Sequence record: MZ868638.1 | DNA length: 64,000 bases | Origin: Escherichia phage vB_EcoM-pEK20 | Strand: one strand, 5' to 3' | Part shown: piece by piece, positions 1 to 64,000 of the stretch | How positions within the stretch are numbered: the first letter of the stretch is position 1 | How the letters are laid out: each line of letters starts with the position of its first letter | Made by a program: the position numbers and the translations under genes | The notes under the pieces: generated by a model | What the model saw: the letters and a program-made list of their open reading frames with translations, nothing else | Database searches by the model: none | What the model was told of the DNA's origin: nothing

Positions 1-2214
1 ATGATTATTGAAACGGCTAAAGAAACGATTATTGGTTCAGGCGGTAAGAGCACAGCATTTACTATTCAAGGCAATAGCAAAGTTTATAAGATTTTGTCTA
101 ATGACCTTTATACAAACAAAGAATTGGCTTGTGTACGTGAATTAATCACAAACTGTATTGATGGGCAAATTCTTAATGGTTGCACTGATAAGTTTATTGT
201 TCAGGCTCCAGGTCGTTTAGACCCACGTTTTGTAGTTCGTGATTTTGGACCTGGTATGAGTGATTTCACTATTCGTGGTAATGACGAAGAGCCAGGAATT
301 TATAACTCATATTTTGCTTCAACTAAAACATCGAGTAACGATTTCATTGGTGGATTCGGACTCGGCTCTAAAGCTCCATTAGCATATACTGATACGTTTA
401 ACCTTACGTCTTATCATAATGGTGAAGTTCGTGGTTACGTAATCTACCAAGATGACACAGGTCCACAGATTAAGCCGACCTTTGTAGATAAGATGGGTCC
501 TGATGACCGTACGGGTGTAGAAGTAGTTGTACCGGTTAACCCGGAAGATTTTGAAAAGTTTGCATCCGAAATTGCATATGTTATGCGTCCTCTAGGTGAT
601 ATTGCAGAAGTTCGTGGTGTTAAAGATATTAAATACTTCCCAGAATTTGATGATGTATATTTGTCCAAGGAAGCTCCATGGGGTGAACGTGGTAATATCA
701 TGGCTGTTTATGGCGGTATTGTATATCCAATCGGAAGTGTTATTAAAGAACAAACATGGATGATGACACGATGCACTACAGCTTATATTAAATTCCCAAT
801 GGGTGAACTAGATGTTGCTCCGTCTCGCGAAGCATTGTCATTTGATAAACGTACAGTAGCAAATATCCATAAACGCGTTGCAGAAATCGATGCTAAATTG
901 TTCGCTGAAGATTCTAAGAAATGGATTGATTGTAAATACCCACGACATGTGTTCCGCGAAATTGATTCTCTTGGCTATACCGCTCGTAAATACATGGAAA
1001 AGGCCGGGTCTAATATTGAATCACTGAAATACTCTAAAGAACAACTAACTTATTCTGAGTTGTACAAACGTTTTAAAATGGGACCTGAGTGGTGTAATCT
1101 TGGTGTCGTATACGATATCGTTGAATCCCCTCGTCTTCGTCGTATTCGTGAAAGTGGTAGCTCATCATCAACCATTTCAATTAACAGCCTGATTGGCATT
1201 AACATTAAAAACGTTGAAATTGTTATTGACGATGTTAAGGGACGCGTTCCATTAATGCGAGCTCTTAATTCAATTGAAATGTCTAAAGACGAGGTTAAAT
1301 TATCCGGTAAAGTTCCACGCGGTTTTGGTAAAAGCGTACTATTCGTTGACCCTACAGACGAAGATGCAATGAAACTTCTGGAACGCCTTAAAGTTATCTT
1401 TGATGGCGACAACATTAACATATACAAGACTTCAGAGCTTTTACAAATCGTTAAGCCATGGATTGAAGTCAGGAAACGGACTAATGAGCCTCGTCCTAAA
1501 TCCCCGAGTGCTCATCGATTCTTTAAGAATGAAAACGATGTTTGGGTATCAGAAGACCTCTTTATTCCGGCAAGTGAAGCAGATGAAATCCAAGGTTATG
1601 CTATAGTTCGTAATCGTTCTAATGCTGAATGTCTTGACGCAGATAAAGGTTGGTTGAACTATGACTCCAATTTCTTGACCCGTATTGCTGATTTGTCAGG
1701 TATTAAAGAGTTCACTGTAGTTCGTCCACAGATTGCTAAGAAAGTTCGTAAACTTGGTGAAGTAGAATGCTTGTTCGAAAAATCAATTAATGACTATATT
1801 ACGCTAATTGATAAAGTGGATTATGATGAGTATGTATCACCAAGTCGTAGAGCACAGCCTTATTTGAATCATATTACTCGTAACGAAGAGCTTAACTTCC
1901 TTAGTAAGTATTTTAGCTCTAAGAACAAAGAAATCAGTAAAGACTTTGCAAAACTCTCAACAGTAAATAATCGTTGGGGATGGAATCGATTCGCAGGTGC
2001 TACTAATACAGACCTGAATAAGAAGTTAGAATTGTGTGCTAAAATTTTCGATAAGCTTAAAGATAATGCTTACGATAATGATGATAAAATGGTTATTGAA
2101 TTCGAAACCAATTATCATATTGTGTCAGAATACATGGGACGACGTGGTACTCTTTCCAAAGAACAGGTCGCTCAAATCGTTAAATTCATGAAGGCCGTGG
2201 AAGCGGCCAAATAA
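1..2214 (+). CDS. rIIA: rIIA membrane-associated protein (lysis inhibition / prophage exclusion target)
   Basis: 737 aa ORF; N-terminal GHKL-ATPase-like motifs (ELITNCIDG, DFGPGM, GGFGLGSK); close match to T4 rIIA as recalled; followed by rIIB. Confidence 0.93.
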   Translation: MIIETAKETIIGSGGKSTAFTIQGNSKVYKILSNDLYTNKELACVRELITNCIDGQILNGCTDKFIVQAPGRLDPRFVVRDFGPGMSDFTIRGNDEEPGIYNSYFASTKTSSNDFIGGFGLGSKAPLAYTDTFNLTSYHNGEVRGYVIYQDDTGPQIKPTFVDKMGPDDRTGVEVVVPVNPEDFEKFASEIAYVMRPLGDIAEVRGVKDIKYFPEFDDVYLSKEAPWGERGNIMAVYGGIVYPIGSVIKEQTWMMTRCTTAYIKFPMGELDVAPSREALSFDKRTVANIHKRVAEIDAKLFAEDSKKWIDCKYPRHVFREIDSLGYTARKYMEKAGSNIESLKYSKEQLTYSELYKRFKMGPEWCNLGVVYDIVESPRLRRIRESGSSSSTISINSLIGINIKNVEIVIDDVKGRVPLMRALNSIEMSKDEVKLSGKVPRGFGKSVLFVDPTDEDAMKLLERLKVIFDGDNINIYKTSELLQIVKPWIEVRKRTNEPRPKSPSAHRFFKNENDVWVSEDLFIPASEADEIQGYAIVRNRSNAECLDADKGWLNYDSNFLTRIADLSGIKEFTVVRPQIAKKVRKLGEVECLFEKSINDYITLIDKVDYDEYVSPSRRAQPYLNHITRNEELNFLSKYFSSKNKEISKDFAKLSTVNNRWGWNRFAGATNTDLNKKLELCAKIFDKLKDNAYDNDDKMVIEFETNYHIVSEYMGRRGTLSKEQVAQIVKFMKAVEAAK

Positions 2215-2223
2215 GGAAACATT

Positions 2224-3171
2224 ATGTACAATATTAAATGCTTGTCCCAAGAAGAACAGTTAGAAGCTTACGGCCTGGTTGAATCAGGCAAATGGACTCG
2301 TAAAGAAATTGCCGATTACTTCGACATTTCAACAGATACTCTTCGTAAGATTGTTAAGAATTTTAAAGCAGAAGGCGTTGTCCCTGAAGCAAACGATGCC
2401 TCTTATGTAATCGAAGAAGTTCCAGAAAATGATGAACCTATTATCGGCGGACATCGTCCTGAAATCGTATGGAACGCGTCATCTAAATTTATTTCAATTA
2501 TTGAAGGACGCGTAGCATACAATGCGACTCCATCAAGTCATGCAAATTTTGAAGAAATTAAAGCTAATCTGGTCGCAGGAAACCTTAGTAAAGCTGTCGA
2601 ACTTATTAACATCAAGAAAGCTATTAGTAAGTTTGTTGACGGTAATGTTGTTATTGAAGGTGGTAGTTTATTTTATCAAGGTATAGAGATTCGTTCTGGC
2701 CTGGTTAATCGTATTATTGATTCTATGGAAAAAGGCGAAGACTTTAAATTCTATCTACCGTTCCTTGAAAACCTGTTAGAAAACCCAAGCGAAAAAGCTG
2801 TACAACGTTTATTCGACTTCTTGGTTGCAAATGATATTGAAATCACTGAAGATGGGCATTTCTACGCGTGGAAAGTAGTTCGTAAAGATTATTTAGATTG
2901 CTATAGCGGTACATTTGATAACTCACCAGGTAAAGTTGTTTCAATGCCTCGTACTCGTGTTAACGATGATGATACACAAACCTGCTCCCGTGGTCTACAT
3001 GTTTGCGCTAAATCGTATATTCGTTACTTTGGTTCTAGCTCAGATAAAGTTGTTAAGGTTAAAGTTCATCCACGTGATGTTGTATCTATCCCAGTTGACT
3101 ATGGCGATGCTAAGATGCGTACTTGTCGTTATGAAGTAATTTCAGACGTTACTGAATTATTTGCAGAATAA
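2224..3171 (+). CDS. rIIB: rIIB protein
   Basis: 315 aa, T4 rIIB is about 312 aa; position directly after rIIA; followed by UUCG hairpin terminator. Confidence 0.9.
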   Translation: MYNIKCLSQEEQLEAYGLVESGKWTRKEIADYFDISTDTLRKIVKNFKAEGVVPEANDASYVIEEVPENDEPIIGGHRPEIVWNASSKFISIIEGRVAYNATPSSHANFEEIKANLVAGNLSKAVELINIKKAISKFVDGNVVIEGGSLFYQGIEIRSGLVNRIIDSMEKGEDFKFYLPFLENLLENPSEKAVQRLFDFLVANDIEITEDGHFYAWKVVRKDYLDCYSGTFDNSPGKVVSMPRTRVNDDDTQTCSRGLHVCAKSYIRYFGSSSDKVVKVKVHPRDVVSIPVDYGDAKMRTCRYEVISDVTELFAE

Positions 3172-3176
3172 TAATT

Positions 3177-3199
3177 GGGGACTTCGGTCCCCTTTTTTC
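3177..3199 (+). terminator. intrinsic terminator hairpin GGGGAC-UUCG-GUCCCC plus U-run
   Basis: perfect 6-bp GC stem with UUCG tetraloop followed by TTTTTT, directly after the rIIB stop. Confidence 0.8.
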
Positions 3200-3212
3200 T
3201 TTAGGGGTAATT

Positions 3213-3500
3213 ATGATTCATCCATTTGACGTATCAGAATCCAAAATTGCTAATCTTCGTGGTCATCATAAGTGTAAATCAGTTTATTGTGCTAAATTGG
3301 TAAAACATCCTGGCGATGCACACTATGGTTGGTTAGAATGCGACGAAGTTGTTATTGAAATCCCACCGGTAGATGCAGAATATCTTGAAGAAGGTGACCG
3401 CATTTATTTTGGCGAACTACACATCAGAGGTATCTATGGTAAAGACGAACTTGGGACTGTTGAGACTGAAGAATCTTCCGACATTTATCCTGTCGAATGA
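3213..3500 (+). CDS. hypothetical small protein with Cys/His cluster
   Basis: 95 aa ORF; GGGG-containing RBS; overlaps the 5' end of the next ORF. Confidence 0.45.
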   Translation: MIHPFDVSESKIANLRGHHKCKSVYCAKLVKHPGDAHYGWLECDEVVIEIPPVDAEYLEEGDRIYFGELHIRGIYGKDELGTVETEESSDIYPVE

Positions 3501-3993
3501 GTTTTTGACTAGTGAAATGAAGGTGAAGATTGCTGACACTGCTCGGTATTCCCTGAGCCAAAATCCTGACCAAAACAAAGAAGACGTTGTTCGACGTTGT
3601 AAGGTTGCAGTCTTTGCAGAGTATGTAGTAGCAAATTGGCTAGACGGATATGTTAATAAAGGTAATGAAGACGTAGAAGACCCGTACACGTATGCATGGG
3701 ACGTTTTAGCTCATCCTAAATACTGCGGGTTACGTGTCGAAGTCAAGACGCACCAGATCGATTCTAAATGGATTTCGGTTACCACAGGATACAGTGGTGA
3801 TTATCCAGGTGGCAACGGAATCAACATAGGGCCCTTCTTGAATCATCGAGTCGCAGATTGCATTATTATATTAGATGTCAAAGAAACCTCACCTGACGTC
3901 TTCTCTTATTCTATAAAGTTCGTGGGAGACCATGAGGACCTAAAGAAAATCGTCCGCAAGAGCAACTACAACGGGTGGTATCTTCATCTTTAA
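3436..3993 (+). CDS. denB: probable endonuclease IV (denB-like)
   Basis: synteny between rIIB and ndd; start at 3436 (GAGG RBS 6 nt upstream) gives 185 aa, matching T4 EndoIV length; alternative start at 3517; sequence identity not verified. Confidence 0.5.
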   Translation: MVKTNLGLLRLKNLPTFILSNEFLTSEMKVKIADTARYSLSQNPDQNKEDVVRRCKVAVFAEYVVANWLDGYVNKGNEDVEDPYTYAWDVLAHPKYCGLRVEVKTHQIDSKWISVTTGYSGDYPGGNGINIGPFLNHRVADCIIILDVKETSPDVFSYSIKFVGDHEDLKKIVRKSNYNGWYLHL

Positions 3994-4005
3994 TTTCATA
4001 AAAGT

Positions 4006-4035
4006 GTTTACAACTAAGTAGGACTATGATATAGT
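4006..4035 (+). promoter_or_regulatory. early sigma70-type promoter (GTTTAC -35, TGnTATAGT extended -10)
   Basis: GTTTAC at 4006-4011, 18-bp spacer, TG + TATAGT at 4027-4035; 8-bp inverted repeat TAGGACTA/TAGTCCTA flanks the -10. Confidence 0.7.
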
Positions 4036-4061
4036 AGTCCTATCTAAAAGAGGATAACATT

Positions 4062-4325
4062 ATGAAATTTAAATTTTTCTACGCAAAACATAAAGTAACA
4101 GGCGAATTTGTTTCAATGTACAACACCGCCGATGACGAAGGGATGATTTATACTCATTTAGGTCTATCTCATTGGGACTCAGACGTGCCTTATATGTCAT
4201 CTGAAGCCGAAATAACTCGTTTAGTTAACGGACATATGAACGACCATTTTAGTGTTATTCTTTCTAAAGACCTTAAAGAGGTTATCAACAAAGGATATAT
4301 GGAACTCGCGGAAGTTGAGATATGA
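4062..4325 (+). CDS. hypothetical early protein
   Basis: 87 aa ORF with AGAGGA RBS downstream of an early promoter. Confidence 0.55.
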   Translation: MKFKFFYAKHKVTGEFVSMYNTADDEGMIYTHLGLSHWDSDVPYMSSEAEITRLVNGHMNDHFSVILSKDLKEVINKGYMELAEVEI

Positions 4326-4408
4326 GTTCTAAAATGTGGATCGGAATATGGTTGCTTAGTATCCCTATGATTTGTATAATATCTTCAATTGCATTGAGGT
4401 ACTTATGA
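4322..4408 (+). CDS. tiny hydrophobic peptide (28 aa)
   Basis: ATG overlaps upstream stop (ATGA); MSSKMWIGIWLLSIPMICIISSIALRYL is a single TM-like segment; low confidence because of size. Confidence 0.3.
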   Translation: MSSKMWIGIWLLSIPMICIISSIALRYL

Positions 4409-4515
4409 AAAATGCACTTCTTATTGTACTAAGAACAATTTGTGATACGGGTTTTTACATTGCATGTTCGTTCACTGGAACATGGTTGGCTTTAACATAT
4501 TTTAATGTAATTTAA
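4405..4515 (+). CDS. tiny hydrophobic peptide (36 aa)
   Basis: start overlaps previous stop (TTATGA); hydrophobic, Cys-containing. Confidence 0.3.
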   Translation: MKNALLIVLRTICDTGFYIACSFTGTWLALTYFNVI

Positions 4516-4517
4516 TT

Positions 4518-4547
4518 GTTTACATCAAGGTAGGATTATGGTATAGT
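4518..4547 (+). promoter_or_regulatory. early promoter
   Basis: GTTTAC 4518-4523, 18-bp spacer, TGgTATAGT; near-copy of the promoter at 4006. Confidence 0.7.
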
Positions 4548-4575
4548 AGTCCTACTGAAACATGAGGAACACAAA

Positions 4576-4776
4576 ATGGCTAAGCTTTTTAAAGATGTTG
4601 AAATTGGTGAAAAATTTGTCCTGAATAATGGTCAGCAGCTTATTCGTGTAGCTTCTATCGCCGGACAAACTCATAACTGTATCGCCCCAACGTGTTGGAC
4701 TCGATTCTTTATTGAAGATGACACTGAATGTTTAACTGTTGAAGAGCTTTTTGAACGTTCTGATATAGCCGAATAA
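4576..4776 (+). CDS. hypothetical early protein
   Basis: 66 aa ORF, GAGGAA RBS, downstream of early promoter. Confidence 0.55.
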   Translation: MAKLFKDVEIGEKFVLNNGQQLIRVASIAGQTHNCIAPTCWTRFFIEDDTECLTVEELFERSDIAE

Positions 4777-4778
4777 AA

Positions 4779-4808
4779 TTGTACAAACTCTTGAGAGCAG
4801 AGTATAAT
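4779..4808 (+). promoter_or_regulatory. early promoter (TTGTAC -35 variant, TATAAT -10)
   Basis: 18-bp spacer; -10 sits inside 7-bp inverted repeat GAGAGCA/TGCTCTC; nearly identical element at 32819. Confidence 0.6.
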
Positions 4809-4852
4809 GCTCTCATGGATTACAAAAACATTAATCAATTGAGGAAATTAGC

Positions 4853-5299
4853 ATGTCCAAATATTTAACTCGTAAAGACCTTCTGGCAGTTGGCGGTGAA
4901 GTTGTTGCAGTAGTTCGTAACGGCGAATACGGTTCTGAAGTTTCTAAAGAGTTTCGTTCTCGTGAAGGTTTTTACTTCTTTGTTAAAGGTTCATCTGATT
5001 GGCGACAAGTAGCAGCACGATTCTTTGTAGGACGTCAACGTTCTAAACAAGGGTTGGATGCAATTCTTTCTCACATTCGTCAAGGCCGTTCGCAACTAGC
5101 CCGTACTATGGGCACTAACAATATTGAATATGATGTAATCTTTGTTGCAGCTAAGAACATGAAACCACTGACCACTGGTTACGGTAAAGGACAATTGGCT
5201 CTGGCATTCACTCGCAACCATACATCAGAATATCAAACACTCACTGAAATGAACCGTCTTCTGGCAGATAATTTCAAATTCATTCTGCAGAGTTACTAA
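4853..5299 (+). CDS. ndd: Ndd nucleoid disruption protein
   Basis: 148 aa (T4 Ndd about 151 aa); position between denB and gene 52; GAGGAAA RBS. Confidence 0.75.
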
Positions 5300-5351
5300 T
5301 TTATATAGGCCTAGCTTAATAGGCCTTTAATTTATTTTTGAGGTAATTAAA

Positions 5352-5498
5352 ATGGTAGCATGGATTATTGCATTGCTGTGTTGGTCGTTTTTATTCGTTA
5401 ACACTTTAGTTACAGGCGAAACAACAGTATTTCAACAGGCCGTATCACAAGGTACCTTAGCGGTCTTAGCTCTTCTTAACGTATTAAAAGGCGAGTAA
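5352..5498 (+). CDS. small membrane peptide (48 aa)
   Basis: MVAWIIALLCWSFLFVNTLV... hydrophobic N-terminus; between ndd and 52 where T4 carries stp/ac. Confidence 0.4.
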   Translation: MVAWIIALLCWSFLFVNTLVTGETTVFQQAVSQGTLAVLALLNVLKGE

Positions 5499-5638
5499 TG
5501 ATTAAGAAAATCTTAGCAGGAGCCTTCGGGCTCTTGTTGTTGCTTACGGTTCTGTACTATGGTGTGATGTTTGGGCTAATCCAAGTAGTGCTTTTCATTT
5601 CAGATGTTATAATGGTTATTCGTTCATTAATATGGTGA
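5498..5638 (+). CDS. small membrane peptide (46 aa), ac-like by position
   Basis: TAATG overlap with previous ORF; almost entirely hydrophobic; immediately upstream of gene 52 as ac is in T4. Confidence 0.4.
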   Translation: MIKKILAGAFGLLLLLTVLYYGVMFGLIQVVLFISDVIMVIRSLIW

Positions 5639-5642
5639 AAAT

Positions 5643-6968
5643 ATGCAATTGAATTCTCGTAATCTAAAAAGTATTATTGATAACGAAGCCTTAGCATATG
5701 CGATGTACACCGTTGAAAACCGTGCAATCCCAAACATGATTGATGGATTTAAGCCGGTTCAACGTTTTGTGGTTCATCGTGCGTTAGATTTGGCTCGTGG
5801 TAATAAAGAAAAATTTCATAAACTTGCGTCAATTGCAGGCGGTGTTGCAGATTTAGGTTATCACCATGGTGAATCTTCTGCACAAGATGCAGGTGCATTG
5901 ATGGCTAACACATGGAACAACAACTATCCACTGTTAGATGGCCAAGGCAACTTTGGTTCTCGAACAGTCCAAAAAGCTGCAGCATCTCGTTATATTTTTG
6001 CTCGTGTAAGTAAAAATTTCTATAACGTATATAAAGATACTGAATATGCTCCAGCTCATGAAGATAAAGAACACATTCCACCAAAATTCTATCTTCCTAT
6101 TATTCCGACAGTTCTTTTGAATGGTGTCTCTGGTATTGCAACCGGTTACGCAACAAATATTCTGCCTCATAGTTTTAAATCAGTCAAAAAGGCTGTATTA
6201 CAAGCTCTTCAAGGTAAAAATGTCACTAAGCCAAAAGTTGAATTCCCGGAATTCCGTGGTGAAGTACATGAAGTTGATGGGCGTTATGAGATTCACGGAA
6301 CATATAAGTTCACATCTCGCACTCAAATGCAGATAACTGAAATCCCATATAAATTCGACCGTGAAACGTATGTGAGTAAGGTTCTTGACCCGTTGGAAGA
6401 CAAAGGTCTAATCTCATGGGAAGATGATTGTGGTGAACACGGCTTTGGGTTTAAGGTGAAGTTCCGTAAAGAGTACTCGCTTCCTGATGATGAAGAGCTA
6501 CGTCATGAAAAAATCATGAAAGATTTTAGTCTCATCGAACGTCGTTCACAAAACATCACAGTGATTAATGAAAAGGGTAAATTAGCAGTCTATGATAACG
6601 TAGTGGACTTAATCAAAGATTTTGTTGAAGTCCGTAAGACTTACGTTCAGAAACGTATTGACAACAAAATCCTTGAATCTGAAAAAGCATTTAAACTGGC
6701 TTTTGCTAAGGCACACTTCATCAAAAAAGTTATTACAGGTGAAATTGTGATTCAGGGCAAGACCCGTAAAGCTTTGACTGAAGAGCTAACACAAATCGAA
6801 ATGTACAAAGAACATGTCGATAAACTGGTAGGTCTTAACATCTTCCATATCACTTCCGATGAAGCACGTAAACTGGCAGAAGAAGCTAAAGCTAAGAAAG
6901 AAGAAAATGAGTATTGGAAGTCTACTGATGTGGTAACTGAGTATGTTAAAGATTTGGAGGCTCTATGA
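5643..6968 (+). CDS. 52: DNA topoisomerase II medium subunit gp52
   Basis: 441 aa (T4 gp52 442 aa); GyrA-like motifs incl. active-site region AASRYIFARV. Confidence 0.9.
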   Translation: MQLNSRNLKSIIDNEALAYAMYTVENRAIPNMIDGFKPVQRFVVHRALDLARGNKEKFHKLASIAGGVADLGYHHGESSAQDAGALMANTWNNNYPLLDGQGNFGSRTVQKAAASRYIFARVSKNFYNVYKDTEYAPAHEDKEHIPPKFYLPIIPTVLLNGVSGIATGYATNILPHSFKSVKKAVLQALQGKNVTKPKVEFPEFRGEVHEVDGRYEIHGTYKFTSRTQMQITEIPYKFDRETYVSKVLDPLEDKGLISWEDDCGEHGFGFKVKFRKEYSLPDDEELRHEKIMKDFSLIERRSQNITVINEKGKLAVYDNVVDLIKDFVEVRKTYVQKRIDNKILESEKAFKLAFAKAHFIKKVITGEIVIQGKTRKALTEELTQIEMYKEHVDKLVGLNIFHITSDEARKLAEEAKAKKEENEYWKSTDVVTEYVKDLEAL

Positions 6969-7069
6969 GCCTTGGAGTCGAGTTCTTGTTACTATGTATC
7001 TTTGCTGTTATTCTAGGCCTGGCGACAGGCTTAGCTATAGGTTTAATAGCAGCCCACTTTAAAAAGTAA
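6965..7069 (+). CDS. small hydrophobic peptide (34 aa)
   Basis: ATGA overlap with gene 52 stop; single TM-like segment; followed by terminator. Confidence 0.35.
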   Translation: MSLGVEFLLLCIFAVILGLATGLAIGLIAAHFKK

Positions 7070-7092
7070 GGAACCTTCGGGTTCCTTTTTGT
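7068..7092 (+). terminator. intrinsic terminator GGAACC-UUCG-GGUUCC plus U-run
   Basis: hairpin 7070-7085 followed by TTTTT. Confidence 0.8.
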
Positions 7093-7111
7093 GCATTTTT
7101 CTCACAAAACA

Positions 7112-7140
7112 GTTTACATGTGCTTCAAACATGATATTAT
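7112..7140 (+). promoter_or_regulatory. early promoter upstream of motA
   Basis: GTTTAC 7112-7117, 17-bp spacer, TGaTATTAT. Confidence 0.65.
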
Positions 7141-7177
7141 AGACCTATCAAAACAAATACTAATTTGGAGAAATAAA

Positions 7178-7810
7178 ATGTCTAAAGTTACTTACATCAT
7201 CAAAGCTTCTGAAAACGCTCTGAATGAAAAAACTGCCGCAATAATGGTTTATATCATTAAGAACAACTTCACCACTGCTGCCAATGTCCGTGAAGCTCTA
7301 GAAGCGGAATACAATGCATCGGTTGTTAACTCTAACATTGGCGTATTGATTAAGAAAGGTTTAGTCGAAAAATCTGGTGATGGACTTATAGCAACAGGCG
7401 AAGCAATGGATATTATCCAAAAAGCTGCAGACCTCTTTGCCCAAGAAAATGCTCCAGAACTTCTTCAGAAACGTAACACTAGAAAAGCACGTGGAGTTAC
7501 TCCTGAAATGCATGAATTAGCAAACTTTGTTTTTGAAAATATTAAAGATAAAGTTGAAGTTAAAGAAATTGGTGAAAACCGTAGTAACTTGGAAGTTCGA
7601 TTTGCAAAACGAGTTCTAGGTATTCGTCAGATCGAAATTCGTCGAAATGGTTCTCTTAGAATCTTTGCATACAACATGTCAGAAACCGAATCAAAGCTGT
7701 TTACTTCTCTTGAAAATGATGTTAAGATTAAGATCGGTGGTAAATATACTTACATTGACTTCCCTAATGTGTCCAAAGAAATCATTACCCTTGTAACTAA
7801 CGTACTGTGA
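7178..7810 (+). CDS. motA: MotA middle-transcription activator
   Basis: start MSKVTYIIKAS matches T4 MotA N-terminus as recalled; 210 aa; the ORF-track start at 7091 is an upstream extension. Confidence 0.9.
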   Translation: MSKVTYIIKASENALNEKTAAIMVYIIKNNFTTAANVREALEAEYNASVVNSNIGVLIKKGLVEKSGDGLIATGEAMDIIQKAADLFAQENAPELLQKRNTRKARGVTPEMHELANFVFENIKDKVEVKEIGENRSNLEVRFAKRVLGIRQIEIRRNGSLRIFAYNMSETESKLFTSLENDVKIKIGGKYTYIDFPNVSKEIITLVTNVL

Positions 7811-7820
7811 GGAATACATA

Positions 7821-8165
7821 ATGAATAAGCTGAATATTATTAACGAACTTCGTAAATGTGCAGAACCTACTCAGGAAGGATGGGATATTTGGTACCACGG
7901 GGCTTATCTTGGAACTATAGTTAAAGTTAAAGCTGGGTTATATTTAATTATTCGCGAAAATTCTGAATTCCCTAATGGAGTAGCTCCTGGCGGTATACGT
8001 AAAAACTTTATGGCAGCGATCAGTTCATTTGTTGATGCCGCTTACGAAATCTATAAAGAAGATTATAAAGAATATCAGCAGTCACAACCGGTTATTCGTT
8101 CGATTGGTGTAAATAAACAAGCACAAAAATCTATTTGGCAACGTATTAAGGAATGGTTTAAATGA
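7821..8165 (+). CDS. hypothetical protein (motA-asiA variable cluster)
   Basis: 114 aa ORF, RBS GAGGAA. Confidence 0.55.
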
Positions 8166-8623
8166 AATCATTTAAAGAACGTTTAGAGCTATTAGATTTG
8201 GCCTTGTCTCGTGAGACTCCTGAAAGTCTAGCAGAAAAATTACAGTCCTACGGTTATAATTATTCTGCTGATGATGTAATGAATGAAGTTCCTGAAATCT
8301 GTTGGCAAACGTGCTATTGGAATAATGACCAAAAAGTTCAACGTGTTATAGTATGTGCAGCTAATAGGTTTAAATTGAAGAGTGGTGGAACTCTGGTTAT
8401 TCCTGGAGTTCGTCATTACTCTAAAGATATGGCTGAAGTACTTGATATAGTTGGTCCTCAATTAGTCTCGCAACAAGTTTGTGGTGACGATCAAGGCTTT
8501 ATCGACCAATACTCTAATTACTGGACTCGTGAAGAAGCAATGGTTATTGCAACGTATGCTGGACAGGTACGTATTGAACGTGGCGGAAGCGAGAAAGAAC
8601 TTTATTCAGAGGACCTTTATTAA
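8162..8623 (+). CDS. hypothetical protein (motA-asiA variable cluster)
   Basis: 153 aa ORF, ATGA-coupled to upstream ORF; no domain recognised. Confidence 0.55.
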
Positions 8624-8904
8624 TGAATATTAAACAACTCCAGAAAGATGCTATTGAATCACGCATCCAAGATATCAAACGTCTTAATCATATGATGGAA
8701 GAAAACTATGGTATGTATGCTAATCAGCCTGGTTGGGACGCTTTAGACCATCCTTATTTGGTTAATTTATGTAAAGGTGATACGTTAGCAATTATTCGTG
8801 ATGGGTTAAAACCTTTCTTACGCGACATGTATATTAAAATGAACGAAGAAATTATTAGCTCGTTGCAATATCAATTAAGGAAATTAGATGATGAGAATAA
8901 TTGA
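8623..8904 (+). CDS. hypothetical protein; position compatible with arn-like gene
   Basis: 93 aa ORF (T4 Arn about 92 aa, located between motA and asiA); sequence identity not verified. Confidence 0.45.
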   Translation: MNIKQLQKDAIESRIQDIKRLNHMMEENYGMYANQPGWDALDHPYLVNLCKGDTLAIIRDGLKPFLRDMYIKMNEEIISSLQYQLRKLDDENN

Positions 8905-9106
8905 TTCTAAAGCAGATTATTTTAATTCTGTTAATGATAAGAATAAAGCTTTAATTCGCCACTTTATTACTGAGATGGGATACACTGACTCTAAAGATTT
9001 GAAAGAGCACATTATCGAATGTTCTGTGGCTAAAAAGTTTTCTTTTACCGATAAATGTTTAAACGAGGTTATAAAGCATTATGAACAATCTTGTAGCAAA
9101 ACATAA
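8888..9106 (+). CDS. hypothetical protein
   Basis: 72 aa ORF. Confidence 0.45.
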   Translation: MMRIIDSKADYFNSVNDKNKALIRHFITEMGYTDSKDLKEHIIECSVAKKFSFTDKCLNEVIKHYEQSCSKT

Positions 9107-9488
9107 TTTCAATAAGGCTTCTGTTCATAAGGACAAGAAGAAATCAGAACTTCAATCTAAACGTAAACAAAACATAAGGGTAAAGACTATGCTTATTAAA
9201 ATCAAAGAAAATCCTGCAACTGAACTTGTTATTCGATGCGAAGAACTTGCAGAGCTTTATCAGGTTAACCGAGAAGTATATCGTAGTGTTGTTGCAGATA
9301 TGGCAGACGAAGTATGTTCTCGTATTCCTTTTAGTGTTGATTTCAATCACATGAAGCCTGGTGAAATCACTATCGTCTTTGGTTCTGACTATACTGAAGA
9401 ACGGGCTCTTAATGCCCTAGAATATGAAATGTCGTTCTTCGACATACAGGACTATATTGATAGTTATAAGGAACGATATGAGTCATAA
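9081..9488 (+). CDS. hypothetical protein
   Basis: 135 aa ORF; true start may be internal. Confidence 0.45.
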   Translation: MNNLVAKHNFNKASVHKDKKKSELQSKRKQNIRVKTMLIKIKENPATELVIRCEELAELYQVNREVYRSVVADMADEVCSRIPFSVDFNHMKPGEITIVFGSDYTEERALNALEYEMSFFDIQDYIDSYKERYES

Positions 9489-9639
9489 TCTTCAGAACGT
9501 AGTAGAGGCCGAACGTGAGCGTGAGGCTTTAGTCTATAATGAACTATTAGTTCCGTTCTTGGCCTTACACTCGTACGAACAGGAAGACTACACCAATTAC
9601 GTTAAAAGCGTAGAAAAAGCCATTTACAATCAACACTGA
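9478..9639 (+). CDS. hypothetical small protein
   Basis: 53 aa from ATG at 9478 within the 9424 ORF frame. Confidence 0.35.
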   Translation: MSHNLQNVVEAEREREALVYNELLVPFLALHSYEQEDYTNYVKSVEKAIYNQH

Positions 9640-9685
9640 TAATGGTACTATATCCATATCAACTAAGTGGAATGAATAAAACGTT

Positions 9686-9958
9686 ATGAATAAAGACATT
9701 GAAATCGTACGTGAAATTATTACTATTGCTTCTATTTTGATTAAATTCTCTAGGGAAGATATTGTTGAAGACCGAGCAAGTTTCATCGGATTCTTGAATG
9801 AGATTGGAATTAAAAAAGATGGTCGGCAGCTAAATCAGAATTCGTTCAGAAAACTAATTACAAATTTAACTGCCGAAGAAAAGAAAACACTGATTAGTGA
9901 ATTCAACGAAGGTTTTGAAAATATTTATCGTCATTTAGCGATGTATTCTAACAACTAA
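9686..9958 (+). CDS. asiA: AsiA anti-sigma70 factor
   Basis: 90 aa; MNKDIEIVREIITIASILIKFSREDIVEDRA... nearly identical to T4 AsiA as recalled. Confidence 0.95.
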   Translation: MNKDIEIVREIITIASILIKFSREDIVEDRASFIGFLNEIGIKKDGRQLNQNSFRKLITNLTAEEKKTLISEFNEGFENIYRHLAMYSNN

Positions 9959-10618
9959 TTATTTGGCCCTTCCTAGTATTCGGACCGCTTGGTTGCATAT
10001 AGCCGCTAAGCGATCCTCCTCAAGTGTATTATTCCCCTTATACCAATACATCGTCACAGTTCCAGCATAGATGTTATCCAAATTAAAGTATGGACAACTA
10101 TACATATAAGAAAGTTCGGCAGTTTTAGATTTTGTAGGCAAAAATGCAAATTCTGATTTAGACGAGAAATGACGGCCACTTAAATGAATTATATATTCAT
10201 TGGCCGTTTTATCCACCGGGAATCCGCCAAGGGACTTTTCAGAAATTGTGCTAGGTAGTTTGCCTTCATAAGCTATAAGGTCGACAAAATAATTTAAGTT
10301 TTTAGGTCTGAAAGAATACACAGCACTAAAATCTGCACCAGATGAGATATGAACTATTTGCAGTTGTTCTAGAGCCGCAGATTCAAAACGTAAAGCTCGT
10401 TCTTTTTGGATTATTTCAGTATAAGTATCATACTTAGCTCTTACATAATAATCCAGCAAAATACTTCCTTTGTACCATATTAGTGCCATTAGGAACAAAA
10501 GAATAATTACCGCTACTCGGGACATTAAAACCTTTCCAGTAGCGTTATCTTTGAAAATACGATCTAGCAACCCAAATAGAATATCACTAGGCGAAAATGT
10601 CACTTTTGGTGTTGCCAT
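9959..10618 (-). CDS. t: holin T
   Basis: 219 aa (T4 T 218 aa); N-terminal TM segment; convergent with asiA. Confidence 0.9.
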   Translation of the reverse strand: MATPKVTFSPSDILFGLLDRIFKDNATGKVLMSRVAVIILLFLMALIWYKGSILLDYYVRAKYDTYTEIIQKERALRFESAALEQLQIVHISSGADFSAVYSFRPKNLNYFVDLIAYEGKLPSTISEKSLGGFPVDKTANEYIIHLSGRHFSSKSEFAFLPTKSKTAELSYMYSCPYFNLDNIYAGTVTMYWYKGNNTLEEDRLAAICNQAVRILGRAK

Positions 10619-10627
10619 AATACCTCC

Positions 10628-11179
10628 TTACTTAAAGATATTTATAATCGCTTTGATAATAGATTTGTTTTCAAGGTCAGGGAATTTAGGGAATTCGCCG
10701 CCGAGATGTTCATGTTTTTCTAAAAGGGCAAAGAATTTTTTGAGCTCTTTAAATTTTCGTTTTTCTTCTCTATTAGCAACCTCTGCGTCAATAAGAGAAC
10801 TTAAAACACTGAATAATTTATAGAGTTCATGAATTTTCTTATCACGTTGAACTACGCGTTTATATGCTTCATCTTCCTTCCACCCGTCGTCGGTCCAAAT
10901 GTCAAATTCACCAGGTTCTTCTGTAGTAACATTTTGAAGAGCACCTGGAGTGTCAATAACAATTTTTTGCTTATCATATGTCCATACTGTTTTTCCGCGA
11001 TGGTCTTCAACATATACCCATTCTTGCTCGCGTTCGTCAAATATAACAGCATAGCCTTCTTTAGGGTCTAAAGGTTTTTTTGGTGTCGAATGAGCCGGAA
11101 ATCCTACGCCTTTTAATGGTTTATAATTTTCTTCTTTGTAAAATTCTTTAGTGTCAAAATAATAGTGATAGAGTTTCAT
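10628..11179 (-). CDS. 38: gp38 distal long tail fibre assembly chaperone (T4 type)
   Basis: 183 aa; MKLYHYYFDTKEFYKEENYKP... matches T4 gp38 as recalled. Confidence 0.9.
   Translation of the reverse strand: MKLYHYYFDTKEFYKEENYKPLKGVGFPAHSTPKKPLDPKEGYAVIFDEREQEWVYVEDHRGKTVWTYDKQKIVIDTPGALQNVTTEEPGEFDIWTDDGWKEDEAYKRVVQRDKKIHELYKLFSVLSSLIDAEVANREEKRKFKELKKFFALLEKHEHLGGEFPKFPDLENKSIIKAIINIFK
10639..10646 (-). promoter_or_regulatory. late promoter TATAAATA for t
   Basis: TATAAATA on - strand 21 nt upstream of t start, inside 3' end of gene 38. Confidence 0.55.
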
Positions 11180-11182
11180 ATT

Positions 11183-11204
11183 ATAAAAAGGGACCGAAGT
11201 CCCT
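11183..11204 (-). terminator. terminator hairpin between genes 37 and 38
   Basis: GGGAC-UUCG-GUCCC on - strand followed by U-run. Confidence 0.7.
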
Positions 11205-11209
11205 TCTCC

Positions 11210-14200
11210 TTATGCTAAACGAACGATATAGTTAAAAGCAACGTTTTTAACAGTGTTTTCTGTATTTCCTGTGGCATTTACAGTTATTGTATGTCCATGG
11301 GAACCAATTGCAACAGTATGAGAATGAGCACCAATACCTACCGAATGGGTATGAGCACCAATACCCACAGTATGAGCATGGTTACCAGTAGCGCTAGTAG
11401 TTCCTGACCAACTATGGGTATGGTTACCTTCTGTTGACGACTTTGCAATATATTGGCTTGTACCAGGCACGACACCGTTGCTTAGGCCAAAACCATCAAC
11501 CTGAGACCCACTAATTAGAGTAGCCCCATTAGGAAATATCCCGGTCGGTTGGTTACTAGGTCCTCTTGGGCCTGTCTGTGAGTGCTGGTGGTTACCAGCG
11601 GCACTAGTATTACCACTCACTGTATGGTTATGGTTACCAGTGGTATTACTGGTCTTAGTACCATAATCAAAGCTTGAAGTCGTTTTGCTACCGTAATCAA
11701 AACTAGAAGTGGTCTTAGTACCTAAATCTGTGCTTGATGCACTTGCACTATGGCTATGTGACTTAACACCGTCTTCTTCTGTACTTAATACAGCACGCCC
11801 AGATGGTTTACCCTTGATAGTTTGACCACGCATATCAGGCAGAGCGCCGGAAGGATACACCGCAGCTAACTTAGGATACAAGTCAGTATCAAACGTCTGG
11901 CCTTCCATGATGGCATAACCTTCAGGAGGTGTATCAGTAGGCCAAGGAATCGGAGCACCAATTGGGTAACTCGAGACAATATCCGTCTTAAGGTTATTTA
12001 TTGTGGTATTCAAGTTAGCAAAATTACCAGAACCACCAGTGATATTACCATCAGTACCAATACGAACATTACCAGCGCCTAATTTACCAGGAGAATAAAA
12101 ATCACCGTTTTTATTAAATTCCCATCCAAGATCCTTTATAACAGCACCAGTAGAAACGCCGTCACCACCTTCGTGATAATGAACTCTAAAGTTACCACCA
12201 TTAATTAAAGTACCAATAGAATAGCAACTATTATTTTGAACGTATCTTTGTTTCACAATAGGAACATAAGTGCTTGTATCTGTTCTATCAATATTCATAT
12301 AGAACGGAGCACGAACGTTTTCATTATTTTGTGAAGCAAAAGAACCGGCTCCAGCAGGTCGTGCAGTATCAGTACATTCAGCGTCGATATATGCCGATTG
12401 TCCTAATTGCATACGGTAATTAGGAGAAATGCGACTATGACTAGTTATAACAACAAGTTTATTATCATTATCAACGGTCACCATATTACCGCCAGCGCCA
12501 TCATCACCTAACGTAACAGAATGGCGCATTTGAACCATACCGTTATTAAGGCTGATACTAAGCGGACGAAGATTACTTATTCCACCACTTTCACCAGCAT
12601 CTTTAGGAGTCGGGATAATATGTAATGATGCTTCTGAACGACGGAAAATAGCACCATATTCAGCATTCCAAATTCTTAATGCATCTGCTGTTCCACCAAA
12701 TTTAGCTTGACCGTTTACAGACAATCCATTATTAGCAACTAAACTAGATTCCGTAACAATCGAGCCGGAAGCAGTAATACCACCGGAAGTTAATAAAGCA
12801 CCGCTGACACGGAATTGAATGGCACCAACAGTTGAACCCGAAGCAGGTGTTACACGTTGAGAATAAAAATGGTATCCTTGTCCATCAGCTACTTCAAAAA
12901 CTGTTTCACGGTAACGATCGCCAGATGCGTTAAATGAATTACCCCACACTTTAACTGTAACAGGGTTTTTGTTTTGACCTGCGCGAGTACCACTGTTCCA
13001 GTATATACTTCTAGTACCATCTGCAGCCGTCGGGGCGTTAAACTGGAATCCCTGATTATCAGGTCCATCAATAATTATGCCTTTATTAAGACGAAAAGCT
13101 AATGTAGAATCAATATTACCTGTTGCAGCGTTAAAGCTAATACTGTTAGCACCGGTTACCAATTTCAAAATACCGGGGTTAATTTCCATACCTTGTTGGG
13201 TATTGATATTCATCTGACCTGTACCACGGAAATAGTGGTTCATTTTACCGCCAGCATTGTACCCGATATGTGTTTGACCGTCTCCAGCATTGTTATTATC
13301 AGCTTGTGTTTGAACTGATAAAAGAGCGGCGTTGGTTCCAGGCATAATCCAAGTTGTGCCTTGGTCCTCGGAACGACCAAATATACCTTTACGAGTACTA
13401 CGGAAACTGTCAGGAGTAATAGAAGCGACAGATTTACCTGAACCAACTAAATCATAAACACCGGTTTTTTTGTATGATAAACCCGTCCCGTTATCGCCTA
13501 GAGCTAAATAAGCACCGAATCCTAAAGCGCCACCATTACCGTAATCGCTTGACGGATATCCTTCAGTCACGGTCCCGATGGCTACACTATTGCGGACGAT
13601 CATTCGGCCGTCATTACGAATACCATATAGTTTAAATAATGGTGTATTACCAGTCCACCAAGAAACTTCATCAGCCAGGCCAGTTTGAGCTGTACAAATT
13701 TCATGGTAAATAGTTCCGCCCGATTTAGCACGAACTTTACGAAGATAGTTTACACCATTTGTTTCTCCGGTTCCAGGATAAACATAGTTAACCAAAGATT
13801 GAGAATCATATTGCCCAAAGGCTTTAGAATCATGATTAATTAAATTAACACTAATAGATGGTGTACTAATAGAAGTTAAAGCAGTTAATTTGCGTGCCTG
13901 GAAAATACCGCCATCAGTAGAAATGAAATGAAATTCTGAATTTTGAGCCCCTGCTGCGGTTCCTTGGCGAACACGCATTGTAATTACGCCTTCATTTTCA
14001 GACTGCGGTTTTGAATATAAAACACCTCTCTCTGATCCATCTGTATTTTCAAACCAAAGATGGGCATTGGAAGTATCATTTGTTGCTCTTGTGTAAAATG
14101 ACCCTCGCATAGATCTAAAAACTAAGGCGGATACGCCTTCAGTAGAACCAATAGGTCCATTTACGGTCATTCCACCGGTTTGTACATAATCGCCGTTTAA

Positions 14201-14407
14201 TTTCAAAAGACCATTGATAGTTACATTTCCATCAACTTGGCCACCTTTAGCAAAACCCAGATCAATGATATTTCCTGAATCGTCTTTAGTAAAAATTGTT
14301 CTATCTTTTAAGTTTATAGCCAATTCACCTTCGGCTAATACTGAAGCAGCAGGACGTGCACCTGCAGTTTTGCTTCTTTTAAATTGTATTTGTTTTAAAG
14401 TAGCCAT
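11210..14407 (-). CDS. 37: gp37 long tail fibre distal subunit (receptor-binding)
   Basis: 1065 aa; C-terminal HxH repeats and ...[15 protein letters not shown] ending as in T4 gp37. Confidence 0.93.
11660..11719 (-). repeat. in-frame 30-nt tandem duplication in gp37 tip ([20 protein letters not shown])
   Basis: two adjacent 10-aa copies where T4 has one, as recalled. Confidence 0.7.
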
Positions 14408-14415
14408 AAGTCCTC

Positions 14416-15081
14416 TTAATAATAGCCGAAATCTTGAACAGAATCTTTAATTACAATCTGGTCGAAACGAGGAACATGATTAGCCTCGGATGCCGGATTC
14501 TGTGAGAAAAAGTTTGGTGCTGTTAAAGTACCAGCCATGGTATCGCCAGAACGCAATACACGGGAATTTGCGTTATCCGTAACAATATTTATTCGTCCAT
14601 CAACGTAATCTTTTCTTGTGAGATCATTCGCTGCTATAGGAGCAGTAGCGTTAGAACGGACAGGACCAGTTGCATAAAAACCGCCCTTAGTGCTGATATC
14701 ACCAGTACGAGTGTTAACAACAACAGTTCTACCTGCAGATCCTTGCGATGATTTAAAACCAATGCCATACCATGAAACAATATCAATGTTTGCCATATCA
14801 TACGTAGCAGCATCACCGTTGCCTGGGAAAATACCACTTTGATTTGTGTTATTTACGGCATAAGGTACTTGCACACCATTATTAAATGTTACTCGAGCGG
14901 CATACGTACCACCATTAGCTTTAGAAACAAAATCGTTATCAGCTGCCTGTGGTTTATTATATTCTGAATAGAGTTTAAACGTTTTATACAGGACGTCATC
15001 ACCTGCTGGCATTAAAGGGAAATTACCTTGATGCCATATAACGGCACCGCCAGTTGTACTACCAGCTTTTAAATCGGCCAT
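14416..15081 (-). CDS. 36: gp36 long tail fibre hinge connector
   Basis: 221 aa, equal to T4 gp36 length; synteny 34-35-36-37. Confidence 0.9.
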
Positions 15082-15105
15082 AGTTGTCTCCTTATATGTA
15101 TACCA

Positions 15106-15113
15106 TATTTATA
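15106..15113 (-). promoter_or_regulatory. late promoter TATAAATA for gene 36
   Basis: TATAAATA on - strand, then AAGGAG RBS and ATG at 15081. Confidence 0.7.
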
Positions 15114-15138
15114 CAAAAATGGGAGACCGAAGTCTCCC
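15113..15138 (-). terminator. terminator after gene 35
   Basis: GGGAGAC-UUCG-GUCUCCC on - strand followed by AUUUUU. Confidence 0.8.
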
Positions 15139-15143
15139 TAAAT

Positions 15144-16271
15144 TTATTCTGATGCTTCTTTAAATTCTTGACCAAATACCTTACCAGTATCGGTTGAAGA
15201 TTGAGTAGGTAATGTCATTATGTCTGGGGCACTTAAAGATTCTGAAACATAATTTACACGAATACCATTTATACCAAACTCAGCAGGTTTTGAAACGCTT
15301 CCATTACATGATACTTCAGTGAATATAACGTTTCTTAATCCACCTTGCCCGACTGGAGCTGTACGATAACAATAAATCGTGAACCCGTCAGCACCAGCAG
15401 GAATTTCTATGTAGTCTTCATATATCTTCCATTCACCTGCACCCCCATCAAAGTTTATATCCTTAAATGAAATAGGTGAAGTAGAAGGAGATTTAAAGAA
15501 ACGAATAGAAAGTCGTGTCGTCCCTTGTGCTAACAAATCAGCATCGGCCATTAGTTGGAATTTCATATAAAGGAAATCTCCAGGCTTCAATTTATACCCA
15601 GCGAGAGGTGTAATAATGGATGTTGTAGGCATCCTTTTAATTTCATTATTAGTACCTCCAACAGCAGATAAAAATGTGTCTGTCGATTCGTACGTACGTC
15701 TAGGGAAGCCGGTAGCACCAATATCATCGATCGTGTCGTACACAACATCAAGTGGTGTACTATAGTCGGTTGAAGTTTTCTTATTACTATACTTAATATG
15801 TTCTAGTGCTATAGCATTCTTACCAGAAATATAAAACGCAGAATAAGAAATGTCCACTATATTTAAAACTTGTTGAGCTAATGGAATAGCAGAACTTCCG
15901 GCTTTATTAAACCATGTAAGAACTTCGGGTGGAAAGTTTGTTTTAGCGTTAGTAACAAGAGCAAATATAAAATTTGAAGCATATGTGTCCATGAAAGTAA
16001 CAAATGCACTTGACGTGGCGTCGTTTTCAGTAGAGAAATTATATGACTTAGATTCAACTACTGCACCTGTTGTAGGATTTATTACACGAACGTTTAATCC
16101 AACGGAAAAAACCTGGGACCCAAGTGGATTATCCTGGAACTTAATATAAGCAGGAGATGTTGATAGCGGGCAAGAGCCCGCTATGCTTAATTTAAATCGT
16201 ACTGAATTGCTTTCCGATAAAAATGGCGTTTGGACGTATCCTTGTCCAAACTTAGCCATAAATTTTTCCAT
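15144..16271 (-). CDS. 35: gp35 long tail fibre hinge (knee) protein
   Basis: 375 aa (T4 372 aa); synteny. Confidence 0.88.
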   Translation of the reverse strand: MEKFMAKFGQGYVQTPFLSESNSVRFKLSIAGSCPLSTSPAYIKFQDNPLGSQVFSVGLNVRVINPTTGAVVESKSYNFSTENDATSSAFVTFMDTYASNFIFALVTNAKTNFPPEVLTWFNKAGSSAIPLAQQVLNIVDISYSAFYISGKNAIALEHIKYSNKKTSTDYSTPLDVVYDTIDDIGATGFPRRTYESTDTFLSAVGGTNNEIKRMPTTSIITPLAGYKLKPGDFLYMKFQLMADADLLAQGTTRLSIRFFKSPSTSPISFKDINFDGGAGEWKIYEDYIEIPAGADGFTIYCYRTAPVGQGGLRNVIFTEVSCNGSVSKPAEFGINGIRVNYVSESLSAPDIMTLPTQSSTDTGKVFGQEFKEASE

Positions 16272-16279
16272 AATACCTC

Positions 16280-19200
16280 TTATTCAATCCACTCGAATTT
16301 AACAGATTTATTCACAGGGTCTGGAATAATGCGGACATTACCAATCCTTAAGAAATCCCTTATTGTCAAGTTTCCGATTGTTGCATTATCAGAAGGTAAA
16401 GCACCAATATCAGAAGGTTGAGGAGGGTTTCCACCATCAAATACCTGAACAAAACTTGACCAAGAATTTTTAGTTTTCTGCCATGTACGAGTCCAACGGG
16501 TTGTACGTGCTTCTGGAGTTGTTGGATAAGTAATCCAATCTTGGTAAAGTGAATCAAGTGTATTACCAAACTGAGTCAATGTACCAGGAGATTTAACTTC
16601 TTCGCCACGTTCTAAGTATGGAAGCCCAGTCACTTCATTAGTTTTTTCAACCATTTTAAAATAACCAGGGAATTGGTTATAAGTGGCTGAATCGTTAATA
16701 TCGATTGACCAGAATCCGACTGTATCAGCAGTAGGAGCACGAGTGTATAAATCAGCAGTTTTAGAACCCTGAGAACGAATTCTCGAGTTAACAGTTAAAC
16801 CACCTGAATTTATAGTAGCACCTTTGGCAATGATTAAGCCTTCACCAATCGTTACTTGGCCGGATGCATTATTAATAGCTAAAGGACGTAATCCATTAAA
16901 TCCGCCAGTCTGATCACCTGATGCAGTAAGCATAAAATAGGTATTAGCAGCATCATTACGAATAAAGAATCCGTAATCACCACTAATTGCTCTGAAAGCA
17001 TTTGCAGACTTACTAATGAATTCGCCATTAGCAGTAACTGAACGACCGAATGTTGCAACGCCATTCACATTCATCAAACCGGAAGCATTAATGTTTATTG
17101 GCATTACAGTACCATTAATGCTAAACGCTATATTCCCATCTTTATTACGTTGAGAATAAAAATGATTAGACGTTTCATCACCAACTTCAAATACAGTAGA
17201 ACGTGTTGTATCTGATCCGCCACCAAACTGATTTCCCCAAACTCTGATAGACATCGTCTGTGCTGGGTTGGTTCCAGTTTGAGGTCCTTTCTCAAAAATA
17301 AGACGAGTTGCCGTTCCAGTATTAGAAATAGTTAATGTACTATTTGCCGAAACTGAACCACCAAACGTAGCAGTACTAGATGATACAAGAGGGGCACTCA
17401 GATTCGTTTGTTGGGTTAAGGTTAGTGAACCATTAACCGTCTGTGCAATGTCCCTACGAATGAACTGAGATGAATCTAGACCATCTAATAAATTTGCGTC
17501 AGCAGCTTTTGCTTTTAATGGCAAGTAATTTGCTAATACACGGTTTAATTCATACGGTGATACTGCATAGCTATTTTTCTCGTATAGCTCTAAGTTTTGT
17601 GTAGAACCGACTGTATCATTACCAACGAATGTAATAGAACCGGATGAAGTTTTAACGAATCCGCGAATTGCTGTAGTAGCAGCCCATGTTGGTTCGTTCT
17701 GGACAATCCATTTTAAATTCTTAGGAGATACAGCAGTGTTCGCTGACGTTCCAGTCACAGTTTCAGCCTGAGTAGCAACCTTGATTACACCTTCAGACGT
17801 TTCAGTGGACTTAGTCCCTAAAAGCTTTTTAGGAGTAATAAGAACATCATCTAAAGTTCCTGCATTAGATTCTGCCTGGGTCGCTACGCGAAGTGTACCA
17901 CGTTGTGTTTCATTTGCTTTAGAAATATCAAGAGTATAATGGTTCCACAAGGTTCCTTCTTCAATAAGTCCGGAATCAGAATTAACACTGGTACGGTCAG
18001 AAGAATCAAAATGAGTTTTAATTTTCAGTGGAGTTGAGATACGAGTATCATCAGTTCCAGTATCAAATTCAACTTGCGTAGCAATTTCGGCTATGCCGGA
18101 TAATCCTTCCGTAGCTCTCCTATCATTTAACGTCTTAGGCGTTACTGCACGTGTATAATCAGTCCCAGCATTAGTTTCTGCTTGCGTAGCAATTTCAATT
18201 AAACCAATACGTCCATCAGTAGAAGTTTTCTTATGTAGTGTTTCAGGAGTTACTACAGCGTGAGAATAACCTGCTTGTGATTGACCAGCAATTACTTCAC
18301 TATCAACAGCTAAAATTACTGCACCTTGTTGAGCATAAGTTGCTTTATATTGGTCAAGGGCTTTAGGAGAAATAGTTAAATTATTTACGGTTTTATTATA
18401 AACGTTAGTGCCTGCGGCCCCACGAGTTTCAGCAGGAGTAGCAGAAGTAGTTGATACATATTTAACTATACCAGATAGTGTTTCAGAACCCTGACGTGCC
18501 TGCAATTTCTTAGGTGTAATAATCGTTGTGTCATCAAGACCAGCATCGGTTTCAGACTGAGTAGCAATTTCAGCAAGACCGCGACGAGTTTCAGTTGCTG
18601 TACGCTCATTTAGTTTTTTAGGCGTAACAATAGTATCGTCCACAAATGATGCTGTGGAATTCTGGTTAACTTGTGCTGTTGTAGCAATTTTGGCGATACC
18701 ACGTCGAGTTTCAGTTGCTGTACGATTTGCCAACGTTTCAGGAGTAATAGCAACTTCTTTAGCTGGAGTATTCTCTAAATCAACATTTGCTTGCGCTTGA
18801 GTAGCAAGAGCAATAACACCTAAACGAGCTCGTGTAGCATCAGTTCCAGCATCAACACGTTCTACAGTTGGGACGTTTTGTTGAACAACCCAATAACGTG
18901 TACCAGCAACGGTGTCTTCGATATACGATAATTCTAATACAGGAACATATGAAGTAGTGCCATTGAATTCTAGTTCAGTAACAGAGACCCATTGAGCATC
19001 AGGTGGATATTCAGAACGTTTAGGGAACTGAAGCAACGCAACAGAAGAAGCAATTGTATCACCTTCGGCAGCTTTAATTTTTACTGTTTGGCCTTTACGC
19101 ATGTAGTTCATTGAAATTTTAACAGTGTCACCACTCAAAATTCCGGTAGGTAGCGTAAGATTAATAGTTCCGGTTGTAGCGTTATTTGTGCCAAAAATAA

Positions 19201-20155
19201 GAACTTCTTCATTTGGACGAATATTTGAATCCGCACGGATAATACGAAGACGCGGTTTCTGGTCGCCTTCCCATATACGCCATAAACTATTTGCAGCATC
19301 AAAAACAAAAAACGCGTCAGAGTCATTTCTGCCTTCGGCAATATGAGTCCCGACTTCACCAATAGACGTTGTATCATCAAATGTTTTAACAATTGTATGA
19401 TACAGTGGGTTTAATTTATCTAAATCGACTAGGCTGATTATATCACCATTGTTAGCATTACGTGGAAGTGTAATGTTGATTGGTGCTGCACTAGTAAAAC
19501 GACGAACGATAAAATCATTTGCTTGTGCTTGATATGGTGCCGCAGGTGTAACAGTGATTGATTCTTTACCGTAATCAATGATATACATCTGCCACAAACG
19601 ATTACTAAACACAAACACTAGTTGTGAACGTGGTCGCGTCATTAAAACTGTACGAACTTGTTCACCTCTAAAGTTTAAAATACTCTGCACAGACGCGTTA
19701 ATCTGTACTTTAACTGTCCCGGTTCTTCCACCAATATCAGCCAAAACAACAGTATCACCATCAACCGGCGCATTTGGCAACGTGAAAACCATATCATTGC
19801 CGGCACCAGTGTTAACCGAAATCGATTCACCTGAAGAAAGTTGATAAGTCCCAGAAGCGACAGTTATCCATTGTGCATCGGTACGAACTGCACGCCATTG
19901 TAAAAGGTTAAATGCCCCGGAAGGAGACACGATATCATTTATTGCTTGATATAAACGGTTGTCATAAAGAACAACAAATCCTTTGTTATATCCACGCGTA
20001 GAATCATATACTTGAACGGTGTTTTCTTGTACCAGGAAGTCAACGTTTACGCCATCAGTACCTACTGTACGGTCGGCTAATGCTACGTTAACAATCTTGT
20101 CGCCACCGGCGTCCAGACCATCTTCGGCTCTGAACTTACGTTTGATGTCGGCCAT
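16280..20155 (-). CDS. 34: gp34 long tail fibre proximal subunit
   Basis: 1291 aa (T4 1289 aa); internal repeated ATETRRG(I/L)A(K/E)IAT motifs. Confidence 0.93.
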   Translation of the reverse strand: MADIKRKFRAEDGLDAGGDKIVNVALADRTVGTDGVNVDFLVQENTVQVYDSTRGYNKGFVVLYDNRLYQAINDIVSPSGAFNLLQWRAVRTDAQWITVASGTYQLSSGESISVNTGAGNDMVFTLPNAPVDGDTVVLADIGGRTGTVKVQINASVQSILNFRGEQVRTVLMTRPRSQLVFVFSNRLWQMYIIDYGKESITVTPAAPYQAQANDFIVRRFTSAAPINITLPRNANNGDIISLVDLDKLNPLYHTIVKTFDDTTSIGEVGTHIAEGRNDSDAFFVFDAANSLWRIWEGDQKPRLRIIRADSNIRPNEEVLIFGTNNATTGTINLTLPTGILSGDTVKISMNYMRKGQTVKIKAAEGDTIASSVALLQFPKRSEYPPDAQWVSVTELEFNGTTSYVPVLELSYIEDTVAGTRYWVVQQNVPTVERVDAGTDATRARLGVIALATQAQANVDLENTPAKEVAITPETLANRTATETRRGIAKIATTAQVNQNSTASFVDDTIVTPKKLNERTATETRRGLAEIATQSETDAGLDDTTIITPKKLQARQGSETLSGIVKYVSTTSATPAETRGAAGTNVYNKTVNNLTISPKALDQYKATYAQQGAVILAVDSEVIAGQSQAGYSHAVVTPETLHKKTSTDGRIGLIEIATQAETNAGTDYTRAVTPKTLNDRRATEGLSGIAEIATQVEFDTGTDDTRISTPLKIKTHFDSSDRTSVNSDSGLIEEGTLWNHYTLDISKANETQRGTLRVATQAESNAGTLDDVLITPKKLLGTKSTETSEGVIKVATQAETVTGTSANTAVSPKNLKWIVQNEPTWAATTAIRGFVKTSSGSITFVGNDTVGSTQNLELYEKNSYAVSPYELNRVLANYLPLKAKAADANLLDGLDSSQFIRRDIAQTVNGSLTLTQQTNLSAPLVSSSTATFGGSVSANSTLTISNTGTATRLIFEKGPQTGTNPAQTMSIRVWGNQFGGGSDTTRSTVFEVGDETSNHFYSQRNKDGNIAFSINGTVMPININASGLMNVNGVATFGRSVTANGEFISKSANAFRAISGDYGFFIRNDAANTYFMLTASGDQTGGFNGLRPLAINNASGQVTIGEGLIIAKGATINSGGLTVNSRIRSQGSKTADLYTRAPTADTVGFWSIDINDSATYNQFPGYFKMVEKTNEVTGLPYLERGEEVKSPGTLTQFGNTLDSLYQDWITYPTTPEARTTRWTRTWQKTKNSWSSFVQVFDGGNPPQPSDIGALPSDNATIGNLTIRDFLRIGNVRIIPDPVNKSVKFEWIE

Positions 20156-20185
20156 TCGTTTTTCCTTTATTGTTTCAATAATACT

Positions 20186-20193
20186 TATTTATA
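20186..20193 (-). promoter_or_regulatory. late promoter TATAAATA for gene 34
   Basis: about 30 nt upstream of gene 34 ATG; divergent from the rnh early promoter. Confidence 0.7.
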
Positions 20194-20196
20194 CCA

Positions 20197-20226
20197 GTTT
20201 ACGCTTTCAAATGAGTATGTTACTAT
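20197..20226 (+). promoter_or_regulatory. early promoter for rnh
   Basis: GTTTAC 20197-20202, 18-bp spacer, TACTAT. Confidence 0.6.
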
Positions 20227-20258
20227 AGTCAAGTTGACTAACTGAACAAGAGGTTCAT

Positions 20259-21176
20259 ATGGATTTAGAAATGATGTTGGATGAAGATTACAAAGAAGGT
20301 ATTGCACTTGCCGACTTTAGTAACATTGCATTGGCAGCCGCATTAAACAACTTTGAAGACGGCGATAAAATTACTGTTCCGATGGTTCGCCATGTAATCT
20401 TGAATTCAATTCGTAAAAACGTAGTGATGTTCCGTAAGCAAGGCTATACAAAATTTGTATTGTGTATGGATAATGCTACTTCAGGTTATTGGCGTCGTGA
20501 CTTTGCTTACTATTACAAGAAAAATCGTAAAACCGATCGTGAAGCTTCAAAGTGGGATTGGGAAGGATATTTTACTGCACTCCATCAAGTTGTTGATGAG
20601 ATTAAGAAATACATGCCATACGTTGTAATGGATATTGACAAGTATGAAGCGGATGACCATATCGGTGTATTAACTAAATATTTGTCATTAGCTGGACATA
20701 AGGTGTGTATTGTTGCATCAGATGGTGACTTTACACAATTACACAAATACCCTAACGTTAAACAGTGGTCGCCACCACAGAAAAAATGGGTTAAAATTAA
20801 GAACGGTTCTGCTGAAATTGATTGCATGACTAAAATTCTTAAAGGCGACCGTAAGGATGGTGTTGCATCTGTTCGAGTTCGTGGCGACTTCTGGTTTACC
20901 AGAGTTGATGGTGAACGAACTCCGAGCATGAAAACAACGATTATTGAAGCAATTGCCAATGACCGTTCTCAAGCTGAAGTATTATTAAGTGCAGAAGAAT
21001 ATAAACGGTATCAAGAAAATTTGGTTCTCATTGATTTTGATTATATCCCTGATAATATTGCTTCAACCATTATAGAGTATTATAACTCGTATAAACAACA
21101 ACCTAAAGGCAAGATTTATTCATACTTTGTAAAATCGGGTCTTTCTAAATTAACAAGTGTAATTAACGAATTCTGA
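20259..21176 (+). CDS. rnh: RNase H (5'-3' exonuclease, FEN family)
   Basis: 305 aa; about 85 percent identical to T4 RNase H as recalled (MDLEMMLDEDYKEGI...). Confidence 0.95.
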   Translation: MDLEMMLDEDYKEGIALADFSNIALAAALNNFEDGDKITVPMVRHVILNSIRKNVVMFRKQGYTKFVLCMDNATSGYWRRDFAYYYKKNRKTDREASKWDWEGYFTALHQVVDEIKKYMPYVVMDIDKYEADDHIGVLTKYLSLAGHKVCIVASDGDFTQLHKYPNVKQWSPPQKKWVKIKNGSAEIDCMTKILKGDRKDGVASVRVRGDFWFTRVDGERTPSMKTTIIEAIANDRSQAEVLLSAEEYKRYQENLVLIDFDYIPDNIASTIIEYYNSYKQQPKGKIYSYFVKSGLSKLTSVINEF

Positions 21177-21183
21177 GGTAAAC

Positions 21184-21453
21184 ATGGCTAAGAAAGAAGC
21201 AGTTGAATTTAATCAAGATGTGCATGGTGAAGAACTGGCTAAACTAGTCAAGGAAGCTTCCGATAACAAACTTAAAATTTCTGGTTATAATGAACTGATT
21301 AAAGACATTCGTACTCGTGCTAAAGAAGAGCTTGGCGTCGATGGAAAAATGTTTAATCGTTTGTTAGCTCTTTATCATAAAGACGCTCGTGACCAATTTG
21401 AAGCTGAAAACGAAGAGGTAGTCGAGCTTTATGACACAGTTTTCACTAAGTGA
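21184..21453 (+). CDS. dsbA: DsbA dsDNA-binding late transcription enhancer
   Basis: 89 aa as in T4; synteny rnh-dsbA-33-59-32. Confidence 0.85.
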   Translation: MAKKEAVEFNQDVHGEELAKLVKEASDNKLKISGYNELIKDIRTRAKEELGVDGKMFNRLLALYHKDARDQFEAENEEVVELYDTVFTK

Positions 21454-21769
21454 TATTAAACCGGTTGATGAGACCGGTTTATCTGAACAAGAATTAGCAG
21501 TAAAACACGATAAAGATGATATCGCTAAATTGCTTGACCGACAAGAAAATGGATTCATTATCGAATCCATGGTTGAACAATTTGGTATGTCTTATTTAGA
21601 AGCAACAACTGCTTTCTTGGAAGAAAATTCTATTCCAGAAACACAATTTGCTAAATTTATTCCTACAGGAATTGTTGAAAAAATTACAAGCGAAGCAATT
21701 GACGAAAATATGCTTCGCCCATCAGTTGCTCGTGGTGAAAAAACTAATACGTTAGATTTCTTATTATGA
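21431..21769 (+). CDS. 33: gp33 late transcription co-activator
   Basis: 112 aa as in T4; synteny. Confidence 0.85.
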   Translation: MTQFSLSDIKPVDETGLSEQELAVKHDKDDIAKLLDRQENGFIIESMVEQFGMSYLEATTAFLEENSIPETQFAKFIPTGIVEKITSEAIDENMLRPSVARGEKTNTLDFLL

Positions 21770-22419
21770 TTAAAATACGCATGCCTCCTGATGGAGAACG
21801 TTATATTAACGGAAAATCGGTATACAAACTATACTTGATGTGCAAACAACATTTTAATGGTCGGTATGACGTAATCAAATATAACTGGTGCATGCGTGTT
21901 TCGGATAATGCGTATCAAAAACGCCGAGATAAATATTTCTTTGAAAAACTAGCAGAGAAATATAAATTGAAGGAACTCACCTTGATATTCATAAGCAACT
22001 TAGTTGCTAACCAAGACGCATGGATTGGTGAGATATCAGACGCTGATGCATTAGTTTTCTATAGGGAATATATTGGACGTCTCAAACAAGCCAAGGAGAC
22101 GTTTGCTGAAGATGTACGTAACATCTACTATTTCGGTAAGAAAGTTGAAGTTAGCGCGCTTCAAGAGATATTTGATTATAATAATAAAGTTCAGTCGAGC
22201 TACATATTTAAATTGCTACAAAGCAATATAATTTCATTTGAAACCTTCTTGTTGTTAGATTCATTTTTGAATATTATAGATAAGCACGACGAACTCACCG
22301 ATAACTTAGTCTGGCAAAATTATTCTACCAAATTAAAGGCATATCGAAAAATACTTCAAATCGATGGAAATGCTGCTAAGAAATTGTTCATAGAAACAAT
22401 CAAATCATGTAAGTATTAA
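21766..22419 (+). CDS. 59: gp59 helicase loader
   Basis: 217 aa; MIKIRMPPDGERYINGKSVYKLYLMCKQH... matches T4 gp59 as recalled. Confidence 0.93.
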   Translation: MIKIRMPPDGERYINGKSVYKLYLMCKQHFNGRYDVIKYNWCMRVSDNAYQKRRDKYFFEKLAEKYKLKELTLIFISNLVANQDAWIGEISDADALVFYREYIGRLKQAKETFAEDVRNIYYFGKKVEVSALQEIFDYNNKVQSSYIFKLLQSNIISFETFLLLDSFLNIIDKHDELTDNLVWQNYSTKLKAYRKILQIDGNAAKKLFIETIKSCKY

Positions 22420-22448
22420 GCTTTATTTCTTGTGTGTTAAAATTACTT

Positions 22449-22456
22449 TATAAATA
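22449..22456 (+). promoter_or_regulatory. late promoter-like TATAAATA upstream of gene 32
   Basis: exact TATAAATA octamer in the gene 32 leader. Confidence 0.45.
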
Positions 22457-22469
22457 AATCATACCAGCT

Positions 22470-22541
22470 ACGAGGTATAAGTGTCGTAGCAACCAACTGT
22501 AAGTAAATAAATTAAATAATCTAAATAAAAGGTAATAATCC
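22470..22541 (+). promoter_or_regulatory. gene 32 translational operator (hairpin/pseudoknot plus unstructured A/U-rich leader)
   Basis: hairpin AGCTACGA...TCGTAGC followed by a long A/T-rich tract ending at the gene 32 ATG, as for T4 gp32 autoregulation. Confidence 0.5.
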
Positions 22542-23444
22542 ATGTTTAAACGTAAATCTACTGCTGACCTCGCTGCTCAAATGGCTAAACTGAATGGTAA
22601 CAAAGGTTTCTCTTCAGAAGATAAAGGCGAATGGAAGCTGAAGCTAGATGCATCCGGTAATGGTCAAGCGGTAATTCGTTTCTTGCCAGCAAAAACTGAT
22701 GATGCACTACCATTTGCAATTCTTGTTAACCACGGTTTCAAGAAAAATGGTAAATGGTATATTGAAAATTGCTCTTCTACACATGGTGATTACGACTCTT
22801 GTCCTGTATGTCAGTACATTAGTAAAAATGACCTGTACAATACCAACAAAGCTGAATATTCTCAACTGAAACGTAAAACTTCTTATTGGGCTAATATTCT
22901 GGTTGTTAAAGACCCTCAAGCTCCAGATAACGAAGGTAAAGTATTTAAATATCGTTTCGGTAAAAAGATTTGGGACAAAATCAATGCAATGATTGCAGTT
23001 GATACCGAAATGGGTGAAACTCCAGTTGATGTTACTTGTCCGTTTGAAGGTGCTAACTTCGTTCTGAAAGCTAAGCAGGTTTCTGGTTTTAGCAACTATG
23101 ACGAATCTAAATTCTTGGGTCAATCTGAAATTCCTCGTATTAATGATGAAGCATTCCAGAAAGAACTATATGACCAGATGGTAGACCTTACCACTTTGAC
23201 GGCTAAAGACCAGTTCAAATCCTTTGAAAAATTAAATGAATCTTTCGCTAAGGTTCTTGGTACTGCCGCTCTTGGTGGTGCAGCAGCCGCAGCAGCTTCT
23301 GTTGCAGATAAAGTTGCTTCTGACCTTGACGATTTTGATAAAGACATGGAAGCCTTTAGTTCTGCAAAAACTGAAGATGACTTCATGAGCTCTACCTCAT
23401 CCTCTGATGATGGTGACCTCGATGACCTGTTAGCCGGTCTATAA
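22542..23444 (+). CDS. 32: gp32 single-stranded DNA-binding protein
   Basis: 300 aa; [36 protein letters not shown]... matches T4 gp32; acidic Ser/Asp-rich C-terminus. Confidence 0.96.
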
Positions 23445-23450
23445 TAAATC

Positions 23451-23472
23451 GGGAGACTTCGGTCTCCCTTTT
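23451..23472 (+). terminator. intrinsic terminator after gene 32
   Basis: GGGAGAC-UUCG-GUCUCCC plus UUUUG. Confidence 0.85.
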
Positions 23473-23498
23473 GAGTATCTGTAAATTGCCGAAAAAGT

Positions 23499-23528
23499 TG
23501 TTTACTTCTTCCCTGGATGTGTTAGTAT
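23499..23528 (+). promoter_or_regulatory. early promoter
   Basis: GTTTAC, 18-bp spacer, TGtTAGTAT. Confidence 0.6.
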
Positions 23529-23557
23529 AGACCTATCAACAACATGAGGAAATCAAA

Positions 23558-23962
23558 ATGGAAATCGGAAAATCTTATATCATTAACCCTTTATTTAAAG
23601 ATGACTTTGTTCAAGAAGCACCACACAATAACGCTAAGATGTTAAAATTGATTGAACTCCACGGGCCTAGTTTTGTTGTAAACGGAATGGAACCTGATTA
23701 TGATAGCGATACGTCAAACGTAGTAAGTGTAACTATGGAAGATGGTACTGTATGTTCTGCCGGTGGTGAAATTGAAACTTATTTTGAGATTTATCCTGAC
23801 GAGTTCAAATACTTTATTGAGTACTTTACTGAGGTAACTTTAGAAAAGCCTCAACCTACTAACGAAGGTATAACTTTAGGTGTAACAAAAATCCATTGTA
23901 TCGTAGATGAAACCAACGTCGACGAAATCATCAAACTTTTGCAAAAAACTTTTAAAAAGTAG
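23558..23962 (+). CDS. hypothetical protein (frd.3 position)
   Basis: 134 aa ORF, GAGGAAA RBS. Confidence 0.6.
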   Translation: MEIGKSYIINPLFKDDFVQEAPHNNAKMLKLIELHGPSFVVNGMEPDYDSDTSNVVSVTMEDGTVCSAGGEIETYFEIYPDEFKYFIEYFTEVTLEKPQPTNEGITLGVTKIHCIVDETNVDEIIKLLQKTFKK

Positions 23963-23991
23963 TGTACAATCAGATAGGGTTATGTTATAGT
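23963..23991 (+). promoter_or_regulatory. early promoter (GTGTAC -35 variant)
   Basis: 17-bp spacer, TGtTATAGT; flanked by inverted repeat GATAGGG/CCCTATC. Confidence 0.55.
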
Positions 23992-24026
23992 AGCCCTATC
24001 AAATCAAAAGTGAAGCGGAGAATAAA

Positions 24027-24275
24027 ATGAGATTGCAACGCCAGAGCATCAAAGATCCGGAAGTTAGAGGTAAATGGTACTTCAACATCGTCGGTAAAGA
24101 CGCTGAACTCCTTGAACAAGCTGAAGAAGCTTTACGAGAAATGGGTTGGAACGAAGAATGTGATGGATGTCCACTCTACGAAGATGGTGAAAGTGCAGGA
24201 TTCTGGATTTATCATTCTGACGTCGATCAGTTTAAAGCTGATTGGAAAGTTGTTAAGAAAAATCTGAGGAAATAA
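24027..24275 (+). CDS. hypothetical protein (frd.2 position)
   Basis: 82 aa ORF. Confidence 0.55.
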   Translation: MRLQRQSIKDPEVRGKWYFNIVGKDAELLEQAEEALREMGWNEECDGCPLYEDGESAGFWIYHSDVDQFKADWKVVKKNLRK

Positions 24276-24277
24276 TT

Positions 24278-25963
<1,686 letters not shown>

Positions 25964-25964
25964 A

Positions 25965-26219
25965 ATGATTTTACGTTTTATTAATTCATATGGTACCACA
26001 ATTTTTGAAATGAAAAATCCTACCGAACTGGATATCCCTTCACCGAATAGTGAAATCACAGTTAAAGGTGAACGATTCATTTGCTATTCACATGAACGAA
26101 TTTATGACTATCGTGAATTTTGTGGTGGTTACGGTATAGAAAAAGAACCGTTGGTTTATTTCGATATCACAGTCTTGACACCTAAAGAATACGAAGAAAT
26201 TATTGCTGAGGATAATTAA
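25965..26219 (+). CDS. hypothetical protein between td and nrdA
   Basis: 84 aa ORF. Confidence 0.55.
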   Translation: MILRFINSYGTTIFEMKNPTELDIPSPNSEITVKGERFICYSHERIYDYREFCGGYGIEKEPLVYFDITVLTPKEYEEIIAEDN

Positions 26220-26250
26220 CGCTTCAGTTTAAAAGTGTATAATAAATTAA

Positions 26251-26269
26251 CGGGATAAATACTATCCCG
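26251..26269 (+). terminator. hairpin CGGGAT-N6-ATCCCG upstream of nrdA (weak terminator or RNA structure)
   Basis: 6-7 bp stem followed by TTTGG; U-tract short. Confidence 0.35.
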
Positions 26270-26306
26270 TTTGGAGTAATGTCTATCAACCTATACTGAG
26301 GACTAT

Positions 26307-28562
26307 ATGCAAGTAACTAAGAGCAGTGGTGTATCCCAAAATTTTGATGCACAGAAAATTATTCAAGTCTTAACTTGGCAATGTGAAGGAACACAAATTG
26401 ACCCATATGAATTGTACGAAGAAATTAAGACCCATCTTGTTGACGGGATGAGCACCAAAGATATCCAGAAGATTTGTATTAAAGTTGCAGCTAACTCGAT
26501 TTCTGTCGAAGAACCTGATTATCAGTATGTCGCCGCCAAAGGGCTAATGTTTGCACTCCGTAAAGATGTATACGGACAGTTTGAACCGCCTGCTTTTATC
26601 GACCATATTTCTTATTGTGTTAATGAAGGCAAATACGACCCTGAGTTGTTGTCTAGATATTCTGCAGAAGAAATCATTTATCTTGATTCTCAGATTAAAC
26701 ATGAGCGAGATTTTGACCTGACTTATGCTGGTGCTATGCAGCTTAAAGAAAAATATCTAGTTAAAGATAAAACAACTGGGAAGATTTATGAAACTCCCCA
26801 GTTTGCTATCATGGCTATTGGTATGGCCTTACATCAAGACGAAACTCATGACCGTTTGAAACATATTATTCGTTTTTATGATGCCGTTTCTACTCATCAA
26901 GTTTCATTGCCTACTCCAATTATGGCAGGTGCTCGTACTCCAACTCGCCAGTTCTCTAGTTGTGTAGTTATTGAAGCCGGTGATTCGTTAAAATCTATTA
27001 ACAAAACTTCAGCATCAATTATTGAATATATTTCTAAACGAGCTGGTATAGGTATCAACGTTGGTATGCTTCGTGCAGAAGGTTCTAAGATCGGTATGGG
27101 TGAAGTTCGACATACAGGTGTTATTCCATTCTGGAAACATTTCCAAACTGCAGTAAAATCTTGTTCTCAAGGTGGTATTCGTGGTGGTGCTGCTACAGCG
27201 TATTATCCGATGTGGCACTTAGAAGTAGAGAACCTATTAGTTCTGAAAAATAACAAAGGCGTGGATGAAAACCGTATTCGACATATGGACTACGGAATTC
27301 AGATTAATGACCTTATGATGGAACGCCTTGGTAAAAATGATTATATTACTTTATTTAGCCCTCACGAAATGTCAGGCGAACTATACTACTCGTTCTTTGA
27401 AGATCAAGATAAATTCCGTGAGCTTTATGAGAAAGCTGAAAAAGACCCGACAATCAGAAAGAAAAGAATCAAAGCACTAGAACTCTTTGAATTGTTCATG
27501 ACTGAACGTTCTGGTACTGCTCGAATTTATCCACAGTTTGTTGATAACACGAATAACTACACTCCGTTTATTCGTGAAAAAGCTCCAATTCGTCAGAGTA
27601 ACTTATGTTGTGAAATCGCTATTCCAACTAATGATGTGAATGGTCCTGATGCTGAAATTGGTTTATGCACATTATCTGCTTTTGTATTAGATAAATTTGA
27701 TTGGCAAGACCAAGATAAAATTAATGAACTTGCCGAAGTACAAGTACGTGCACTTGATAACCTGTTAGACTATCAAGATTATCCGGTTCCAGAAGCTTTA
27801 AAAGCTAAAAAGCGTCGAAACCTCGGGGTTGGTGTTACGAACTATGCTGCATGGTTAGCTTCTAACTTTGCTTCATATGAAGACGCTAACGATTTGACTC
27901 ATGAATTGTTTGAGAGATTGCAATATGGCCTTATCAAAGCTTCAATCAAACTCGCCAAAGAAAAAGGATGTTGCGAGTATTATTCAGACACTAAATGGTC
28001 TAGAGGCGAATTACCTATCGACTGGTACAATAAAAAGATTGACCAAATCGCAGCCCCGAACTACGTCTGTGACTGGGAAGAACTTCGAGCTGAACTCAAA
28101 GAACATGGAATTCGTAACTCAACGTTGTCTGCACTCATGCCTTGTGAGTCAAGCAGTCAAGTATCGAACTCTACAAATGGGATTGAGCCCCCGCGTGGTC
28201 CAGTAAGTATTAAAGAATCTAAAGAAGGCAACTTCCGTCAGGTTGTTCCTAATATAGAACATAACATGAGTCTTTACGACTACGCGTGGAAACTTGCTAA
28301 GAAAGGTAATAAACCTTATTTGACTCAAGTTGCTATCATGTTGAAATGGGTGTGCCAATCTGCTTCTGCTAATACTTACTATGACCCTGCAGTATTTGAG
28401 AAAGGTAAAGTGCCAATGTCAGTAATGCTTGACGATCTACTTTACTTCTGGTACTTTGGCGGAAAAAACCTCTACTATCATAACACTCGTGATGGGTCAG
28501 GTACAGATGACTATGAATTAGAAACACCTAAAGCTGAAGATTGTTCTGCTTGTAAGCTTTAA
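26307..28562 (+). CDS. nrdA: ribonucleotide reductase large subunit (aerobic, class Ia)
   Basis: 751 aa (T4 NrdA 754 aa); N-terminal ATP-cone-like region; active-site NLCCEI motif. Confidence 0.93.
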   Translation: MQVTKSSGVSQNFDAQKIIQVLTWQCEGTQIDPYELYEEIKTHLVDGMSTKDIQKICIKVAANSISVEEPDYQYVAAKGLMFALRKDVYGQFEPPAFIDHISYCVNEGKYDPELLSRYSAEEIIYLDSQIKHERDFDLTYAGAMQLKEKYLVKDKTTGKIYETPQFAIMAIGMALHQDETHDRLKHIIRFYDAVSTHQVSLPTPIMAGARTPTRQFSSCVVIEAGDSLKSINKTSASIIEYISKRAGIGINVGMLRAEGSKIGMGEVRHTGVIPFWKHFQTAVKSCSQGGIRGGAATAYYPMWHLEVENLLVLKNNKGVDENRIRHMDYGIQINDLMMERLGKNDYITLFSPHEMSGELYYSFFEDQDKFRELYEKAEKDPTIRKKRIKALELFELFMTERSGTARIYPQFVDNTNNYTPFIREKAPIRQSNLCCEIAIPTNDVNGPDAEIGLCTLSAFVLDKFDWQDQDKINELAEVQVRALDNLLDYQDYPVPEALKAKKRRNLGVGVTNYAAWLASNFASYEDANDLTHELFERLQYGLIKASIKLAKEKGCCEYYSDTKWSRGELPIDWYNKKIDQIAAPNYVCDWEELRAELKEHGIRNSTLSALMPCESSSQVSNSTNGIEPPRGPVSIKESKEGNFRQVVPNIEHNMSLYDYAWKLAKKGNKPYLTQVAIMLKWVCQSASANTYYDPAVFEKGKVPMSVMLDDLLYFWYFGGKNLYYHNTRDGSGTDDYELETPKAEDCSACKL

Positions 28563-28614
28563 GACTTTTGATTATAATTTACTCATGGATGAGTTAAACT
28601 AAGTGAGAAATATA

Positions 28615-29793
28615 ATGAGTACAGTTTTTAACACACAACAAGTCGATGTTTTGAATGAGCCGATGTTCTTTGGTTCTGGTCTTGGTATTGCGCGTTATGA
28701 TATTCAACGCCATAAAGTTTTTGAAGATTTGACCGAAAAACAATTGTCATTTTTCTGGCGCCCCGAAGAGGTAAACTTGATGTTGGACTCTGCGCAGTTC
28801 AATAAGCTTCCTCAGTTCCAACAGGACATCTTTACAAACAACCTTAAGTATCAATCATTATTAGATTCTATCCAAGGCAGAGCCCCATCTGCGGTACTTA
28901 TGGCACTGATTTCTGACCCTTCATTAGATACATGGGTTGCAACATGGACATTCAGTGAAACTATTCACTCTCGTTCATATACTCATATCATGCGAAATCT
29001 TTATACAGACCCATCTAAGGTATTTGATGAGATTGTATTAGACGAAGCAATCATGAAACGAGCTGAATCAATAGGTAAATATTACGATGATGTTCTAGTC
29101 AAGACCCGCCATTGGGAAAACCAGAAAGAATTCACGGAACTAGCCAAAGCGTCAATTGGTGCAGACCTTCAATTAGAACGTGCTATTAAGCAAGAAGCCG
29201 CTGCTAAGCGTGATTTAATGAAGTCTCTTTATCTCTGTTTGCATGTTATCAACGCCTTAGAAGCTATTCGTTTTTACGTATCATTTGCATGTACCTTTAA
29301 CTTCCATAAAAATATGGAAATTATGGAAGGCAATGCAAAGATTATGAAGTTCATTGCTCGTGACGAACAACTCCACCTCAAGGGTACTCAGTACATTATC
29401 CGTCAACTTCAATCTGGTACTGATGGTGATGAGTGGGTTCAAATTGCTAAAGAATGTGAACAAGAAGCAGTTAACATTTTTATGGAAGTAAATAGACAAG
29501 AGAAGGAATGGGCTGCACACCTCTTTAAAGACGGTACATGTCCAGGTATCAATACGCAGAGTATGTGTGCTTTTGTTGATTACTTGACTGTGTCTCGTAT
29601 GAAACAGTGTGGTTTGCCATGCCCAATCACTGATGCTCCGACCAAGCATCCGTATCCTTGGATTCGTGAATATCTGAACTCCGATTTAGTTCAAGCAGCT
29701 CCTCAGGAAGTTGAAATCAGCTCTTATCTTGTCGCACAAATTGATAATGATGTAGACCAAAATGTAATCAATTCATACAAAAAATATTTCTAA
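28615..29793 (+). CDS. nrdB: ribonucleotide reductase small subunit (uninterrupted, no intron)
   Basis: MSTVFNTQQVDVLNEPMFFGSGLGIARYD... matches T4 NrdB; continuous about 392 aa ORF. Confidence 0.93.
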   Translation: MSTVFNTQQVDVLNEPMFFGSGLGIARYDIQRHKVFEDLTEKQLSFFWRPEEVNLMLDSAQFNKLPQFQQDIFTNNLKYQSLLDSIQGRAPSAVLMALISDPSLDTWVATWTFSETIHSRSYTHIMRNLYTDPSKVFDEIVLDEAIMKRAESIGKYYDDVLVKTRHWENQKEFTELAKASIGADLQLERAIKQEAAAKRDLMKSLYLCLHVINALEAIRFYVSFACTFNFHKNMEIMEGNAKIMKFIARDEQLHLKGTQYIIRQLQSGTDGDEWVQIAKECEQEAVNIFMEVNRQEKEWAAHLFKDGTCPGINTQSMCAFVDYLTVSRMKQCGLPCPITDAPTKHPYPWIREYLNSDLVQAAPQEVEISSYLVAQIDNDVDQNVINSYKKYF

Positions 29794-29797
29794 GGAC

Positions 29798-29818
29798 GGG
29801 ACTTCGGTCCCACTTTAT
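29798..29818 (+). terminator. terminator hairpin after nrdB
   Basis: GGGAC-UUCG-GUCCC then T-rich. Confidence 0.65.
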
Positions 29819-29819
29819 T

Positions 29820-30230
29820 ATGAAAGATATTGCCGCCGAATATTCCTTTATTAAATATACAGAATTGGAGCTATTAGAAGATGCAACAATTAAAACAGTT
29901 GATGTCCCTAATAAGAAAAATGTCATATACGCTATTGCTATAGATGACGAACTTGTGTATATTGGTAAAACCAAGAATTTAAAGAAACGCATTAACTATT
30001 ATCGAACAGCCATAAATCGAAAAGACCAGACTTCAGATTCAAGAAAATCACTTATGATTTTGGATGCCTTAATGCAAGGCAAAAAGGTTGAATTCTGGGC
30101 CCGCCAATGTTTTGACCTTTCGGTCACCAACGAACTTGGTTCAATGACCATCGCAACAATGGACCTTGAAGAACCGCTTTTTATCAAAAAGTTCAACCCG
30201 CCTTGGAATATCCAACATAAGAAAAAGTAG
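29820..30230 (+). CDS. denA: endonuclease II (GIY-YIG family)
   Basis: 136 aa as T4 EndoII; GIY-YIG-like VIYAIAIDDELVYIGKT...R motif; position after nrdB. Confidence 0.85.
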   Translation: MKDIAAEYSFIKYTELELLEDATIKTVDVPNKKNVIYAIAIDDELVYIGKTKNLKKRINYYRTAINRKDQTSDSRKSLMILDALMQGKKVEFWARQCFDLSVTNELGSMTIATMDLEEPLFIKKFNPPWNIQHKKK

Positions 30231-30259
30231 TTTACATACCACAAGGATTGTGGTACAAT
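30230..30259 (+). promoter_or_regulatory. early promoter
   Basis: GTTTAC, 18-bp spacer, TGgTACAAT. Confidence 0.6.
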
Positions 30260-30277
30260 TTAAAAAAAACTAACTGA

Positions 30278-31411
<1,134 letters not shown>

Positions 31412-31413
31412 CG

Positions 31414-31443
31414 GTTTACAAACACCAAGGATGGTGATACTAT
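31414..31443 (+). promoter_or_regulatory. early promoter
   Basis: GTTTAC, 18-bp spacer, TGaTACTAT. Confidence 0.6.
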
Positions 31444-31472
31444 GGGTTTATCAACAACACGAGGAGAAAATT

Positions 31473-31973
31473 ATGAATATGCAATTGATTACTAACGATA
31501 TGGTCGTAAACGCTTTTGGAGACACAACTGACGGAATCCGGGTCTTTAAGAAAGGACGTCCAGTTGGTTATCTTACTGACCTACGTGTTACACTGGCCAA
31601 AAATCTTAAAAAGAAAGTAAAACAAAAAGAGTATTCAACCCGATACGCTGAAGAGAAACGCGAAGCGATGCCAGAAGCAGTTAATGCTATGGTAGAATTT
31701 CTTCAAAACAATTTGACTAAATATGACGCTAATGTGTTCATTAATATTAGTCAACCAAACGTACATATCGCAGGTATCAAATTCTATATTATTTGCGACC
31801 CTCTTACCGACAAATTCAACCGTCTCGGAATCTCAAGCCCATATCATACAGCAGAAGAGTTGTGTGTATTGTTTGAATCATACAAAATCCAAACTGACGG
31901 GCCTAAAACAGTTCTTATCAATGGATTATCCAGAGACGAAATCATTGAGATTATTCAAACATGCTTAAAGTAA
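31473..31973 (+). CDS. alc: Alc (transcription terminator on cytosine-containing DNA)
   Basis: 166 aa from ATG at 31473 (T4 Alc 167 aa), GAGGAG RBS; position between rnlA and pseT cluster. Confidence 0.7.
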   Translation: MNMQLITNDMVVNAFGDTTDGIRVFKKGRPVGYLTDLRVTLAKNLKKKVKQKEYSTRYAEEKREAMPEAVNAMVEFLQNNLTKYDANVFINISQPNVHIAGIKFYIICDPLTDKFNRLGISSPYHTAEELCVLFESYKIQTDGPKTVLINGLSRDEIIEIIQTCLK

Positions 31974-32317
31974 ATGCATCATATATTGTAGTGGCAGCTT
32001 TTGCAGTTGTTGCTACTGTAACAATAGCATTTCTGAACCATAAAGTCGATTCGCTGAATACTGAATTGGCTTCTGTTAAAGAGACTGCTAAAAACAATGC
32101 TAAAGTATTAGACGACTTCAAGATTCAATATCAGTCAATCGAAGAAATGACTTATAAGAACCGTGTTTTAGTTGACCAACTTAAGGCTGAAAATGAAAAG
32201 CTCCGTAAGGATTCGAAGAAGAAGAACGTGGTGGCAAGTAAGCCAGGATTGGTCGAAAAACAAATCAACAGGTCCTTCGATTCCTTTGCAGAAGACCTCA
32301 GGAAGCTCTCAGAATGA
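31961..32317 (+). CDS. i-spanin (inner-membrane spanin subunit, pseT.3-like)
   Basis: 118 aa; N-terminal TM helix followed by coiled-coil-like charged domain; adjacent to a lipoprotein ORF. Confidence 0.7.
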   Translation: MLKVNASYIVVAAFAVVATVTIAFLNHKVDSLNTELASVKETAKNNAKVLDDFKIQYQSIEEMTYKNRVLVDQLKAENEKLRKDSKKKNVVASKPGLVEKQINRSFDSFAEDLRKLSE

Positions 32318-32604
32318 TTAAATTAACTGTGGCTGTATTATCTATTGGTCTCCTAGTTGGATGTACTCAGGATGTGCCAGTAAGCCCTAAAGAAACTTTA
32401 CATCCTTCATGGCCTACGCCTATTTCCGAATACAACCAGAAATGGCAAGTAAAGGTTATTGATGGTAATCCGTGGGTTGGAATGCCGTTTGAAGACTCTC
32501 AAGAATTTCGTATCTGGTTAAACGATGTAAAAAGATATGTACATGACCAGAAGACTATGATATGTTATTATCGTAGTGGTTTAAAAGAGGAAAAATGCCA
32601 ATGA
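32314..32604 (+). CDS. o-spanin (outer-membrane lipoprotein spanin subunit, pseT.2-like)
   Basis: 96 aa; signal peptide with lipobox LLVGC; ATGA-coupled to the i-spanin. Confidence 0.7.
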   Translation: MIKLTVAVLSIGLLVGCTQDVPVSPKETLHPSWPTPISEYNQKWQVKVIDGNPWVGMPFEDSQEFRIWLNDVKRYVHDQKTMICYYRSGLKEEKCQ

Positions 32605-32819
32605 CTAAAGAACAACATGAATACATTAAAGGGCTTATCTATGAATCTGAAATGGCGGCTATGATTTATGGACGCCAGATTCAACGATTAGAATCTTTGC
32701 CTCCGACTAATGACCGCTTGTTAGTTCAGTCTCGTGCTAATCTGAAAAATGAATATCAGAATAAGTGGGCAGTAGCGACTAAAGCTCTTCACGAGTATAT
32801 TGAATCTTTAGTAAAATAG
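32595..32819 (+). CDS. hypothetical protein
   Basis: 74 aa ORF. Confidence 0.5.
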   Translation: MPMTKEQHEYIKGLIYESEMAAMIYGRQIQRLESLPPTNDRLLVQSRANLKNEYQNKWAVATKALHEYIESLVK

Positions 32820-32848
32820 TTTACAAACTCTCAGGAGCAGAGTATAAT
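32819..32848 (+). promoter_or_regulatory. early promoter
   Basis: GTTTAC, 18-bp spacer, TATAAT inside inverted repeat AGGAGCA/TGCTCCT. Confidence 0.65.
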
Positions 32849-32876
32849 GCTCCTATGGATAATTGAGGAAATCTAA

Positions 32877-33175
32877 ATGAAAACATTACTAGAGAATTAC
32901 ATCAAACGGTCTGATGAGTATATTGATATCTGTCGTGGAATGTCACTCGGCAATTATGACAAAGATGCAGCAAAGGCACTAGATGAAGCAGGTAAAGCTC
33001 TTCGTAAAGCTGCTAAAGAAAAAGGGTTGGATTTGCAACAACTCAAAAGTCATATGATTAAATTTATTTCTTCAAACGTTAGAAGTACGTCAATTAATAA
33101 AAACGTTGCTGAAATTAATAAAGACCGGCGCGAGCATAACATTCGTATTCTTGAAATTTTCTTAGGAATAAAATA

Positions 33176-33176
<1 letters not shown>
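32877..33176 (+). CDS. hypothetical protein
   Basis: 99 aa ORF, GAGGAAA RBS. Confidence 0.55.
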
Positions 33177-34262
<1,086 letters not shown>

Positions 34263-34263
<1 letters not shown>

Positions 34264-34454
34264 TGAAACGATTATATGAAGTGATTGAGGCCATCGAACA
34301 GCATAAAGAATATTTGTTTGTAGTATGGCCTTTAGTAAATGGACGGTTCGGTATTGATGTGCTGGACTATGAACATGAAGAATGGTTGGACGGCGGTATA
34401 TTTGATAACGTCGACCAGGCAATTGAATGGTTAAATGAAAACTATGTACGATAA
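34263..34454 (+). CDS. hypothetical protein
   Basis: 63 aa ORF. Confidence 0.5.
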
Positions 34455-34659
34455 ACATCATGAAATCGAAGATGAAGCATACAAAATGCTTCGTAAACTA
34501 GTGGGACTTAATATGAGTCCTACATTAATCAACAAACTCGCAGGAATTCGTAATGATCTGAATACTCGTTACAAAGGTGAATATCATGTAGAGTTTGTTC
34601 CTGTAGGTGAACCGACCGAGCGATTTGTTGTTCGAGTTAAAGTAAATACTGTACACTGA
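34435..34659 (+). CDS. hypothetical protein
   Basis: 74 aa ORF. Confidence 0.5.
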   Translation: MKTMYDKHHEIEDEAYKMLRKLVGLNMSPTLINKLAGIRNDLNTRYKGEYHVEFVPVGEPTERFVVRVKVNTVH

Positions 34660-34666
34660 GGTAATT

Positions 34667-34942
34667 ATGTTCCCAACTTATTCTGAAATTGTAAAGGTAG
34701 TCTTCAGTCAGATTATTGCTAATAATATGTTTGAAGTGCTTGATAATGCAGCCGAACTCAGAGTTCATGCTCAACTAACTCATGTACTCAATGCTTTGCT
34801 CCCAGACCAAGTAGATTCTATTGCTATTACTCTTCTCCCTGGGTCTGCACACGTCATAGTGGTATTTGATCTTGACGGCGATTTAGTTATCCAATGTGAT
34901 ATCAATTTCGGTACACAAAAAATTGAATGCAAAGCAATTTAA
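34667..34942 (+). CDS. hypothetical protein
   Basis: 91 aa ORF. Confidence 0.5.
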   Translation: MFPTYSEIVKVVFSQIIANNMFEVLDNAAELRVHAQLTHVLNALLPDQVDSIAITLLPGSAHVIVVFDLDGDLVIQCDINFGTQKIECKAI

Positions 34943-34944
34943 TG

Positions 34945-34974
34945 GTTTACAACATGGTGGAGTTGTGATACTAT
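34945..34974 (+). promoter_or_regulatory. early promoter
   Basis: GTTTAC, 18-bp spacer, TGaTACTAT; flanked by imperfect inverted repeat GGTGGAGTT/AACTCTACC. Confidence 0.6.
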
Positions 34975-35002
34975 AACTCTACCAACAAATGAGGAAATAG
35001 AA

Positions 35003-35239
35003 ATGCTAAGTGAAAACCCAATTACAGTACACGAATTTCAGATTAAAGTAAAAGAATTTGCTCAAGCACTCATCAATAAAGTGTCTGAACGTTTCCAAGA
35101 TGCAACATTACGAGTTATTCAAGAATCTCCACGTTCTTTTCTCATAATCGTTAATCCTAAAGATGGTGACCAAATTACTAATCTTAAATTAGGCAGTGAT
35201 GGTCTTGTTGAAGCAACTCGAGTATATGGAACACTATAA
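35003..35239 (+). CDS. hypothetical protein
   Basis: 78 aa ORF, GAGGAAA RBS. Confidence 0.55.
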   Translation: MLSENPITVHEFQIKVKEFAQALINKVSERFQDATLRVIQESPRSFLIIVNPKDGDQITNLKLGSDGLVEATRVYGTL

Positions 35240-35359
35240 TGAGAGCTATCTCATTACTATCGTGAATGGTCATAAATCTGAGCACTACCAACTTAGCCTG
35301 TCTAATCCGGTTAAAGGTATTGTTGAATCAGAATCTGTTTATATCTCCTAAGGATTGTT

Positions 35360-36352
35360 ATGTTACCTGTCATCAGAAAACTTATTTCTCCAAAAGAACT
35401 GGCTGAGATTATTCCTTTGTCGGAAGCTTACGCATCACAAGTGGCTTCTCATCGCGAACAAGTTAATTCGATTATGAACGGTGAAGACCCACGCAAACTT
35501 ATTGTTGTAGGTCCTTGTTCAATTCATGACCCTATTGCTGCTGTTGAATACGGCAAACGTCTGGCTGAACTTCAAACTCGTCTTCCTAATGTTCTGTTAG
35601 TGATGCGCGTTTATTTTGAAAAGCCTCGAACTACCGTAGGTTGGAAAGGTCTTGTAAATGATCCATATCTTGACGGAAGTTTTGATATGAACCACGGTCT
35701 TATAGTTGCACGAACATTGTGTCGTAAACTTCTACGTATGGGACTTCCATTAGCAACTGAAGTATTAGACCCATTCACGATTAAGTATCTTTCTGGTATT
35801 TTCTCATGGGTTGCTATTGGCGCCCGTACGACTGAAAGTCAGACACATCGTGAAATTGCTTCAGGTCTACCTATGTGCGTAGGCTTCAAGAACGCAACCA
35901 ATGGTTCTATTAAAGTAGCTACAGACGCGATGTATAGTGCCGCCTGGCCTCATCGGTATATGGGTATGGACGTCGATGGTACTGTAGGCATTGTTGAAGC
36001 TGAAGGTAATCAGAATACGCATATCGTATTGCGTGGCGGGACTAACGGCCCGAACTATCATTCTTCTGATATTCAAGAAGCTTCTAACAAAGCAAGTGCA
36101 TTAGGTCTGAATCATTATGTAATGGTTGACTGTAGCCATGCAAACGCTGATGGGTATTATAGCAATCAAATTGGTATTGGTAAAAATTTAGCAGCTAATG
36201 ATTTGGTCAAAGGAATTATGATAGAATCATTCCTACATGAAGGAAATCAAAAAATTTCTGATAATATGTCCTATGGCGTTTCCGTTACCGATGCGTGCAT
36301 CAGTTGGGAACAAACTAAAGAGCTGTTAACTTATATTAATAAGGTTCAATAA
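35360..36352 (+). CDS. 3-deoxy-D-arabino-heptulosonate 7-phosphate (DAHP) synthase, class I (AroG/AroF/AroH-like)
   Basis: 330 aa; hallmark motifs shared with E. coli AroG/AroH (GPCSIHD, MRVYFEKPRTTVGWKGL, AIGARTTESQ, VDCSHAN, ESFLxEGNQ); AAGGA RBS; stop overlaps cd start. Confidence 0.85.
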   Translation: MLPVIRKLISPKELAEIIPLSEAYASQVASHREQVNSIMNGEDPRKLIVVGPCSIHDPIAAVEYGKRLAELQTRLPNVLLVMRVYFEKPRTTVGWKGLVNDPYLDGSFDMNHGLIVARTLCRKLLRMGLPLATEVLDPFTIKYLSGIFSWVAIGARTTESQTHREIASGLPMCVGFKNATNGSIKVATDAMYSAAWPHRYMGMDVDGTVGIVEAEGNQNTHIVLRGGTNGPNYHSSDIQEASNKASALGLNHYVMVDCSHANADGYYSNQIGIGKNLAANDLVKGIMIESFLHEGNQKISDNMSYGVSVTDACISWEQTKELLTYINKVQ

Positions 36353-36933
36353 TGAAAGCTAGCACATATCTTCAAATTGCTTATTTGATTTCTCAAGAAT
36401 CAAAATGTTGTTCATGGAAAGTTGGTGCCGTCATTGAAAAAGATGGACGCATTATCTCTACTGGATATAATGGCTCACCCGCAGGTGGCGTTAACTGTTG
36501 TGAACATGCATCCGAAAATGGTTGGTTGAAGAATAAACCAAGCCCGGTCATCGTTGCTGGACATAAAGAAGGCACTACAGCATTTGGACGGGCAGATAAT
36601 TTTGTTTTGGCTAAAGAACATCGGGCCGCTCATAGTGCATGGTCTGCTAATAATGAAATCCATGCAGAATTGAATGCAATTTTGTTTGCAGCTCGTAAAG
36701 GTAATTCTATTGAAGGTGCTACGTTATATACTACGCTTTCTCCATGTCCTGATTGCACTAAAGCTATTACGCAGTCAGGTATTAAAAAGGTTGTATACGC
36801 AGAATTATACGATCGATCTCCTGAAAATTGGGCAGACATTCTAAAACAAGCCGGTATTGAAGTAATTCAGTACTCTCGTAATAATCTTCGTTCTCTGAAT
36901 TGGGAACAAATCCGAAACTTTTGTGGTGAATAA
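36352..36933 (+). CDS. cd: dCMP deaminase
   Basis: 193 aa as T4 Cd; zinc-binding CxxC/HxE deaminase motifs. Confidence 0.92.
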   Translation: MKASTYLQIAYLISQESKCCSWKVGAVIEKDGRIISTGYNGSPAGGVNCCEHASENGWLKNKPSPVIVAGHKEGTTAFGRADNFVLAKEHRAAHSAWSANNEIHAELNAILFAARKGNSIEGATLYTTLSPCPDCTKAITQSGIKKVVYAELYDRSPENWADILKQAGIEVIQYSRNNLRSLNWEQIRNFCGE

Positions 36934-36934
36934 T

Positions 36935-37231
36935 ATGATTTTAACTGAACAAGAAACTATGGTTCTTCGTGAACGTATTAAAACTATTCTGTCTGTAGGC
37001 GTTCATTGTGTTGTATTTGAAAAGGCTAACGGCGAGGTACGCACTATGTTTGCTTCGCGCGATGAACTTGAAGTCAAATATGAAAATAACAATCCAGCAA
37101 CAGAAGTTCGTTATGAACCTCGTGAATCAGTTCGAGCATTCGATACCAAGTTAGGCCAGTGGCGTTCTTTCCGCCTTGATAAAGTAATTTCGGTTGATGG
37201 TACTCCGGCGGAACGTTTGCTTCTTATGTAA
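36935..37231 (+). CDS. hypothetical protein (31.x position)
   Basis: 98 aa from ATG at 36935; the ORF-track start at 36923 is a GTG extension. Confidence 0.5.
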   Translation: MILTEQETMVLRERIKTILSVGVHCVVFEKANGEVRTMFASRDELEVKYENNNPATEVRYEPRESVRAFDTKLGQWRSFRLDKVISVDGTPAERLLLM

Positions 37232-37233
37232 TA

Positions 37234-37259
37234 TGCTTTACGAATAGTATGGTATTATT
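37234..37259 (+). promoter_or_regulatory. MotA-dependent middle promoter for gene 31
   Basis: MotA box TGCTTTA at 37234-37240, 13-bp spacer, TATTAT -10. Confidence 0.6.
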
Positions 37260-37288
37260 AATCTATCGTCAAACAACAAGGAAATAAG

Positions 37289-37621
37289 ATGTCTGAAGTA
37301 CAACTCCCAATTCGTGCTGTTGGTGAATATGTCATTCTGGTTTCTGAACCCGCTCAAGCAGGTGATGAAGAAGTTACAGAATCAGGACTTGTGATTGGTA
37401 AACGTGTTCAAGGTGAAGTTCCTGAACTATGTGTAGTTCATTCTGTAGGTCCTGATGTTCCTGAAGGTTTTGTTGAAGTCGGTGATTTGACTCCACTACC
37501 AGTTGGACAAATTCGAAATGTTCCACATCCATTTGTGGCTTTGGGACTTAAACAACCTAAAGAAATTAAACAGAAATTCGTAACATGCCACTATAAAGCT
37601 ATTCCGTGTCTTTATAAGTGA
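37289..37621 (+). CDS. 31: gp31 co-chaperonin (GroES analogue)
   Basis: 110 aa (T4 gp31 111 aa). Confidence 0.85.
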
Positions 37622-37629
37622 TATAAATA
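37622..37629 (+). promoter_or_regulatory. late promoter-like TATAAATA upstream of rIII
   Basis: exact octamer, but about 117 nt from the rIII start. Confidence 0.3.
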
Positions 37630-37745
37630 ACTATATGAAGAGAACACTCTTCTAAGCGGTAGCCTACAACTGAGAGACCTGTCGAAAGAAGGTGAAATTC
37701 AGACGAACGTGGCTACTAAATATTATCTCGAATTGAGAATTTAAA

Positions 37746-37994
37746 ATGATTAAACAATTACAACACGCTCTTGAACTGCAACGCCATGCATGGAATAATG
37801 GCCACGAAAATTACGGTGCATCTATTGATGTCGAAGCCGAAGCCCTCGAAATCTTACAGTATTTCAAACATCTGAATCCGGCACAAGCCGATCTTCGCGA
37901 TATCCTGGTCCAGAAAGATGAATTGAAATATGCTAAGCCTCTGGCTTCTGCCGCACGTAAAGCAGTACGTCATTTTATTATTACCCTGAAGTAA
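37746..37994 (+). CDS. rIII: rIII lysis inhibition accessory protein
   Basis: 82 aa; MIKQLQHALELQRHAWNNGHENYGASIDVEAEALEIL... matches T4 RIII as recalled. Confidence 0.9.
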   Translation: MIKQLQHALELQRHAWNNGHENYGASIDVEAEALEILQYFKHLNPAQADLRDILVQKDELKYAKPLASAARKAVRHFIITLK

Positions 37995-38262
37995 GCTAAA
38001 TCGAGGAGCCGTCGAATTGTCTGATTATCGATTTGCGAATCGGTATGTTTTAGAAGTACCGCCCCGACAATTTTACGGTGTACCTCTTGAATGTATTTTG
38101 TACTATCACGCGTCAGAAAAGGGTTATCTGTTTAAGTCGTGGTTGGTATGATGACGGGTTTATGGTTATCCTGTCGTTAAATATCCAAAACCTATGTTCC
38201 CCTTGAGGGCTTGCGCAGGCAATGTCAATAAGTCCTGCATTTTCATTTAAAGAGAATTTATA

Positions 38263-38442
38263 ATGGCAAAACAAGCTAAAGCAAAGAAAGCAGTTGAAAA
38301 GAAAGTTGATGGTACCTCTAAACGCGCTGGATACAAGCGTGGGTCGAACTCTCGTATTAATCAAACAGTTGAGAAGATCATGCGCAGAGCACGTGCAGTT
38401 CTTCGAGATGATGCTTCTCGTTTTGGAAAGGTTGTTGCATAA
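38263..38442 (+). CDS. small basic protein (59 aa), uncertain
   Basis: Lys/Arg-rich ORF ending 5 nt before a strong terminator; weak RBS. Confidence 0.35.
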   Translation: MAKQAKAKKAVEKKVDGTSKRAGYKRGSNSRINQTVEKIMRRARAVLRDDASRFGKVVA

Positions 38443-38447
38443 TTTTA

Positions 38448-38472
38448 GGGAGACTTCGGTCTCCCTTTTGTG
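38448..38472 (+). terminator. intrinsic terminator
   Basis: GGGAGAC-UUCG-GUCUCCC plus UUUUG. Confidence 0.8.
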
Positions 38473-38502
38473 CGTTTAGGGCAGAAAAAGTTTAAAAAAG
38501 AT

Positions 38503-38531
38503 GTTTACTCTCCTGTAGGATGTGTTACTAT
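38503..38531 (+). promoter_or_regulatory. early promoter
   Basis: GTTTAC, 17-bp spacer, TGtTACTAT. Confidence 0.6.
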
Positions 38532-38572
38532 AGACTTGTACCACCTAATCAATAAAACAATCGGAGAATAAA

Positions 38573-38941
38573 ATGAAAATCAATCTGAACTCATACATCA
38601 AATGTAAAGACCACGACGGTTATAAAGCTATCGAAATTAAAGAATTCCAGTGGATGTTATACAAAGAGCAATTTGAGTTCGTAGGTTGTATGACCCCTGA
38701 AGGTCCTTCAGATGATTTCTCTTGGAAAATTGTGTTAGCAAACTTTTTCACAGGTGACACATACGAATTAAAAACTATTATTACCGGTAAAATTCGTTCA
38801 GAAACATATGTTGACGAAGAAACTGGTTACTCTGAAGATGTTACATGGTATCAAAATGGACGCATTACAGCAGATAACCTGATCGAAAAAATGAAAGCCA
38901 AAGGTGTTTTAAATTTAGACAATTGGATTAAAGTTGCATAA
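38573..38941 (+). CDS. hypothetical protein (gene 30 upstream cluster)
   Basis: 122 aa ORF; GGAGAATAAAATG initiation region. Confidence 0.6.
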   Translation: MKINLNSYIKCKDHDGYKAIEIKEFQWMLYKEQFEFVGCMTPEGPSDDFSWKIVLANFFTGDTYELKTIITGKIRSETYVDEETGYSEDVTWYQNGRITADNLIEKMKAKGVLNLDNWIKVA

Positions 38942-38945
38942 AACA

Positions 38946-38974
38946 GTTTACTTTGGTACAGGTTATGTTATTAT
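38946..38974 (+). promoter_or_regulatory. early promoter
   Basis: GTTTAC, 17-bp spacer, TGtTATTAT; perfect 9-bp inverted repeat GGTACAGGT/ACCTGTACC (38955-38963 and 38977-38985) flanks the -10. Confidence 0.6.
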
Positions 38975-39015
38975 AGACCTGTACCAACAAACAACTTAAA
39001 CATCTGGAGAATAAA

Positions 39016-39381
39016 ATGAACTACACCAACTTCGAACGCAAATATGTTTCTAACGGTATCGCTGGTTCTATCGATATGGTTTGTTTGTGGAAGCATAAAA
39101 ATGGTTCAGTATGTGAAATTGAGCAGTGCATGACTCCTAATTATGTTTATATGCGATTTGAAAATGGCATCACGGTTTCAATCACGATGGAAGGTTCAAA
39201 TTTTAAAATTGCATTAGATGATGATTTCCGTCAGCGTGATTTAGGTACTCATCCTTGCTGGAACGGTGTTAATCGTAAACTTCTGGTTAAAACTTGGATT
39301 CGTCATATCCTGAGTAACCGAGCTAAACATGAACATCTCGAAGCAATCTTTGATGTAGTTCTTAACGAATTTGATATCTAA
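39016..39381 (+). CDS. hypothetical protein
   Basis: 121 aa ORF; initiation region identical to that of the 38573 ORF. Confidence 0.6.
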   Translation: MNYTNFERKYVSNGIAGSIDMVCLWKHKNGSVCEIEQCMTPNYVYMRFENGITVSITMEGSNFKIALDDDFRQRDLGTHPCWNGVNRKLLVKTWIRHILSNRAKHEHLEAIFDVVLNEFDI

Positions 39382-39388
39382 TTTAACT

Positions 39389-39404
39389 GGGAGCCGAAGC
39401 TCCC
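39389..39404 (+). other. RNA hairpin GGGAGC-CGAA-GCUCCC (no U-tract)
   Basis: perfect 6-bp GC stem between ORFs; likely RNA stability or processing element rather than terminator. Confidence 0.4.
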
Positions 39405-39416
39405 ATTGAGGAAATT

Positions 39417-40031
39417 ATGTTTAAAGTTAATACTTTTTATAAAATGAATTTTAAAAATGGGGATATTACTCCACGCCTTAAAAACATGTTCTCATATGAC
39501 CTTATCGAGCCTTTTGAAGTTTTAGAAGTTACTGATGCTGGCTCAGTTTGTGAAATTAGAACTTCTGAAGGTAAAATTTATCAGGCTGGTGTTGGTAAAT
39601 TCAGTAATTGTTTTACTTTAATATTCTCGACTGATTTAGATGAGCATTTTATTGAATGTCCTAACCCTAAGGTCCATGAAGTTCCACAACAAGAAACTAA
39701 GAAAAATGGCCCGCATGAATATACGAAGGTTGAAACTCCTCACGGCGTTATGTGGCGACATAACTCTCCTTTCGGAAGTAAAGGAACATTTGCTCAACTG
39801 CCTAAACCGTATGACGATGAAAAATACATCGTCGCCTTTTTATCTGAACAGGGTACTCAAGACCGTGGATGCCAACGTTCCGGTTTATTGAGTGAACTCG
39901 AAGCTCATAACCGAGCACGTGAATTCGTTGAGAAAAATCCTGGTTCTGAAGCTCTAGTCATGAAAGCAATTACTCAATATATCACTGCTCAACCTGTTGT
40001 TCATCCGGTAGAAATTAATTTCATTAAGTAG
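39417..40031 (+). CDS. hypothetical protein
   Basis: 204 aa ORF, GAGGAAA RBS. Confidence 0.6.
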   Translation: MFKVNTFYKMNFKNGDITPRLKNMFSYDLIEPFEVLEVTDAGSVCEIRTSEGKIYQAGVGKFSNCFTLIFSTDLDEHFIECPNPKVHEVPQQETKKNGPHEYTKVETPHGVMWRHNSPFGSKGTFAQLPKPYDDEKYIVAFLSEQGTQDRGCQRSGLLSELEAHNRAREFVEKNPGSEALVMKAITQYITAQPVVHPVEINFIK

Positions 40032-40061
40032 TGTACATCCAAGGACGGATTAGAGTATAAT
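40031..40061 (+). promoter_or_regulatory. early promoter (GTGTAC, 19-bp spacer, TATAAT)
   Basis: motif match; spacer slightly long. Confidence 0.45.
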
Positions 40062-40088
40062 GATTTCTTTAGTAAGTGGAAAAAAAAT

Positions 40089-40286
40089 ATGAAATTTTTA
40101 ATAGCACAAACAGTCCAATTAAAAGGTGTTGGAATCCCTGGGGTGATTTTTAAAGTTCTCCCTGAATTTAAAACCGGCGCTGGAGTTATCAATGAAGCGT
40201 ATGCTGTTCAATGGGTTGATTGGACTTCTGACATACGTATGGGTAAAGAGTTATCTCCTATTAAAGGGTTGAAACATGTTGAATAA
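40089..40286 (+). CDS. hypothetical protein
   Basis: 65 aa ORF. Confidence 0.5.
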   Translation: MKFLIAQTVQLKGVGIPGVIFKVLPEFKTGAGVINEAYAVQWVDWTSDIRMGKELSPIKGLKHVE

Positions 40287-40488
40287 ATTAATCCAGAAAT
40301 TGTTAGGTACAGAAATGGTTGAAGTTACGTATCGTGTGACTGATGTAAGCCCATGGGCCCGAAAAGTTGAACCATATACTAAAACAATTAAAATGCTGAA
40401 ATATGACGGTGGATTATCTATCAAAGACCGTCTACCGGCTTATGGTCATTGGGCTGATGTTGAAATTATAAGTGTTAAAGATGTCTGA
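40276..40488 (+). CDS. hypothetical protein
   Basis: 70 aa ORF. Confidence 0.5.
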   Translation: MLNKLIQKLLGTEMVEVTYRVTDVSPWARKVEPYTKTIKMLKYDGGLSIKDRLPAYGHWADVEIISVKDV

Positions 40489-40939
40489 GTTAGAGATTAG
40501 AAGCAATTTTAGATGGCCGTCATGTGCATTAAGTAATTTTGCCCAGTGGCCTTTCGTTATGGATGGTATTCAATTCGGAGGTCTTGAAGGATTTCTCCAA
40601 GGATGTAAGGTGAAAAATGTTGAACAACAAAGACGTATATTTAGGCTGTCAGGACTGGCCGCACAGCAAGCTGGAAGGTCTTATGCAAGAGCTCAGGACC
40701 ATGGGACTCTCTTCTGGTTAGGAGTTCCATTTTCAAGATACTCTGAAGCATGGAAAGAATTATATACAAATGCATATTTTGAAGCAGCGATCCAAAACAA
40801 GGGGTTTCGCGATGCCTTACAAGCCTCTAAAGGAAAAATTTTGAAGCACAGCATGGCCAGCCACCTAACAAAAGATGATACAATATTAACTGAAGCTGAA
40901 TTTATTGATGTGTTAAACCTATTAAGAGACTCTTTATGA
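40472..40939 (+). CDS. NADAR / YbiA-like (DUF1768) domain protein
   Basis: 155 aa; motif ALSNFAQWPFVMDGIQFGGLEGFLQGCKV parallels the FSNFAAWP...DG...E.YFQAQKF core of E. coli YbiA as recalled. Confidence 0.5.
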   Translation: MLKMSELEIRSNFRWPSCALSNFAQWPFVMDGIQFGGLEGFLQGCKVKNVEQQRRIFRLSGLAAQQAGRSYARAQDHGTLFWLGVPFSRYSEAWKELYTNAYFEAAIQNKGFRDALQASKGKILKHSMASHLTKDDTILTEAEFIDVLNLLRDSL

Positions 40940-41751
40940 AGCCTACTATTTTGACTGACATTGATGGTGTATGTTTAAGCTGGCAATCTGGACTTCCTTA
41001 TTTTGCCCAAAAATATAATCTTCCATTAGAACATATTTTAAAAATGATTCAGGACGAAAAATTTATTTCTCCTGGTAAACTATTCAATACCGATGATAAC
41101 CTCGGTAAACAATTAATAGAAAAATATAATCGCTCTGATTTTATTCGTTACTTAGCGCCTTATTCGGATGCTCTTCGAGTTATCAATAAACTAAAAGAAG
41201 ACTATAATTTTGTAGCCGTGACGGCGCTAGGTGATTCAATTGATGCTCGATTGAATAGACAATTTAATTTGAATGCTTTGTTCCCAGGCGCTTTTTCTGA
41301 AGTAATGATGTGTGGTCATGATTCGTCAAAGGAACAATTATTTGAACTAGCTAAAACAAAATATAACGTGATTTGTTACGTTGACGATTTAGCTCATCAC
41401 TGTGACCATGCGGCAGAAATTCTTAATGTACCGATTTATTGGTTGGCTCGTGGTGAACGTGATGCCATTCCTCGTACTGCACAACGTGTACACACGTGGG
41501 ATGATATTGAATCTCGTTTGGTTCCACCTGAGCATAATTCAGATTCAGATCGTGAAGACCTTTTAAAACGATTGGCGGATTTGCTTAAAGAATCTGGTAC
41601 AACAAGTCCAGGTGCATGGCCTAATCAAATTGGCACTCCGTCGAATCCGTATACCTGGCGAAACCAAGGACCAACAGATATGCAGCCATGGTGGACGATT
41701 CAAAACTTTCCTTTAGATTCGTCTAAATGGACTTGGTCTATAAATTGTTAA
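40936..41751 (+). CDS. HAD-superfamily hydrolase-like protein with Trp-rich C-terminal extension
   Basis: 271 aa; N-terminal HAD motif I ILTDIDGV; ATGA-coupled to the NADAR-like ORF. Confidence 0.55.
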   Translation: MKPTILTDIDGVCLSWQSGLPYFAQKYNLPLEHILKMIQDEKFISPGKLFNTDDNLGKQLIEKYNRSDFIRYLAPYSDALRVINKLKEDYNFVAVTALGDSIDARLNRQFNLNALFPGAFSEVMMCGHDSSKEQLFELAKTKYNVICYVDDLAHHCDHAAEILNVPIYWLARGERDAIPRTAQRVHTWDDIESRLVPPEHNSDSDREDLLKRLADLLKESGTTSPGAWPNQIGTPSNPYTWRNQGPTDMQPWWTIQNFPLDSSKWTWSINC

Positions 41752-41760
41752 GGGATAATT

Positions 41761-42030
41761 ATGTTTGTAGTTCATGATATTACAGATGGTAAAAACACAA
41801 CGCGTGACTACGGTCACGTTAACATGTTCTTTCGAGACTGGCCATTGTTTCGTTCAGTAAAAGACGCAGAAATATTTAAAGAGTGTGTTGAACAAGGGTT
41901 CATCTACATTTCAGAATATTATGTTGAAGGTCTCGGTAAATGGATTACAACTTATCAGAAAACGCTTAAATCGCTTCTAGATGAAGTGGCTTATAATAGA
42001 ACCGTAACCAAAATCGAGGACATCAAATGA
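41761..42030 (+). CDS. hypothetical protein (30.1 position)
   Basis: 89 aa ORF. Confidence 0.55.
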   Translation: MFVVHDITDGKNTTRDYGHVNMFFRDWPLFRSVKDAEIFKECVEQGFIYISEYYVEGLGKWITTYQKTLKSLLDEVAYNRTVTKIEDIK

Positions 42031-43520
42031 TTTTAGATATTTTAAACCAAATAGCTGCGATCGGTTCTACTAAAACAAAACAAGAAATCCTTAAGAAAAA
42101 TAAGGACAACAAATTACTTGAACGTGTGTATCGTTTAACATATGCACGTGGTATCCAGTATTATATTAAGAAATGGCCAGGACCAGGTGAAAGGTCTCAA
42201 GCGTATGGTCTTCTTGAATTAGATGACATGTTGGATTTTATTGAGTTCACATTAGCCACTCGTAAACTCACTGGTAATGCTGCAATTAAAGAGCTCATGG
42301 GTTATATCGCTGACGGTAAACCTGATGATGTAGAAGTCCTTCGTCGTGTAATGATGCGCGACCTTGAAGTAGGTGCTTCAGTGTCTATCGCGAATAAGGT
42401 GTGGCCTGGACTTATTCAATTGCAACCACAGATGTTAGCATCTGCATATGATGAGAAATTGATTACTAAAAATATTAAATGGCCAGCATTTGCCCAATTA
42501 AAAGCAGACGGTGCTCGTTGTTTCGCTGAAGTTCGCGATGATGGTGTTCAATTCTTTTCTCGTGCCGGTAACGAATACCATGGTCTTACTCTATTAGCGG
42601 ATGAACTAATGGAAATGACTAAAGAAGCTCGTGAAAGACACCCTAATGGGGTTTTAATCGACGGTGAATTAGTTTATCATTCATTTGATATTAAAAAGGC
42701 TGTGAGCTCAGGAAATGACCTGTCGTTCTTATTTGGTGATAATGAAGAATCCGAAGAAGTACAAGTTGCAGACCGTAGCACTTCAAATGGTTTAGCAAAT
42801 AAATCTCTTCAAGGGACTATTTCTCCTAAAGAAGCGGAAGGTATGGTTCTTCAAGCCTGGGACTATGTTCCTTTAGATGAAGTCTATTCTGATGGCAAAA
42901 TTAAAGGTCAGAAATACGATGTTCGTTTTGCTGCTCTTGAAAATATGGCTGAAGGCTTTAAGCGAATTGAGCCAATTGAAAATCAGTTAGTTCGTAATCT
43001 TGACGAAGCTAAAGTGGTTTATAAAAAATATGTTGACCAAGGTCTTGAAGGTATTATCCTTAAAAACCGTGATTCATACTGGGAAAACAAACGCTCTAAG
43101 AACCTAATTAAATTTAAAGAAGTTATTGATATCGCTTTAGAAGTTGTAGGATACTATGAACACTCTAAAGACCCTAACAAATTAGGTGGTGTCGAACTCG
43201 TATCACGTTGTCGTCGTATTACAACCGATTGTGGTTCAGGGTTTAAAGATACAACTCATAAAACAGTTGACGGTGTAAAGGTTCTTATTCCTTTAGACGA
43301 GCGTCATGATTTGGACCGTGAACGATTAATGGCTGAAGCTCGTGAAGGTAAATTGATTGGACGTATTGCTGATTGTGAATGCAATGGTTGGGTTCATTCT
43401 AAAGGACGTGAAGGCACTGTAGGTATTTTCCTTCCAATTATTAAAGGGTTCCGTTTTGATAAAACAGAAGCGGATTCATTTGAAGACGTATTTGGACCGT
43501 GGTCCCAGACAGGTTTATAA
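42027..43520 (+). CDS. 30: ATP-dependent DNA ligase
   Basis: 497 aa; MILDILNQIAAIGSTKTKQEILKKNKDNKLLERVYRLTY... matches T4 DNA ligase; KADGAR adenylation motif. Confidence 0.95.
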   Translation: MILDILNQIAAIGSTKTKQEILKKNKDNKLLERVYRLTYARGIQYYIKKWPGPGERSQAYGLLELDDMLDFIEFTLATRKLTGNAAIKELMGYIADGKPDDVEVLRRVMMRDLEVGASVSIANKVWPGLIQLQPQMLASAYDEKLITKNIKWPAFAQLKADGARCFAEVRDDGVQFFSRAGNEYHGLTLLADELMEMTKEARERHPNGVLIDGELVYHSFDIKKAVSSGNDLSFLFGDNEESEEVQVADRSTSNGLANKSLQGTISPKEAEGMVLQAWDYVPLDEVYSDGKIKGQKYDVRFAALENMAEGFKRIEPIENQLVRNLDEAKVVYKKYVDQGLEGIILKNRDSYWENKRSKNLIKFKEVIDIALEVVGYYEHSKDPNKLGGVELVSRCRRITTDCGSGFKDTTHKTVDGVKVLIPLDERHDLDRERLMAEAREGKLIGRIADCECNGWVHSKGREGTVGIFLPIIKGFRFDKTEADSFEDVFGPWSQTGL

Positions 43521-43708
43521 TGAAAGCTTATTTAGAAACAGTTATTGTAGCTAAGAAGGATGGTGGAGATGTTTCCACCTCTTGCTCTCAGATTATATTA
43601 GATTTTCCTAATAACGATTCCTATCGTATTTTTATGGGCAATTTTGATAAGTACGAAAAAGGTCCTAATTTTGAAGTTTATCGTACTTTGCTCCCGATTG
43701 TGGATTAA
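43520..43708 (+). CDS. hypothetical protein
   Basis: 62 aa from ATG overlapping ligase stop (TAATG). Confidence 0.45.
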   Translation: MKAYLETVIVAKKDGGDVSTSCSQIILDFPNNDSYRIFMGNFDKYEKGPNFEVYRTLLPIVD

Positions 43709-43728
43709 GAGCCTTCGGGCTCTTTTTG
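43708..43728 (+). terminator. intrinsic terminator
   Basis: AGAGCC-UUCG-GGCUCU plus UUUUU. Confidence 0.75.
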
Positions 43729-43763
43729 GCATAAATATAAATTATTACTAAAAGGAAAACACT

Positions 43764-45851
43764 ATGTCTGAACAATTAAATGAAGTGTTTGAATCTGAAG
43801 GCAGTCTTCCTGTCGTCAATTTGAACCCTAAAGCTAAAGTTCCACAAGTCTGGAAAATTGGTGATATCGATACAAACATCGTAGTTCGTTTATTCTCTTA
43901 CCTTTCTGAAGGCGATGCTGTAAAACAAGTTAAACTTGGCGACAAATATGCTCATGTTGTTATTATGAGTCTGTCTGAAAAGGGTAATCTCGCTGAATTG
44001 AAAAATGGCCTTGGTCCTGCTCCTATTGATGCAATCAACACTATTTTCAATACAGTATATGAACAGGTTAAAGCTCTTCGTATGGATGCAGTTCTGTTCC
44101 GGTTCCCTACCAAGAAATTGAAAGGACGTGGACAACAGCTTCAAACTCTTCTTGCTCGTTTAGTTTCTACTAAAACTGGCGGTCGTTTTAAAGTATTGTC
44201 AGCAATGTATCAATTCACAGGTAAACACACCTATGTGATGATGGTTCGTAAAAATGCCAACATTGAAGATATTAAAGGCATCCCTAACATTAACACAGAG
44301 TTGTACACGAAAGTAGATTCTGATGTTGGCGAAGTTTATGTGAGTAAAAAGACTGGTGAAAAGGTCACTAAAGAAACGTCTATCGCTGGTTCTATTGCTG
44401 CTGTAGAAGAAAAACGTAAAGATAAGCCTGTTATTGCTCGTACTAAAATTTCTCGTCGTGCTATTGCAGCAAGTCAATCTTTAGAAGCTGACCGCCAAGA
44501 AGGTGAGTTATTCCAGAAATATGAAAATTCTGCTAAAGAAGTTAGTGGCCCAGCTACAGCCGAATTACTTCCTGAAGCATATGAAATCGTACTAGCCCAA
44601 GCATCATCCACAGCAAAAGGCACTTTAGTTGCTGATATCGAAAATAAGATTTATAATCGTATTGATGAATCCTTTAAATTTGCTGATGAAGTTTCTTATG
44701 GTAGTGTTATTAAGCCATCTTTAGAAAAGTTTGCTAAGAAAATTAAAACTGAAAAAACAACATCTGTTAAAGCATTAGCTGCTTTTGTTGAAGCTGCAAA
44801 TGAAATTGCAGACTCTATTAAAGACGAATGGTTTGAAGATTTTAGACGTGATAATTTCCAACTGCCTGACGACGTTTTAGCTGAAGTATCTGAAAGAACT
44901 TGGAAACAACGTAAATCAGCGTTCTTGTCTAATGTGATGTATACTTATGCCAGAGAATCGGCTAGAGGCACCTTTAATATAACAATGAATCGGGACCCTA
45001 AACAATACTCTGTTGCTGAAAAACGAGCTATTCGTGAATATGCCTCTTCTGCGTATATCGATATCAATAATATGTTGTTAGGTCGTTATAAACCAGATTT
45101 TTACGATGTTGCAGATGAAGATGAAGTTAAACGCGCTATTGATGGTCTTGATTCGGCGTTTTTAAATGGAGACCGTTTACCTGAAGGACTAACGTTATAT
45201 AGAGCTCAGTCTATCAGAATGCCTATTTACGAAGCAATGGTTAAAAATAAGGTATTCTACTTCAGAAACTATGTTTCCACTTCACTAGCTCCTATTATTT
45301 TCGGTGGGTTTAAAGAGAACGTTGCCCTTGGACTTGCTCCTGAAGAAGTTCGCAAAGAGCTTAACATTGACAATAATGACGAAGGTGTTACTATTTCTCC
45401 GAGTCAAGTAAGAACAGCTATGCATGCACCAGAACAAATCCGTGTTAACGTTGGATGGGCTATTGATGGCGCCCATAAAGTTAACGTGATTTATCCAGGA
45501 CAGTTGAGTAATCACCCTAATGAGCAAGAAATTATTTTGCCTAGAGGCATTCTCTTGCAGATAAATAAAATTACAGATGCGTCATCTGACACTGGTGCAG
45601 GTTTAGAATCCAACCTTAAATTTATTCAAGCTGAAGTCATGTCCTCAGACCAGTTAGATGAAGCTGTCATTTATGATGGTGATGTTCTCATGGAAACAGG
45701 CGAGGTGGTTGCTATGACTGGTGAAATCGAATCAGATGAGCCGGTATCGTTCTCCTCGTTTGTAGAAAAAACTAGTGCTCCTAAAGGATTGAAATTGTTA
45801 GCATCTTTAATGGATTTAGAATCAGTTCCGTTTAAATTTGTCCAAGGATAG
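43764..45851 (+). CDS. alt: Alt ADP-ribosyltransferase (packaged, modifies RNA polymerase alpha)
   Basis: 695 aa (T4 Alt 682 aa); C-terminal half matches T4 Alt as recalled (LYRAQ...FVSTSL...EQEIILPRG ART motifs; ends PFKFVQG). Confidence 0.85.
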   Translation: MSEQLNEVFESEGSLPVVNLNPKAKVPQVWKIGDIDTNIVVRLFSYLSEGDAVKQVKLGDKYAHVVIMSLSEKGNLAELKNGLGPAPIDAINTIFNTVYEQVKALRMDAVLFRFPTKKLKGRGQQLQTLLARLVSTKTGGRFKVLSAMYQFTGKHTYVMMVRKNANIEDIKGIPNINTELYTKVDSDVGEVYVSKKTGEKVTKETSIAGSIAAVEEKRKDKPVIARTKISRRAIAASQSLEADRQEGELFQKYENSAKEVSGPATAELLPEAYEIVLAQASSTAKGTLVADIENKIYNRIDESFKFADEVSYGSVIKPSLEKFAKKIKTEKTTSVKALAAFVEAANEIADSIKDEWFEDFRRDNFQLPDDVLAEVSERTWKQRKSAFLSNVMYTYARESARGTFNITMNRDPKQYSVAEKRAIREYASSAYIDINNMLLGRYKPDFYDVADEDEVKRAIDGLDSAFLNGDRLPEGLTLYRAQSIRMPIYEAMVKNKVFYFRNYVSTSLAPIIFGGFKENVALGLAPEEVRKELNIDNNDEGVTISPSQVRTAMHAPEQIRVNVGWAIDGAHKVNVIYPGQLSNHPNEQEIILPRGILLQINKITDASSDTGAGLESNLKFIQAEVMSSDQLDEAVIYDGDVLMETGEVVAMTGEIESDEPVSFSSFVEKTSAPKGLKLLASLMDLESVPFKFVQG

Positions 45852-45880
45852 TTTACAAACACATGGATGTGTGATACTAT
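45851..45880 (+). promoter_or_regulatory. early promoter
   Basis: GTTTAC, 18-bp spacer, TGaTACTAT. Confidence 0.6.
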
Positions 45881-45909
45881 CATCCCATCAACAACATGAG
45901 GAAAACGTT

Positions 45910-46203
45910 ATGAAATCTATGCTTCGCTTTAATGGTCAAGAACTAGTAGTTGAAGATGCTATCCCAGCGGATGATGTTTTTAACGAAGCTGTGATTGATG
46001 AATTGAATCGAGTATTCCCAGGTGCATTCCATATTGCTATGGAACCTCTTAAAAACTTTCGTGACCCTGAGCACACTGATCAAATTTTTGTCGGTGTAGT
46101 GACAGGTCATTTAGAAACAGAGGTACCAATGGTCGTATTAGTTAAATACTCTAAAGATGATACTCCATTCAGAGCACCAGCATTCCTTTCATTCCGTAAA
46201 TAA
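45910..46203 (+). CDS. hypothetical protein
   Basis: 97 aa from ATG at 45910 with GAGGAAA RBS; the ORF-track start at 45838 lies inside the promoter. Confidence 0.55.
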   Translation: MKSMLRFNGQELVVEDAIPADDVFNEAVIDELNRVFPGAFHIAMEPLKNFRDPEHTDQIFVGVVTGHLETEVPMVVLVKYSKDDTPFRAPAFLSFRK

Positions 46204-46211
46204 ACCCCTAA

Positions 46212-46236
46212 AGGGAGACGTTGTCTCCCTTTTTCT
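46212..46236. terminator. terminator hairpin between convergent genes (45910 ORF and gene 54)
   Basis: AGGGAGAC-GUU-GUCUCCCU followed by UUUUU on + strand. Confidence 0.7.
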
Positions 46237-47198
46237 TATAGTCCTAAAACTCTTGACGTAGAATTCACAACACCTGTCAATGTGTTTATATTAGACACAC
46301 CACCAGCAGTCCCACCTAATCTAGAAAGTCTTGATACTGCACTTCCTAGTCCAGAATCATTCTGATTATTTCCAAACATTCCTGAAACACTACTAATAAG
46401 TCCTGATTCCAGCCATTCTAAAGCAGCCTGTCTATTTACAGCACCTGATTGCATAACGCGATAAGCAAATGTTACGTCAAAAACTGTTATCTGATTATCA
46501 CCATCATACGTTAACTCAGGAGAAGAGACACTAACAGGAATACATCCAGTGAACATGACAGCGGTATGTGGTAAACCATTTCGTGCATGTAAATTAACCT
46601 GAATATCTGCTTCGACGTCTTGTGGTAAAGCACGAAGACCTGTTACAGGGTCTTGGACTGAGTTTACCCAGTCTTGCATTGCTCTAAAGTTAGATGCTTC
46701 GGAATCCATTCTAAAGCTTATTACTAACGGGTCCATTTCACGACCGGTAATTCGGATGTTCGGGGAGTTATAGTTGAAATCCGTTTCATAAGATAATCGG
46801 TTCTCAGGCATTTTTACAGAATAAATCATTAAACCTGTATTATTATATGCCATATTGAAGAAGTCTATCAGATAAGTTCCTACTGTGAACTCACCTAACA
46901 AGCTTTGTACCGTACGTTGACTCATTGCTCCAATCAGATATTTACTTGCACCCGATTTTCGAATTAATTTCTGTGTTCCTGCTGTAATCAGGGTTGTTAC
47001 GCCCTGATTGATATCACCTTGAGACAATCCTAGCCAATCTGAATCCAACCCTAAGTTATTATAAGCAAAACTACCAATTGACGAAATTAGTGAAGATGAT
47101 TTGGTCGATGGGGTAGTAGCAAATACACAACTAAACATATTGTTTCGTTGGAAATCCGCATTTATAGCGTGGTTATTAAATTCTTCTAAAGAGTACAT
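46236..47198 (-). CDS. 54: gp54 baseplate tail tube initiator
   Basis: 320 aa, equal to T4 gp54; synteny 51-27-28-29-48-54. Confidence 0.9.
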   Translation of the reverse strand: MYSLEEFNNHAINADFQRNNMFSCVFATTPSTKSSSLISSIGSFAYNNLGLDSDWLGLSQGDINQGVTTLITAGTQKLIRKSGASKYLIGAMSQRTVQSLLGEFTVGTYLIDFFNMAYNNTGLMIYSVKMPENRLSYETDFNYNSPNIRITGREMDPLVISFRMDSEASNFRAMQDWVNSVQDPVTGLRALPQDVEADIQVNLHARNGLPHTAVMFTGCIPVSVSSPELTYDGDNQITVFDVTFAYRVMQSGAVNRQAALEWLESGLISSVSGMFGNNQNDSGLGSAVSRLSRLGGTAGGVSNINTLTGVVNSTSRVLGL

Positions 47199-48307
47199 TA
47201 GAAAGTCCCCGCATAAAGTGAAGAACGGTTTAATGTAATAATTTCTCGCATTGTTATCTCTAACGTAAATGTTGATGGTAAGTTAGGAGCAACAGCAAGA
47301 CCATTAAATTGTCCATTTGGAGTTTTATCAAAACGTACGCTTTGAATTTGACATGGGCCAAATACGTCAGTTAATCCATCAAATTTAGATGTATAACCAA
47401 AGTTTTTAACCATCCAAATTGTAGGGTTGCTTACAACTAATACATTTGTTAATGACGCAGTAATCTTTTCAAACAATGTCTTATTTTTTACTGCATCGTC
47501 TGGTGTCATAGGCTCAATAAACGTTGAACGGTACCACTCGTCTAAATAACTTTTAATCTCTTGGGCGTACTGTGATTTACCGGTCTCACCGTATGAGAAA
47601 TAGTTAAAATACTGGTAAATGTTTATAATAGCCATAAGGTCTTCAGTTGAACGTGGAGTTAAATCCCATGTAAAGACTTTAGTACGGTTCTCAGCACCAC
47701 CATACATACTACGAGAAGTCGTATAAATCTGCTCGTTATTATCAGCCATAAGCCCTTGAGTAATAGAATCTAATGCACCAAAAACTGCGGTAGAAGCAAT
47801 GTTACTTAAAACACCCGTAGCAGTACCTCCACCTTTAGTAATAAGGCTATCACCGACATCATTAAAACGATGCGAAGTTGTATCAACGTCGGATTTGGAA
47901 CGTGGCAAAAGTATATTAGCAACAGGAGTTTTGTTTATAGTAGACTTATTAGCTCCGGCAGGAAGCAATCCATTTGAGAATTTAGTCACTGCATCTTTCA
48001 CATTATCAGTTAAATCTGATATGATACCATTAGATGAAGTCCCGGCATACGCCGGACGTAAATTCCTGAGGGATCCTGAATCGCGTGCAGACATATTGTA
48101 CGCGGTAAATAATAATCCATTCTTATAAAGGTCTGTTACCTGGAAGTCTCCTGTGGAGTCATTTCCGGCTGCTCTTCCTGTAGGAAATTGAGCAACATAA
48201 GTTTTAGTAGTTGTTTCTGTTTTAGTGCTTTGCCCGGCACTTTCTGAGACTGGGATTGCTTTATTTAAATCCTTTGCATCTACTACTATTTCTTTTACAC
48301 TAATCAT
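47198..48307 (-). CDS. 48: gp48 baseplate tail tube cap
   Basis: 369 aa (T4 364 aa); synteny. Confidence 0.9.
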   Translation of the reverse strand: MISVKEIVVDAKDLNKAIPVSESAGQSTKTETTTKTYVAQFPTGRAAGNDSTGDFQVTDLYKNGLLFTAYNMSARDSGSLRNLRPAYAGTSSNGIISDLTDNVKDAVTKFSNGLLPAGANKSTINKTPVANILLPRSKSDVDTTSHRFNDVGDSLITKGGGTATGVLSNIASTAVFGALDSITQGLMADNNEQIYTTSRSMYGGAENRTKVFTWDLTPRSTEDLMAIINIYQYFNYFSYGETGKSQYAQEIKSYLDEWYRSTFIEPMTPDDAVKNKTLFEKITASLTNVLVVSNPTIWMVKNFGYTSKFDGLTDVFGPCQIQSVRFDKTPNGQFNGLAVAPNLPSTFTLEITMREIITLNRSSLYAGTF

Positions 48308-48315
48308 AATAATCC

Positions 48316-50088
48316 TTAATTAACACCGGTGGCATGGAAAATTCCAGGAGCCGTTGTACTTGTTACAGGGGTCATATTCTGGACTACGGTATTCTTTTTG
48401 ACGACATTATTTGTGTTACTAATCGCCGCTACCGGTTGCTGTTGTTTAGATTCAGAAGCACGTCCTTTCTCTATTGACTGAACTTGTTTTGCTTCTGGAG
48501 ATTTAGACGAAGATTCAGGCTTAACTGTTGTCTGGGCCTTTTTGGCTTCAGCCATTTTATTATTTAGCTTTTCAAATCTAGCATCTATTTCCTTTTTAAC
48601 AACAGGAGTTTTATTAAGTTCAGGGTTTTTAATAAGTTTACTTAAATCAGCATAAGACTTCTCGACGTTTTTAGCATTTTCCGGATTAGTCATATCGATT
48701 TTATCGATATAATCCTCAAATCTAACCAGTGCCGCACGAGTTTCATTAGCTTTTATATACGCCTCTTTACGCTCCTCTTCAGGCAACTCTTTTAATTTTG
48801 CTGATTCCGCAGCACGCTCATCGCTTGTACTAAACTCTTCTTTATTGTCATTACCACGAACCCAGTTAGTAACGAATGTTTTGCCGCGTTGTAACATATC
48901 AAGACCTTTAGAAACGGTTCCTAATTCCCCATCGTCACGTTTCATTTGATATTTAGCGACTTTCTCTTGGTCTTCTTTCTTTAATTTGTTCCCAGTAGTT
49001 TCTTGGAATCCTTCTAAAGCACGTCCTTCTATTTCGTCCGCGGTATCGCCAAAACCTATAGCACGCAATATAGACGCAGAGAGTTTAGCCATTCCTAATT
49101 GAATTAGTTCACCTAAGTTCATTAATGCTGTTCCTACACCTTTGACAATAGCAACGGTTAAACCGCCCCAGTCTCCAGCTTCCCACAATTGTTTTATCGA
49201 GTCAATAGAAGTGAATATATCACTTAAGAATTTACCCCACTCTTTAGCTTCATCGGAGAATTTAGTAAAGTTTTCATCAAATAAATCCCAGGCAGAAGTG
49301 AACTTGTCTGTCCAATATTTGAAATGGACTATCAATAAATCAATACCGATAACAATACCAAGAATAAGTGCGGCCATTTTTGCTGCTTCAATAGCAGCCG
49401 TTATAGTGTATTTGAAAAGCATTCCAGCAATTCTGTCCGAAATTGATATTGATTTATTAAACCCGGCTTGAACTGTTTTGGTGAGCATTGCAATTTTATC
49501 GCTCAATTTAAAGCTAATCCCGCCTTTAGAATCGGAAGTAGAATTAGCGCTTTCTTGAACCGGCGCTGGGAAGAAATCTTCGTCTGGCTTATTATCAATC
49601 TTTTCAGGTGTAGGTAATGCTTTAAACAGCTCATCATAAGTTTCATTCTCAACCACTTTAACAGGTATTGCGTTCTCAATTACTTCAAGAGAGGTGCCTC
49701 CTGTATTTTGAATAGCGGTAGATGTTTGTAATTTTTGCTCTAATAATGTAGCTAATCGGTCTAACTTGGAGCTTATTGCACTAGAAACTTCGTTTATACT
49801 TTTAGTGACTTCAGTTTGTTTTTCAATAACTTCTGCGATAAGCTCTGTGCCTTCAGCAGTATTATCTGTCGAATTCTTTAAGTCTCCAATTGATTCAATA
49901 ATTCCATTGCCTTTATCTTCTACACTTTGTGATGTGAGTTCAGACGCGGCTTGGACATCGTCTAGTTTTGATGAAATATCATTCAATGCTTCTAATGAAT
50001 CAGTAGCTGCTGTTGCAGCTACTTTTTGTGGTTTATTATCGGCAATGACCTTATTTCTACGCATGGATTTCATTTCTTCAGGTTTCAT
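48316..50088 (-). CDS. 29: gp29 baseplate hub / tail length determinant
   Basis: 590 aa, equal to T4 gp29; synteny. Confidence 0.9.
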   Translation of the reverse strand: MKPEEMKSMRRNKVIADNKPQKVAATAATDSLEALNDISSKLDDVQAASELTSQSVEDKGNGIIESIGDLKNSTDNTAEGTELIAEVIEKQTEVTKSINEVSSAISSKLDRLATLLEQKLQTSTAIQNTGGTSLEVIENAIPVKVVENETYDELFKALPTPEKIDNKPDEDFFPAPVQESANSTSDSKGGISFKLSDKIAMLTKTVQAGFNKSISISDRIAGMLFKYTITAAIEAAKMAALILGIVIGIDLLIVHFKYWTDKFTSAWDLFDENFTKFSDEAKEWGKFLSDIFTSIDSIKQLWEAGDWGGLTVAIVKGVGTALMNLGELIQLGMAKLSASILRAIGFGDTADEIEGRALEGFQETTGNKLKKEDQEKVAKYQMKRDDGELGTVSKGLDMLQRGKTFVTNWVRGNDNKEEFSTSDERAAESAKLKELPEEERKEAYIKANETRAALVRFEDYIDKIDMTNPENAKNVEKSYADLSKLIKNPELNKTPVVKKEIDARFEKLNNKMAEAKKAQTTVKPESSSKSPEAKQVQSIEKGRASESKQQQPVAAISNTNNVVKKNTVVQNMTPVTSTTAPGIFHATGVN

Positions 50089-50618
50089 TCAAGCAATCCA
50101 ATAATTTCTGCTATACCCTTAATAGGACCATTAGGGCCTGGAATAGCAATAGTTGTCGAAAGGTCTTCTGCCCATTTGATTACAAAAGCAGGCATCTCAA
50201 GGAAAGAAATTTCTTTCTCTTCGTCATTAACTTTTATTAAGCAATTTGATAGCATTTCACTGATTGTAGCGAATTGTTCAAATTTGCCTGGGGGTCTAAA
50301 ATAAAAAGTATTACCTTGGAATTGGAATTCTGTTCGTTGGCATACATAGACGTCATCTAGTTTATAAGTGAATCCATCTTTTTCAACTTCAGACTTAAGT
50401 TTGTTATTAAATTCCAATATATGTAGACATGCAAAATCAAAATCTGCAGGACTCATATTTTTACAAATAGAATCAGCTAAGATTTTCATGTTTTCATCAG
50501 GACCTTTAACGTCCTTTAAAAGATTATAATGTTTGAGCCCTAATTTAGGAATCATTACCTTTTTATTAGACTGTGGTAGAATTATTTTCTTTAGAGGTAG
50601 AATCAGATTTAAGTTCAT
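50085..50618 (-). CDS. 28: gp28 baseplate hub distal subunit
   Basis: 177 aa as T4 gp28. Confidence 0.88.
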
Positions 50619-51738
50619 TTTTAACCTTAACTGGGTTAACAGGTTCTAACACCATTGAGTTGGTAAACATGTATAGATGAGTTTGTGAGTTGTTATTTGA
50701 TAACTCATGAATAACTTCATCCACGTAAAATTCGGATTTGAATTGGTTCTTTTGGTCAACAAATATAATTTTAGTAGCAGGCGTTATGTTAAAATTACCT
50801 GTAGTAGTGCATTTAGCATATCCGTCATATTGAGCCATTGTCTGAAGACGACTTGCTTCTTCAAATCCATTACGATAGGTCATTTCGGAATATCCACCGG
50901 ATCTTGACACAACAATAGCATTATCGCCATCGCCTGTAACAATAACCGGAATAGATGTATCTAAAAATGAATGAGCGAATATCGTGGCGTTTTTAATAGG
51001 GTCTCTTGTAAATTGGTTAGCTTTAGTCATCCAGGTGAAATCCCATACTAATGGATACTCAAGCTCTTGAATATACTGACCTACAGTATTTGGCTCACCT
51101 ACAACCATCTTAATGCCTTCCTGACCAATAAGAGTATCGTAGTCAATCATGTTTACGCCTAAAATATCTTGCCATACGAATACGAACTTATCACTCGCTG
51201 TAGCAAGTCCTAATTCTCTGACATATGCCAAATAATCATCAAATGTGCTTGTCCAAGGGATATCAGGAACATAAGCATTAATAGTGTTTATTGGCGGAGT
51301 AATTAACGCACGGTCTTTGTATATGACACCTAACATTTCACGTATAGATTCGCCTGCGTCCGGGAAGAATGGTCGCCCAAATTTAAGGTTCTCTATAGAA
51401 TGTATTGTTCCAAGCTCAATTGCAATAATATTGTCACCTTTTGAGTCCACAGACACAGAATAATGTTTGCATCCATAAATTCGAGTTCTAACTTGGAGAG
51501 GCGTGTTTGAATTTGAAACAGAGATTTGAACTATCTGTCTACCGTCCATTTTAGTGTGGATGTTTTTAGTGTCATAAAATTGAAGAATCCCTTCATTTCT
51601 TCCATATAACGAATCTCGCATGGTTAAAGTTGTTATTGTTGCTGCGAGTTCAACGTATCTATTTTCTTGCCAAGCCGAATAATCTTGGTATAATTTAACG
51701 CTTAAGTTAGGATATCCTGGACGTTGGAATACTTTCAT
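50566..51738 (-). CDS. 27: gp27 baseplate hub subunit
   Basis: 390 aa (T4 391 aa); 3' end overlaps gene 28 start by 53 nt. Confidence 0.9.
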
Positions 51739-52487
51739 TTTTTATGGTCCTTTTCTACTAATGTTAAAGCAATACCACGTTCAACAGGAATCATTTGCAT
51801 AATAGAATCCAATGTGTATTGACTCTTTACCAGTGAATGGTTTATCTGATAGAATGTAAAAATCTCATCAGGGTTAACTAACAATTTAAAAACCTCTAAG
51901 ATATCAGTATATGTTTTAACATGTCGTTCACAACAACCTAATCTAAGGGTCAAATTAATAGGGTTCATAGAAGCAATAACCTTCTCGAGCGAGTCAATGT
52001 CTATTGCTTCTATTACTTGGATTTGGTTCTCTTCAGTCAAATCATTCCATGGGTACCATTCATCATTATAATATATTTCTTTTATGTTTTCACTTATCAT
52101 TAATGCTTTATTGTCATAAAACTTTTCAGGGAAAGAAAAACGTATTTTTATACCAGCAACATCAAGTTCAGGTTCGACTAGTTCTTTTTGATATATCTCA
52201 AATGGTGCAGTTTTTTCTTTAGAGCATTTAGGGCAAGTGAAAATAACGGGAACTTTTGTTTTGCCTATAGAGCCTGCAAAAACTTGCAGGAATATAAATG
52301 GTTGCCATGTTTTAGGGTACTCGCCAAAATAATCATCAATCAGATCAGCAATTATTTCTTTTTGTTCTTGTGGCGAACGATGTTCGATATCATTTCTAAC
52401 TAGTAAAAAGTCTCTATAATCCGCCACAGTGAACGGCTTGAAACGATGAACACCATCCGGTAATTTACAACGAATTATATTAGCCAT
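51735..52487 (-). CDS. 51: gp51 baseplate hub assembly catalyst
   Basis: 250 aa (T4 249 aa). Confidence 0.88.
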
Positions 52488-52504
52488 AATTACTCCTTTT
52501 CTAT

Positions 52505-52516
52505 TATTTATAAATA
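52505..52516. promoter_or_regulatory. bidirectional late promoter: palindrome TATTTATAAATA reading TATAAATA on both strands
   Basis: 18 nt upstream of gene 51 (- strand) and 19 nt upstream of gene 26 (+ strand, AAGGAG RBS). Confidence 0.7.
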
Positions 52517-52534
52517 CACAATAAAGGAGTTAAC

Positions 52535-53161
52535 ATGTACAAATATACGTTTACCGTACGTTTAGGCGATAAAGAAGTGAATTGTAGAGCCTTTACTTTA
52601 AAAGAATATTTAGGACTCATAGGTGCGCGGGCTACCGGTACTATTGAATCAGCAGTGAACAATATTATCACTAATTGCTCTAACGCTAAAAACTTGACTA
52701 AACAAGAAGCCGAGCTATTATTGGTAAATCTGTGGGCACATTCGTTAGGTGAAGTGAATCAAGAACACACCTGGAATTGTTCCTGTGGGCATTCATTTCA
52801 AGTCTATATGAATTTATTGCACACTCAATTGGATGAACAGGCCGATCCCTGGTATTCGTTTAGTGGTATTAAAATTAAGTTCCGTCAACCTAAATTATTT
52901 GACGATAAAAATATCGCATTAATGATTGCTTCATGTATTGAGGCCGTTTTTGTCAATGGAGAGTCCATCCCTGTTGAAGATTTAACTGAAGCAGAAATAA
53001 ACGACCTTTACGGCCTTATAACAGAAGATGACATGATCAATATTAAAAATCTTTTAGTATCGCCATCAATTTATCTGGCAACCCCTATTAAATGTCCCAA
53101 ATGTGGGGCGTCACACGTTCACACAATACGAGGCCTCAAAGAATTCTTTGAGTTACTATAA
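52535..53161 (+). CDS. 26: gp26 baseplate hub subunit
   Basis: 208 aa as T4 gp26; divergent from gene 51. Confidence 0.88.
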   Translation: MYKYTFTVRLGDKEVNCRAFTLKEYLGLIGARATGTIESAVNNIITNCSNAKNLTKQEAELLLVNLWAHSLGEVNQEHTWNCSCGHSFQVYMNLLHTQLDEQADPWYSFSGIKIKFRQPKLFDDKNIALMIASCIEAVFVNGESIPVEDLTEAEINDLYGLITEDDMINIKNLLVSPSIYLATPIKCPKCGASHVHTIRGLKEFFELL

Positions 53162-53559
53162 TGTCTAATATCAATAAACTTTATTCAGATATCGACCCAG
53201 AAATGCGTATGGATTGGAACAAGGACGTTGCTCGTTCTGTAGGACTTCGTTCTATTAAAAATAGTCTTCTTGGCATAGTGACAACTAGAAAAGGCTCACG
53301 CCCCTTCGACCCTGAATTTGGATGCGATTTGGTTGATGAACTTTTCGAGAACATGACACCGCTTACAGCCGATACGATTGAGCGTAATATCCAGGCAGCC
53401 GTCCGTAACTATGAGCCGCGCATCGACAAACTTTCTGTAAGTGTAACGCCAGTATATGATGACTATACAGTTATAGTAGAGATTAGATTTTCGGTCGTAG
53501 ATAACCCTGATGATATCGAACAAATCAAACTTCAGTTAGCGTCAAGCAATAGAGTGTAA
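53161..53559 (+). CDS. 25: gp25 baseplate wedge subunit
   Basis: 132 aa as T4 gp25. Confidence 0.9.
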   Translation: MSNINKLYSDIDPEMRMDWNKDVARSVGLRSIKNSLLGIVTTRKGSRPFDPEFGCDLVDELFENMTPLTADTIERNIQAAVRNYEPRIDKLSVSVTPVYDDYTVIVEIRFSVVDNPDDIEQIKLQLASSNRV

Positions 53560-53584
53560 TGCTTCAAGGCAACCTATGTATAAT
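53560..53584 (+). promoter_or_regulatory. MotA-dependent middle promoter of uvsY
   Basis: MotA box aaTGCTTCA 53558-53566, 12-bp spacer, TATAAT 53579-53584. Confidence 0.7.
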
Positions 53585-53639
53585 GGTTTTAGGTCCTTCC
53601 GATACAGCCGGGAGATTATTAGTTAAAAGAGAGAATATT

Positions 53640-54053
53640 ATGAAGCTGGAAGATTTACAGGAAGAGTTAGACGCAGACTTAGCTATTGATACGACAAAGT
53701 TGCAATATGAGACGGCGAATAATGTTAAGTTATACAGCAAATGGCTACGTAAGCACTCATTTATTCGTAAAGAAATGTTGCGTATAGAGACTCAGAAGAA
53801 AACTGCTCTAAAAGCAAGATTAGACTACTACTCGGGACGAGGTGACGGTGATGAATTCAGTATGGACCGATACGAGAAATCTGAAATGAAAACTGTCTTG
53901 GCTGCAGATAAAGACGTGCTTAAAATAGAGACTACTTTACAATACTGGGGAATTTTACTTGAGTTCTGTAGTGGTGCACTTGACGCAGTTAAGTCTCGTA
54001 GTTTTGCACTTAAACATATCCAGGATATGCGAGAATTTGAAGCGGGGCAATAA
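53640..54053 (+). CDS. uvsY: UvsY recombination mediator
   Basis: 137 aa from ATG at 53640; MKLEDLQEELDADLAIDTTKLQYETANNV... matches T4 UvsY; the ORF-track start at 53559 is an upstream extension. Confidence 0.93.
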   Translation: MKLEDLQEELDADLAIDTTKLQYETANNVKLYSKWLRKHSFIRKEMLRIETQKKTALKARLDYYSGRGDGDEFSMDRYEKSEMKTVLAADKDVLKIETTLQYWGILLEFCSGALDAVKSRSFALKHIQDMREFEAGQ

Positions 54054-54277
54054 TGCGTTATTCAATTGAAGATGCCTTTAATAATGATGAAGAATTTGAA
54101 ACTGAAATTAAATTCTTAATGGAAAAGTATCGTCTACGTCGTCAGGATATTCGTATCCTGGCAGACCATCCTTGTGGCGAAGACGTCCTTTATATTAAAG
54201 GGAAGTTTGCTGGGTACATCGACGAGTATTTTTATACAAAAGATATGGGTATCGATATGTGCATGCGAGTGATATAA
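54053..54277 (+). CDS. hypothetical protein (uvsY.-1 position)
   Basis: 74 aa ORF, ATGA-coupled to uvsY. Confidence 0.6.
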   Translation: MRYSIEDAFNNDEEFETEIKFLMEKYRLRRQDIRILADHPCGEDVLYIKGKFAGYIDEYFYTKDMGIDMCMRVI

Positions 54278-54309
54278 ATAGATATGTAATTTCAACTTAG
54301 GAGGCAATC

Positions 54310-54477
54310 ATGTCAGATAAGATTTGTGTTGTCTGTAAAACTCCAATCGATTCTGCATTGGTTGTTGAAACAGACAAAGGTCCAGCACATCCTGGTCCTT
54401 GTTATAATTATGTCCAACAAATGCCGGTTTCAGAAAGTTCAGAAGAGCAATTGAACGAAACCCAACTTTTACTATAG
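54310..54477 (+). CDS. small Cys-containing protein (uvsY.-2 position)
   Basis: 55 aa; strong RBS TAGGAGG; preferred over the antisense ORF 54308..54514. Confidence 0.5.
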   Translation: MSDKICVVCKTPIDSALVVETDKGPAHPGPCYNYVQQMPVSESSEEQLNETQLLL

Positions 54478-54502
54478 TGTTACCTTTTTTGCCTATGGTT
54501 TT

Positions 54503-54532
54503 TGGCCCTTCCAAAAAGGTCGGGCCTTTTTT
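54503..54532 (+). terminator. terminator hairpin plus U-run
   Basis: GGCCC...GGGCC stem followed by TTTTTT, between convergent uvsY.-2 and uvsW.1. Confidence 0.6.
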
Positions 54533-54534
54533 AA

Positions 54535-54768
54535 TTAGAAGTCTTCTTCCTCATCCTCATCATCGTCGCCTTCAAGTTCGGCACGCTTACCTGCTAAGGC
54601 ATCCCTGACAGAAATATCATCTGTATCTTTTAATTCCGTTTCTTTTATACGTTTCTTATAATAAGCTTCCAATTCTTCAAGCCCTTCTAAGGTATGACAA
54701 CTAGCAATTTTACCCATGAATTCGTCAATAGATGCTTCGTATAAAAATTGTTTAAATTCAAGTACCAT
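54535..54768 (-). CDS. UvsW.1
   Basis: 77 aa with acidic C-terminal tail; immediately downstream of uvsW as in T4. Confidence 0.75.
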   Translation of the reverse strand: MVLEFKQFLYEASIDEFMGKIASCHTLEGLEELEAYYKKRIKETELKDTDDISVRDALAGKRAELEGDDDEDEEEDF

Positions 54769-54793
54769 TTTTATCTCCTAAGGGCCGAAGCCC

Positions 54794-56308
54794 TTATAAA
54801 TTAATTGTTTTCATTACATAGTTAAATTTCTCATCAGCGTAACGTTGGATACGATCAATACCGTGTTTTAACAAGTAATTAAGATGAGTATACTTCTTTT
54901 TAGTATTTAATGATTTAGGTTTTACACCTGCGTCATCGATGAGATCCCAAACTGTAGCAACAGCTTTAGAACCATGCTTACGAAGCACGCGACCTACGGT
55001 TTGAAGTACGATAATTTTTGATTTAACACCATGGGCGAAAATAACATGATGAAGATTCTTGACTGAAATACCAGTAGAGAATACTCCATATGATGCGACA
55101 ATAATAATGCCTTTACCATTTTCTGCCATGACTTTAAGCGCGTTACGTGTTTCAGTATCAACTTCACCTGATACGTAATAAACTTTTTCGTATCCAAGCT
55201 CTTTAATAGCTTCAAATATTTCTTTACCGTGTGTAACGTGTTTAAACATTACAAAGGCGTTCTCGTCTTTCTTAGCCAATTTGACTGACAGTTGAGCAAT
55301 CCACTTTGTACGTCGTTTTAGTCCGGTAATAATTTTAACTTCTTCTTGGTATGTTTTACCTTTTAATTTAACGGTGAATTCGTCCGGATAACGAAGGAAA
55401 ATACTATTAATCTTAAGCTCAGTTACCTGTCCGTCTTCCATTAATTTAGACGTGCTAACAGGACGGAAGATTTCGCCGAACATACCTACGTACTGCATTA
55501 CATTGGCTTTTCCGTCTCTTAATGAGCCAGATAAACCGAATTTAAACATGCAATTATTTAATCCTGAGATGATTGAAGAAATACTTTTGCCTGTTGCTAA
55601 GTGGCATTCATCGTTCATCATCATACCGAATTGAGAGAACCATTCTTTAGGCTGCTTAACTACCGTTTGCCATGTGCCAACAATAATTGGAGCGTCGTTT
55701 TTAGCTCTGTCTGCTTTATCAGCACCACCGCCAATTTTCTTAATCATCGAATGACTAAACAAGCGATAATCAACAAAATCATTAGCCATCTGGGTTGTCA
55801 ATGCTGTTGTAGGGACGATAATGAGAATTTTACCTTCATAGTTCTCTAGATAATATCGAGCTAAAAGTGCTTGGATTAGTGATTTACCTGCTGATGTCGG
55901 AAGGTTTAAAATTCGACGACGATTAACTAGTCCTTCATATACTGCATCTTTTTGATACCAATGTGGTTCGATTTTGGCGTTGCCCGAATAAATCTCTTGT
56001 TTAGAAAGCCATGCGTCAAAATCTTCCCTGGTAAGGTCTTCGGTCTCAAAGATTTTAGGGTCAATCCATACAGAATAACTCATATTGTTACAGAACTTTT
56101 TTATTTGTCCTACAAGTCCATATGGTAACAAACGGTTGTAATCTAAAAGTCGAATTCTACCATCCCATTGCCCATAGCGATATTTTGGGTTAAATTTATA
56201 CCCGTCAGCTTCAAAGCTAAAAAAGTCACGAAGTTCGTAAAACGTACTTTCGTCGCATTCAATGCGCACGTGACTAAAATCATAAAAATGTACTTTAATG
56301 TCAGTCAT
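54794..56308 (-). CDS. uvsW: UvsW DNA/RNA helicase (SF2)
   Basis: 504 aa (T4 503 aa); Walker A LPTSAGKS and DECH box. Confidence 0.93.
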   Translation of the reverse strand: MTDIKVHFYDFSHVRIECDESTFYELRDFFSFEADGYKFNPKYRYGQWDGRIRLLDYNRLLPYGLVGQIKKFCNNMSYSVWIDPKIFETEDLTREDFDAWLSKQEIYSGNAKIEPHWYQKDAVYEGLVNRRRILNLPTSAGKSLIQALLARYYLENYEGKILIIVPTTALTTQMANDFVDYRLFSHSMIKKIGGGADKADRAKNDAPIIVGTWQTVVKQPKEWFSQFGMMMNDECHLATGKSISSIISGLNNCMFKFGLSGSLRDGKANVMQYVGMFGEIFRPVSTSKLMEDGQVTELKINSIFLRYPDEFTVKLKGKTYQEEVKIITGLKRRTKWIAQLSVKLAKKDENAFVMFKHVTHGKEIFEAIKELGYEKVYYVSGEVDTETRNALKVMAENGKGIIIVASYGVFSTGISVKNLHHVIFAHGVKSKIIVLQTVGRVLRKHGSKAVATVWDLIDDAGVKPKSLNTKKKYTHLNYLLKHGIDRIQRYADEKFNYVMKTINL

Positions 56309-56337
56309 GTCAAATTACCATGTAATAAATATAGTTA

Positions 56338-56345
56338 TATTTATA
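56338..56345 (-). promoter_or_regulatory. late promoter TATAAATA for uvsW
   Basis: exact octamer on - strand 30 nt upstream of the uvsW start. Confidence 0.65.
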
Positions 56346-56358
56346 ATGAGGAAATACC

Positions 56359-57027
56359 ATGATCGATAAAGACTATATTGAAGAGTTACGTGCTCTTTCT
56401 GATAAAAAGGAAGCCAAAGCTAAACTGTTTGAATATGCGGAACAATTTGGCATTAGTGTTAAGAAAACAAAATCATTCGATAATATTGTTATTGATATCG
56501 AAGAAGCTCTTAACGCACTGGCTGATGAACCATTACCTGAAACTGATGGATTATCTATCACCGATTTAATTACTGCCGCAGATGATGTAGACGGTGTTAA
56601 TTTCACCAACGAAGAAGTTAAAGAAGAAGCTATTCTGTTGTTTGATTCTCCAACAGAACAAGTTGAAGTATTAGAAGTTGTCGAACAAGAAAAAGAATTC
56701 GACCATGATAAATTCGAAGAAGCAATTACTCAGGTTGTTGAATCTGAAAAAGAGCCTGAGTCAGAGGTAAATAAAGAAGTAAAATTTGTTCTGCCTGAAA
56801 ATTTTAGTCCTACACTCATTAAATTAGGCAAAGGCCCTGGATATGTTACTGTTCCTTGGTGGATTTATCAATGGATAGCCGAAACCCCAGATTGGAAATC
56901 TCGCCCAACTAGTTTTGTGCATGCTTCTGCTCACCAAACATTATTTAGTTTAATTTATTATATTAATCGCGATGGATCAGTTCTAATTCGTGAAACTCGT
57001 AATTCTTCTTTCGTAACATTAAAATAA
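56359..57027 (+). CDS. inh: Inh-like acidic protein (prohead protease inhibitor position)
   Basis: 222 aa; position between uvsW and hoc as T4 inh; sequence identity not verified. Confidence 0.6.
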   Translation: MIDKDYIEELRALSDKKEAKAKLFEYAEQFGISVKKTKSFDNIVIDIEEALNALADEPLPETDGLSITDLITAADDVDGVNFTNEEVKEEAILLFDSPTEQVEVLEVVEQEKEFDHDKFEEAITQVVESEKEPESEVNKEVKFVLPENFSPTLIKLGKGPGYVTVPWWIYQWIAETPDWKSRPTSFVHASAHQTLFSLIYYINRDGSVLIRETRNSSFVTLK

Positions 57028-57036
57028 GGATAACTT

Positions 57037-58455
57037 ATGGCTTTTACAGTTGATATAACTCCTAAAACACCTACTGGAGTTATAGATGAGACTAAGCAGT
57101 TTACTGCTACTCCCAGTGGTGAAACTGGAGGTGGAACTATTACTTATGCATGGAGTGTAGACGATGCTCCTCAAGTAGGATCAGCAGAAACTTTTGATTA
57201 TGTGTTAAAAGGACCTGCTGGTCAAAAGACTATTAAAGTTGTTGCAACAAATACTATTCCTGACTCTGAAGCTGAAACAGCTGAAATTAGTACAACTATT
57301 ACAGTTCAAAATAAGACGCAGACAACTACCTTAGCTGTAACTCCTGGTAGCCCTGATGCTGGAGTGATTGGAACTCCAATTGAATTTACCGCTGCCTTAG
57401 CTTCACAACCATCAGGTGCAAACGCTACGTATCAATGGCACGTTGACGGTTCTCCTGTGGACGAAGCAACTTCTGCTACATTCAATTACACTCCTGACAC
57501 AAGCGGAGTTAAAAAAATCAAGTGTGTAGCTCAAGTAACTGCGGCAGATTATGATGCACTAAGCGTTACTTCTAATGAAGTATCATTAACAGTTAATAAA
57601 AAGACGCAGACAACTACCTTGGCAGTAACTCCCAATAGTCCTTCAGCTGGAGTAATTGGAACCCCAGTTCAATTTACTGCTGCCTTAGCTTCTCAACCGG
57701 CTGGAGCGTCTGCTACGTACCAGTGGTATGTAGATGATTCACAGGTTGGTGGAGAAACTAACTCTACATTTAGCTATACTCCAACTACAAGTGGTGTAAA
57801 AAGAATTAAATGTGTAGCCCAAGTAACTGCGACAGATTATGATGCAAAGGAAGTTACTTCGAATGAAGTATCATTAACGGTTAATAAGAAGACAATGAAT
57901 CCACAGGTTACATTGACTCCTCCTTCTATTAACGTTCAGCAAGATGCTTCAGCTACATTTACCGCTAATGTCACTGATGCTCCAGAAGAAGCGCAAATTA
58001 CTTATTCATGGAAGAAAGATTCTTCTCCGGTAGAAGGATCAACTAATGTATATACCGTTGATACTTCATCTGTCGGAAGTCAAACTATTGAAGTTACTGC
58101 AACTATTACTGCAACTGATTACGATAGCAAAACTATTACAGCAGAAGGTCAAGTTCAGGTAACTGATAAAGTTGCTCCAGAACCAGAAGGTGAACTACCT
58201 TATGTTCATCCTCTTCCACATCGTACTTCAGCTTACATCTGGTGCGGATGGTGGGTTATGGATGAAATCCAAAAAATGGCCGAAGAAGGTAAAGATTGGA
58301 AAACTGACGACCCAGATAGTAAATATTACCTGCATCGTTACACTCTTCAGAAGATGATGCAAGATTATCCAGAAGTTGATGTTCAAGAATCACGTAATGG
58401 ATACATCATTCATAAAACTGCTTTAGAAACTGGTATCATCTATACATATCCATAA
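57037..58455 (+). CDS. hoc: Hoc highly immunogenic outer capsid protein with one extra Ig-like domain
   Basis: 472 aa versus 376 aa for T4 Hoc as recalled; N-terminus MAFTVDITPKTPTGVIDETKQF and C-terminal capsid-binding region match T4. Confidence 0.92.
   Translation: MAFTVDITPKTPTGVIDETKQFTATPSGETGGGTITYAWSVDDAPQVGSAETFDYVLKGPAGQKTIKVVATNTIPDSEAETAEISTTITVQNKTQTTTLAVTPGSPDAGVIGTPIEFTAALASQPSGANATYQWHVDGSPVDEATSATFNYTPDTSGVKKIKCVAQVTAADYDALSVTSNEVSLTVNKKTQTTTLAVTPNSPSAGVIGTPVQFTAALASQPAGASATYQWYVDDSQVGGETNSTFSYTPTTSGVKRIKCVAQVTATDYDAKEVTSNEVSLTVNKKTMNPQVTLTPPSINVQQDASATFTANVTDAPEEAQITYSWKKDSSPVEGSTNVYTVDTSSVGSQTIEVTATITATDYDSKTITAEGQVQVTDKVAPEPEGELPYVHPLPHRTSAYIWCGWWVMDEIQKMAEEGKDWKTDDPDSKYYLHRYTLQKMMQDYPEVDVQESRNGYIIHKTALETGIIYTYP
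57310..57888 (+). repeat. tandem duplication of a 291-bp unit encoding one Hoc Ig-like domain
   Basis: units 57310-57600 and 57598-57888 roughly 85 percent identical at nucleotide level by eye. Confidence 0.8.
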
Positions 58456-58459
58456 TCGT

Positions 58460-58488
58460 AAGGGGCTTCGGCCCCTTTCTTCGTTTTT
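58460..58488 (+). terminator. intrinsic terminator after hoc
   Basis: AGGGGC-UUCG-GCCCCU then T-rich tract. Confidence 0.75.
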
Positions 58489-58548
58489 AAAGCATACAAA
58501 ACACATCTTGAGATTGATGTATAATGGCACAAACCAAATGATACGGGA

Positions 58549-58749
58549 TTGATTATGAGAGTTGAAGTTGAAGTTTATACATTACATGAGGCGGGATTTT
58601 CATTCGTAGAAATTGCTCAAAAAATCGGTTTACAACCTAAAGAAGTTGGATTACTATGGACTAAAGCCGAGACAGCTCGGTCAAAGTTTAAAGCAAAAGA
58701 AAAAGTTGTATACCGTAAACGTTTGATTAACAAAAAGGTGAAGAAATGA
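58549..58749 (+). CDS. small putative helix-turn-helix protein
   Basis: 66 aa; segment FSFVEIAQKIGLQPKEVGLLWTKA resembles an HTH; basic C-terminus. Confidence 0.45.
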   Translation: MIMRVEVEVYTLHEAGFSFVEIAQKIGLQPKEVGLLWTKAETARSKFKAKEKVVYRKRLINKKVKK

Positions 58750-58997
58750 GTTTTGCACAAGAATTAAGAGAAAGGGCCCTGGCCACTAAAGCCAATTTGT
58801 TGAAAGATTTTATTGCTAACTTCTCTGTGATGGCAGAGAAAGCCGCTGACAAAGGCCAGACACAATTTACATACTATCCGTCAAAGAATGATTTAACTAT
58901 CACCGAGCAAATCGGGGAGTGGTTCCGTGATAACGGCTTTCAGTACAAAATTAATCACGACCAGCGTGATGGGCACTGGATAGAAATCAAGTTCTAA
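58746..58997 (+). CDS. hypothetical protein
   Basis: 83 aa ORF, ATGA-coupled. Confidence 0.55.
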   Translation: MSFAQELRERALATKANLLKDFIANFSVMAEKAADKGQTQFTYYPSKNDLTITEQIGEWFRDNGFQYKINHDQRDGHWIEIKF

Positions 58998-58999
58998 TA

Positions 59000-59025
59000 T
59001 GCTTTACATTTTTTGATGGTATAAT
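59000..59025 (+). promoter_or_regulatory. MotA-dependent middle promoter upstream of rnlB
   Basis: perfect MotA box TGCTTTA 59000-59006, 13-bp spacer, TATAAT 59020-59025. Confidence 0.6.
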
Positions 59026-59116
59026 GAATCTAGGTTCTATCCATTCAAATTAAACATCCGGTCAGAGATAGAGTCTCTGCTAATTATTTTGATATTATTA
59101 TTTATAATGGTGATTT

Positions 59117-60115
59117 ATGTTTAAGAAATACAGCAGTCTTGAAAACCACTACAACTCTAAGTTTATTGAAAAACTCTACACTAATGGTTTGACTACTGGT
59201 GTTTGGGTAGCACGTGAGAAAATCCATGGGACCAACTTCTCGTTAATAATTGAACGTGACAACGTCACATGCGCCAAGCGCACAGGCCCTATTCTTCCAG
59301 CAGAAGATTTTTATGGTTATGAAATCGTACTCAAGAAGTATGATAAAGCTATTAAAGCCGTTCAGGAATTCATGTACACAGCTCGAGCCGTATCATATCA
59401 AGTATTCGGTGAATTCGCTGGTGGTGGAATCCAGAAAGGTGTTGACTACGGTGAAAAAGATTTTTATGTGTTCGATATCCTTATCAATACAGAAAGTGGT
59501 GATAATACGTATTTGACCGATTACGAAATGCAAGATTTCTGTAATGAATTCGGTTTTAAAATGGCACCAATGCTTGGTCGTGGAACATTTGATGCTCTTA
59601 TCACGATTCCAAACGACCTTGATTCCGTCTTAGCCGCTTATAACGCTACGGCATCGGAAGACCTTGTCGAAGCAAATAATTGTGTATTTGATGCTAATGT
59701 TATTGGTGATAATACTGCAGAAGGTTATGTTCTGAAGCCTTGTTTCCCTAAATGGCTGCCAAACGGTACTCGTGTAGCTATTAAGTGCAAGAACTCTAAA
59801 TTCAGTGAAAAGAAAAAGTCTGATAAGCCTATTAAAACTCAGGTTCCATTAACCGAAATTGACAAAAACTTGCTTGATGTTCTAGCTTGTTATGTTACAT
59901 TAAACCGTGTTAATAATGTGATTTCTAAGATTGGGACTGTAACGCCAAAAGATTTTGGCAAAGTGATGGGATTGACTGTTCAAGATATTCTGGAAGAAAC
60001 TTCTCGTGAAGGTATTGTATTAACATCATCCGATAATCCTAATCTTGTTAAGAAAGAATTAATCCGAATGGTGCAAGATGTTCTGCGTCCTGCATGGATT
60101 GAATTAGTATCGTAA
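59117..60115 (+). CDS. rnlB: RNA ligase 2
   Basis: 332 aa; [21 protein letters not shown]...[16 protein letters not shown] matches T4 Rnl2 incl. lysine nucleotidyltransferase motif. Confidence 0.95.
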
Positions 60116-60116
60116 C

Positions 60117-60147
60117 GAAAAAAGGGACCGTAAGGTCCCTTTTTTTT
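60117..60147. terminator. bidirectional terminator between convergent rnlB and gene 24
   Basis: GGGACC-GUAA-GGUCCC flanked by A-run upstream and T-run downstream. Confidence 0.85.
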
Positions 60148-61429
60148 ATTCATCAATGATAATTTTTGGTAGCTTAACACCGAGTAAAACAGACAAGTCT
60201 GAACGTCCTGCCATTTTATCCATGTCCCCGCCATCAATTATTCTCGCTTCTTTTTCATCTTTTGCTACTGTGTAAGGATTTGCTGATAAGGCATATCTAA
60301 CCAATAATCCGATAGACGGTTGCAAGCTTTCTGGATCAACTACAACTTTAAATGCACCGACATGTTCCGGGTCATCTAAATCCACTCCTTCAGTGTATGG
60401 AGCATAAAAGATGGACCCTACAATTTCTTTTTCGCCGAGATTTTCTACAACACCCACAATAACATAATCTAACGGGCTGTTGGTATCGCAGTAAAGAGGT
60501 AATCCATTTGCCAAGAATCCATAAGCATTTTGTGAAAGATACTTGTCATCTTCTGGCTTATGTTTTAACCAACCAGAAGCAGCAAGAATAGCAGCTGCAC
60601 GAGCTGAGGCTACACAAAACGTTGCAGTATAAGTTGTCTCTTTTTGAATGTGTGATACCATTTCACACACCATTCGATATAATGAACGACCTGCTTCTGG
60701 AGCTGACGCATAGCTCAAGTCAATAAATCCAGTGTCAGTAATTCCAGTAACTTTATAACGTTTCGATACAGTAATTAAAGACTGAAGAATATCTTTATTA
60801 ATTTCATCTGCCATTTCAGTAGCAAGCAAATCTTCTAAGAAGTTAGGGGCATCAAATCCATTCGCTTCCAAATCTTGCGCTAATTCAACCGTGAGACCAG
60901 TTTTAAGTTTACGAGATTTGACTGAAGTTTGCCATTTATTAATCTGGAATCTTGCATCAGAAATTTCGCTATCAGAGCTTTCAAATTTGCTTGTTACCGC
61001 TGCATCTGAAAATAACCGTACCTTTAAATGAACGACTGCAATCTGAAGAGCTAATTCTAGATCACTTTCTTGAATATCTGCAAATGGTGTATCTTCTAAC
61101 ACTTTATAGACGATATTATTATATTTGAAAAAATCGCCTTTATTTAGTGTGACTTTTGATTCTTCTGTGAGCTCAGTAATTTTTTCTCGGTCTACGTATC
61201 CAGCTTCACCCGCATAAGTAGCGCCAGTTTTAAATGTGAATTCGTTATCTGGGTTAAGATATTTGATACCATAAAAAGCAGCAACAGGTTGATTAGTTCT
61301 TTGTGTTGCTACAATGTCAGAATATATTAATTTAGTCGTAGCGCGAGTCAAAGCAACGAGATTTGGGCGACCAATTGAGTTGCTAGTAGACGTTGTAGAT
61401 TCACGCAATAATTTTTGGATTTTACTCAT
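60146..61429 (-). CDS. 24: gp24 head vertex protein
   Basis: 427 aa, equal to T4 gp24; gp23-like fold. Confidence 0.92.
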   Translation of the reverse strand: MSKIQKLLRESTTSTSNSIGRPNLVALTRATTKLIYSDIVATQRTNQPVAAFYGIKYLNPDNEFTFKTGATYAGEAGYVDREKITELTEESKVTLNKGDFFKYNNIVYKVLEDTPFADIQESDLELALQIAVVHLKVRLFSDAAVTSKFESSDSEISDARFQINKWQTSVKSRKLKTGLTVELAQDLEANGFDAPNFLEDLLATEMADEINKDILQSLITVSKRYKVTGITDTGFIDLSYASAPEAGRSLYRMVCEMVSHIQKETTYTATFCVASARAAAILAASGWLKHKPEDDKYLSQNAYGFLANGLPLYCDTNSPLDYVIVGVVENLGEKEIVGSIFYAPYTEGVDLDDPEHVGAFKVVVDPESLQPSIGLLVRYALSANPYTVAKDEKEARIIDGGDMDKMAGRSDLSVLLGVKLPKIIIDE

Positions 61430-61456
61430 TGCATTTTTTCCTTATGTGATATAGAT

Positions 61457-61464
61457 TATTTATA
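61457..61464 (-). promoter_or_regulatory. late promoter TATAAATA for gene 24
   Basis: exact octamer on - strand 28 nt upstream of the gene 24 ATG. Confidence 0.7.
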
Positions 61465-61470
61465 AAGATT

Positions 61471-61500
61471 GTTTACAACGTATTTGGTATGTGATACTAT
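61471..61500 (+). promoter_or_regulatory. early promoter
   Basis: GTTTAC, 18-bp spacer, TGaTACTAT. Confidence 0.6.
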
Positions 61501-61530
61501 AGACTTATCAACTACAGAGGAGTAAACAAA

Positions 61531-61800
61531 ATGACTAAAGCACGTTTCTTACGAGATACTTTAAAAGTTCTGGAAGCTGAAGCAGTTAAGTTAGTAGAAA
61601 AATATGGTGCAAAAGTTAATGGTAATGCCTTCAACAAAGTATGGATGAAAGTTGATTCTGAAGCTCGAGCTAAAGGTTATTGGGCCACTGATAAACTTGC
61701 ATCATTCAAAAACAAAGACGGTTCTCCGGCATATGTCCAAGAAGGTATGCCTAATTGGCAAAATATTTTGAAAACTTACATCGAAATTGCACAGAAATAA
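61531..61800 (+). CDS. hypothetical early protein at the 23/24 intergenic locus
   Basis: 89 aa ORF; GAGGAG RBS; own early promoter. Confidence 0.6.
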   Translation: MTKARFLRDTLKVLEAEAVKLVEKYGAKVNGNAFNKVWMKVDSEARAKGYWATDKLASFKNKDGSPAYVQEGMPNWQNILKTYIEIAQK

Positions 61801-61802
61801 AA

Positions 61803-61828
61803 CCAAAAATGGGAGACCGAAGTCTCCC
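61803..61828 (-). terminator. terminator after gene 23
   Basis: GGGAGAC-UUCG-GUCUCCC followed by U-run on - strand. Confidence 0.85.
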
Positions 61829-61852
61829 AAAATAAGATTTAATCAATTAAGA

Positions 61853-63421
61853 TTAGATGCCTTTTACATACACACGGCGGAAGTAAGCGTTCTTACCAAG
61901 GCTGTTCAGGATAGACGGCATACCGGACTGGATGCGAGCACCTGGAGCCTGCAGAGAACTTTCAGCAAACGGGTTAACACCGATACCGTAACGAGTTTTA
62001 AAGCCCATTACCGGCTGGAAGTTCTTAGGATCGGAACCACGCAGTGGGGTAAGTGCAACGTAAGGAGCATAGTAAATACCTGCATCCATTTCGTTAGCGC
62101 CTTTGTAACCAACGGTGAAGTAATCCTGTTTAGCATACTGGTCGATGTATACGCGGTATTTACCACCAAGTACACCGGCAAATACAGACTTAGTAGTGTC
62201 GGTATTAAAACCAGAAGCCAGACCCTGTGCAGCGTAAGAAATACCAGTATCAACTGAAGCCAGTACGTTAACTACGTTACGGGAAGCGATAATGAAGTTA
62301 CCTTCACCACGACCGGTTTGACGAGCAATTTCAACTGCTTCTTTATCAATCTGGAACAACAGAGATTTAAAGCTTTCACCGGCCCAACGAGCACCACGGA
62401 TATCAATCGGGTCCTGGAAGTCAAATACGCCAGCTTTAGAACCCGGAGTCAGGGTCATACCAGATTTACCAACCTGTGCAGAGTAGTTAATCCAATCAAC
62501 AACTTCACGGTTGATTTCTAGCATAATTTCTGTAGCCAGAATACCGCTCAGTTCAGCATCAGCATCCATACCGTGTACTGCACGGAGGTCTTGTGCTAAT
62601 TCGATAGAGTAAGCAGCTTTCAGCTGTCGAGATTTAGCTTCGATAACTTGTTTATCGATACGGAAGCCCATTTCATTCCATGGGTTATCGGTAGAACCGT
62701 TGAAACCTTCCTGGAGTTCAGCGATAGAAGTAGCCATACCTTCAGCGATTTCTACCAGTGCACCAGCTTCCATTTGTTTCTTAACTTCTGCATCTAATTT
62801 AGCTGCATCAGTTGCACCAGAATCAAGTGTTACGACAGCAGAAGCTTGCAGATATACAGTACCAGTTTCTTGGAAGAAGTGAGTATAGATATCACCTACA
62901 ACGGTAGTAGTGTCAGCAGCCAGAGCTGGGAATTTCTTAGCAGCACCCTGACCAGAGAACATCGCGTCTGGGGCATACATCGGATGGAAAGCTTCTTTAG
63001 CGCCAGCAGCGATAGGGTCTTTACCATATACTGCACGGAGAGCAAATACCTGACCGGTAGGGCTGTTCATAGGCTGAACACCACAAATATCAAAAGCGAT
63101 CAGATTAGGAATAGCACGACGAACCATACCCATAACTGCCGGCCCAATTTGGGTTACTGCACCAGAGGTTTGACCTGCTGCGATGTTCTGAGCATTATAA
63201 CCATGGTCGCCGCCAATTTCAGCTTCGGTCAAGAAAGAACCAAATGCCTGAGCGATTTTCTCGTCTTTATATTCAGGGGATACTTCGAAATCTTTTTCCT
63301 GGTTTTCGAAGATTTTAGCGATAATAGCCTGCTTGCTATTAGCGATTTCCGGCAGGCCTTCACCTTCCAGCAGTTCTTTCCATTTGTCTACGAGCTGAGC
63401 TTTAGTTTTGATAGTAGTCAT
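61853..63421 (-). CDS. 23: gp23 major capsid protein precursor
   Basis: 522 aa; near-identical to T4 gp23 as recalled; GC and codon usage typical of a highly expressed late gene. Confidence 0.97.
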   Translation of the reverse strand: MTTIKTKAQLVDKWKELLEGEGLPEIANSKQAIIAKIFENQEKDFEVSPEYKDEKIAQAFGSFLTEAEIGGDHGYNAQNIAAGQTSGAVTQIGPAVMGMVRRAIPNLIAFDICGVQPMNSPTGQVFALRAVYGKDPIAAGAKEAFHPMYAPDAMFSGQGAAKKFPALAADTTTVVGDIYTHFFQETGTVYLQASAVVTLDSGATDAAKLDAEVKKQMEAGALVEIAEGMATSIAELQEGFNGSTDNPWNEMGFRIDKQVIEAKSRQLKAAYSIELAQDLRAVHGMDADAELSGILATEIMLEINREVVDWINYSAQVGKSGMTLTPGSKAGVFDFQDPIDIRGARWAGESFKSLLFQIDKEAVEIARQTGRGEGNFIIASRNVVNVLASVDTGISYAAQGLASGFNTDTTKSVFAGVLGGKYRVYIDQYAKQDYFTVGYKGANEMDAGIYYAPYVALTPLRGSDPKNFQPVMGFKTRYGIGVNPFAESSLQAPGARIQSGMPSILNSLGKNAYFRRVYVKGI

Positions 63422-63438
63422 TTGTGTTAACCTTTAAA

Positions 63439-64000
63439 TTAGAAACGAGATGCGACTTTCGCATATAAACTTACATTAGAATTCTGTTCTACCTGAGTTG
63501 TGGTAGTGTCAACTGCTTCGGCAACAAAATTAAGACCGGCAGCGTCATTGTCAACTGTATTTATACTTTCGGTAATAGCGGCTTCTTCTTTAGTAGAACC
63601 TTTAACCATTTCTACAATAGCAGTTAACTTAGTACCAAATGCGTCAGAATAATCCATACCTTCAACCAGGCCAATAACTTTTTCTTTCTGAGATTCAGTC
63701 AGGTCTTTTACGCTTTCATTAATAGCGGTTTCACGCTGAACGTAATTGATATATGCATCACGTTTGGTAACTTCTTCGAACAAACGAGCGGTTTCTTCTT
63801 TATGTTCGGCCAGCTCTTCTTCCATTTCTGCTACAACATCTACAGATTCTTCTGGAACAACAACGTTATGTTCAACAAACAGTTCTTTCAGACCACCAAG
63901 CATGGATTCGAACAAATCAGCTTTAATGCCTTTATCAACTGCGATTTGGTTTTCTGCGAGCCATTCTTTTGCAAGATGGTCTAGGAATTTAGAAGCTTGT
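63439..64000 (-). CDS. 22: gp22 prohead core scaffold protein (C-terminal part; gene continues beyond window end)
   Basis: ...ELFESMLGGLKELFVEHNVVVPEES...VYAKVASRF matches T4 gp22 C-terminus; N-terminal part lies outside the window. Confidence 0.85.
   Translation of the reverse strand, partial: QASKFLDHLAKEWLAENQIAVDKGIKADLFESMLGGLKELFVEHNVVVPEESVDVVAEMEEELAEHKEETARLFEEVTKRDAYINYVQRETAINESVKDLTESQKEKVIGLVEGMDYSDAFGTKLTAIVEMVKGSTKEEAAITESINTVDNDAAGLNFVAEAVDTTTTQVEQNSNVSLYAKVASRF

Follow-up and report, generated by a model that had tools for sequence, protein, structure and literature searches.

The window, by which we mean the whole analysed stretch of 64,000 nucleotides from Escherichia phage vB_EcoM-pEK20 (MZ868638.1), carries on its minus strand consecutive open reading frames of 1291, 375, 221, 1065, 183 and 219 aa that follow the order gp34-35-36-37-38-holin. 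Annotations of SSE1, HY126, pEB20, mogra and JK36, Mosigvirus records among them, list the genes in this order too, and the surrounding 12 kb of the window are 93-96% identical to Mosigvirus phages including mogra, pEB20, ZQ3 and JS09. The 1065-aa reading frame (11210..14407, minus strand) is, from its translation, gene 37, which encodes the distal half-fibre of the long tail fibre as a mosaic of known modules, and it takes the place of a T4-type gp37 in the late cluster of genes 34-35-36-37-38-t. It is followed by gene 38 (10628..11179, minus strand), whose 183-aa product is recognised as a T4-type tail-fibre assembly chaperone by its translation and by the Pfam family Caudo_TAP (PF02413). 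The DNA of gene 38 is 94-100% identical to that of the relatives, irrespective of which head allele the relative carries. Since this gp38 is a Tfa/Caudo_TAP chaperone of about 183 aa and not an adhesin of the T2/T6 type, gp37 itself should bear the receptor-binding surface. In the interval from the stop codon of gene 37 to the start of gene 38, a GGGAC-UUCG-GUCCC hairpin followed by a U-run (11185..11208, minus strand) folds as RNA with -16.5 kcal/mol (z = -3.2), and the homologous site in phage G2469 is annotated as a putative terminator.

The nearest relative of gp37 changes along the gene, as seen from sliding-window identity against pEB20, mogra, SSE1 and HY126. From 14407 to about 13830 the gene tracks pEB20, from about 13800 to 12550 it has diverged from all four relatives, and from about 12520 to 11640 it is 99-100% identical to both pEB20 and mogra. 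For gp37 as a whole, no phage record exceeds a coverage of 84-90%, at identities of 85-91%, and the best whole-gene match, to pEB20, covers 84% of it at 91% identity. The protein homologues listed reach at most 515 aa and are mostly prophage Stf proteins and fragments, so that the full-length relatives of gp37 were drawn from the phage collection. By these comparisons it is the combination of modules in this gp37 that is new, and not the individual parts.

The C-terminal part of the protein is homologous to the solved T4 tip, with its collar (D10) and the stem of D11. In a phmmer search of the PDB, the last 296 aa match 2XGF (E=2.1e-89) with the collar and both stem halves aligned; T4 lacks 10 aa where the repeat described below lies, and the head region stays without alignment. 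The Collar (D10) domain (aa 817-864; 11816..11959, minus strand; Pfam PF07484, E=1.3e-11) aligns to the T4 chain in 2XGF. As an earlier note on this DNA had observed, the region at 11213-11731 holds T4-type HxH repeats and a T4-type C-terminal ending, and both translation and motif counting bear this out: the His-x-His series runs along both passes of the stem to a conserved end, with three HxH motifs before the head and five after it, eight in total, versus seven in T4, where four follow the head. The same note was right that the segment between the HxH blocks is longer than that of T4 and different from it, as 52-53 aa lie between NHQH and NHTH versus 34 aa between the equivalent T4 motifs in 2XGF, and HMMER leaves the segment unaligned.

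Its further statement that this region determines specificity in T4 also agrees with published work. In T4 gp37 the stem comprises residues 882-931 and 960-1009 and the tip subdomain residues 932-959 (Islam et al. 2019, PMC6957217), and it is the tip subdomain that carries the LPS- and OmpC-binding residues, I933, N937, G938, G940, G942, G943, S947 and Y949 being the critical ones (PMC6957217). By the limits of Islam et al., the subdomain measures about 47 aa in the window versus 28 in T4, and none of the critical T4 residues can be aligned to the window head. By homology to 2XGF, three gp37 chains would ascend a needle-like stem, make a small head and descend again, and the His-x-His motifs of the three chains would coordinate metal ions along the axis; gp38 would serve as the folding chaperone and the gp37 head would touch the receptor directly. 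The trimeric fold and the eight metal sites are predictions from homology and motif counting. An AlphaFold2 (AF2) monomer model of the last 296 aa, built on a 37-sequence alignment, reached a mean pLDDT of 49 and a pTM of 0.19 and was discarded, since the real fold is expected to be an intertwined trimer.

Paired units in the stem

It is conceivable that the tip was remodelled within this lineage, through a recent tandem duplication together with a divergent head, and that the phage acquired a receptor or host range unlike that of T4. Such a scenario draws on the very features that set the window apart from T4: 10 additional aa, a head with 18-19 aa more than that of T4, and receptor-contact residues without similarity, all of them in the region in which T4 sets its specificity (PMC6957217). 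The additional 10 aa lie in a repeat array. The up-strand of the stem carries three 10-aa units (11650..11739, minus strand), forming a repeat family with a spacing of 30 nt, where T4 has two such units; the down-strand carries the units VGIGAHTHS, VGIGAHSHT and VAIGSHGHT (11297..11390, minus strand), each with an HxH motif, where T4 again has two.

The 30-nt duplication claimed at 11660-11719 is real insofar as two in-frame units adjoin each other there (11719..11690 and 11689..11660), but it does not represent an event in the phage itself. The two units agree at only 23 of 30 nt, with 9 of 10 aa identical, six of the seven nucleotide differences being synonymous and one nonsynonymous (Nei-Gojobori), and all fetched relatives share them. 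A repeat search with a 6-nt seed places the units in a three-copy array with a 30-nt period at 11650-11737 and also detects the three 27-nt units of the down-strand; Tandem Repeats Finder, at a minimum score of 30, lists the 27-nt repeat of the down-strand array (2.9 copies) and does not list the 30-nt repeat. The repeat DNA is 96-97% identical in SSE1, HY126, pEB20 and mogra, whichever head these phages carry. Since the same two-copy arrangement occurs in all 15 fetched T-even relatives, which were sequenced independently, and in lambda Stf, the duplication is neither a chance finding nor a sequencing artefact, the latter a possibility that had been raised along with it. Two FDYG units together with eight HxH motifs are found in each of the 12 fetched phages that share the head allele of the window, and also in pEB20, mogra, JK36, JK45 and lambda Stf. 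The two-copy state is ancient and shared, with T4 a member of a short-stem class, and the part of the remodelling scenario that invokes a recent duplication is already largely refuted.

The class structure emerges from 118 homologous tips in the protein database, in which we took as spans the distance from the first to the last HxH motif before the head and after it. Only three combinations of spans occur, and the up-span exceeds the down-span by a constant 14-15 residues. The short stem, with one FDYG unit and spans of 46 and 32 residues, is found in 79 sequences and has the T4 values, and the long stem, with two FDYG units and spans of 56 and 41 residues, is found in 22 and has those of lambda Stf and of the window. 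A third class, to which P0027 belongs, combines two FDYG units with spans of 42 and 27 residues (17 sequences). The window falls squarely into the long-stem, lambda Stf-like class by its two FDYG units, its 3+5 HxH motifs and its spans of 56 residues up and 41 down. The spans fit a simple rule whereby a lower rung consists of 10 aa up and 9 aa down with an HxH motif, and an upper rung of 14 aa each way.

As far as these sequences indicate, the extra 10-aa unit never occurs without an additional VGIGAHxH unit of 9 aa on the strand that returns. The BLASTP alignment to the prophage Stf protein P0007 contains exactly two gaps, one for the 10-aa unit and one for the 9-aa unit VGIGAHSHT; as both proteins have a head of the same family, the rungs vary independently of the head. 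The extra rung of the window comprises a 10-aa (T/S)KTTSSFDYG unit on the way up, matched by a 9-aa VGIGAHxHx unit on the way down, giving eight predicted metal sites and not seven. The architecture of 2XGF suggests a reason for the coupling: the up- and down-strands of the needle must stay length-matched, so that rungs would be gained or lost in pairs. Because the extra rung is paired in this manner, it sets the window apart from T4 by class and is no local remodelling. As few as two or three ancestral events may underlie the three stem classes, so that the coupling, strong as a pattern, does not amount to an independent statistical test.

The head cassette and its allele

The head lies within an exchangeable cassette of about 180 nt (11422..11602, minus strand), whose limits are set by the two innermost HxH motifs, GNHQH and GNHTH. 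The cassette encodes a head or tip subdomain of 52 aa (11426..11581, minus strand) in the position of T4 residues 932-964, which is the predicted receptor-contact surface. At the DNA level the cassette matches SSE1 and HY126 at about 100% identity and pEB20 and mogra at only 25-40%, which amounts to unalignable, while its flanks are 94-100% identical to all four phages, with 95-100% on the side that leads through gp38. The breakpoints fall within the codons of the innermost HxH motifs, and megablast splits the match into two pieces around the cassette in relatives at 77% identity. It is likely from this layout that the head would have been acquired as a cassette of about 180 nt through homologous recombination in the conserved flanks that encode the HxH motifs.

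The allele itself is in wide circulation. A tblastn search with the 52-aa head retrieved 30 of 50,697 phage records with identities of 71-98%, each of them a T-even phage of E. coli or Shigella; the allele is present at full length in 28 of these records, and in five of them 51 of the 52 residues are identical. The window aligns with the allele of SSE1, HY126 and JK42 over 52 aa without gaps at 70% identity or more, and the fetched carriers span Mosigvirus, Tequatrovirus (slur14) and Dhakavirus (ESCO10, C6). With 51 of 52 residues identical to SSE1, HY126 and GADS24, and with a long stem of the class shared with lambda Stf, the tip does not deserve the term "remodelled" that the earlier note had applied to it.

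Exchange of the cassette among phages may be recent in at least one case. GADS24 differs from the window by no synonymous change in the head and by 27 in the flanks, which points to recent transfer of the cassette. Within the allele, the mean dN/dS is 0.35 in the head versus 0.09 in the flanks, a ratio that does not rise above 1 and that suggests a head under relaxed or diversifying selection. A blastn search with the head cassette found no match in 5,426 complete E. coli genomes, so that nothing points to a recent exchange with prophages, even though prophages have homologues of the head at the protein level.

One codon of the head is private to the window, in both the DNA and the protein alignments. 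It is GAT (Asp; 11495..11497, minus strand), at a position that holds Val in nine and Leu in three of the 12 fetched allele-mates, and an exact 35-nt pattern around this Asp/Val codon had no match in IMG/VR. The nonsynonymous change to Asp is the sole difference in the head from SSE1, HY126 and GADS24, and it could be a neutral change, an adaptation or an error.

Receptor and host range

Which receptor this head would bind can be approached through phages that carry the same allele or the same stem. JK42 (MK962756; Kaczorowska et al. 2019, PMC6832132) shares 46 of 52 head residues with the window, the private Asp position being among the six that differ. By RB-TnSeq, JK42 depends on ompC in four O157:H7 backgrounds and in K-12 BW25113 (bioRxiv 10.64898/2026.07.23.740414; the K-12 result is cited there from a companion study). 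We take the JK42 of the preprint to be the JK42 of GenBank from the shared collection names JK32, JK36, JK42, JK45 and CM8. JK36 and JK45 are also listed as OmpC phages (10.64898/2026.07.23.740414), and their heads represent two further Mosigvirus/Tequatrovirus alleles (ARSGPQIQAG... and NEGTYFSSYG...), both mounted on the long stem. More generally, the 17 OmpC-specific Straboviridae are all reported to possess Gp37 tips, which vary extensively between alleles (companion preprint 10.64898/2026.04.02.716166), and two Mosigvirus phages with a T4-type gp37 are OmpC-dependent (Vitt et al. 2024, PMC10844046). A search of the literature on SSE1, HY126 and GADS24 found no receptor data.

Given the OmpC use of the allele-mate JK42 and of JK36 and JK45, the receptor class is most probably OmpC, as in T4, and thus unchanged, by analogy with these phages. 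The tip comes close to being that of a phage with T4-like receptor use, in that the same allele serves the OmpC-using JK42, but falls short of identity, with 46 of 52 residues shared. The head allele would instead tune which OmpC or LPS variants, and hence which strains, are recognised, with the receptor class probably the same, and at the level of strains the host range may differ from that of T4. Taken as a whole, with origin and receptor included, we consider it highly probable that the window, from a Mosigvirus-like phage, encodes a T4-type long tail fibre whose gp37 ends in a receptor-binding tip put together from already-known modules.

Against this explanation, lineage-specific remodelling towards a receptor or host range unlike that of T4 is improbable. 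Apart from repeat copies that differ at 7 of 30 nt, largely at synonymous sites, and a two-copy state that all fetched relatives and lambda Stf possess, it has to contend with a head that recurs at 51 of 52 residues in deposited phages and with the OmpC use of JK42 and of phages with two other head alleles. An equally improbable, composite proposal is that the 47-aa tip subdomain, or the private Asp within it, confers a specificity unlike that of the allele-mates and that, separately, the paired rungs reflect a general but unstated design rule of HxH needles. The specificity in such a case might be for a distinct OmpC variant, for another porin or for LPS alone.

Slightly less probable still is the narrower idea that the private substitution of Val or Leu by Asp at 11495-11497 is a host-range mutation, for example towards another OmpC variant or towards binding of LPS only. 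The substitution alters charge, it falls where the allele varies most, as the one head residue that separates the window from SSE1, HY126 and GADS24, and at the receptor-binding interface of T-even phages single substitutions can switch porin specificity, as exemplified by RB68 (10.64898/2026.04.02.716166). However, it is one substitution that could equally have no effect, have arisen by adaptation in the laboratory or reflect an error of sequencing, at a position where the 12 allele-mates tolerate both Val and Leu. An artefact of sequencing or assembly, in the form of a collapsed or expanded repeat or a chimera of two phages, can be dismissed as very improbable: although repeats and mosaic joints are error-prone sites of assembly and the whole gp37 lacks a full-length, near-identical match, the copies of the repeat have diverged from each other and keep the frame, the gp37 reading frame is intact, and independent genomes, SSE1 and HY126 among them, reproduce each module as well as the repeat-to-head and head-to-stem junctions at 97-100% identity.

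The tip assembled from known modules is therefore a standard allele of a well-known modular adhesin that has been deposited many times, and its biology is already known. It provides a worked example of host-range modules in T-even phages, in which the head cassette is exchanged by recombination at the innermost HxH motifs, the stem shifts in length only by matched up and down rungs, and the chaperone stays the same whichever head is present. Because the example indicates where to set the junctions and that rungs must be swapped pairwise, it is useful for the engineering of gp37/Stf chimeras. For receptor prediction of the kind needed in therapy, OmpC should be the default assumption when a gp37 head looks new but sits beside a T4-type gp38. 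As by-products, the rule of paired rungs and the limits of the cassette have practical use and do not constitute a discovery about the locus.

Comparison with known fibres

A change in repeat number has a seeming precedent in T4, in which duplications of a small gp37 domain reportedly alter host range (Tetart et al. 1996, J Mol Biol 258:726, as cited in PMC9603124). Those duplications are said to be recent and laboratory-selected and to be delimited by His boxes, the conserved His motifs reportedly serving as the substrates for recombination. Like them, the repeat in the window is an in-frame change of repeat number in the C-terminal part of gp37. In contrast to these duplications, the window unit is without a His motif, ancient and fixed across genera. 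A duplication of the His-box-delimited type was accordingly considered and rejected, as the unit contains no His, its copies agree at only 23 of 30 nt, and it is shared across genera and with lambda.

Lambda Stf is homologous to T4 gp37 and is assembled with the Tfa chaperone. The C-terminus of lambda Stf (orf-314), a reference sequence confirmed to be that of lambda, resembles that of the window in its long stem, its two FDYG units, its 3+5 HxH motifs, its spans of 56 and 41 residues and its identical end. Unlike the window, it carries another head allele (about 45 aa, TSGLRMNSSGW...) and another N-terminal attachment, and it belongs to a siphovirus. The opposite combination is found in the E. 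coli prophage Stf proteins P0007-P0011, which share with the window the head family SQTGPR...PTGxFPxGxT...SG...GTSQ...KSSxEGNHTH, at 66% identity over the tip overall, but present it on a short, T4-like stem that lacks both the 10-aa and the 9-aa unit.

T4 gp37 itself (2XGF; D10, D11) has in common with the window the Collar, the up-and-down HxH stem, the C-terminal end and the adjacent T4-type gp38. The window differs from it by a stem that is one rung longer, with 10 aa more on the way up and 9 aa more on the way down, and by a head of 52 aa that is unrelated in sequence, and yet, by analogy with JK42, the two probably share OmpC as their receptor class. The nearest counterparts are Shigella phage SSE1 (MK639187), the Escherichia phages HY126 (PP658200) and GADS24, Shigella phage JK42 (MK962756) and about 25 more records, which combine the head allele of the window with the long stem. 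Over the 173-aa tip the window is 99.4% identical to SSE1 and to HY126 and 91.9% identical to JK42. Upstream of about 12050, however, the gp37 of the window follows pEB20 and mogra and not SSE1 and HY126, so that the gene as a whole is a different mosaic with a tip in common.

Probable exchange of the gp37 head

The head of gp37, the distal half-fibre of the long tail fibre, appears to have an evolutionary history distinct from that of its surroundings. When the gene is compared with that of Escherichia phage GADS24 (OQ703618), which carries the same head allele, there are no synonymous differences in the head cassette (11426-11581), versus 27 in the flanking 145 codons. Such a disparity suggests that the exchangeable tip segment of about 180 nt moved horizontally, and very recently, between gp37 genes that are otherwise diverged. 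Within this head, the GAT codon at 11495-11497 (Asp) is private to the vB_EcoM-pEK20 genome, the position being occupied by Val or Leu in each of the 12 allele-mates that were fetched.

Mosaicism of the shaft and a lambda-like record

As judged from sequence comparison, the gp37 shaft is mosaic to the same degree as the tip, or more. The middle of gene 37 (approximately 12550-13800, minus strand) shares just 40-89% identity with each of the four fetched relatives (SSE1, HY126, pEB20 and mogra), its nearest relative switches every few hundred bases, and any one phage record accounts for at most 84-90% of the gene.

Among public records, MW057783.1 (48,361 bp) is labelled as a Campylobacter phage, "Campylobacter phage CJLB-4", but its tail-fibre end is 99.4% identical to the side tail fibre (Stf) of lambda, at coordinates nearly those in lambda. 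The record looks like a lambda genome carrying a different name.

tRNA genes and the hairpin preceding gene 38

ARAGORN found no tRNA genes across the whole 64-kb window (1-64000), so any T-even tRNA cluster that the phage may possess would sit elsewhere in its genome.

In the gap separating the stop codon of gene 37 (11210-11212) from the ATG of the chaperone gene 38 (11179), RNA folding predicts a strong hairpin with a tetraloop, GGGAC-UUCG-GUCCC, and a U-run after it (11185-11208, minus strand; -16.5 kcal/mol, z = -3.2). The hairpin may act as a terminator; the homologous site in phage G2469 is annotated as a putative one. Alternatively, the hairpin could draw the Shine-Dalgarno sequence near the gene 38 start codon: the sole good candidate, AAGGAG (11206-11211), lies 5' of the hairpin and 27 nt from the ATG. 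For T4 gene 38, a structure that moves the Shine-Dalgarno sequence close to the start codon has been proposed.

Follow-up and report, generated by a model that had tools for sequence, protein, structure and literature searches.

The window analysed here is a stretch of 64,000 nucleotides from Escherichia phage vB_EcoM-pEK20 (MZ868638.1), a JS09-like Mosigvirus. In it, a co-oriented block of genes runs gp32-frd-td-nrdA-nrdB-denA-rnlA-alc-pseT-cd.x-DAHPS-cd, where DAHPS stands for a DAHP synthase gene. As the original prediction stated, T4 has only small ORFs at this place, cd.5 to cd.1 being alone between pseT and cd. The small ORFs of the window are homologues of cd.4, cd.3, and cd.2, and DAHPS fills the slot of T4 cd.1. 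With pseT and cd.2 upstream and cd, gp31, and rIII downstream, DAHPS has the phage-gene setting that an auxiliary metabolic gene (AMG) calls for. The elements of the locus are:

33364..34263, + strand: pseT (polynucleotide kinase/phosphatase), which is conserved and anchors the locus on its upstream side (homology)
34946..34974, + strand: sigma70-like TTTACA-17-TACTAT (with TG) in the cd.3/cd.2 gap (scan), candidate promoter for cd.2-DAHPS-cd
35003..35239, + strand: cd.2 homologue (DUF7320), upstream neighbour (homology)
35350..35354, + strand: Shine–Dalgarno AAGGA with a 5-nt spacer to the DAHPS ATG (read from the sequence)
35360..36352, + strand: coding sequence of the DAHP synthase (3-deoxy-7-phosphoheptulonate synthase, class I-alpha), 330 aa (family models, AF2 model, Foldseek)
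36350..36354, + strand: TAATG stop/start overlap of DAHPS and cd (read from the sequence), possible translational coupling
36352..36933, + strand: cd, dCMP deaminase, 73% identical to T4 Cd, directly downstream (homology)

In the ORF list of the window, the DAHPS ORF starts with ATG and has exactly these ends and this length. ORF analysis leaves no possible in-frame start 5′ of the ATG, so that the shortness of the N-terminus is genuine rather than a product of annotation. The stop codon (36350-36352) shares its last nucleotide with the ATG of cd (36352-36354), a layout compatible with translational coupling. A scan for promoters and terminators gave 14 promoter-like sites where chance would give 15.2, and the promoter assignment is therefore without statistical support; T4 carries an annotated early promoter at the matching position of the cd.3/cd.2 gap. 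Expression of DAHPS would probably go alongside that of the early nucleotide-precursor genes and may be coupled to cd.

The claimed similarity to DAHP synthases is borne out by family matches far above chance. The protein reaches 426.4 bits with NCBIfam TIGR00034 (the aroFGH equivalog; cutoff 173.2), 453.8 bits with PRK12755 (cutoff 343), and 250.3 bits with Pfam PF00793 (cutoff 25.5), and it matches E. coli AroF (6AGM) with E=1e-104. It stays under the cutoffs of the AroG-specific model NF006723 (362.5 bits, cutoff 568) and the AroH-specific model NF009396 (384.3 bits, cutoff 463). All five class I motifs reported at the outset are present: GPCSIHD (51–57), KPRTTVGWKGL (88–98), GARTTESQ (154–161), DCSHAN (257–262), and ESFLHEGNQ (289–297). 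By alignment, 14/14 metal, PEP, and erythrose-4-phosphate (E4P) residues are intact. The metal tetrad C53, H260, E289, and D311 corresponds to C61, H268, E302, and D326 of AroG and is invariant in all homologues. Its codons, placed by alignment mapping, are:

35516..35518, + strand: Cys53, metal ligand (AroG Cys61)
36137-36139, + strand: His260, metal ligand
36224-36226, + strand: Glu289, metal ligand
36290-36292, + strand: Asp311, metal ligand

The PEP/E4P residues R83, K88, P89, R90, T91, G154, A155, R156, K177, and R225 (KPRT included) are kept, and the catalytic and substrate residues have zero entropy across the phage clade described below. The AF2 model (a monomer without ligands) has a pLDDT of 93.4, and Foldseek superposes it on 1KFL, 1GG1, 4HSN, and others with a TM of 0.94–0.96 and an rmsd of 1.4–1.5 Å, the best figures (TM 0.96, rmsd 1.4 Å) being those to AroG and NmeDAH7PS. 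The (beta/alpha)8 barrel contains the beta6a/beta6b insertion (strands 198–203 and 209–214), and the class I-alpha N-terminal extension is present, in a shortened form. Family models and modelled fold together confirm that the ORF encodes a DAHP synthase of class I-alpha whose catalytic apparatus is complete and which would be expected to catalyse PEP + E4P to DAHP + Pi. Since phages sometimes put their copies of host enzymes to new uses, one could think of an inactive or moonlighting protein, or of another sugar-phosphate substrate as in KDO8P synthase. Nothing specific points that way; the invariance of all metal, PEP, and E4P (KPRT) residues, the score above the TIGR00034 equivalog cutoff, and a dN/dS of 0.15–0.25 against five other genera make it very improbable. 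The same dN/dS values show that the gene is under purifying selection.

In an NJ tree, the phage copies of DAHPS form one clade (84% bootstrap), which branches outside enterobacterial AroF and AroG/AroH; the best cellular matches, about 50–55% identical, come from diverse phyla. The description of the enzyme as host-like is therefore right at the level of the family (51% identity to AroF) and wrong if a recent capture is meant, the phage clade being old and monophyletic. A recent acquisition from E. coli is rejected on the grounds of that identity value, of monophyly outside enterobacterial AroF, and of a GC3 of 0.29, a phage-like codon composition similar to that of the adjoining genes. The phage copies lie between pseT and cd in seven T4-like genera, and the order pseT...DAHPS...cd is kept in Mosigvirus, Kanagawavirus, Marfavirus, Winklervirus, Bragavirus, and Kagamiyamavirus (seen in complete genomes for these six genera), as well as in a metagenomic T4-like contig. 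DAHPS is absent from T4 and from RB69, the latter of the same genus (Mosigvirus), so the gene is accessory, as an AMG should be. The whole is consistent with an accessory gene that the T4-like phages of Enterobacterales have long passed on by vertical descent.

Phage DAHPS is 51/48/45% identical to E. coli AroF (Tyr-sensitive; 6AGM/6AGL), AroG (1KFL), and AroH, with which it shares the class I-alpha barrel, the Cys-His-Glu-Asp metal site, the PEP/E4P residues, and the beta6a/6b hairpin. It differs from them by a 5-residue deletion near AroG 282–287, by a shorter C-terminus, and by the N-terminus, which, as had been noticed, is shorter (by 8–9 residues relative to AroG/F/H), the segment with Asp6/Asp7 (Asn7/Asn8) missing. 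The elements of the inhibitor site lie at:

35360..35389, + strand: truncated N-terminus MLPVIRKLIS, without a counterpart of AroG residues 2–9, Asp6/Asp7 included (alignments)
35780..35797, + strand: remodelled inhibitor-site helix, codons Ile141-Lys142...Gly146 (AroG Pro150, Gln151, and Asp155; alignment, roles of the positions from PMC9529685)
35870..35872, + strand: Pro171 codon (AroG Ser180; alignment, role from PMC9529685)
35957..36001, + strand: beta6a/beta6b regulatory hairpin, retained, with Tyr200 (AroG Phe209), Gly202 (AroG Ser211), and Ala214 (AroG Thr223) (alignment, AF2)

The canonical inhibitor pocket (Asp6/Asp7 or Asn7/Asn8, Pro150, Gln151, Ser180, and Phe209) is absent, with I141, K142, P171, and Y200 at the last four positions. 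Only six differences are fixed between the phage clade and the nearest cellular enzymes, P150I, Q151K, D155G, S180P, F209Y, and T223A in AroG numbering. All six map to elements of the inhibitor site (hypergeometric P ~2e-6, calculated post hoc), and four of them are at known feedback-resistance positions. Across the phage clade, one finds K/R151, P180, and Y209 (AroG numbering) with an N-terminal lead of 46–50 aa, as against Q151, S/T180, F209, and a lead of at least 56 aa in 94/95 of the nearest cellular relatives. In the broader family (150 representatives, clustered at 50%), 23/150 sequences have P180, ~8/150 have K/R151, 2 have both, and none has the full six-residue signature. Since P180 and K/R151 occur naturally across the family, the pocket signature is not unprecedented, and the idea that it is unique in the whole family is weakened.

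In AroG, Q151 and S180 hold the main chain of the inhibitor and a D155-K127 salt bridge stabilises the site; P150L makes the enzyme fully Phe-resistant, S180F makes it feedback-resistant, and F209A/S are resistant as well (PMC9529685). Substitutions at D6/D7 keep >80% of the activity at 0.5 mM Phe, a concentration at which the wild type is nearly dead (PMC6520568). The changes in phage DAHPS thus share positions with engineered feedback-resistant enzymes (AroG P150L, S180F, F209A/S, and D6G-D7A; C. glutamicum AroF Q159A and P155L/I), and the predicted phenotype is accordingly that of these mutants, inhibition by aromatic amino acids lost and activity retained. Unlike those of the mutants, the phage changes are natural, combined (six substitutions with an N-terminal deletion), and fixed clade-wide; the substituents (Ile, Lys, Gly, Pro, and Tyr) also differ, apart from Ile/Leu-type changes that were tested in mutants at nearby positions. 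With the Asp6/Asp7 segment gone and the pocket positions replaced, the enzyme is predicted to be insensitive to Phe, Tyr, and Trp, and what had been guessed from a shorter N-terminus is strengthened well beyond that ground. Type I-beta DAHP synthases (e.g., that of Pyrococcus furiosus) are naturally unregulated and without regulatory extensions. Phage DAHPS would be like them in having no functional feedback elements, but it keeps the I-alpha scaffold with the pocket residues changed.

Sequence alone does not define regulation in DAHP synthases, and the same residues could belong to an ordinary AroF-like isozyme, still under feedback, in which the pocket changes tune only affinity or specificity (e.g., for Tyr), the gain for the phage being simply more enzyme once the host no longer transcribes. 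Among E. coli paralogues and solved structures alike, the nearest is indeed the Tyr-sensitive AroF; the Gly at AroG position 211 is the AroF state, the regulatory hairpin and D146 (AroG numbering) are retained, and the pocket is strongly conserved inside the phage clade. However, both polar residues that hold the inhibitor main chain (Q151 and S180) are replaced, the Asp/Asn pair of the N-terminus, which completes the site, has been lost, and in AroG and C. glutamicum AroF single changes at these positions are enough to abolish or strongly cut inhibition (PMC9529685, PMC6520568), so that we consider a regulated isozyme unlikely.

The entropy of the pocket helix in the phage clade is 0.18 against a protein average of 0.98. 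A site that had merely fallen out of use and decayed would not be expected to give such a fixed, low-entropy pocket, and a functional site with changed specificity would account for it equally well. The remodelled pocket might then respond allosterically to another effector, an anionic one such as chorismate/prephenate or a nucleotide, as the six fixed clade-specific substitutions, the charge change from Q to K together with the loss of D6/D7, and the embedding of the gene among nucleotide-precursor genes, to which it may be translationally coupled, would suggest. On the other side, the same segment packs on loops of the active site and on the dimer interface, and the conservation may thus be structural; the AF2 model is, besides, a ligand-free monomer. 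We hold a new effector site to be quite unlikely. Its narrower form, in which the rebuilt pocket senses a metabolite that is anionic and specific to infection (chorismate/prephenate, or hm-dCTP, dTTP, or another deoxynucleotide), is a speculation to which we give little credence. If true, such sensing would couple shikimate entry, or the withdrawal of E4P from the pentose-phosphate pathway, to the synthesis of phage DNA precursors, a coupling that fits the position in the frd-td-nrd-cd block and the stop/start overlap with cd.

The explanation that we favour, and regard as fairly probable, is that of a competent, feedback-deregulated class I-alpha DAHP synthase that feeds the host shikimate pathway in infection and belongs to an old accessory lineage of the phages. 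With host gene expression off, amino-acid pools would otherwise throttle AroG/F/H; an enzyme that ignores Phe, Tyr, and Trp because its inhibitor site is rebuilt could maintain the carbon flow into what remains of the host's shikimate pathway, toward aromatic amino acids, cofactors made from chorismate (such as folate), or both. No other shikimate enzyme is encoded by the phage in the region examined, and any effect would therefore depend on the AroB-AroC capacity of the host. T4 and RB69 manage without DAHPS, and any benefit would be conditional.

Cyanophage manipulation of the pentose-phosphate pathway is established, and DAHPS might likewise act as a carbon sink, its irreversible use of E4P (and PEP) pulling the transketolase/transaldolase reactions toward pentose phosphates for nucleotide synthesis. 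The position of the gene among frd, td, nrdAB, and cd agrees with such a role, to which a deregulated enzyme would be suited. The proposal is purely inferential, however, and the loss of PEP would be costly; we judge it distinctly improbable. As the host would still carry DAHP further through AroB and the later steps, the sink and the aromatic roles are inseparable from sequence. The deregulated enzyme of the favoured explanation has counterparts in the AMGs of central carbon metabolism of cyanophages (talC, zwf, gnd, and CP12), which are also host-type metabolic enzymes of lytic myoviruses, presumed to redirect host flux during infection. In contrast to these, phage DAHPS stands at the entry of the shikimate pathway, in phages with Enterobacterales hosts, and with a predicted loss of allosteric control.

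The gene is present with at least 95% identity in 139 deposited phage genomes, mostly annotated as DAHP synthase; gp164 of Escherichia phage ST0 (YP_009608453.1) is identical in protein sequence (100%) and lies at the same locus. The "DAHP synthetase" of Kanagawavirus KLB31 was proposed, in one paragraph, as an amino-acid-related AMG in 2025 (PMC11845039). The suggestion that the window carries an AMG stands as regards a host-type, accessory gene inside a bona fide phage genome; neither the gene nor this reading is new, given these 139 near-identical records and PMC11845039. In ST0 and KLB31, the gene and the locus are the same, and the earlier treatment is at the level of annotation; the AMG mention in PMC11845039 is the only treatment of the function of a phage DAHP synthase that we found in the literature. 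Searchable literature yielded no mention of regulatory-site remodelling, of a single-clade origin, or of conserved synteny. Gene presence and the AMG reading are already known, and the addition made here is the remodelling of the inhibitor site.

Presence of the gene alone matters little, since it is annotated in >130 near-identical phage genomes and already listed as an AMG. What matters is that the only fixed differences between an old phage lineage and its cellular relatives are at positions that metabolic engineers mutate for feedback resistance. If confirmed, deregulation would make this gene a clear coliphage example of how a virus can use a deregulated isozyme to override an allosteric checkpoint of its host. 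It would also give a handle on why enteric T4-like phages need shikimate flux (for aromatic amino acids, for folate or other chorismate products, or for drainage of E4P), and supply the production of aromatic compounds with a set of stable I-alpha DAHP synthases whose resistance to feedback evolved in nature.

A link to the arabinosyl-hmC DNA modification of Mosigvirus is rejected, as RB69 has ara-hmC and yet is without DAHPS; the paper on RB69 places a candidate UDP-arabinose module between the DNA polymerase gene and uvsX and never mentions DAHPS. Convergent loss of the pocket in independent phage lineages was also considered and dropped: the contig of "Acinetobacter phage MD-2021a" carries cobS and a gene for ribazole phosphatase, while the scaffolds labelled "Bacteriophage sp." lack both verification and annotation. 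The only credible second lineage is that of Aeromonas phage HJ05.

The DAHP synthase of the window (hereafter DAHPS) is a class I-alpha enzyme, the curated models being passed by wide margins: Pfam PF00793 matches with 250 bits (cutoff 25.5), the NCBIfam aroFGH equivalog TIGR00034 with 426 bits (cutoff 173), and NCBIfam PRK12755 with 454 bits (cutoff 343). The AroG- and AroH-specific models stay under their cutoffs (362 bits for a cutoff of 568 and 384 bits for one of 463, respectively). ORF calling returns the 330-aa frame of the original prediction, with the same ends, strand, and ATG start, and the hallmark motifs quoted there (GPCSIHD, KPRTTVGWKGL, GARTTESQ, DCSHAN, and ESFLHEGNQ) are found, five out of five. 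The gene and its signals are the following:

34946-34974, + strand: sigma70-like site in the cd.3/cd.2 gap (a T4 early promoter is annotated at the same place)
35350-35354, + strand: AAGGA Shine-Dalgarno, five bases ahead of the DAHPS ATG
35360-36352, + strand: DAHPS coding sequence, ATG start, 330 aa (ORF calling)
36350-36354, + strand: TAATG, the DAHPS stop overlapping the cd start (sequence read)

The promoter scan, taken as a whole, gave matches not above chance. ORF calling opens every frame at the earliest start codon that follows a stop; therefore, no longer N-terminus is possible for the protein.

The closest solved relative is the Tyr-sensitive AroF of E. coli (6AGM, E=1e-104), with identities to AroF, AroG, and AroH of 51%, 48%, and 45%. 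The AlphaFold2 model is confident (pLDDT 93.4, pTM 0.92, with a 47-sequence alignment as input); in superpositions with E. coli AroG and with Neisseria meningitidis DAH7PS, TM is 0.94–0.96 and rmsd 1.4–1.5 Å. The β6a/β6b regulatory hairpin is seen in the model. In the alignment mapped to AroG numbering, none of the 14 residues that we take, from AroG structures, to be the catalytic roster is lost: the metal ligands C61, H268, E302, and D326 are conserved, as are the PEP/E4P residues R92, K97, P98, R99, T100, G163, A164, R165, K186, and R234. An inactive or repurposed protein is hardly credible beside such an active site.

In AroG and AroF, the inhibitor pocket comprises M147, P150, Q151, L175, L179, S180, F209, and V221 (PMC9529685), together with D6/D7 of the N-terminus (PMC6520568). 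In AroG, P150L gives complete Phe resistance, F209A/S is resistant, the main chain of the inhibitor is held by Q151 and S180 (S180F being resistant), and the site is stabilized by a D155–K127 salt bridge (PMC9529685). With D6/D7 substitutions, AroG keeps >80% activity at 0.5 mM Phe, whereas the wild type is nearly inactive (PMC6520568). The window protein has no equivalents of AroG residues 2–9, in keeping with the shorter N-terminus noted at first, and aligns at the inhibitor site as follows.

Residues of the window protein at AroG positions (alignment)
AroG 150: Ile141
AroG 151: Lys142
AroG 155: Gly146
AroG 180: Pro171
AroG 209: Tyr200

Every T4-like phage copy compared (24 full-length cluster representatives, one fragment, and six genome copies) contains K/R151, P180, and Y209, with a lead of 46–50 residues before GPCSIH. 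Among the nearest cellular relatives, 94 of 95 contain Q151, S/T180, and F209, with a lead of at least 56 residues. A pocket-blind screen for alignment positions at least 90% fixed in both the phage and the cellular groups, yet different between them, returns exactly six positions (AroG 150, 151, 155, 180, 209, and 223), and all six fall in the three inhibitor-site elements (P ~2e-6, a post-hoc hypergeometric estimate). The pocket is not decaying: the entropy within the phage clade is 0.18 bits for the 144–156 helix vs. 0.98 for the entire protein. A whole phage lineage carries a conserved inhibitor pocket rebuilt at the classical feedback-resistance positions, apparently previously unreported. 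The phage enzyme is probably active and deregulated. An AroF-like enzyme, still regulated, would suit the closeness to AroF and the hairpin and is unlikely with these residues; adaptation of the pocket to another effector would suit its strong conservation and is slightly less likely again.

When 1.84 billion representatives at 50% identity were scanned with HMMER, 150 diverse I-alpha sequences were returned. Q151 occurs in 83 of these and S180 in 96, P180 in 23, K/R151 in about eight, and G155 in three; K/R151 and P180 occur together in two, and the full six-residue phage signature in none of the 150. A short N-terminal lead (≤52 aa) is present in 20 among the matches listed, some being fragments or fusion proteins. 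From these counts, the regulatory pocket of the I-alpha family is naturally plastic. The phage signature is distinctive with respect to the nearest relatives, but of a kind that is not unprecedented, and sequence alone is no certain guide to DAHPS regulation. The best matches in this library (P0121, 799 aa, and P0123, 730 aa) are double-length with two matched stretches, and apparently contain DAHP synthase domains in tandem or as a fusion.

With an active enzyme escaping inhibition by Phe, Tyr, or Trp, made early in infection and possibly translationally coupled to cd, DAHP supply to the remaining shikimate enzymes of the host could be kept up while host transcription is off and amino-acid pools rise. 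The product that matters may be aromatic amino acids, needed to build phage proteins, or folate, made from chorismate and used in the td/frd/gp42 reactions. Alternatively, E4P withdrawal alone could shift the non-oxidative branch of the pentose-phosphate pathway in favor of nucleotide precursors; such a pure carbon sink would profit from a deregulated enzyme, and we regard it as improbable.

The gene lies in a co-oriented early block (gp32-frd-td-nrdA-nrdB-denA-rnlA-alc-spanins-pseT-cd.4-cd.3-cd.2-DAHPS-cd-31.1-gp31-rIII). Upstream are pseT and homologs of T4 cd.4, cd.3, and cd.2; downstream is dCMP deaminase (PF00383, 73% identity to T4 Cd). T4 has, as stated in the original prediction, only small ORFs here (pseT-cd.5-cd.4-cd.3-cd.2-cd.1-cd, without DAHPS), and DAHPS therefore sits in the cd.1 slot. 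A 74-aa ORF (34435-34659, +) between the cd.4 and cd.3 homologs overlaps the cd.4 end by 20 nt; no T4 counterpart was found at E≤1e-3, and its positional equivalent is RB69ORF227c. A 51-aa ORF (35196-35351, +), with no family match or T4 homolog found, overlaps the cd.2 3′ end and stops 8 nt before the DAHPS start; ST0 gp163 is a 41-aa annotated version covering only 35226-35351. The window phage has no equivalent of T4 gene 31.2 between cd and its gp31.1 homolog (36923-37231, +; WYL_2/SH3 β-barrel, 43% identity to T4 31.1), whose GTG start from ORF calling overlaps cd by 11 nt and which in the ST0 annotation starts after cd.

DAHPS occurs between pseT and cd in Mosigvirus, Kanagawavirus, Marfavirus, Winklervirus, Bragavirus, and Kagamiyamavirus, and on a 29-kb metagenomic T4-like contig; a deeper-branching homolog (P0022) is likewise on a T4-like contig. 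DAHPS and cd are separated in Winklervirus, Kagamiyamavirus, and Bragavirus by one or two small ORFs (~90–113 aa; L007 3498-3839, L009 3483-3818, L008 3457-4016), which may be cd.1-like, so the direct overlap is not universal; in the first two genera, the first small ORF shares ~20 nt with the 3′ end of DAHPS. In a neighbor-joining tree (115 non-redundant sequences, 200 bootstraps), the phage copies form a single clade (168/200), outside enterobacterial AroF, AroG/AroH, and every other sampled cellular group; the closest cellular proteins, from unrelated phyla, reach only 50%–55% identity. The "host-like" character first proposed holds only at the family level. A recent host origin is rejected on tree, identity levels, and codon composition (GC 0.41, GC3 0.29, as in the phage neighbor genes). 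Against five other genera, dN/dS is 0.15–0.25, with dS saturated. The picture that emerges is one old acquisition, after which the gene was inherited vertically, kept by purifying selection, and now and then lost.

With the gene, megablast finds 145 phage records, 139 of them full-length at ≥95% identity (best, Escherichia phage ST0 of the Mosigvirus JS09 species: DNA 99.9%, protein 100%), vs. about 150 with the full-length cd allele. By tblastn, 212 phage records are found, including Klebsiella, Enterobacter, Edwardsiella, Serratia, Erwinia, and Proteus phages (58%–77% identity). The gene is accessory: besides its absence from T4, in RB69, of the same genus, cd.2 runs directly to cd (NC_004928, L015, 133742-134502), so that within the genus the gene was either cleanly lost or never acquired in this phage. 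A link to arabinosyl-hmC is ruled out: RB69 is so modified without DAHPS, and the candidate sugar module lies elsewhere. The RB69 cd is annotated at only 170 aa vs. 193 aa in the window phage and T4.

The first observation was correct in every detail, and the analysis supports the interpretation given to it. The existence, identity, and auxiliary metabolic reading of phage DAHPS are not new, because database records and a 2025 Klebsiella phage paper already carry them: the Kanagawavirus KLB31 DAHP synthetase was classed there as an amino-acid-related auxiliary metabolic gene, with the hypothesis that it helps produce aromatic amino acids (PMC11845039). Experimental studies of a phage copy did not turn up in the literature searches. 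What appears to be new is the rebuilt pocket, in a natural variant of a well-known kind of enzyme.

Some records are misleading. P0001, 98% identical to the window protein, bears the name "[Escherichia coli]" at NCBI; its 170,875-bp contig is a phage genome deposited under E. coli. In KP869101, KP869104, KP869111, and MG589383, the adjacent dCMP deaminase is labeled "ribD riboflavin biosynthesis protein." CAKLQH020000056.1 (L016), L017, and L018, filed as "Acinetobacter phage MD-2021a" or "Bacteriophage sp.," have DAHPS beside cobS, a histidine phosphatase, and ribazole phosphatase, or have no annotation, and seem to be bacterial DNA or scaffolds of unverified origin; the MD-2021a contig and the unverified fecal scaffolds are no evidence of convergent evolution. 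The sole credible independent phage lineage among the records compared is that of Aeromonas phage HJ05 (L010, OQ594355, 2399-3562; 387 aa, 38% identity), with a ~27-aa His/Lys-rich N-terminal extension, an acidic C-terminal tail, and a likewise non-canonical pocket (A150, H151, P180, V209, A211). The HJ05 genome is 79 kb and non-T4-like, and its DAHPS is annotated "hypothetical protein."

Follow-up and report, generated by a model that had tools for sequence, protein, structure and literature searches.

One question raised by the focal element of this locus is why the -10 hexamer of a phage early promoter should be enclosed by an inverted repeat whose arms, at other promoters of the same genome, differ in sequence while remaining complementary. 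A sequence-only reading of the window, by which we mean the whole 64,000-nt stretch of DNA analysed, had attributed this pattern to selection for a structure, either cruciform DNA or a hairpin in read-through RNA, rather than for one protein-binding sequence. The answer depends on how far the symmetry exceeds that imposed by the promoter consensus itself, and on the nucleic acid in which it would act.

The 6-kb stretch around the focal element is 96-98% identical to the RB69-group coliphages EP02SG, SSE1, JS09 and HX01, rIIA lies at the window start, and the window matches rIIA and approximately the final 62 kb of RB69, read in reverse complement. Because of this identity and collinearity the window can be assigned to a T4-like phage of the RB69 group (Mosigvirus). 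The early genes lie on the + strand and are transcribed by the host sigma-70 RNA polymerase. Their promoter motif was described in the sequence-only reading as GTTTAC-N17/18-TGnTAnnnT, and the motif is real, with 13 matches in the window to GTTTAC-N13-16-TGnTAnnnT, all 13 on the + strand, against 0.25 expected. The spacing does not hold as written: taken literally, with N17/18 placed before TGn (searched as N16-19), the motif has no match in the window, and 17 or 18 nt is the distance between the two hexamers. When the -35 was allowed one mismatch and a Shine-Dalgarno sequence, an ATG and an ORF had to follow downstream, 16-17 promoters were obtained, the 17 having -10 hexamers that start at 4030, 4542, 4803, 7135, 9646, 20221, 23523, 23986, 30254, 31438, 32843, 34969, 38526, 38969, 40056, 45875 and 61495. 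A-rich stretches occur upstream of the -35 hexamers, the ATG follows 32-47 nt past the -10, and the upstream stop codon lies -1 to 12 nt ahead of the -35. The focal element lies between the end of an upstream ORF at 38941 and a downstream ATG at 39016. The individual elements are collected in the table.

Table. Early promoters of the window discussed in the text, with their hairpins or preceding terminators (energies in kcal/mol; z relative to dinucleotide shuffles).
Feature	Span	Strand	-35	-10	Left arm or stem	Right arm	Fold or context
Focal promoter with hairpin	38946-38985	+	GTTTAC 38946-38951	TATTAT 38969-38974	GGTACAGGT 38955-38963 (helix extends to 38967)	ACCTGTACC 38977-38985	RNA fold -18.0, z -4.66, 0/200 shuffles as stable
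Early promoter with hairpin	4006-4043	+	4006-4011	TATAGT 4030-4035	4018-4027 (holds TAGGACTA)	4034-4043 (holds TAGTCCTA)	-13.2, z -3.89
Early promoter with hairpin, paralogue of the 4006 element	4518-4556	+		4542-4547	GTAGGATTA 4529-4539	TAGTCCTAC 4546-4556	one U.G pair; sense -13.6, antisense -7.3
Promoter with weaker -35 and hairpin	4779-4819	+	TTGTAC	TATAAT 4803-4808	4789-4799 (GAGAGCA core)	4808-4819 (TGCTCTC core)	-13.9, z -3.40
Promoter with hairpin	23962-24000	+	GTGTAC	TATAGT 23986-23991	GATAGGGTT 23973-23983 (GATAGGG)	AGCCCTATC 23990-24000 (CCCTATC)	one U.G pair; -16.3, z -4.98; antisense -11.1
Early promoter with hairpin	32819-32859	+		TATAAT 32843-32848	AGGAGCA 32833-32839	TGCTCCT 32848-32854	three outer pairs besides; -12.2, z -2.60
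Early promoter with hairpin	34945-34984	+		TACTAT 34969-34974	34955-34967 (starts GGTGGAGTT)	34972-34984 (ends AACTCTACC)	13 pairs including G.U; sense -16.9 (z -4.43), antisense -8.1 (z -0.89)
Early promoter, weak alternatives	45851-45885	+		45875-45880	spacer hairpin CACAtggaTGTG 45860-45871, or GGATG 45865-45869	CATCC 45881-45885 (pairs with GGATG around the -10)	-5 to -6, no better than chimeras
Early promoter, spacer-only hairpin	30230-30259	+			CCACAaggatTGTGG 30239-30253		-8.3
Early promoter, spacer-only hairpin	31414-31443	+			CACCAaggaTGGTG 31423-31436		-5.5
Hairpin-less early promoter	38448-38531	+	at 38503	38526-38531			canonical UUCG-loop terminator GGGAGACTTCGGTCTCCCTTTTG 38448-38470 ahead
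Hairpin-less early promoter	23451-23528	+	at 23500	23523-23528			terminator identical to GGGAGACTTCGGTCTCCCTTTTG at 23451-23473
Hairpin-less early promoter	7070-7140	+	at 7112	7135-7140			terminator GGAACCTTCGGGTTCCTTTTTG 7070-7091 ahead
Hairpin-less early promoter	61471-61500	+					behind divergent gene 60146-61429 (- strand)
Hairpin-less early promoter	20197-20226	+					likewise behind a divergent gene

Seven of these 17 promoters (~40%; -10 at 4030, 4542, 4803, 23986, 32843, 34969 and 38969) have the -10 enclosed by a hairpin of 7-13 bp, with folding energies of -12.2 to -18 kcal/mol and z of -2.45 to -4.98 against dinucleotide shuffles, the hexamer lying in or at the loop. Three others (30254, 31438, 45875) carry short stems confined to the spacer, and the remaining seven show no hairpin above background. 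The dyads quoted in the sequence-only reading are indeed present, namely GGTACAGGT/ACCTGTACC, TAGGACTA/TAGTCCTA, GAGAGCA/TGCTCTC (within 4792-4814), AGGAGCA/TGCTCCT (32833-32854) and GATAGGG/CCCTATC (within 23973-24000), as are the two that it called imperfect, GGTGGAGTT/AACTCTACC at 34955-34984 with one G.T and the weak GGATG/CATCC at 45865-45885; likewise the promoters at 23500 (given there as 23499), 38503 and 61471 lack a dyad, as it had stated. To these we add a further hairpin at 4529-4556 (GTAGGATTA/TAGTCCTAC), the palindromic nature of the -10 core, the absence of a dyad from ~60% of the early promoters, and the identity of the element with a published kind.

The element is of the PeSL (promoter-early stem-loop) kind of T4-type phages. 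PeSL cassettes were described in RB49 and phi1 (Arbiol et al. 2010, PMC2839356), the accessible text reporting polyG/polyC arms with G-T pairs marked and a stem-loop 'overlapping the -10 box', and proposing a terminator or attenuator role; one RB49 stem-loop cut downstream lacZ expression to an extent comparable with rrnB T1 (PMC2839356). PeSLs were later extended to PST/T4, as TTTACW-N17-TAYWAT with AGNA-loop-TCNT stems, and to nt-1/KVP40 (Comeau et al. 2014, PMC4122927, in its accessible part). A forerunner is Repoila et al. 1994, who, as cited in PMC2839356, found comparable stem-loops, richer in AT, on early promoters of T4 at the internal-protein loci of T-even phages; the RB69 internal-protein loci carry several TAGGACTAT/ATAGTCCTA copies in the same place. 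Nolan et al. 2006 catalogued 57 RB69 early promoters and left symmetry unmentioned. The window elements share with PeSLs a layout that begins right behind the upstream stop codon with an AT-rich region and runs through the early promoter and stem-loop to the Shine-Dalgarno sequence and start codon, a stem-loop that mostly overlaps the -10 or sits in the spacer, a G-rich 5' arm and C-rich 3' arm with G-T pairs, arms (AGGA...TCCT) that fit the PST/T4 motif AGNA-loop-TCNT, and a position adjoining gene-cassette breakpoints. The promoter at 30230 belongs to the 'between -35 and -10' PeSL subclass, and that at 31414 is similar. There are also differences. The RB69-group (Mosigvirus) phages are absent from the analyses in the accessible text of Arbiol 2010 and Comeau 2014; the window stems are AT-richer than the polyG/polyC stems of RB49, including the G/C-rich one that was assayed with lacZ, and no U-tract follows them; and according to a figure legend in Comeau 2014 the stems of PST lie 'just upstream' of the promoter, while those of the window and of T4-like contigs surround the -10.

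Complementarity in excess of the promoter consensus was assessed with chimeras, in which promoters were cut in the middle of the -10 and their left and right halves recombined between promoters, so that column composition is kept exactly. In the window the natives have a mean energy of -9.4 kcal/mol and the chimeras one of -5.4 kcal/mol, the native mean being reached by none of 20,000 derangements. The comparison was extended to RB69 (1-80 kb) and 99 IMG/VR loci of T4-like phages, 1.85 Mb with 467 promoters, 351 of them unique, in 167 families, a hairpin of -10 kcal/mol or below being counted as strong. With one representative for each of the 167 families, hairpins occur in 22% of natives and 2.2% of chimeras (0/5,000 permutations), and a smaller one-per-family run gave 20% and 2.3% (0/20,000). 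The dyads thus exceed the consensus expectation, the comparison by which the sequence-only reading had proposed to be judged, and its argument for selection on structure gains support. The 36 hairpin families all have different arms; in the 22 families of the commonest register the pairs from -17/-6 to -22/-1 are formed in 18-22 of the 22, with 3-5 pair types at each position, which bears out the claim that arm sequences differ while complementarity is kept. Compensatory or wobble changes preserve pairing among both paralogous and orthologous promoters, as in AGGAGCA/TGCTCCT and GAGAGCA/TGCTCTC, the cores of the paralogous 32819 and 4779 elements, which are separated by two compensatory pair changes, and as in GGTGGAGTT/AACTCTACC, GGTAGAGTT/AGCTCTACC and GGTAGGACT/AGTCCTACC. 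T4-proper contigs (lysozyme 161/164 identical to T4L) carry the same kind of -10-enclosing hairpin at 20 of 65 unique promoters. Arm complementarity exceeds the consensus expectation, and the pattern is real and non-random.

The genomic context of the hairpins bears on the nucleic acid in which they would act. Promoters were classed as co-directional when an ORF read in the same direction terminates no more than 40 nt from the -35 and no terminator lies between. Among the 167 families, strong hairpins occur in 34 of the 108 in this class, in none of the 26 behind a canonical terminator, and in 2 of the 33 with neither (Fisher p = 1.9e-4 and 5e-6), while about two-thirds of the promoters at co-directional junctions lack a strong hairpin. 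The window fits this rule: the promoters at 7135, 23523 and 38526 lie ~20-30 nt behind UUCG-loop terminators, those at 20221 and 61495 lie behind divergent genes and are therefore reached by no read-through RNA, and all five are hairpin-less. The mutual exclusion of hairpins and canonical terminators at promoters suggests that the two have equivalent roles. The mismatches point in the same direction. In helices with at least seven Watson-Crick pairs, single internal mismatches are G·T in 20 cases and A·C in 2 (p = 1e-4), and outside the conserved -16..-7 block in 13 and 2 (p = 0.007), where base composition predicts 0.96:1; the strict count is small, at 7 and 2, and the first 123 sequences gave 17 and 7 (strict 4 and 1), significance being reached only after 69 further loci were added. 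The sense strand also folds better than the antisense in 32 of 37 hairpin families. With the -16..-7 block removed and the outer arms taken alone, this energy difference disappears (29 and 20 families, not significant), and we give it no weight as evidence for RNA because it comes largely from that block. On the basis of gene context and the G·T bias, an RNA hairpin in read-through transcripts is favoured over a DNA cruciform; both structures had been named in the sequence-only reading.

We therefore regard the locus as a PeSL-type composite, in which a T4-type early promoter (A-rich UP region, GTTTAC, TGn, TAnnnT) would carry a built-in hairpin that, on balance, probably ends or protects the upstream transcript. 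The weakly constrained spacer (approximately -28 to -17) would have evolved complementarity to the C-rich segment between -6 and about +5, with the partial palindrome RTGnTAYWRT nucleating the helix. The promoter's own transcript, by analogy with T4 early promoters, would start ~7 nt after the -10, that is within the right arm, and hence would lack the left arm, so that both arms would be present only in read-through RNA. Such RNA, coming from a gene in the same direction whose end lies a few bases ahead of the -35, is predicted to fold in vivo into a hairpin of 7-15 bp with the -10 sequence in its loop. This hairpin could then act on the upstream transcript, defining or protecting its 3' end, whether through attenuation or pausing of RNA polymerase or as a block to 3' exonucleases, the same job as that which canonical UUCG-loop terminators ahead of promoters would do elsewhere in the genome. 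The dyads, the covariation of the arms, the dependence on context, the G·T bias and the lack of a U-tract are directly supported. We advance only tentatively the broader proposal that these elements make up a class of their own, one that forms 3' ends or insulates without a U-tract and is built from the extended -10 palindrome, in which the same ~40 nt would be a strong promoter in DNA and a barrier in RNA (through pausing, factor-assisted termination or an exonuclease stop), interchangeable with canonical terminators at the tight gene junctions of T-even phages. A likeness exists to the coupled or overlapping promoters and terminators of bacteria, in which, according to the accessible part of a preprint, initiation and termination signals of adjacent transcription units share one site (bioRxiv 10.64898/2026.08.19.745784).

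An alternative is that the inverted repeat functions as DNA, extruding as a cruciform or hairpin that either serves as a preferred site of recombination or shuffling, as in the PeSL mini-circle model, or modulates promoter opening, the folding of RNA being incidental. Comparison of the window with its relatives gives 85 distinct breakpoints of indels or replacements, and 14 of them fall within 50 nt of early promoters, about five-fold more than the 3.3% expected; whole genes are exchanged between consecutive promoters, for example 30254/31438 and 38526/38969; and, in the accessible text of Arbiol 2010 (PMC2839356), a crossover was mapped within the loop of an RB49 stem-loop. Yet the breakpoints are equally frequent at hairpin-less promoters, so that the common promoter sequence suffices without the dyad, and the association is a property of the promoter block rather than of the stem. 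A preference for G·T over A·C would be unexpected where both strands must pair, and neither the need for an upstream co-directional gene nor the exclusion by terminators has a rationale at the level of DNA. We consider a DNA-level function unlikely.

The anchoring of the dyads on the promoter itself invites another explanation. The extended -10 consensus RTGnTAYWRT is a partial palindrome on its own, the inner pairs R-16·T-7, T-15·R-8 and G-14·T-9 being this sequence read against itself. If this palindrome nucleates the helix, the dyad axis should fall between -12 and -11, as it does in 22 of the 36 hairpin families. At fixed register the promoter consensus accounts for most of the inner pairing (-16/-7, -15/-8, -14/-9), and a column shuffle of the family representatives at fixed register was marginal (pairing 0.51 observed, 0.49 shuffled; 103/2000); because the consensus supplies the inner pairs and registers vary, such counting was replaced by the register-free chimera tests. 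The selected part is the outward extension of the palindromic nucleus, mostly a free G-rich spacer (-28 to -17) fitted to a C-rich segment, -6 to +5, that is more conserved. Templated (strand-switch) mutation is well known in T4, and the hairpins could in principle be its functionless by-product, a quasi-palindromic extended -10 having been perfected and extended outward. This would agree with the origin of the inner pairs in the consensus, with the fixed axis at -12/-11 in those 22 families, and with the coming and going of hairpins among close promoters that have one common right half. Templated correction, however, gives Watson-Crick pairs and no preference for G·T over A·C, and it leaves unexplained why hairpins are found at 34 of 108 bare junctions and at none of 26 promoters behind terminators; we hold such an origin to be improbable.

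Likewise, the G-rich spacer and the C-rich discriminator and start region might each be selected for the kinetics of RNA polymerase, the complementarity being a coincidence of composition. The left arms contain 33% G and the right arms 31% C, most of the right arm follows the family consensus (AGACCTATC, AGTCCTATC), and C at -3..-1 was noted in RB69 promoters (Nolan 2006). Such tuning of the promoter is nevertheless quite improbable as the source of the dyads, given that chimeras of equal column composition form hairpins ten times less often.

The read-through hairpin that we favour has also to be distinguished from two better-known kinds. It resembles an intrinsic terminator in forming in nascent RNA just past a stop codon, but the real terminators of this genome are GC-rich UUCG-tetraloop hairpins followed by T4-6, whereas the promoter hairpins are AT-richer, have the -10 hexamer in the loop and lack a 3' U-tract, the 10 nt past the right arm being 53% A and 20% T, with a T-run in 2 of the 36 hairpin families. 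A generic terminator scan does not call the -10-enclosing hairpins. With no U-tract behind the right arm, E. coli RNA polymerase would not be expected to terminate there efficiently by the intrinsic route, and a classical intrinsic terminator is ruled out. The second kind is the hairpin of the T4 genes e, soc and I-TevI, which encloses a late promoter such that the long read-through RNA folds while the promoter's own RNA lacks the 5' arm (PMC3014915). This layout, a promoter inside a hairpin and an own transcript without the 5' arm, recurs here, and would allow a translation gate, in which read-through RNA hides the downstream ribosome-binding site and promoter-initiated RNA is translated. In T4 the hairpins sequester both the Shine-Dalgarno sequence and the AUG and the promoters are late; here the promoters are early and of sigma-70 type, 19-38 nt separate the end of the right arm from the ATG, and none of the seven window elements includes the Shine-Dalgarno sequence in its helix. 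Because the right arm stops that far short of the start codon, hiding of the ribosome-binding site in the manner of T4 e and soc is excluded, and a translation gate of any such form seems to us very doubtful. Finally, that the dyad symmetry centred on the promoter marks a palindromic operator for a dimeric DNA-binding regulator is hardly credible, because every outer arm position varies between promoters, leaving no half-site common to the sites, and an operator is accordingly ruled out. Over the whole window Rfam gave no match at gathering thresholds, and our literature search found no usable maps of transcript 3' ends for T4 or RB69.

Three features of the elements were not found in the accessible text of the PeSL papers: the exclusion by terminators in quantitative form, the G·T bias, and a dyad axis anchored by the palindrome of the extended -10 consensus, with no U-tract following. 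T-even phages place strong early promoters right against the preceding stop codon, and if the hairpin does end or protect the upstream RNA, one segment of ~40 nt would be both promoter and transcript boundary, which would explain how each small early gene cassette is expressed and exchanged as a self-contained module. For annotation, promoter-embedded dyads in T4-like genomes are to be read as PeSLs and not as operators.

Several further observations concern the terminators, cassettes and promoters of this genome. The 23-nt UUCG-tetraloop terminator GGGAGACTTCGGTCTCCCTTTTG occurs twice in identical form (23451-23473 and 38448-38470), each copy ~30 nt upstream of a hairpin-less early promoter, and a repeated cassette of this kind, terminator followed by promoter, would add a further subclass to the PeSLs; terminators with a similar UUCG loop occur at 3177, 7070, 43709 and 58462. 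At 30217-31461 and 38430-38985 the gene between consecutive early promoters (ORF 30287-31411 and ORF 38573-38941) is replaced in many related contigs by unrelated sequence of similar length, with breakpoints within the promoters, replacements that we interpret as cassette exchange of the sort envisaged in the PeSL shuffling model. Short stems confined to the spacer, with GGA in their loops (CCACAaggatTGTGG, CACCAaggaTGGTG, CACAtggaTGTG), recur at several early promoters of this genome and of its relatives, such as caccaaggacggtg and gcacaaggaagtgc, and are weak, at -5 to -8 kcal/mol.

Among the promoters, one family has TATAAT without TGn, an aaactcYY lead-in and a GGATwA...attGAGGAAAT leader after the hairpin, and is found at no fewer than four loci (4779-4850, 32819-32877 and, on the - strand, RB69 L031 with the -10 at 42477 and L032 with the -10 at 22031); its arms vary by compensatory changes while the leader is conserved. 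Many hairpin-less early promoters have a pyrimidine-rich start to the spacer after GTTTAC (ttcttccct, tctcctg, ttctcctct), in the window at 23506-23514 and 38509-38515 and in RB69 on the - strand in L032 (-10 at 11339 and 8101) and L031 (-10 at 7406), and these look like a second sub-family, distinct from the hairpin-bearing one. The 20197 promoter, in a divergent region beside the long tail-fibre gene (16280-20155, - strand), has a perfect palindrome, TAGTCAAgTTGACTA, at 20226-20240, just downstream of and overlapping its -10, an arrangement unlike that of the dyads which enclose the -10. The MotA-box-like sequence ATGCTTTAC occurs at 37233-37241 and 58999-59007, 11-13 nt upstream of TATTAT or TATAAT and in neither case with an enclosing dyad; both sites are probably T4-type middle promoters. 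At 58628-58690 a promoter-like GTTTAC-N18-TACTAT inside ORFs is followed by the hairpin GCCGAGacaGCTCGG, which on the - strand reads GACCGAGctgtCTCGGCTTT and is terminator-like, and which may be a bidirectional transcript boundary.

What the first reader, a model, noticed from the sequence alone, without database searches (positions are those of the whole stretch)
40472..41751. Translationally coupled NADAR/YbiA-like and HAD-like hydrolase pair upstream of DNA ligase
The 155-aa ORF has an SNFAxWP...DG...E.FxQxxK core resembling the NADAR (DUF1768) family, members of which have been reported to reverse ADP-ribosylation of nucleic-acid bases. It overlaps by ATGA a 271-aa protein with a HAD motif I (DIDGV) and an unusual Trp-rich tail. 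The same window encodes the Alt ADP-ribosyltransferase. The pair could act on modified nucleotides or counter a host ADP-ribosylating defence; this is conjecture.
Basis: inference. Interest (0 to 1): 0.55.

Follow-up and report, generated by a model that had tools for sequence, protein, structure and literature searches.

The report
Known anti-DarT NADAR gene plus HAD neighbour
The first gene is the already characterised T-even phage enzyme AdfN (gp30.3), which strips ADP-ribose off phage DNA to defeat the bacterial DarTG1 defence. Its overlapping neighbour gp30.2 is an uncharacterised HAD-type phosphatase that published data show is not needed for that job.

Summary
The window comes from an RB69-group (Mosigvirus) T-even phage. 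The first ORF is gene 30.3 (Pfam Phage_30_3, E=2.9e-69), now named adfN. It is a NADAR-fold DNA ADP-ribosylglycohydrolase, shown experimentally in T4 and T2 to neutralise the DarTG1 toxin-antitoxin defence. The copy here is 152 aa, starting at ATG 40481 rather than GTG 40472. It is 96% identical to T4 AdfN and keeps E36, K43, H123 and the C-terminal helix that RB69 loses through a frameshift. It is therefore predicted to be active.

The second ORF is gene 30.2. It has a HAD core with all four catalytic motifs (D8/D10, T96, K132, D150/D151), most like 5'(3')-deoxyribonucleotidases. It also carries a disordered, lineage-variable Trp/Pro-rich tail. Its substrate is unknown.

The ATGA overlap is real, but such overlaps are routine in this operon. 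Only 18 of 80 related NADAR loci carry 30.2 downstream. In a T4 transposon screen, 30.2 insertions were not depleted under DarTG1 (log2FC -0.12), whereas 30.3 insertions were (-7.25).

The functional pairing and the link to Alt are not supported.

The parts
40276..40488 (+). Gene 30.4 (70 aa, unknown function). Its stop overlaps the adfN start by 8 nt.
   Evidence: ORF list. PHROG 2042 E=4.6e-34. Annotated 30.4 in moskry, RB69 and T4. T4 insertions are mildly depleted under DarTG1, log2FC -1.79, adj p 0.014, which could be a polar effect.
40481..40939 (+). adfN (gene 30.3): a 152-aa NADAR-fold DNA ADP-ribosylglycohydrolase, full length. Catalytic E36 (40586-88), K43 (40607-09) and the phage-type H123 (40847-49).
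   Evidence: Pfam PF08010 E=2.9e-69. 96.1% aa identity to T4 AdfN, and no RB69-type frameshift. E36 and H123 are invariant and K43 is conserved in at least 90% of 59 relatives. AF2 pLDDT 93.3. Top PDB folds are YbiA 2b3w, PnNADAR 8bau and Geobacter NADAR 8bat. Function was shown for the T4/T2 orthologues.
40936..40939 (+). ATGA start/stop overlap between adfN and gene 30.2.
   Evidence: Sequence. The same 4-nt overlap occurs in T4. Similar overlaps occur at 30.1/30, 30.4/30.3 and 30.5/30.4.
40936..41520 (+). Gene 30.2 HAD core (aa 1-195). Motif I D8/D10, motif II T96, motif III K132, motif IV D150/D151, with a helical C1-type cap at aa ~16-86.
41542..41748 (+). Gene 30.2 C-terminal appendage: an amphipathic helix (aa 203-220), then a predicted disordered Trp/Pro-rich tail with pLDDT below 50 at aa 227-244, 254-261 and 264-271.
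   Evidence: pLDDT is below 50 for 227-244, 254-261 and 264-271. The tail is 20 aa or shorter in 17 of 60 relatives, is enriched in P (11.2% vs 4.3%) and W (3.6% vs 1.4%), and cannot be aligned to the T4 tail.
41761..42030 (+). Gene 30.1 (DUF3045), lying between 30.2 and the ligase.
   Evidence: Pfam PF11243 E=1.4e-26.
42027..43520 (+). Gene 30, ATP-dependent DNA ligase (context).
   Evidence: ORF. Annotated as such in moskry, RB69 and T4.
43764..45851 (+). alt, the packaged RNA-polymerase ADP-ribosyltransferase (context only; no demonstrated link).
   Evidence: ORF. Annotation. alt insertions are neutral under DarTG1.

Best explanation
These are two neighbouring genes of the gene 30 (ligase) transcription unit of a T-even (Mosigvirus) phage. 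They are packed together but do separate jobs.

1) adfN (gene 30.3, 40481-40939) encodes a single-domain NADAR enzyme. During infection of a host carrying the DarTG1 toxin-antitoxin system, the DarT1 toxin ADP-ribosylates guanines in phage DNA and blocks replication. AdfN hydrolyses the N-glycosidic ADP-ribose-guanine bond using E36, K43 and the phage-specific H123. This restores clean DNA, so the phage replicates. That mechanism was shown experimentally for the T4 and T2 orthologues. For this copy it is inferred from 96% identity, intact catalytic residues and an intact C-terminal helix.

2) Gene 30.2 (40936-41751) encodes a Mg2+-dependent HAD phosphomonoesterase with a C1 cap. Asp at the D+2 position marks it as a phosphatase rather than a dehalogenase. 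It is most like 5'(3')-deoxyribonucleotidases, so the most likely substrate is a nucleoside monophosphate or a similar small phosphorylated metabolite. This is inference. It also has a variable disordered Trp/Pro-rich tail that may dock it to a partner, which is speculation. It is dispensable in laboratory growth and is not needed for DarTG1 evasion.

The ATGA overlap reflects the compact translational coupling typical of this operon, not a two-component system.
For: AdfN identity:
- Pfam Phage_30_3 E=2.9e-69.
- 96.1% aa identity to T4 AdfN, with 32 synonymous against 6 non-synonymous codon changes. The RB69 T-insertion at nucleotide 411 is absent.
- E36, H123 and the S18-N19-F20 motif are invariant, and K43 is conserved in at least 90% of relatives.
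- The family profile hits only YbiA in the PDB, E=0.0036.
- The AF2 model has pLDDT 93.3. Its top three fold hits are the NADAR structures 2b3w, 8bau and 8bat, and everything else is noise.
- 22 of 59 relatives hit Pfam NADAR.

AdfN function in the literature:
- Necessary and sufficient against DarTG1. E36A and K43A abolish rescue. Purified protein removes ADP-ribose from DNA (PMC11257639 and PMC11825919).
- In vitro activity of T4 gp30.3 (PMC11125620).
- T4 transposon screen: 30.3 log2FC -7.25 under DarTG1.

gp30.2:
- All four HAD motifs are conserved.
- The core is modelled with confidence and the tail is disordered.
- HAD-only fold hits, led by cdN/mdN-type nucleotidases.
- Weak direct sequence hits to cdN 2jao.
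- 17 of 52 distant family members hit Pfam NT5C.

Independence of the two genes:
- 30.2 log2FC -0.12 (p 0.61) under DarTG1 and -0.10 in M9 vs LB. It is non-essential, with 72 of 72 TA sites hit.
- 57 of 80 NADAR loci have no 30.2 nearby.
- Serratia phage CHI14 keeps 30.2-30.1-ligase-alt with no 30.3 upstream.
Against: - No experiment was done on this phage's own proteins.
- The window AdfN does not itself reach any score against Pfam NADAR. Superfamily placement rests on the family profile, the fold and the literature.
- gp30.2 falls below Pfam's HAD_2 cut-off (15.5 vs 23.8 bits) and does not hit NT5C directly.
- The published work postulates an unidentified T-even-encoded factor needed for full AdfN activity. 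A redundant contribution from gp30.2 is not excluded by a single-gene transposon screen.
Confidence: 0.85

Rival explanations
1. AdfN and gp30.2 form a functional two-enzyme module. gp30.2 would be the T-even-specific helper that AdfN needs for full activity, for example by localising or stabilising it through its tail, or by dephosphorylating a by-product of ADP-ribose removal.
For: The ATGA translational coupling is conserved in T4, RB69 and this window. The Nat Commun paper concludes that T-even phages likely encode another factor required for full AdfN activity. Both genes are present in roughly the same about 1,450-1,500 phage records.
Against: T4 insertions at 71 TA sites in 30.2 are not depleted on a DarTG1 host (log2FC -0.12, p 0.61), while 30.3 insertions vanish. 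57 of 80 NADAR loci have no 30.2 within several kb, and 4 more are separated from it by 0.7-1.2 kb. CHI14 keeps 30.2 next to the ligase while its single NADAR hit is not there. Overlaps of this kind join most genes of the operon.
Confidence: 0.06
2. gp30.2 is a DNA-end 3'-phosphatase, like the HAD domain of T4 polynucleotide kinase, that prepares nicks for the adjacent DNA ligase.
Against: Pnkp-type phosphatases rank only 56th-59th and align to just 125-129 core residues. gp30.2 has a helical C1 cap (aa ~16-86), which in HAD enzymes typically encloses small substrates. Distant relatives are assigned to Pfam NT5C. Conserved order near the ligase may simply reflect T4-like core synteny.
Confidence: 0.08
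3. AdfN counterbalances the phage's own ADP-ribosyltransferases (Alt, ModA, ModB) by reversing their modifications.
For: alt lies 2.8 kb downstream in the same orientation. Iyer et al. [quoted passage not shown]
Against: The demonstrated AdfN substrate is ADP-ribosylated DNA and its phenotype is specific to DarTG1. adfN is non-essential without DarTG1, with 27 of 28 sites hit, and alt is neutral under DarTG1. In most related loci the NADAR gene is not near alt or the ligase.
Confidence: 0.02

Closest known systems
AdfN (anti-DarT factor NADAR; T4/T2 gp30.3), Johannesman, Carlson & LeRoux 2025 (PMC11825919)
   Same: It is the orthologue. Length is the same (152 aa) and aa identity is 96.1%. The start (MSELEIRSN) and C-terminus (LLRDSL) match. 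E36, K43 and H123 are the same. The position between 30.4 and 30.2 and the overlaps are the same.
   Different: Six amino-acid substitutions. The host phage is a Mosigvirus rather than a Tequatrovirus. Unlike the type Mosigvirus RB69, whose copy is frameshifted and inactive, this copy is intact. Activity of this allele is untested.
DarG1 / DarT-associated NADAR antitoxins and PnNADAR (PDB 8bau, 8bat), Schuller et al. 2023
   Same: The same NADAR fold and the same catalytic Glu and Lys. The same reaction is reported: removal of ADP-ribose from guanine in DNA.
   Different: It has no N-terminal extension and no adjacent DarT toxin, so it is an orphan. It has His in place of the Asp or Glu in the last strand. 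T4 AdfN cannot replace DarG1 in uninfected E. coli.
E. coli YbiA (PDB 2b3w; Pfam NADAR PF08719)
   Same: Best sequence-profile hit (E=0.0036) and best fold hit (Foldseek E=3.5e-4, TM 0.67). It shares the SNF...DG...E.F.Q..K core.
   Different: Only 17% identity. YbiA-type proteins are described as riboflavin-intermediate N-glycosidases and do not protect against DarT1 in vivo.
5'(3')-deoxyribonucleotidases cdN/mdN and bacterial homologue 3bwv (Pfam NT5C PF06941)
   Different: Identity is only 15-19%. The window protein does not reach NT5C or HAD_2 thresholds. It has an extra helix and a disordered Trp/Pro-rich tail. No activity has been measured.

Membership tests
Pfam Phage_30_3 (PF08010) / AdfN orthologue group | Score above the curated cut-off across the full-length profile | tested here: met
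   231.7 bits against a cut-off of 36, E=2.9e-69, profile positions 1-138 of 138.
Pfam Phage_30_3 (PF08010) / AdfN orthologue group | Full-length protein with the C-terminal helix that the inactive RB69 allele lacks | tested here: met
   152 aa ending LLRDSL as in T4. The T insertion at nucleotide 411 of RB69 is absent. Helix 138-151 is modelled.
NADAR superfamily | Sequence-profile similarity to NADAR/YbiA | tested here: inconclusive
   The window protein alone does not hit Pfam NADAR at E<=1, hits YbiA at E=0.34 and hits TIGR02464 at E=0.13. The family profile hits YbiA at E=0.0036 as the only PDB hit. 22 of 59 relatives hit PF08719, best E=1.5e-7.
NADAR superfamily | NADAR alpha+beta fold | tested here: met
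   The model has pLDDT 93.3. The top three PDB hits are 2b3w, 8bau and 8bat (probability 1.00, 0.99, 0.92). The next hits have probability <=0.03.
NADAR superfamily | [quoted passage not shown] | tested here: met
   E36 is invariant, K43 is conserved in at least 90% and H123 is invariant across 59 relatives. E36A and K43A inactivate T4 AdfN. His is described as the phage-type residue.
NADAR superfamily | Hydrolysis of ADP-ribose from guanine in DNA | not testable with these tools
   Reported for the T4 orthologue in vitro and in vivo. Not measured for this allele.
DarTG1 toxin-antitoxin operon | Adjacent DarT ADP-ribosyltransferase toxin gene | tested here: not met
   The neighbours are 30.4 and 30.2. 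None of the four local proteins matches a PADLOC defence model apart from one chance-level hit (AdfN to a Type I specificity subunit, E=0.034). AdfN is described as an orphan antitoxin.
HAD superfamily phosphatases | Motif I DxD, with Asp at D+2 acting as general acid/base | tested here: met
   D8-I-D10-G-V. D8 and D10 are invariant in 60 close relatives and in 52 distant ones.
HAD superfamily phosphatases | Motif II Ser/Thr, motif III Lys, motif IV acidic pair | tested here: met
   T96 is conserved in at least 90%, K132 is invariant, and D150/D151 are conserved in at least 90%.
HAD superfamily phosphatases | Rossmann-like HAD fold with a cap | tested here: met
HAD superfamily phosphatases | Pfam HAD model above the gathering score | tested here: not met
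   HAD_2 scores 15.5 bits against a cut-off of 23.8, E=0.019.
NT5C 5'(3')-deoxyribonucleotidase family (PF06941) | Profile match to NT5C | tested here: inconclusive
   The window protein has no hit at E<=1. 17 of 52 distant relatives found with the gp30.2 profile hit NT5C, best E=4.2e-10. The PDB hit to cdN 2jao is only E=0.5-0.6.
NT5C 5'(3')-deoxyribonucleotidase family (PF06941) | Nucleoside monophosphate phosphatase activity | not testable with these tools
   No biochemical data on gp30.2 were found; a search for 'gp30.2' returned 0 papers.

The most novel reading that the evidence does not exclude
gp30.2 is more than a housekeeping nucleotidase. One possibility is that it is one of several redundant T-even factors that let AdfN work fully inside infected cells, docking through its disordered Trp/Pro-rich tail. 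Another is that it is a counter-defence phosphatase that destroys a phosphorylated nucleotide-derived immune signal or toxic nucleotide. In either case its loss would be masked in single-gene screens on laboratory hosts.
Probability: 0.08. Interest if true: 0.55.

Novelty: already known. Interest (0 to 1): 0.17.

Why it matters
The main element is already explained. adfN is a published, mechanistically characterised anti-DarTG1 counter-defence gene.

The window adds one practical point. This RB69-group phage carries an intact adfN, unlike RB69 itself, so it should resist DarTG1. That matters for host-range prediction among therapeutic T-even phages.

gp30.2 remains an open question. It is a widespread uncharacterised HAD phosphatase: about 1,440 phage records hold it, and 1,060 clusters match in a 1.84-billion-protein library. 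Finding its substrate would assign a function to one of the roughly 100 unknown T4 genes. Nothing here suggests a new kind of system.

Tried and rejected
- Direct Pfam, NCBIfam and PADLOC scans of the two window proteins gave no significant NADAR, NT5C or defence-model hit. AdfN hit only Phage_30_3, and gp30.2 hit only a sub-threshold HAD_2. PHROGs places both in 'unknown function' families.
- A sequence-profile search of the PDB with the gp30.2 family was not significant: best hits were an amidase at E=0.14 and cdN at E=0.63.
- The promoter and terminator scan was uninformative: 22 sites found against 18.8 expected.
- I considered gp30.2 as the missing AdfN helper. I rejected it as the leading idea because of the T4 transposon data and the lack of conserved adjacency.
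- I considered a link to Alt and rejected it.
- I looked for gp30.4 and gp30.5 as conserved NADAR partners. They co-occur only in the close E. coli T-even group.
- A literature search for 'gp30.2' found nothing.

Full report
**Source and identity of the region.** A 1.9-kb stretch around the finding is 95-98% identical to many Escherichia Mosigvirus (RB69-group) genomes such as TH12 and moskry. It matches 732 phage records in all. In moskry, RB69 and T4 the same order is annotated: 30.5/30.4 - 30.3 - 30.2 - 30.1 - 30 (DNA ligase) - alt.1 - alt. The two ORFs of the finding are therefore T-even genes 30.3 and 30.2.

**Check of the observation.**
- The mechanical ORFs are at 40472..40939 (155 aa, GTG) and 40936..41751 (271 aa). 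The ATGA overlap at 40936-40939 is in the sequence.
- The quoted motifs are present, and the tail of ORF 2 has 6 Trp and 9 Pro in 76 residues.
- One correction: T4 gene 30.3 is 459 nt and starts MSELEIRSN. This corresponds to ATG 40481 in the window, so the protein is 152 aa. Its start overlaps the 30.4 stop by 8 nt, exactly as in T4.
- Gene 30.1 (DUF3045, E=1.4e-26) lies between 30.2 and the ligase.

**ORF 1 is AdfN.**
- It matches Pfam Phage_30_3 over the whole profile (E=2.9e-69).
- The literature held here shows that gp30.3 of T4 and T2 was renamed AdfN, for anti-DarT factor NADAR. It is necessary and sufficient for T-even phages to escape the DarTG1 toxin-antitoxin defence. E36A and K43A mutants are inactive. 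The purified protein removes ADP-ribose from DarT1-modified DNA. RB69 is DarTG1-sensitive because a T insertion at nucleotide 411 truncates its copy by 15 residues (PMC11257639 and PMC11825919).
- An independent study showed in vitro activity of T4 gp30.3 and described His as the phage-type replacement of the last-strand Glu/Asp (PMC11125620).
- A T4 transposon screen found 30.3 insertions lost on a DarTG1 host (log2FC -7.25, adjusted p 0).

**My own tests of ORF 1 agree.**
- The window protein is 96.1% identical to T4 AdfN, with 32 synonymous and 6 non-synonymous codon differences. It lacks the RB69 insertion.
- Among 59 relatives, S18-N19-F20, E36-G37-F38, Q40 and H123 are invariant, and K43 is conserved in at least 90%.
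- The family profile hits only YbiA in the PDB (E=0.0036).
- The AlphaFold model (pLDDT 93.3) has as its only meaningful fold matches the three NADAR structures 2b3w, 8bau and 8bat.
- 22 of 59 relatives also hit Pfam NADAR.
- The window protein alone does not hit Pfam NADAR.
- Conclusion: an intact, almost certainly active adfN.

**ORF 2 is gp30.2, a HAD phosphatase of unknown substrate.**
- Direct Pfam evidence is weak (HAD_2 at 15.5 bits, below the cut-off).
- Sixty relatives show D8 and D10 (motif I, DxD) and K132 (motif III) as invariant, with T96 (motif II) and D150/D151 (motif IV) nearly invariant.
- The model is confident for residues 1-195 and contains a helical cap insert. A helix at 203-220 and a disordered tail follow.
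- Foldseek finds 122 PDB matches at E<=1e-3. All 50 listed are HAD-fold entries, led by cytosolic and mitochondrial 5'(3')-deoxyribonucleotidases and the bacterial homologue 3bwv.
- An exhaustive profile search finds 1,060 clusters at E<=1e-3, mostly proteins of 190-215 aa. Of 52 distant members, 17 hit Pfam NT5C, best E=4.2e-10.
- I therefore call it an NT5C-like HAD phosphomonoesterase. A (deoxy)nucleoside monophosphate is the most likely substrate, but this is inference.
- The Trp/Pro-rich tail is real but not a conserved domain. It is 20 aa or shorter in 17 of 60 relatives, is compositionally enriched in Pro and Trp, cannot be aligned between this phage and T4, and is predicted disordered.

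**Are the two a functional pair?** The evidence says no.
- Overlaps of 1-11 nt join most genes in this block: 30.5/30.4, 30.4/30.3, 30.3/30.2 and 30.1/30, and the same holds in T4. The ATGA overlap is therefore not special.
- I examined 80 IMG/VR loci encoding a gp30.3-type NADAR. In 14, gp30.2 lies immediately downstream. In 4 it lies 0.7-1.2 kb away. One has a weak HAD hit upstream. 57 have none despite at least 3 kb of downstream sequence, and 4 are uninformative.
- gp30.2 itself stays next to the ligase in 17 of 19 loci. It does so even in Serratia phage CHI14, where no gp30.3 lies upstream.
- In the T4 HIDEN-SEQ data, gene 30.2 (71-72 TA sites, all hit, non-essential) is not depleted under DarTG1 (log2FC -0.12, p 0.61) or in minimal medium (-0.10). 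It is not mentioned as a hit for any tested defence.
- alt is likewise neutral under DarTG1 (-0.01).
- The co-location of NADAR genes with ARTs in T4-like early regions had already been noted in 2022.

**Residual openness.** The published work concludes that AdfN works fully only in T-even infection and that this is independent of DNA modification. It therefore postulates an unidentified T-even factor. gp30.2 is a poor candidate given the screen, although redundancy cannot be excluded. Gene 30.4, directly upstream and overlapping adfN, is mildly depleted under DarTG1 (-1.79, adjusted p 0.014). This is most simply a polar effect but has not been tested.

**Verdict.** The NADAR/anti-DarT and HAD assignments are right, but the first is already published knowledge. 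The proposed coupling of the two enzymes, and the link with Alt, are not supported. Novelty: already known, with gp30.2 an uncharacterised member of a known superfamily. Interest is low.

Noticed in passing
window 40276-40488 (gene 30.4) and 40089-40286 (gene 30.5): In the published T4 transposon screen, insertions in 30.4 are significantly depleted on a DarTG1 host (log2FC -1.79, adj p 0.014). Insertions in 30.5 trend the same way (-3.0, not significant). This could be a polar effect on adfN, which overlaps 30.4 by 8 nt, or a genuine accessory role. Both genes co-occur with adfN only in close E. coli T-evens.
   Followed up: partly
window 40617-40844, + strand, frame of T4 ORF 30.3': The T4-annotated internal ORF 30.3' (75 aa, alternative frame inside 30.3) is interrupted by a stop codon in this window. 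It is therefore not conserved and is probably not a real gene.
   Followed up: yes
window 39417-40031: This 204-aa ORF has no Pfam match. It sits where T4 and RB69 have the 95-aa gene 30.6. A homologue was found in only 1 of 80 related loci, so it looks like a variable insert in the 30.x block.
   Followed up: partly
L001 (Escherichia phage moskry) 3360-3740; protein clusters P0004-P0006: Some public annotations start gene 30.3 at an internal Met, giving 126 aa. This cuts off the conserved P13/SNF motif region of the NADAR domain and is a likely start-codon mis-call.
   Followed up: no
window 40481-40939 versus 40936-41751: Conservation between genera is uneven. AdfN is 96% identical between this Mosigvirus and T4. 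The gp30.2 core is about 87% identical over its first 198 aa to T4-type (Tequatrovirus) phages, and its tail cannot be aligned to the T4 tail. This suggests strong purifying selection on, or recent exchange of, adfN.
   Followed up: partly
gp30.2 relatives (alignment A2), C-terminal tails: The variable tails carry recurring short motifs in different lineages, for example GIGTGIEYLNRQPTA, ESYRNVKPxDLRAYY and LLNKVTANDS. These may be lineage-specific docking peptides.
   Followed up: no
L047 4709-5305 (IMG/VR contig of 165,977 bp): A distant HAD relative of gp30.2 (E=1.1e-17) lies about 0.7 kb upstream of the NADAR gene. This is the reverse order from T-even phages.
   Followed up: no

Follow-up and report, generated by a model that had tools for sequence, protein, structure and literature searches.

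The five-domain Hoc of Escherichia phage vB_EcoM-pEK20 is an old and widespread variant of the T-even outer capsid protein

The Hoc protein of Escherichia phage vB_EcoM-pEK20 carries one Ig-like domain more than that of T4. The added domain is real and belongs to an old, widespread Hoc variant, and the gene is in that sense ordinary. Very probably, the hoc gene in the window (the whole 64,000-nt stretch of DNA analysed here, from record MZ868638.1) is a regular member of a widespread T-even allele class that holds two paralogous modules of old origin in an ordered array, type A followed by type B.

Results

The open reading frame at 57037..58455 on the plus strand, where all features described below also lie, is intact and encodes 472 aa plus a stop codon. 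Since this protein matches T4 Hoc (E 1e-221; PDB chain 5vf3_Z, also 8t1x), the PHROG family phrog_1149 'Hoc-like head decoration' matches it at 1.4e-138 and the gene order is that of T4, we assign the gene to hoc, encoding the highly immunogenic outer capsid protein, in a two-module allele. The family phrog_21694 also matches. The order uvsW, inh (hoc.1), hoc, 24.3, 24.2 and rnlB, as established from open reading frames, annotations and PHROG matches, is shared with T4, JS09, DCP548 and RB27, and the RB27 record KM607000 annotates 'hoc, large head outer capsid protein'. A Shine-Dalgarno-like AAGGA (57026..57030), read from the sequence, is located 6 nt 5' of the hoc ATG and overlaps the inh stop codon. 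Directly 3' of the hoc stop, a terminator-like GC hairpin is followed by a T run (58460..58477), and the G10400 record has an annotated terminator at the equivalent place. The deposited protein of Escherichia phage vB_EcoM-pJBK is 100% identical to the 472-aa Hoc, and the 20 kb around hoc are about 98% identical to Mosigvirus phages. An Rfam scan of 56000-59500 returned no match, and the minus strand inside hoc contains no open reading frame of 60 aa or more.

Five domains can be delimited in the protein. Ig-like domain 1 (D1; aa 1-88, 57037..57300) aligns with T4 Hoc 1-88, and its strands span residues 4-91 of the AF2 model at a pLDDT of about 90. Two copies of a domain-2 module follow: copy 1, or 'type A' (aa 89-184, 57301..57588), which was delimited by TRF and repeat searches and is the module absent from T4, and copy 2, or 'type B' (aa 185-280, 57589..57876), the orthologue of T4 domain 2, which aligns with T4 residues 93-184. 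Ig-like domain 3 (D3; aa 281-376, 57877..58164) aligns with T4 185-280, has Pfam Ig_3 and I-set matches at aa 289-373 and shows strands at residues 290-376 of the AF2 model. The capsid-binding domain at the C-terminus (aa 377-472, 58165..58452) is near-identical to T4 Hoc 281-376 and keeps the conserved YxH, WW, R, D and ESRNG motifs (PYVHPLPHR, CGWWVMDE and QESRNGY). A 17-nt linker motif (ACNGTTNANAANAAGAC) is present at all three module boundaries, as ACAGTTCAAAATAAGAC between D1 and module 1 (57301..57317), as ACAGTTAATAAAAAGAC at the junction of the two modules (57589..57605) and as ACGGTTAATAAGAAGAC between module 2 and D3 (57877..57893). A terminator-like hairpin at 57360-57378, within copy 1, has no counterpart in copy 2 and was treated as a chance occurrence.

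T4 Hoc aligns with the 472-aa protein in two pieces, T4 1-115 with residues 1-115 and T4 93-376 with residues 189-472, which implies exactly one additional 96-residue module. Among the Pfam models, PKD, Ig_2, PKD_3 and PKD_4 reach their curated cut-offs, and Ig_3 and I-set remain below theirs. The AF2 model contains four confident beta-sandwich domains over residues 1-376 (pLDDT about 90); its C-terminal domain is modelled poorly (pLDDT about 50). In a Foldseek search with this model the top PDB matches were four-Ig ectodomains (E about 1e-12); the global TM-scores were low (0.2-0.3) because inter-domain angles are arbitrary in a beads-on-a-string model, and only domain count and fold were used. 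The additional 96 aa are one Ig-like module, a paralogue of domain 2. The sequence-only reading had likewise described the extra length as one Ig-like module, and it had also given the lengths correctly, with 472 aa set against 376 aa for T4 Hoc (5vf3_Z; a CDS of 1131 nt). A search of the wider family with the C-terminal domain as query yielded 138 representatives at 50% identity, ranging from 165 to 1473 aa, and the capsid-binding domain is located at the C-terminal end in nearly all of them.

TRF reports an array at 57301-57893 with a period of 288 nt, 2.1 copies and 78% identity with indels, and it is a third occurrence of the 17-nt linker that carries this array on to 57893. The direct-repeat search returned two 288-nt copies, 57301-57588 and 57589-57876, with a unit of 96 codons that is in frame. 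The sequence-only reading had placed the repeat within 10 nt of these positions, and its other figures need correction. It had proposed a unit of 291 bp, and in an offset scan periods of 285 and 291 nt gave only 32%-34% identity versus 77% at 288 nt, leaving 288 as the sole register. It had put the identity of the copies at roughly 85%, and the ungapped comparison gives 220 identical nucleotides out of 288 (76.4%; 68 positions differ), with 82%-83% reached only in the outer thirds of the unit and 65% in the central third. The tandem repeat is nonetheless far above chance, as copy 1 compared with 657 other 288-nt segments of the window has a mean identity of 25.8% and a maximum of 38%. At the protein level the copies are 77% identical (74/96 aa), versus 31%-45% for other pairs of Ig-like domains in Hoc. 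The longest exact run common to both copies is 20 nt (57313-57332, module nt 13-32).

The duplication had also been called recent, and this is refuted by the divergence of the copies and by their grouping across phages. Between copy 1 and copy 2, dS is 0.84 and dN is 0.16 (Nei-Gojobori), with synonymous sites saturated in the central third, whereas dS between the window and T4 hoc is only 0.18-0.49 in D1, D3 and the C-terminal domain. Values of 0.8-1.1 between modules were obtained in all five two-module genes examined (the window, moskry, DCP548, RB27 and G10400), and values of 0.5-1.5 in genes with three and four modules. The best 120 protein clusters include 32 proteins with two modules and 8 with three. 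Within the 32 two-module proteins, module identity is 72%-83% in 30 and 50%-54% in two outliers, and the copies are more than 83% identical in none of the 40 multi-module proteins of this sample. Both modules are under purifying selection (dN/dS about 0.2). As hoc recombines frequently, dS between the copies dates the sequences and not necessarily their join.

Each module has relatives of 97%-99% identity in other phages but is only 76%-77% identical to its own neighbour. At the nucleotide level, copy 1 is 97% identical to the first modules of G10400, UGKSEcP1 and YUEEL01. Its identity falls to 84%-86% with the first modules of the Mosigvirus phages moskry and DCP548, and to 81% with the T4 module. 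For copy 2 the values are 97% with moskry module 2, 95% with the single module of JS09 and JK45 and 91% with the T4 module. First modules are 84%-100% identical between phages and second modules 88%-97%, and first versus second modules are 75%-78% identical in every genome compared. The best overall nucleotide match, PM105, was left out of the module analysis because a frameshift leaves its hoc with 13 in-frame stops. Three types were resolved when 167 protein modules were clustered. Type A comprises 8/8 first-of-three and 29/30 first-of-two modules, or 37 of 38 arrays; type B occupies second positions, and type C the last positions of long arrays. The modules thus group across phages by array position and not by genome. 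The A/B split is older than the divergence of present hoc alleles.

The two-module architecture is common. Sixty records were drawn as an evenly spaced sample from the ranking of 662 matching phage records; 17 of these (about 28%), including RB27, have the two-module 1419-nt gene. The 1131-nt form, known from T4, T2 and others, accounts for another 34, and longer arrays for 2. A count by junction-spanning BLAST was rejected, as joined pieces would score single-module genes as full coverage. The sequence-only reading had staked its case on two expectations, that related Hoc proteins would differ from this one in domain count and that the two copies would be more alike than other Ig-like domains; the second was borne out by the protein identities given above, and the first fails for the 17 two-module records. 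Two-module genes are present in both Tequatrovirus and Mosigvirus, and the closest 15 relatives over 20 kb (about 98% identical) are split into 7 with two modules and 8 with one. The record of moskry already annotates a repeat_region over its two modules.

The complete allele series runs from 0 through 1, 2, 3 and 4 modules, with proteins of 280, 376, 472, 568 and 664 aa. The classes of 376, 472 and 568 aa are found among the best 120 protein clusters, and arrays of three or more modules occur in at least 23 records. Four modules are encoded by slur03 (664 aa). Phage F2 (280 aa) has none, and its D1 is joined straight to D3 at a junction that falls inside the 17-nt linker (ACGGTTAATAAGAAGAC joined directly to D1). 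Apart from minor variants (TVNKKEQTTT in slur03, for example), the junction TVNKK|TQTTT is common to the arrays examined at the nucleotide level. Single-module alleles, classified by their central cassette, are of A-type in 41 clusters and of B-type in 27.

Phages JS09 (one module) and moskry (two modules) belong to the same genus and have D1 sequences that are 97% identical. Typing of modules as A or B at the protein level was too weak for the detection of chimeras, with five amino acid sites separating the types robustly and two of these being position-fixed linker residues, and it was replaced by a three-way analysis of informative nucleotide sites. Up to module nt 36 the JS09 sequence tracks D1 and module 1 of moskry, and from nt 45 onward it tracks module 2. 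The 102 informative sites contain a single switch, the mark that unequal crossover leaves when it deletes 288 nt. Just upstream of this switch is the stretch with the 20-nt run, the longest exact match between the window copies. The single-module state is derived in JS09 because a simple duplication of the JS09 module cannot yield the diverged A-B pair of moskry. As such, at least one single-module allele, that of JS09, arose from a two-module array by a clean deletion of 288 nt, and the T4 state is therefore not necessarily ancestral. The polarity that the sequence-only reading had implied, with T4 as the baseline and this phage as the gainer, is accordingly doubtful. Compared with RB27, the T4 module resembles module 1 over its first ~66 nt and from there on mostly module 2, with a module-1-like patch at nt 240-273; this module-1-then-module-2 pattern is suggestive, although less clean than that of JS09. 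The polarity cannot be generalised beyond JS09 because single-module alleles of both cassette types exist.

The hoc gene of the window is itself a domain-wise recombinant mosaic. Its D1 is closest to that of DCP548 (94% nt), module 1 to that of G10400, a Tequatrovirus (97% nt), and the part from module 2 to the C-terminus to that of moskry (96%-97% nt). Over the whole gene the best single record is 93.9% identical, versus about 98% in the flanks.

Discussion

In the explanation that we favour, hoc modules are units of exactly 96 codons, each bounded by the 17-nt linker repeat, and unequal homologous recombination may occur at these linkers or within the opening ~45 nt of the module, which are conserved. 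Owing to the codon-exact length and the bounding repeats, recombination at these places would gain or lose whole Ig domains in frame. The result would be the observed series of 0-4 modules, which segregates within and between Tequatrovirus and Mosigvirus and would be reshuffled domain by domain during co-infection. The A-B pair could have originated by a true duplication followed by divergence, or by the joining of two diverged alleles. The suggestion that the repeat is a recombination hotspot holds on the evolutionary scale, where alleles of 0-4 modules, a mosaic gene and close phages differing in copy number are all seen.

Several other explanations were weighed against this one. One is that domain 2 was recently duplicated in tandem and in situ in the lineage of this phage, the ancestral state being the 376-aa form of T4. 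This would fit two adjacent, in-frame copies that are clearly paralogous and share far more at the protein level than other Ig-domain pairs do (77% versus 31%-45%). We regard it as very improbable, given that the copies are only 76% identical at the nucleotide level with a dS of 0.84 and a saturated central third, that the same type of diverged A-B pair is present in Tequatrovirus and Mosigvirus genomes, and that no sampled multi-module protein has copies above 83% identity. Copy 1 also reaches 97% identity with first modules from other phages and only 76% with its own neighbour, and the JS09 single module derives from an array. That the repeat is an artefact of assembly or annotation, such as a mis-joined repeat, is hardly credible at all. 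Tandem repeats are a classic source of mis-assembly and frameshifts or splits affect some deposited hoc genes (PM105, T2 and FriedrichMiescher), but the 68 differences among 288 positions would make read mapping unambiguous, the open reading frame is intact, an identical protein was deposited independently and the 60-record sample implies well over 100 independent records with the 1419-nt gene.

The array may instead have been formed by one unequal linker crossover between diverged single-module A and B alleles during a mixed infection and then spread by recombination. The ingredients for such an event are present, as single-module alleles of A-type (41 clusters) and B-type (27 clusters) both exist, the mosaic nature of hoc is plain to see, its breakpoints falling at domain borders, and the linker repeats provide a substrate. 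However, 37 of 38 arrays keep to the order A, B (and then C) and B-A is essentially absent, which favours a single origin over recurrent joins; the B-type single of JS09 is itself derived from an array, and B-type singles may all be secondary. In any case A and B descend from one ancestral module. On balance this route appears improbable, and we retain the ordered array of two old paralogous modules as the preferred explanation.

The comparison with known Hoc proteins is straightforward. T4 Hoc (376 aa; PDB 5VF3, 8T1X and 8T9R) has one domain-2 module where the window has two. The members of the 472-aa class (RB27, moskry, DCP548, G10400 and others) have the same architecture, the same 1419-nt length and the same A-then-B order as the window, and differ from it only allelically. 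Identity to any one of them is at most 93.9%, because the gene in the window draws on different allele lineages for D1, for module 1 and for the remainder. RB27 and G10400 share its junction peptide, TVNKK followed by TQTTT, and DCP548 has TVNKKAQTTT. UGKSEcP1 and YUEEL01 (568 aa), slur03 (664 aa) and F2 (280 aa) represent the same gene with the same linker-bounded 96-aa module, and the first module of UGKSEcP1 and YUEEL01 is 97% identical to module 1 of the window. The longer arrays end in a type C module, which the window lacks.

Hoc homologues have been reported to carry 1 to 10 Ig-like domains (PMC10385173), and the Hoc of PNJ-9 lacks one domain (PMC11853027). Among distant homologues, such as those of RB49, Serratia phage Muldoon (1174 aa) and PNJ-9, the number differs between distant lineages, whereas in T-even hoc it varies among genomes that are about 98% identical in the flanks. 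Part of what is described here is known already, as the protein has been deposited and variable Ig-domain number in Hoc has been published. Our literature search found no paper describing the domain-2 module series in T-even hoc, PMC10385173 and PMC11853027 being the closest, and neither the 0-4 module series nor the polarity of deletion was found explicitly in the searchable literature; both are routine comparative observations.

A parallel can be drawn with bacterial 'periscope' surface proteins, whose length is reported to vary with the number of their tandem repeat domains (PMC9704523). The likeness is one of analogy only, a surface stalk that changes in whole-domain steps, and no homology is implied. 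Periscope repeats are typically near-identical at the DNA level and vary rapidly. Hoc modules differ from them in being 76% identical, with a longest exact run of 20 nt, and in forming arrays that are evolutionarily stable. The length polymorphism itself is periscope-like, as alleles differ by whole numbers of modules and JS09 and moskry lie one clean 288-nt step apart.

Hoc is a display platform, an immunodominant capsid antigen and a proposed mucus-adherence factor of T4-like therapeutic phages. The window encodes an intact five-domain Hoc that has a T4-like capsid-binding domain and is under purifying selection. In T4 the Hoc fibre is 180 A long and bound at the centre of gp23 hexamers (PMC10385173). 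By analogy, the fibre of this phage would be longer by about one Ig domain (~45 A) and would be anchored through its C-terminal domain at the centre of gp23 hexamers. The near-identity of the capsid-binding domain to that of T4 also suggests one copy per gp23* hexamer and dispensability for growth (PMC10385173). The SLT motif at the end of domain 2 in PNJ-9 Hoc was reported to bind MUC2 (PMC11853027), and SLT occurs twice in the window Hoc, at aa 183-185 and 279-281. Going by the T4 and PNJ-9 papers, the additional module may offer a second domain-2 surface for the binding of mucin or bacterial glycans.

It is conceivable, though in our judgement rather unlikely, that the number of domain-2 modules (0-4) is a selected and recurrently switching length polymorphism in which recombination at the linkers tunes the reach of the fibre and its glycan-binding surfaces. 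If the polymorphism were selected, phages that are about 98% identical would differ in mucus adherence or antibody recognition, and the textbook 376-aa Hoc of T4 would be a reduced derivative of a longer ancestral array. The intuition that is corrected here is that of the four-domain T4 Hoc as the ancestral baseline. On the practical side, the Hoc fibres of near-identical phages carry 0-4 domain-2 modules, and their length should be checked and not assumed from T4. The allelic series also provides natural isogenic-like variants in which fibre length or domain-2 dosage can be compared with mucin binding, aggregation and immunogenicity.

A separate observation concerns inh (hoc.1; 56359..57027), the upstream neighbour of hoc, which matches phrog_1051 at 4e-91. 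The C-terminal ~65 aa of Inh appear to resemble the Hoc capsid-binding domain, a likeness that profile and fold comparisons support and pairwise BLASTP of Inh against the Hoc C-terminal domain does not (E 0.64, not significant). Our literature search found no paper linking Inh with this domain. The PHROG Hoc profile matches Inh aa 90-215 (E 2e-4). In the AF2 model of Inh the C-terminal domain is of the form beta-alpha-alpha-beta-beta (pLDDT about 83), and the top PDB match of the model in Foldseek is 8t1x_X, which is weak when taken alone (E 0.52, probability 0.89, TM 0.58). When a profile of 121 Inh sequences was set against one of 139 Hoc C-terminal domains in hhalign, the probability was 93.9% and the E 1.6e-7, and the alignment pairs PWWIYQWI of Inh with GWWVMDEI of Hoc, and RETRNS of Inh with QESRNG of Hoc.

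Results and Discussion

Within the 20 kb between window positions 44000 and 64000, which are 97.8-98.3% identical to their best relatives, hoc (57037-58455) forms a hotspot of divergence, and the highest identity of the gene alone to any record is 93.9%. No record exceeds this value because segments of different allele lineages have been combined in the gene; the type to which the first domain-2 module of the window belongs is found elsewhere in Tequatrovirus genomes. Nucleotide comparison of the two module copies revealed that divergence is unevenly distributed along the module. The central third (57397-57498 in module 1 and 57685-57786 in module 2) exhibits 65% nucleotide identity between copies with saturated dS, compared with 82-83% identity and a dS of 0.4-0.5 in the outer thirds. 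The central cassettes SPVxEATSATFN and SQVGGETNSTFS are alternatives that also segregate among single-module alleles. This pattern suggests that the diverged centre reflects cassette exchange at that position, or else that the module edges have been homogenised.

The number of domain-2 modules varies among related phages. Escherichia phage F2 (MN864145) encodes a Hoc of 280 aa (positions 301-1143 of its locus, L013) that lacks these modules entirely, with D1 joined straight to domain 3 via the 17-nt linker. Its D1, D3, and C-terminal domain are 94-97% identical to those of the window. Three modules are present in the 568-aa Hoc proteins of UGKSEcP1 and YUEEL01 (positions 301-2007 of loci L005 and L006, respectively), and four in the 664-aa protein of slur03 (LN881728; positions 10-2004 of locus L007). 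The final module in these three phages is of a third type, C, which is 98-99% conserved across them.

Several hoc records are interrupted. The 1117-nt hoc of a T2 escape mutant (PV648364; positions 301-1417 of locus L012) is annotated as three CDS fragments, and the 1419-nt hoc of PM105 (MZ234041; positions 301-1719 of locus L008) carries three annotated CDS and 13 in-frame stops when read from its ATG. The gene of FriedrichMiescher is annotated as 'Hoc part 1 / part 2'. These interrupted genes may be pseudogenes or may result from sequencing errors.

Directly upstream of hoc and on the same (+) strand lies inh (hoc.1; window 56359-57027), which encodes the inhibitor of prohead protease. Its C-terminal domain (Inh aa 157-222, window about 56827-57024) seems homologous to the capsid-binding domain of Hoc. 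Pairwise BLAST of Inh against the C-terminal domain of Hoc returned no significant match; Inh matched the PHROG Hoc profile with an E-value of 2e-4 and the Hoc C-terminal domain by hhalign with a probability of 93.9% (E 1.6e-7), and a Foldseek search of its AF2 model against the whole PDB ranked 8t1x_X first (E 0.52, TM 0.58). Moreover, the WW and ESRNG motifs, which touch the centre of the gp23 capsomer in T4 Hoc, both have counterparts in the C-terminal domain of Inh. This suggests that Inh and Hoc have one capsomer-binding module in common, and the two genes may have originated by local duplication. The putative homology of these domains was not found in the literature searched.

Finally, we note that the JS09 annotation (KF582788; positions 14831-15830 of locus L003) splits rnlB (RNA ligase 2) into two CDS, whereas the gene is intact as a single 332-aa ORF in the window (59117-60115) and in DCP548.
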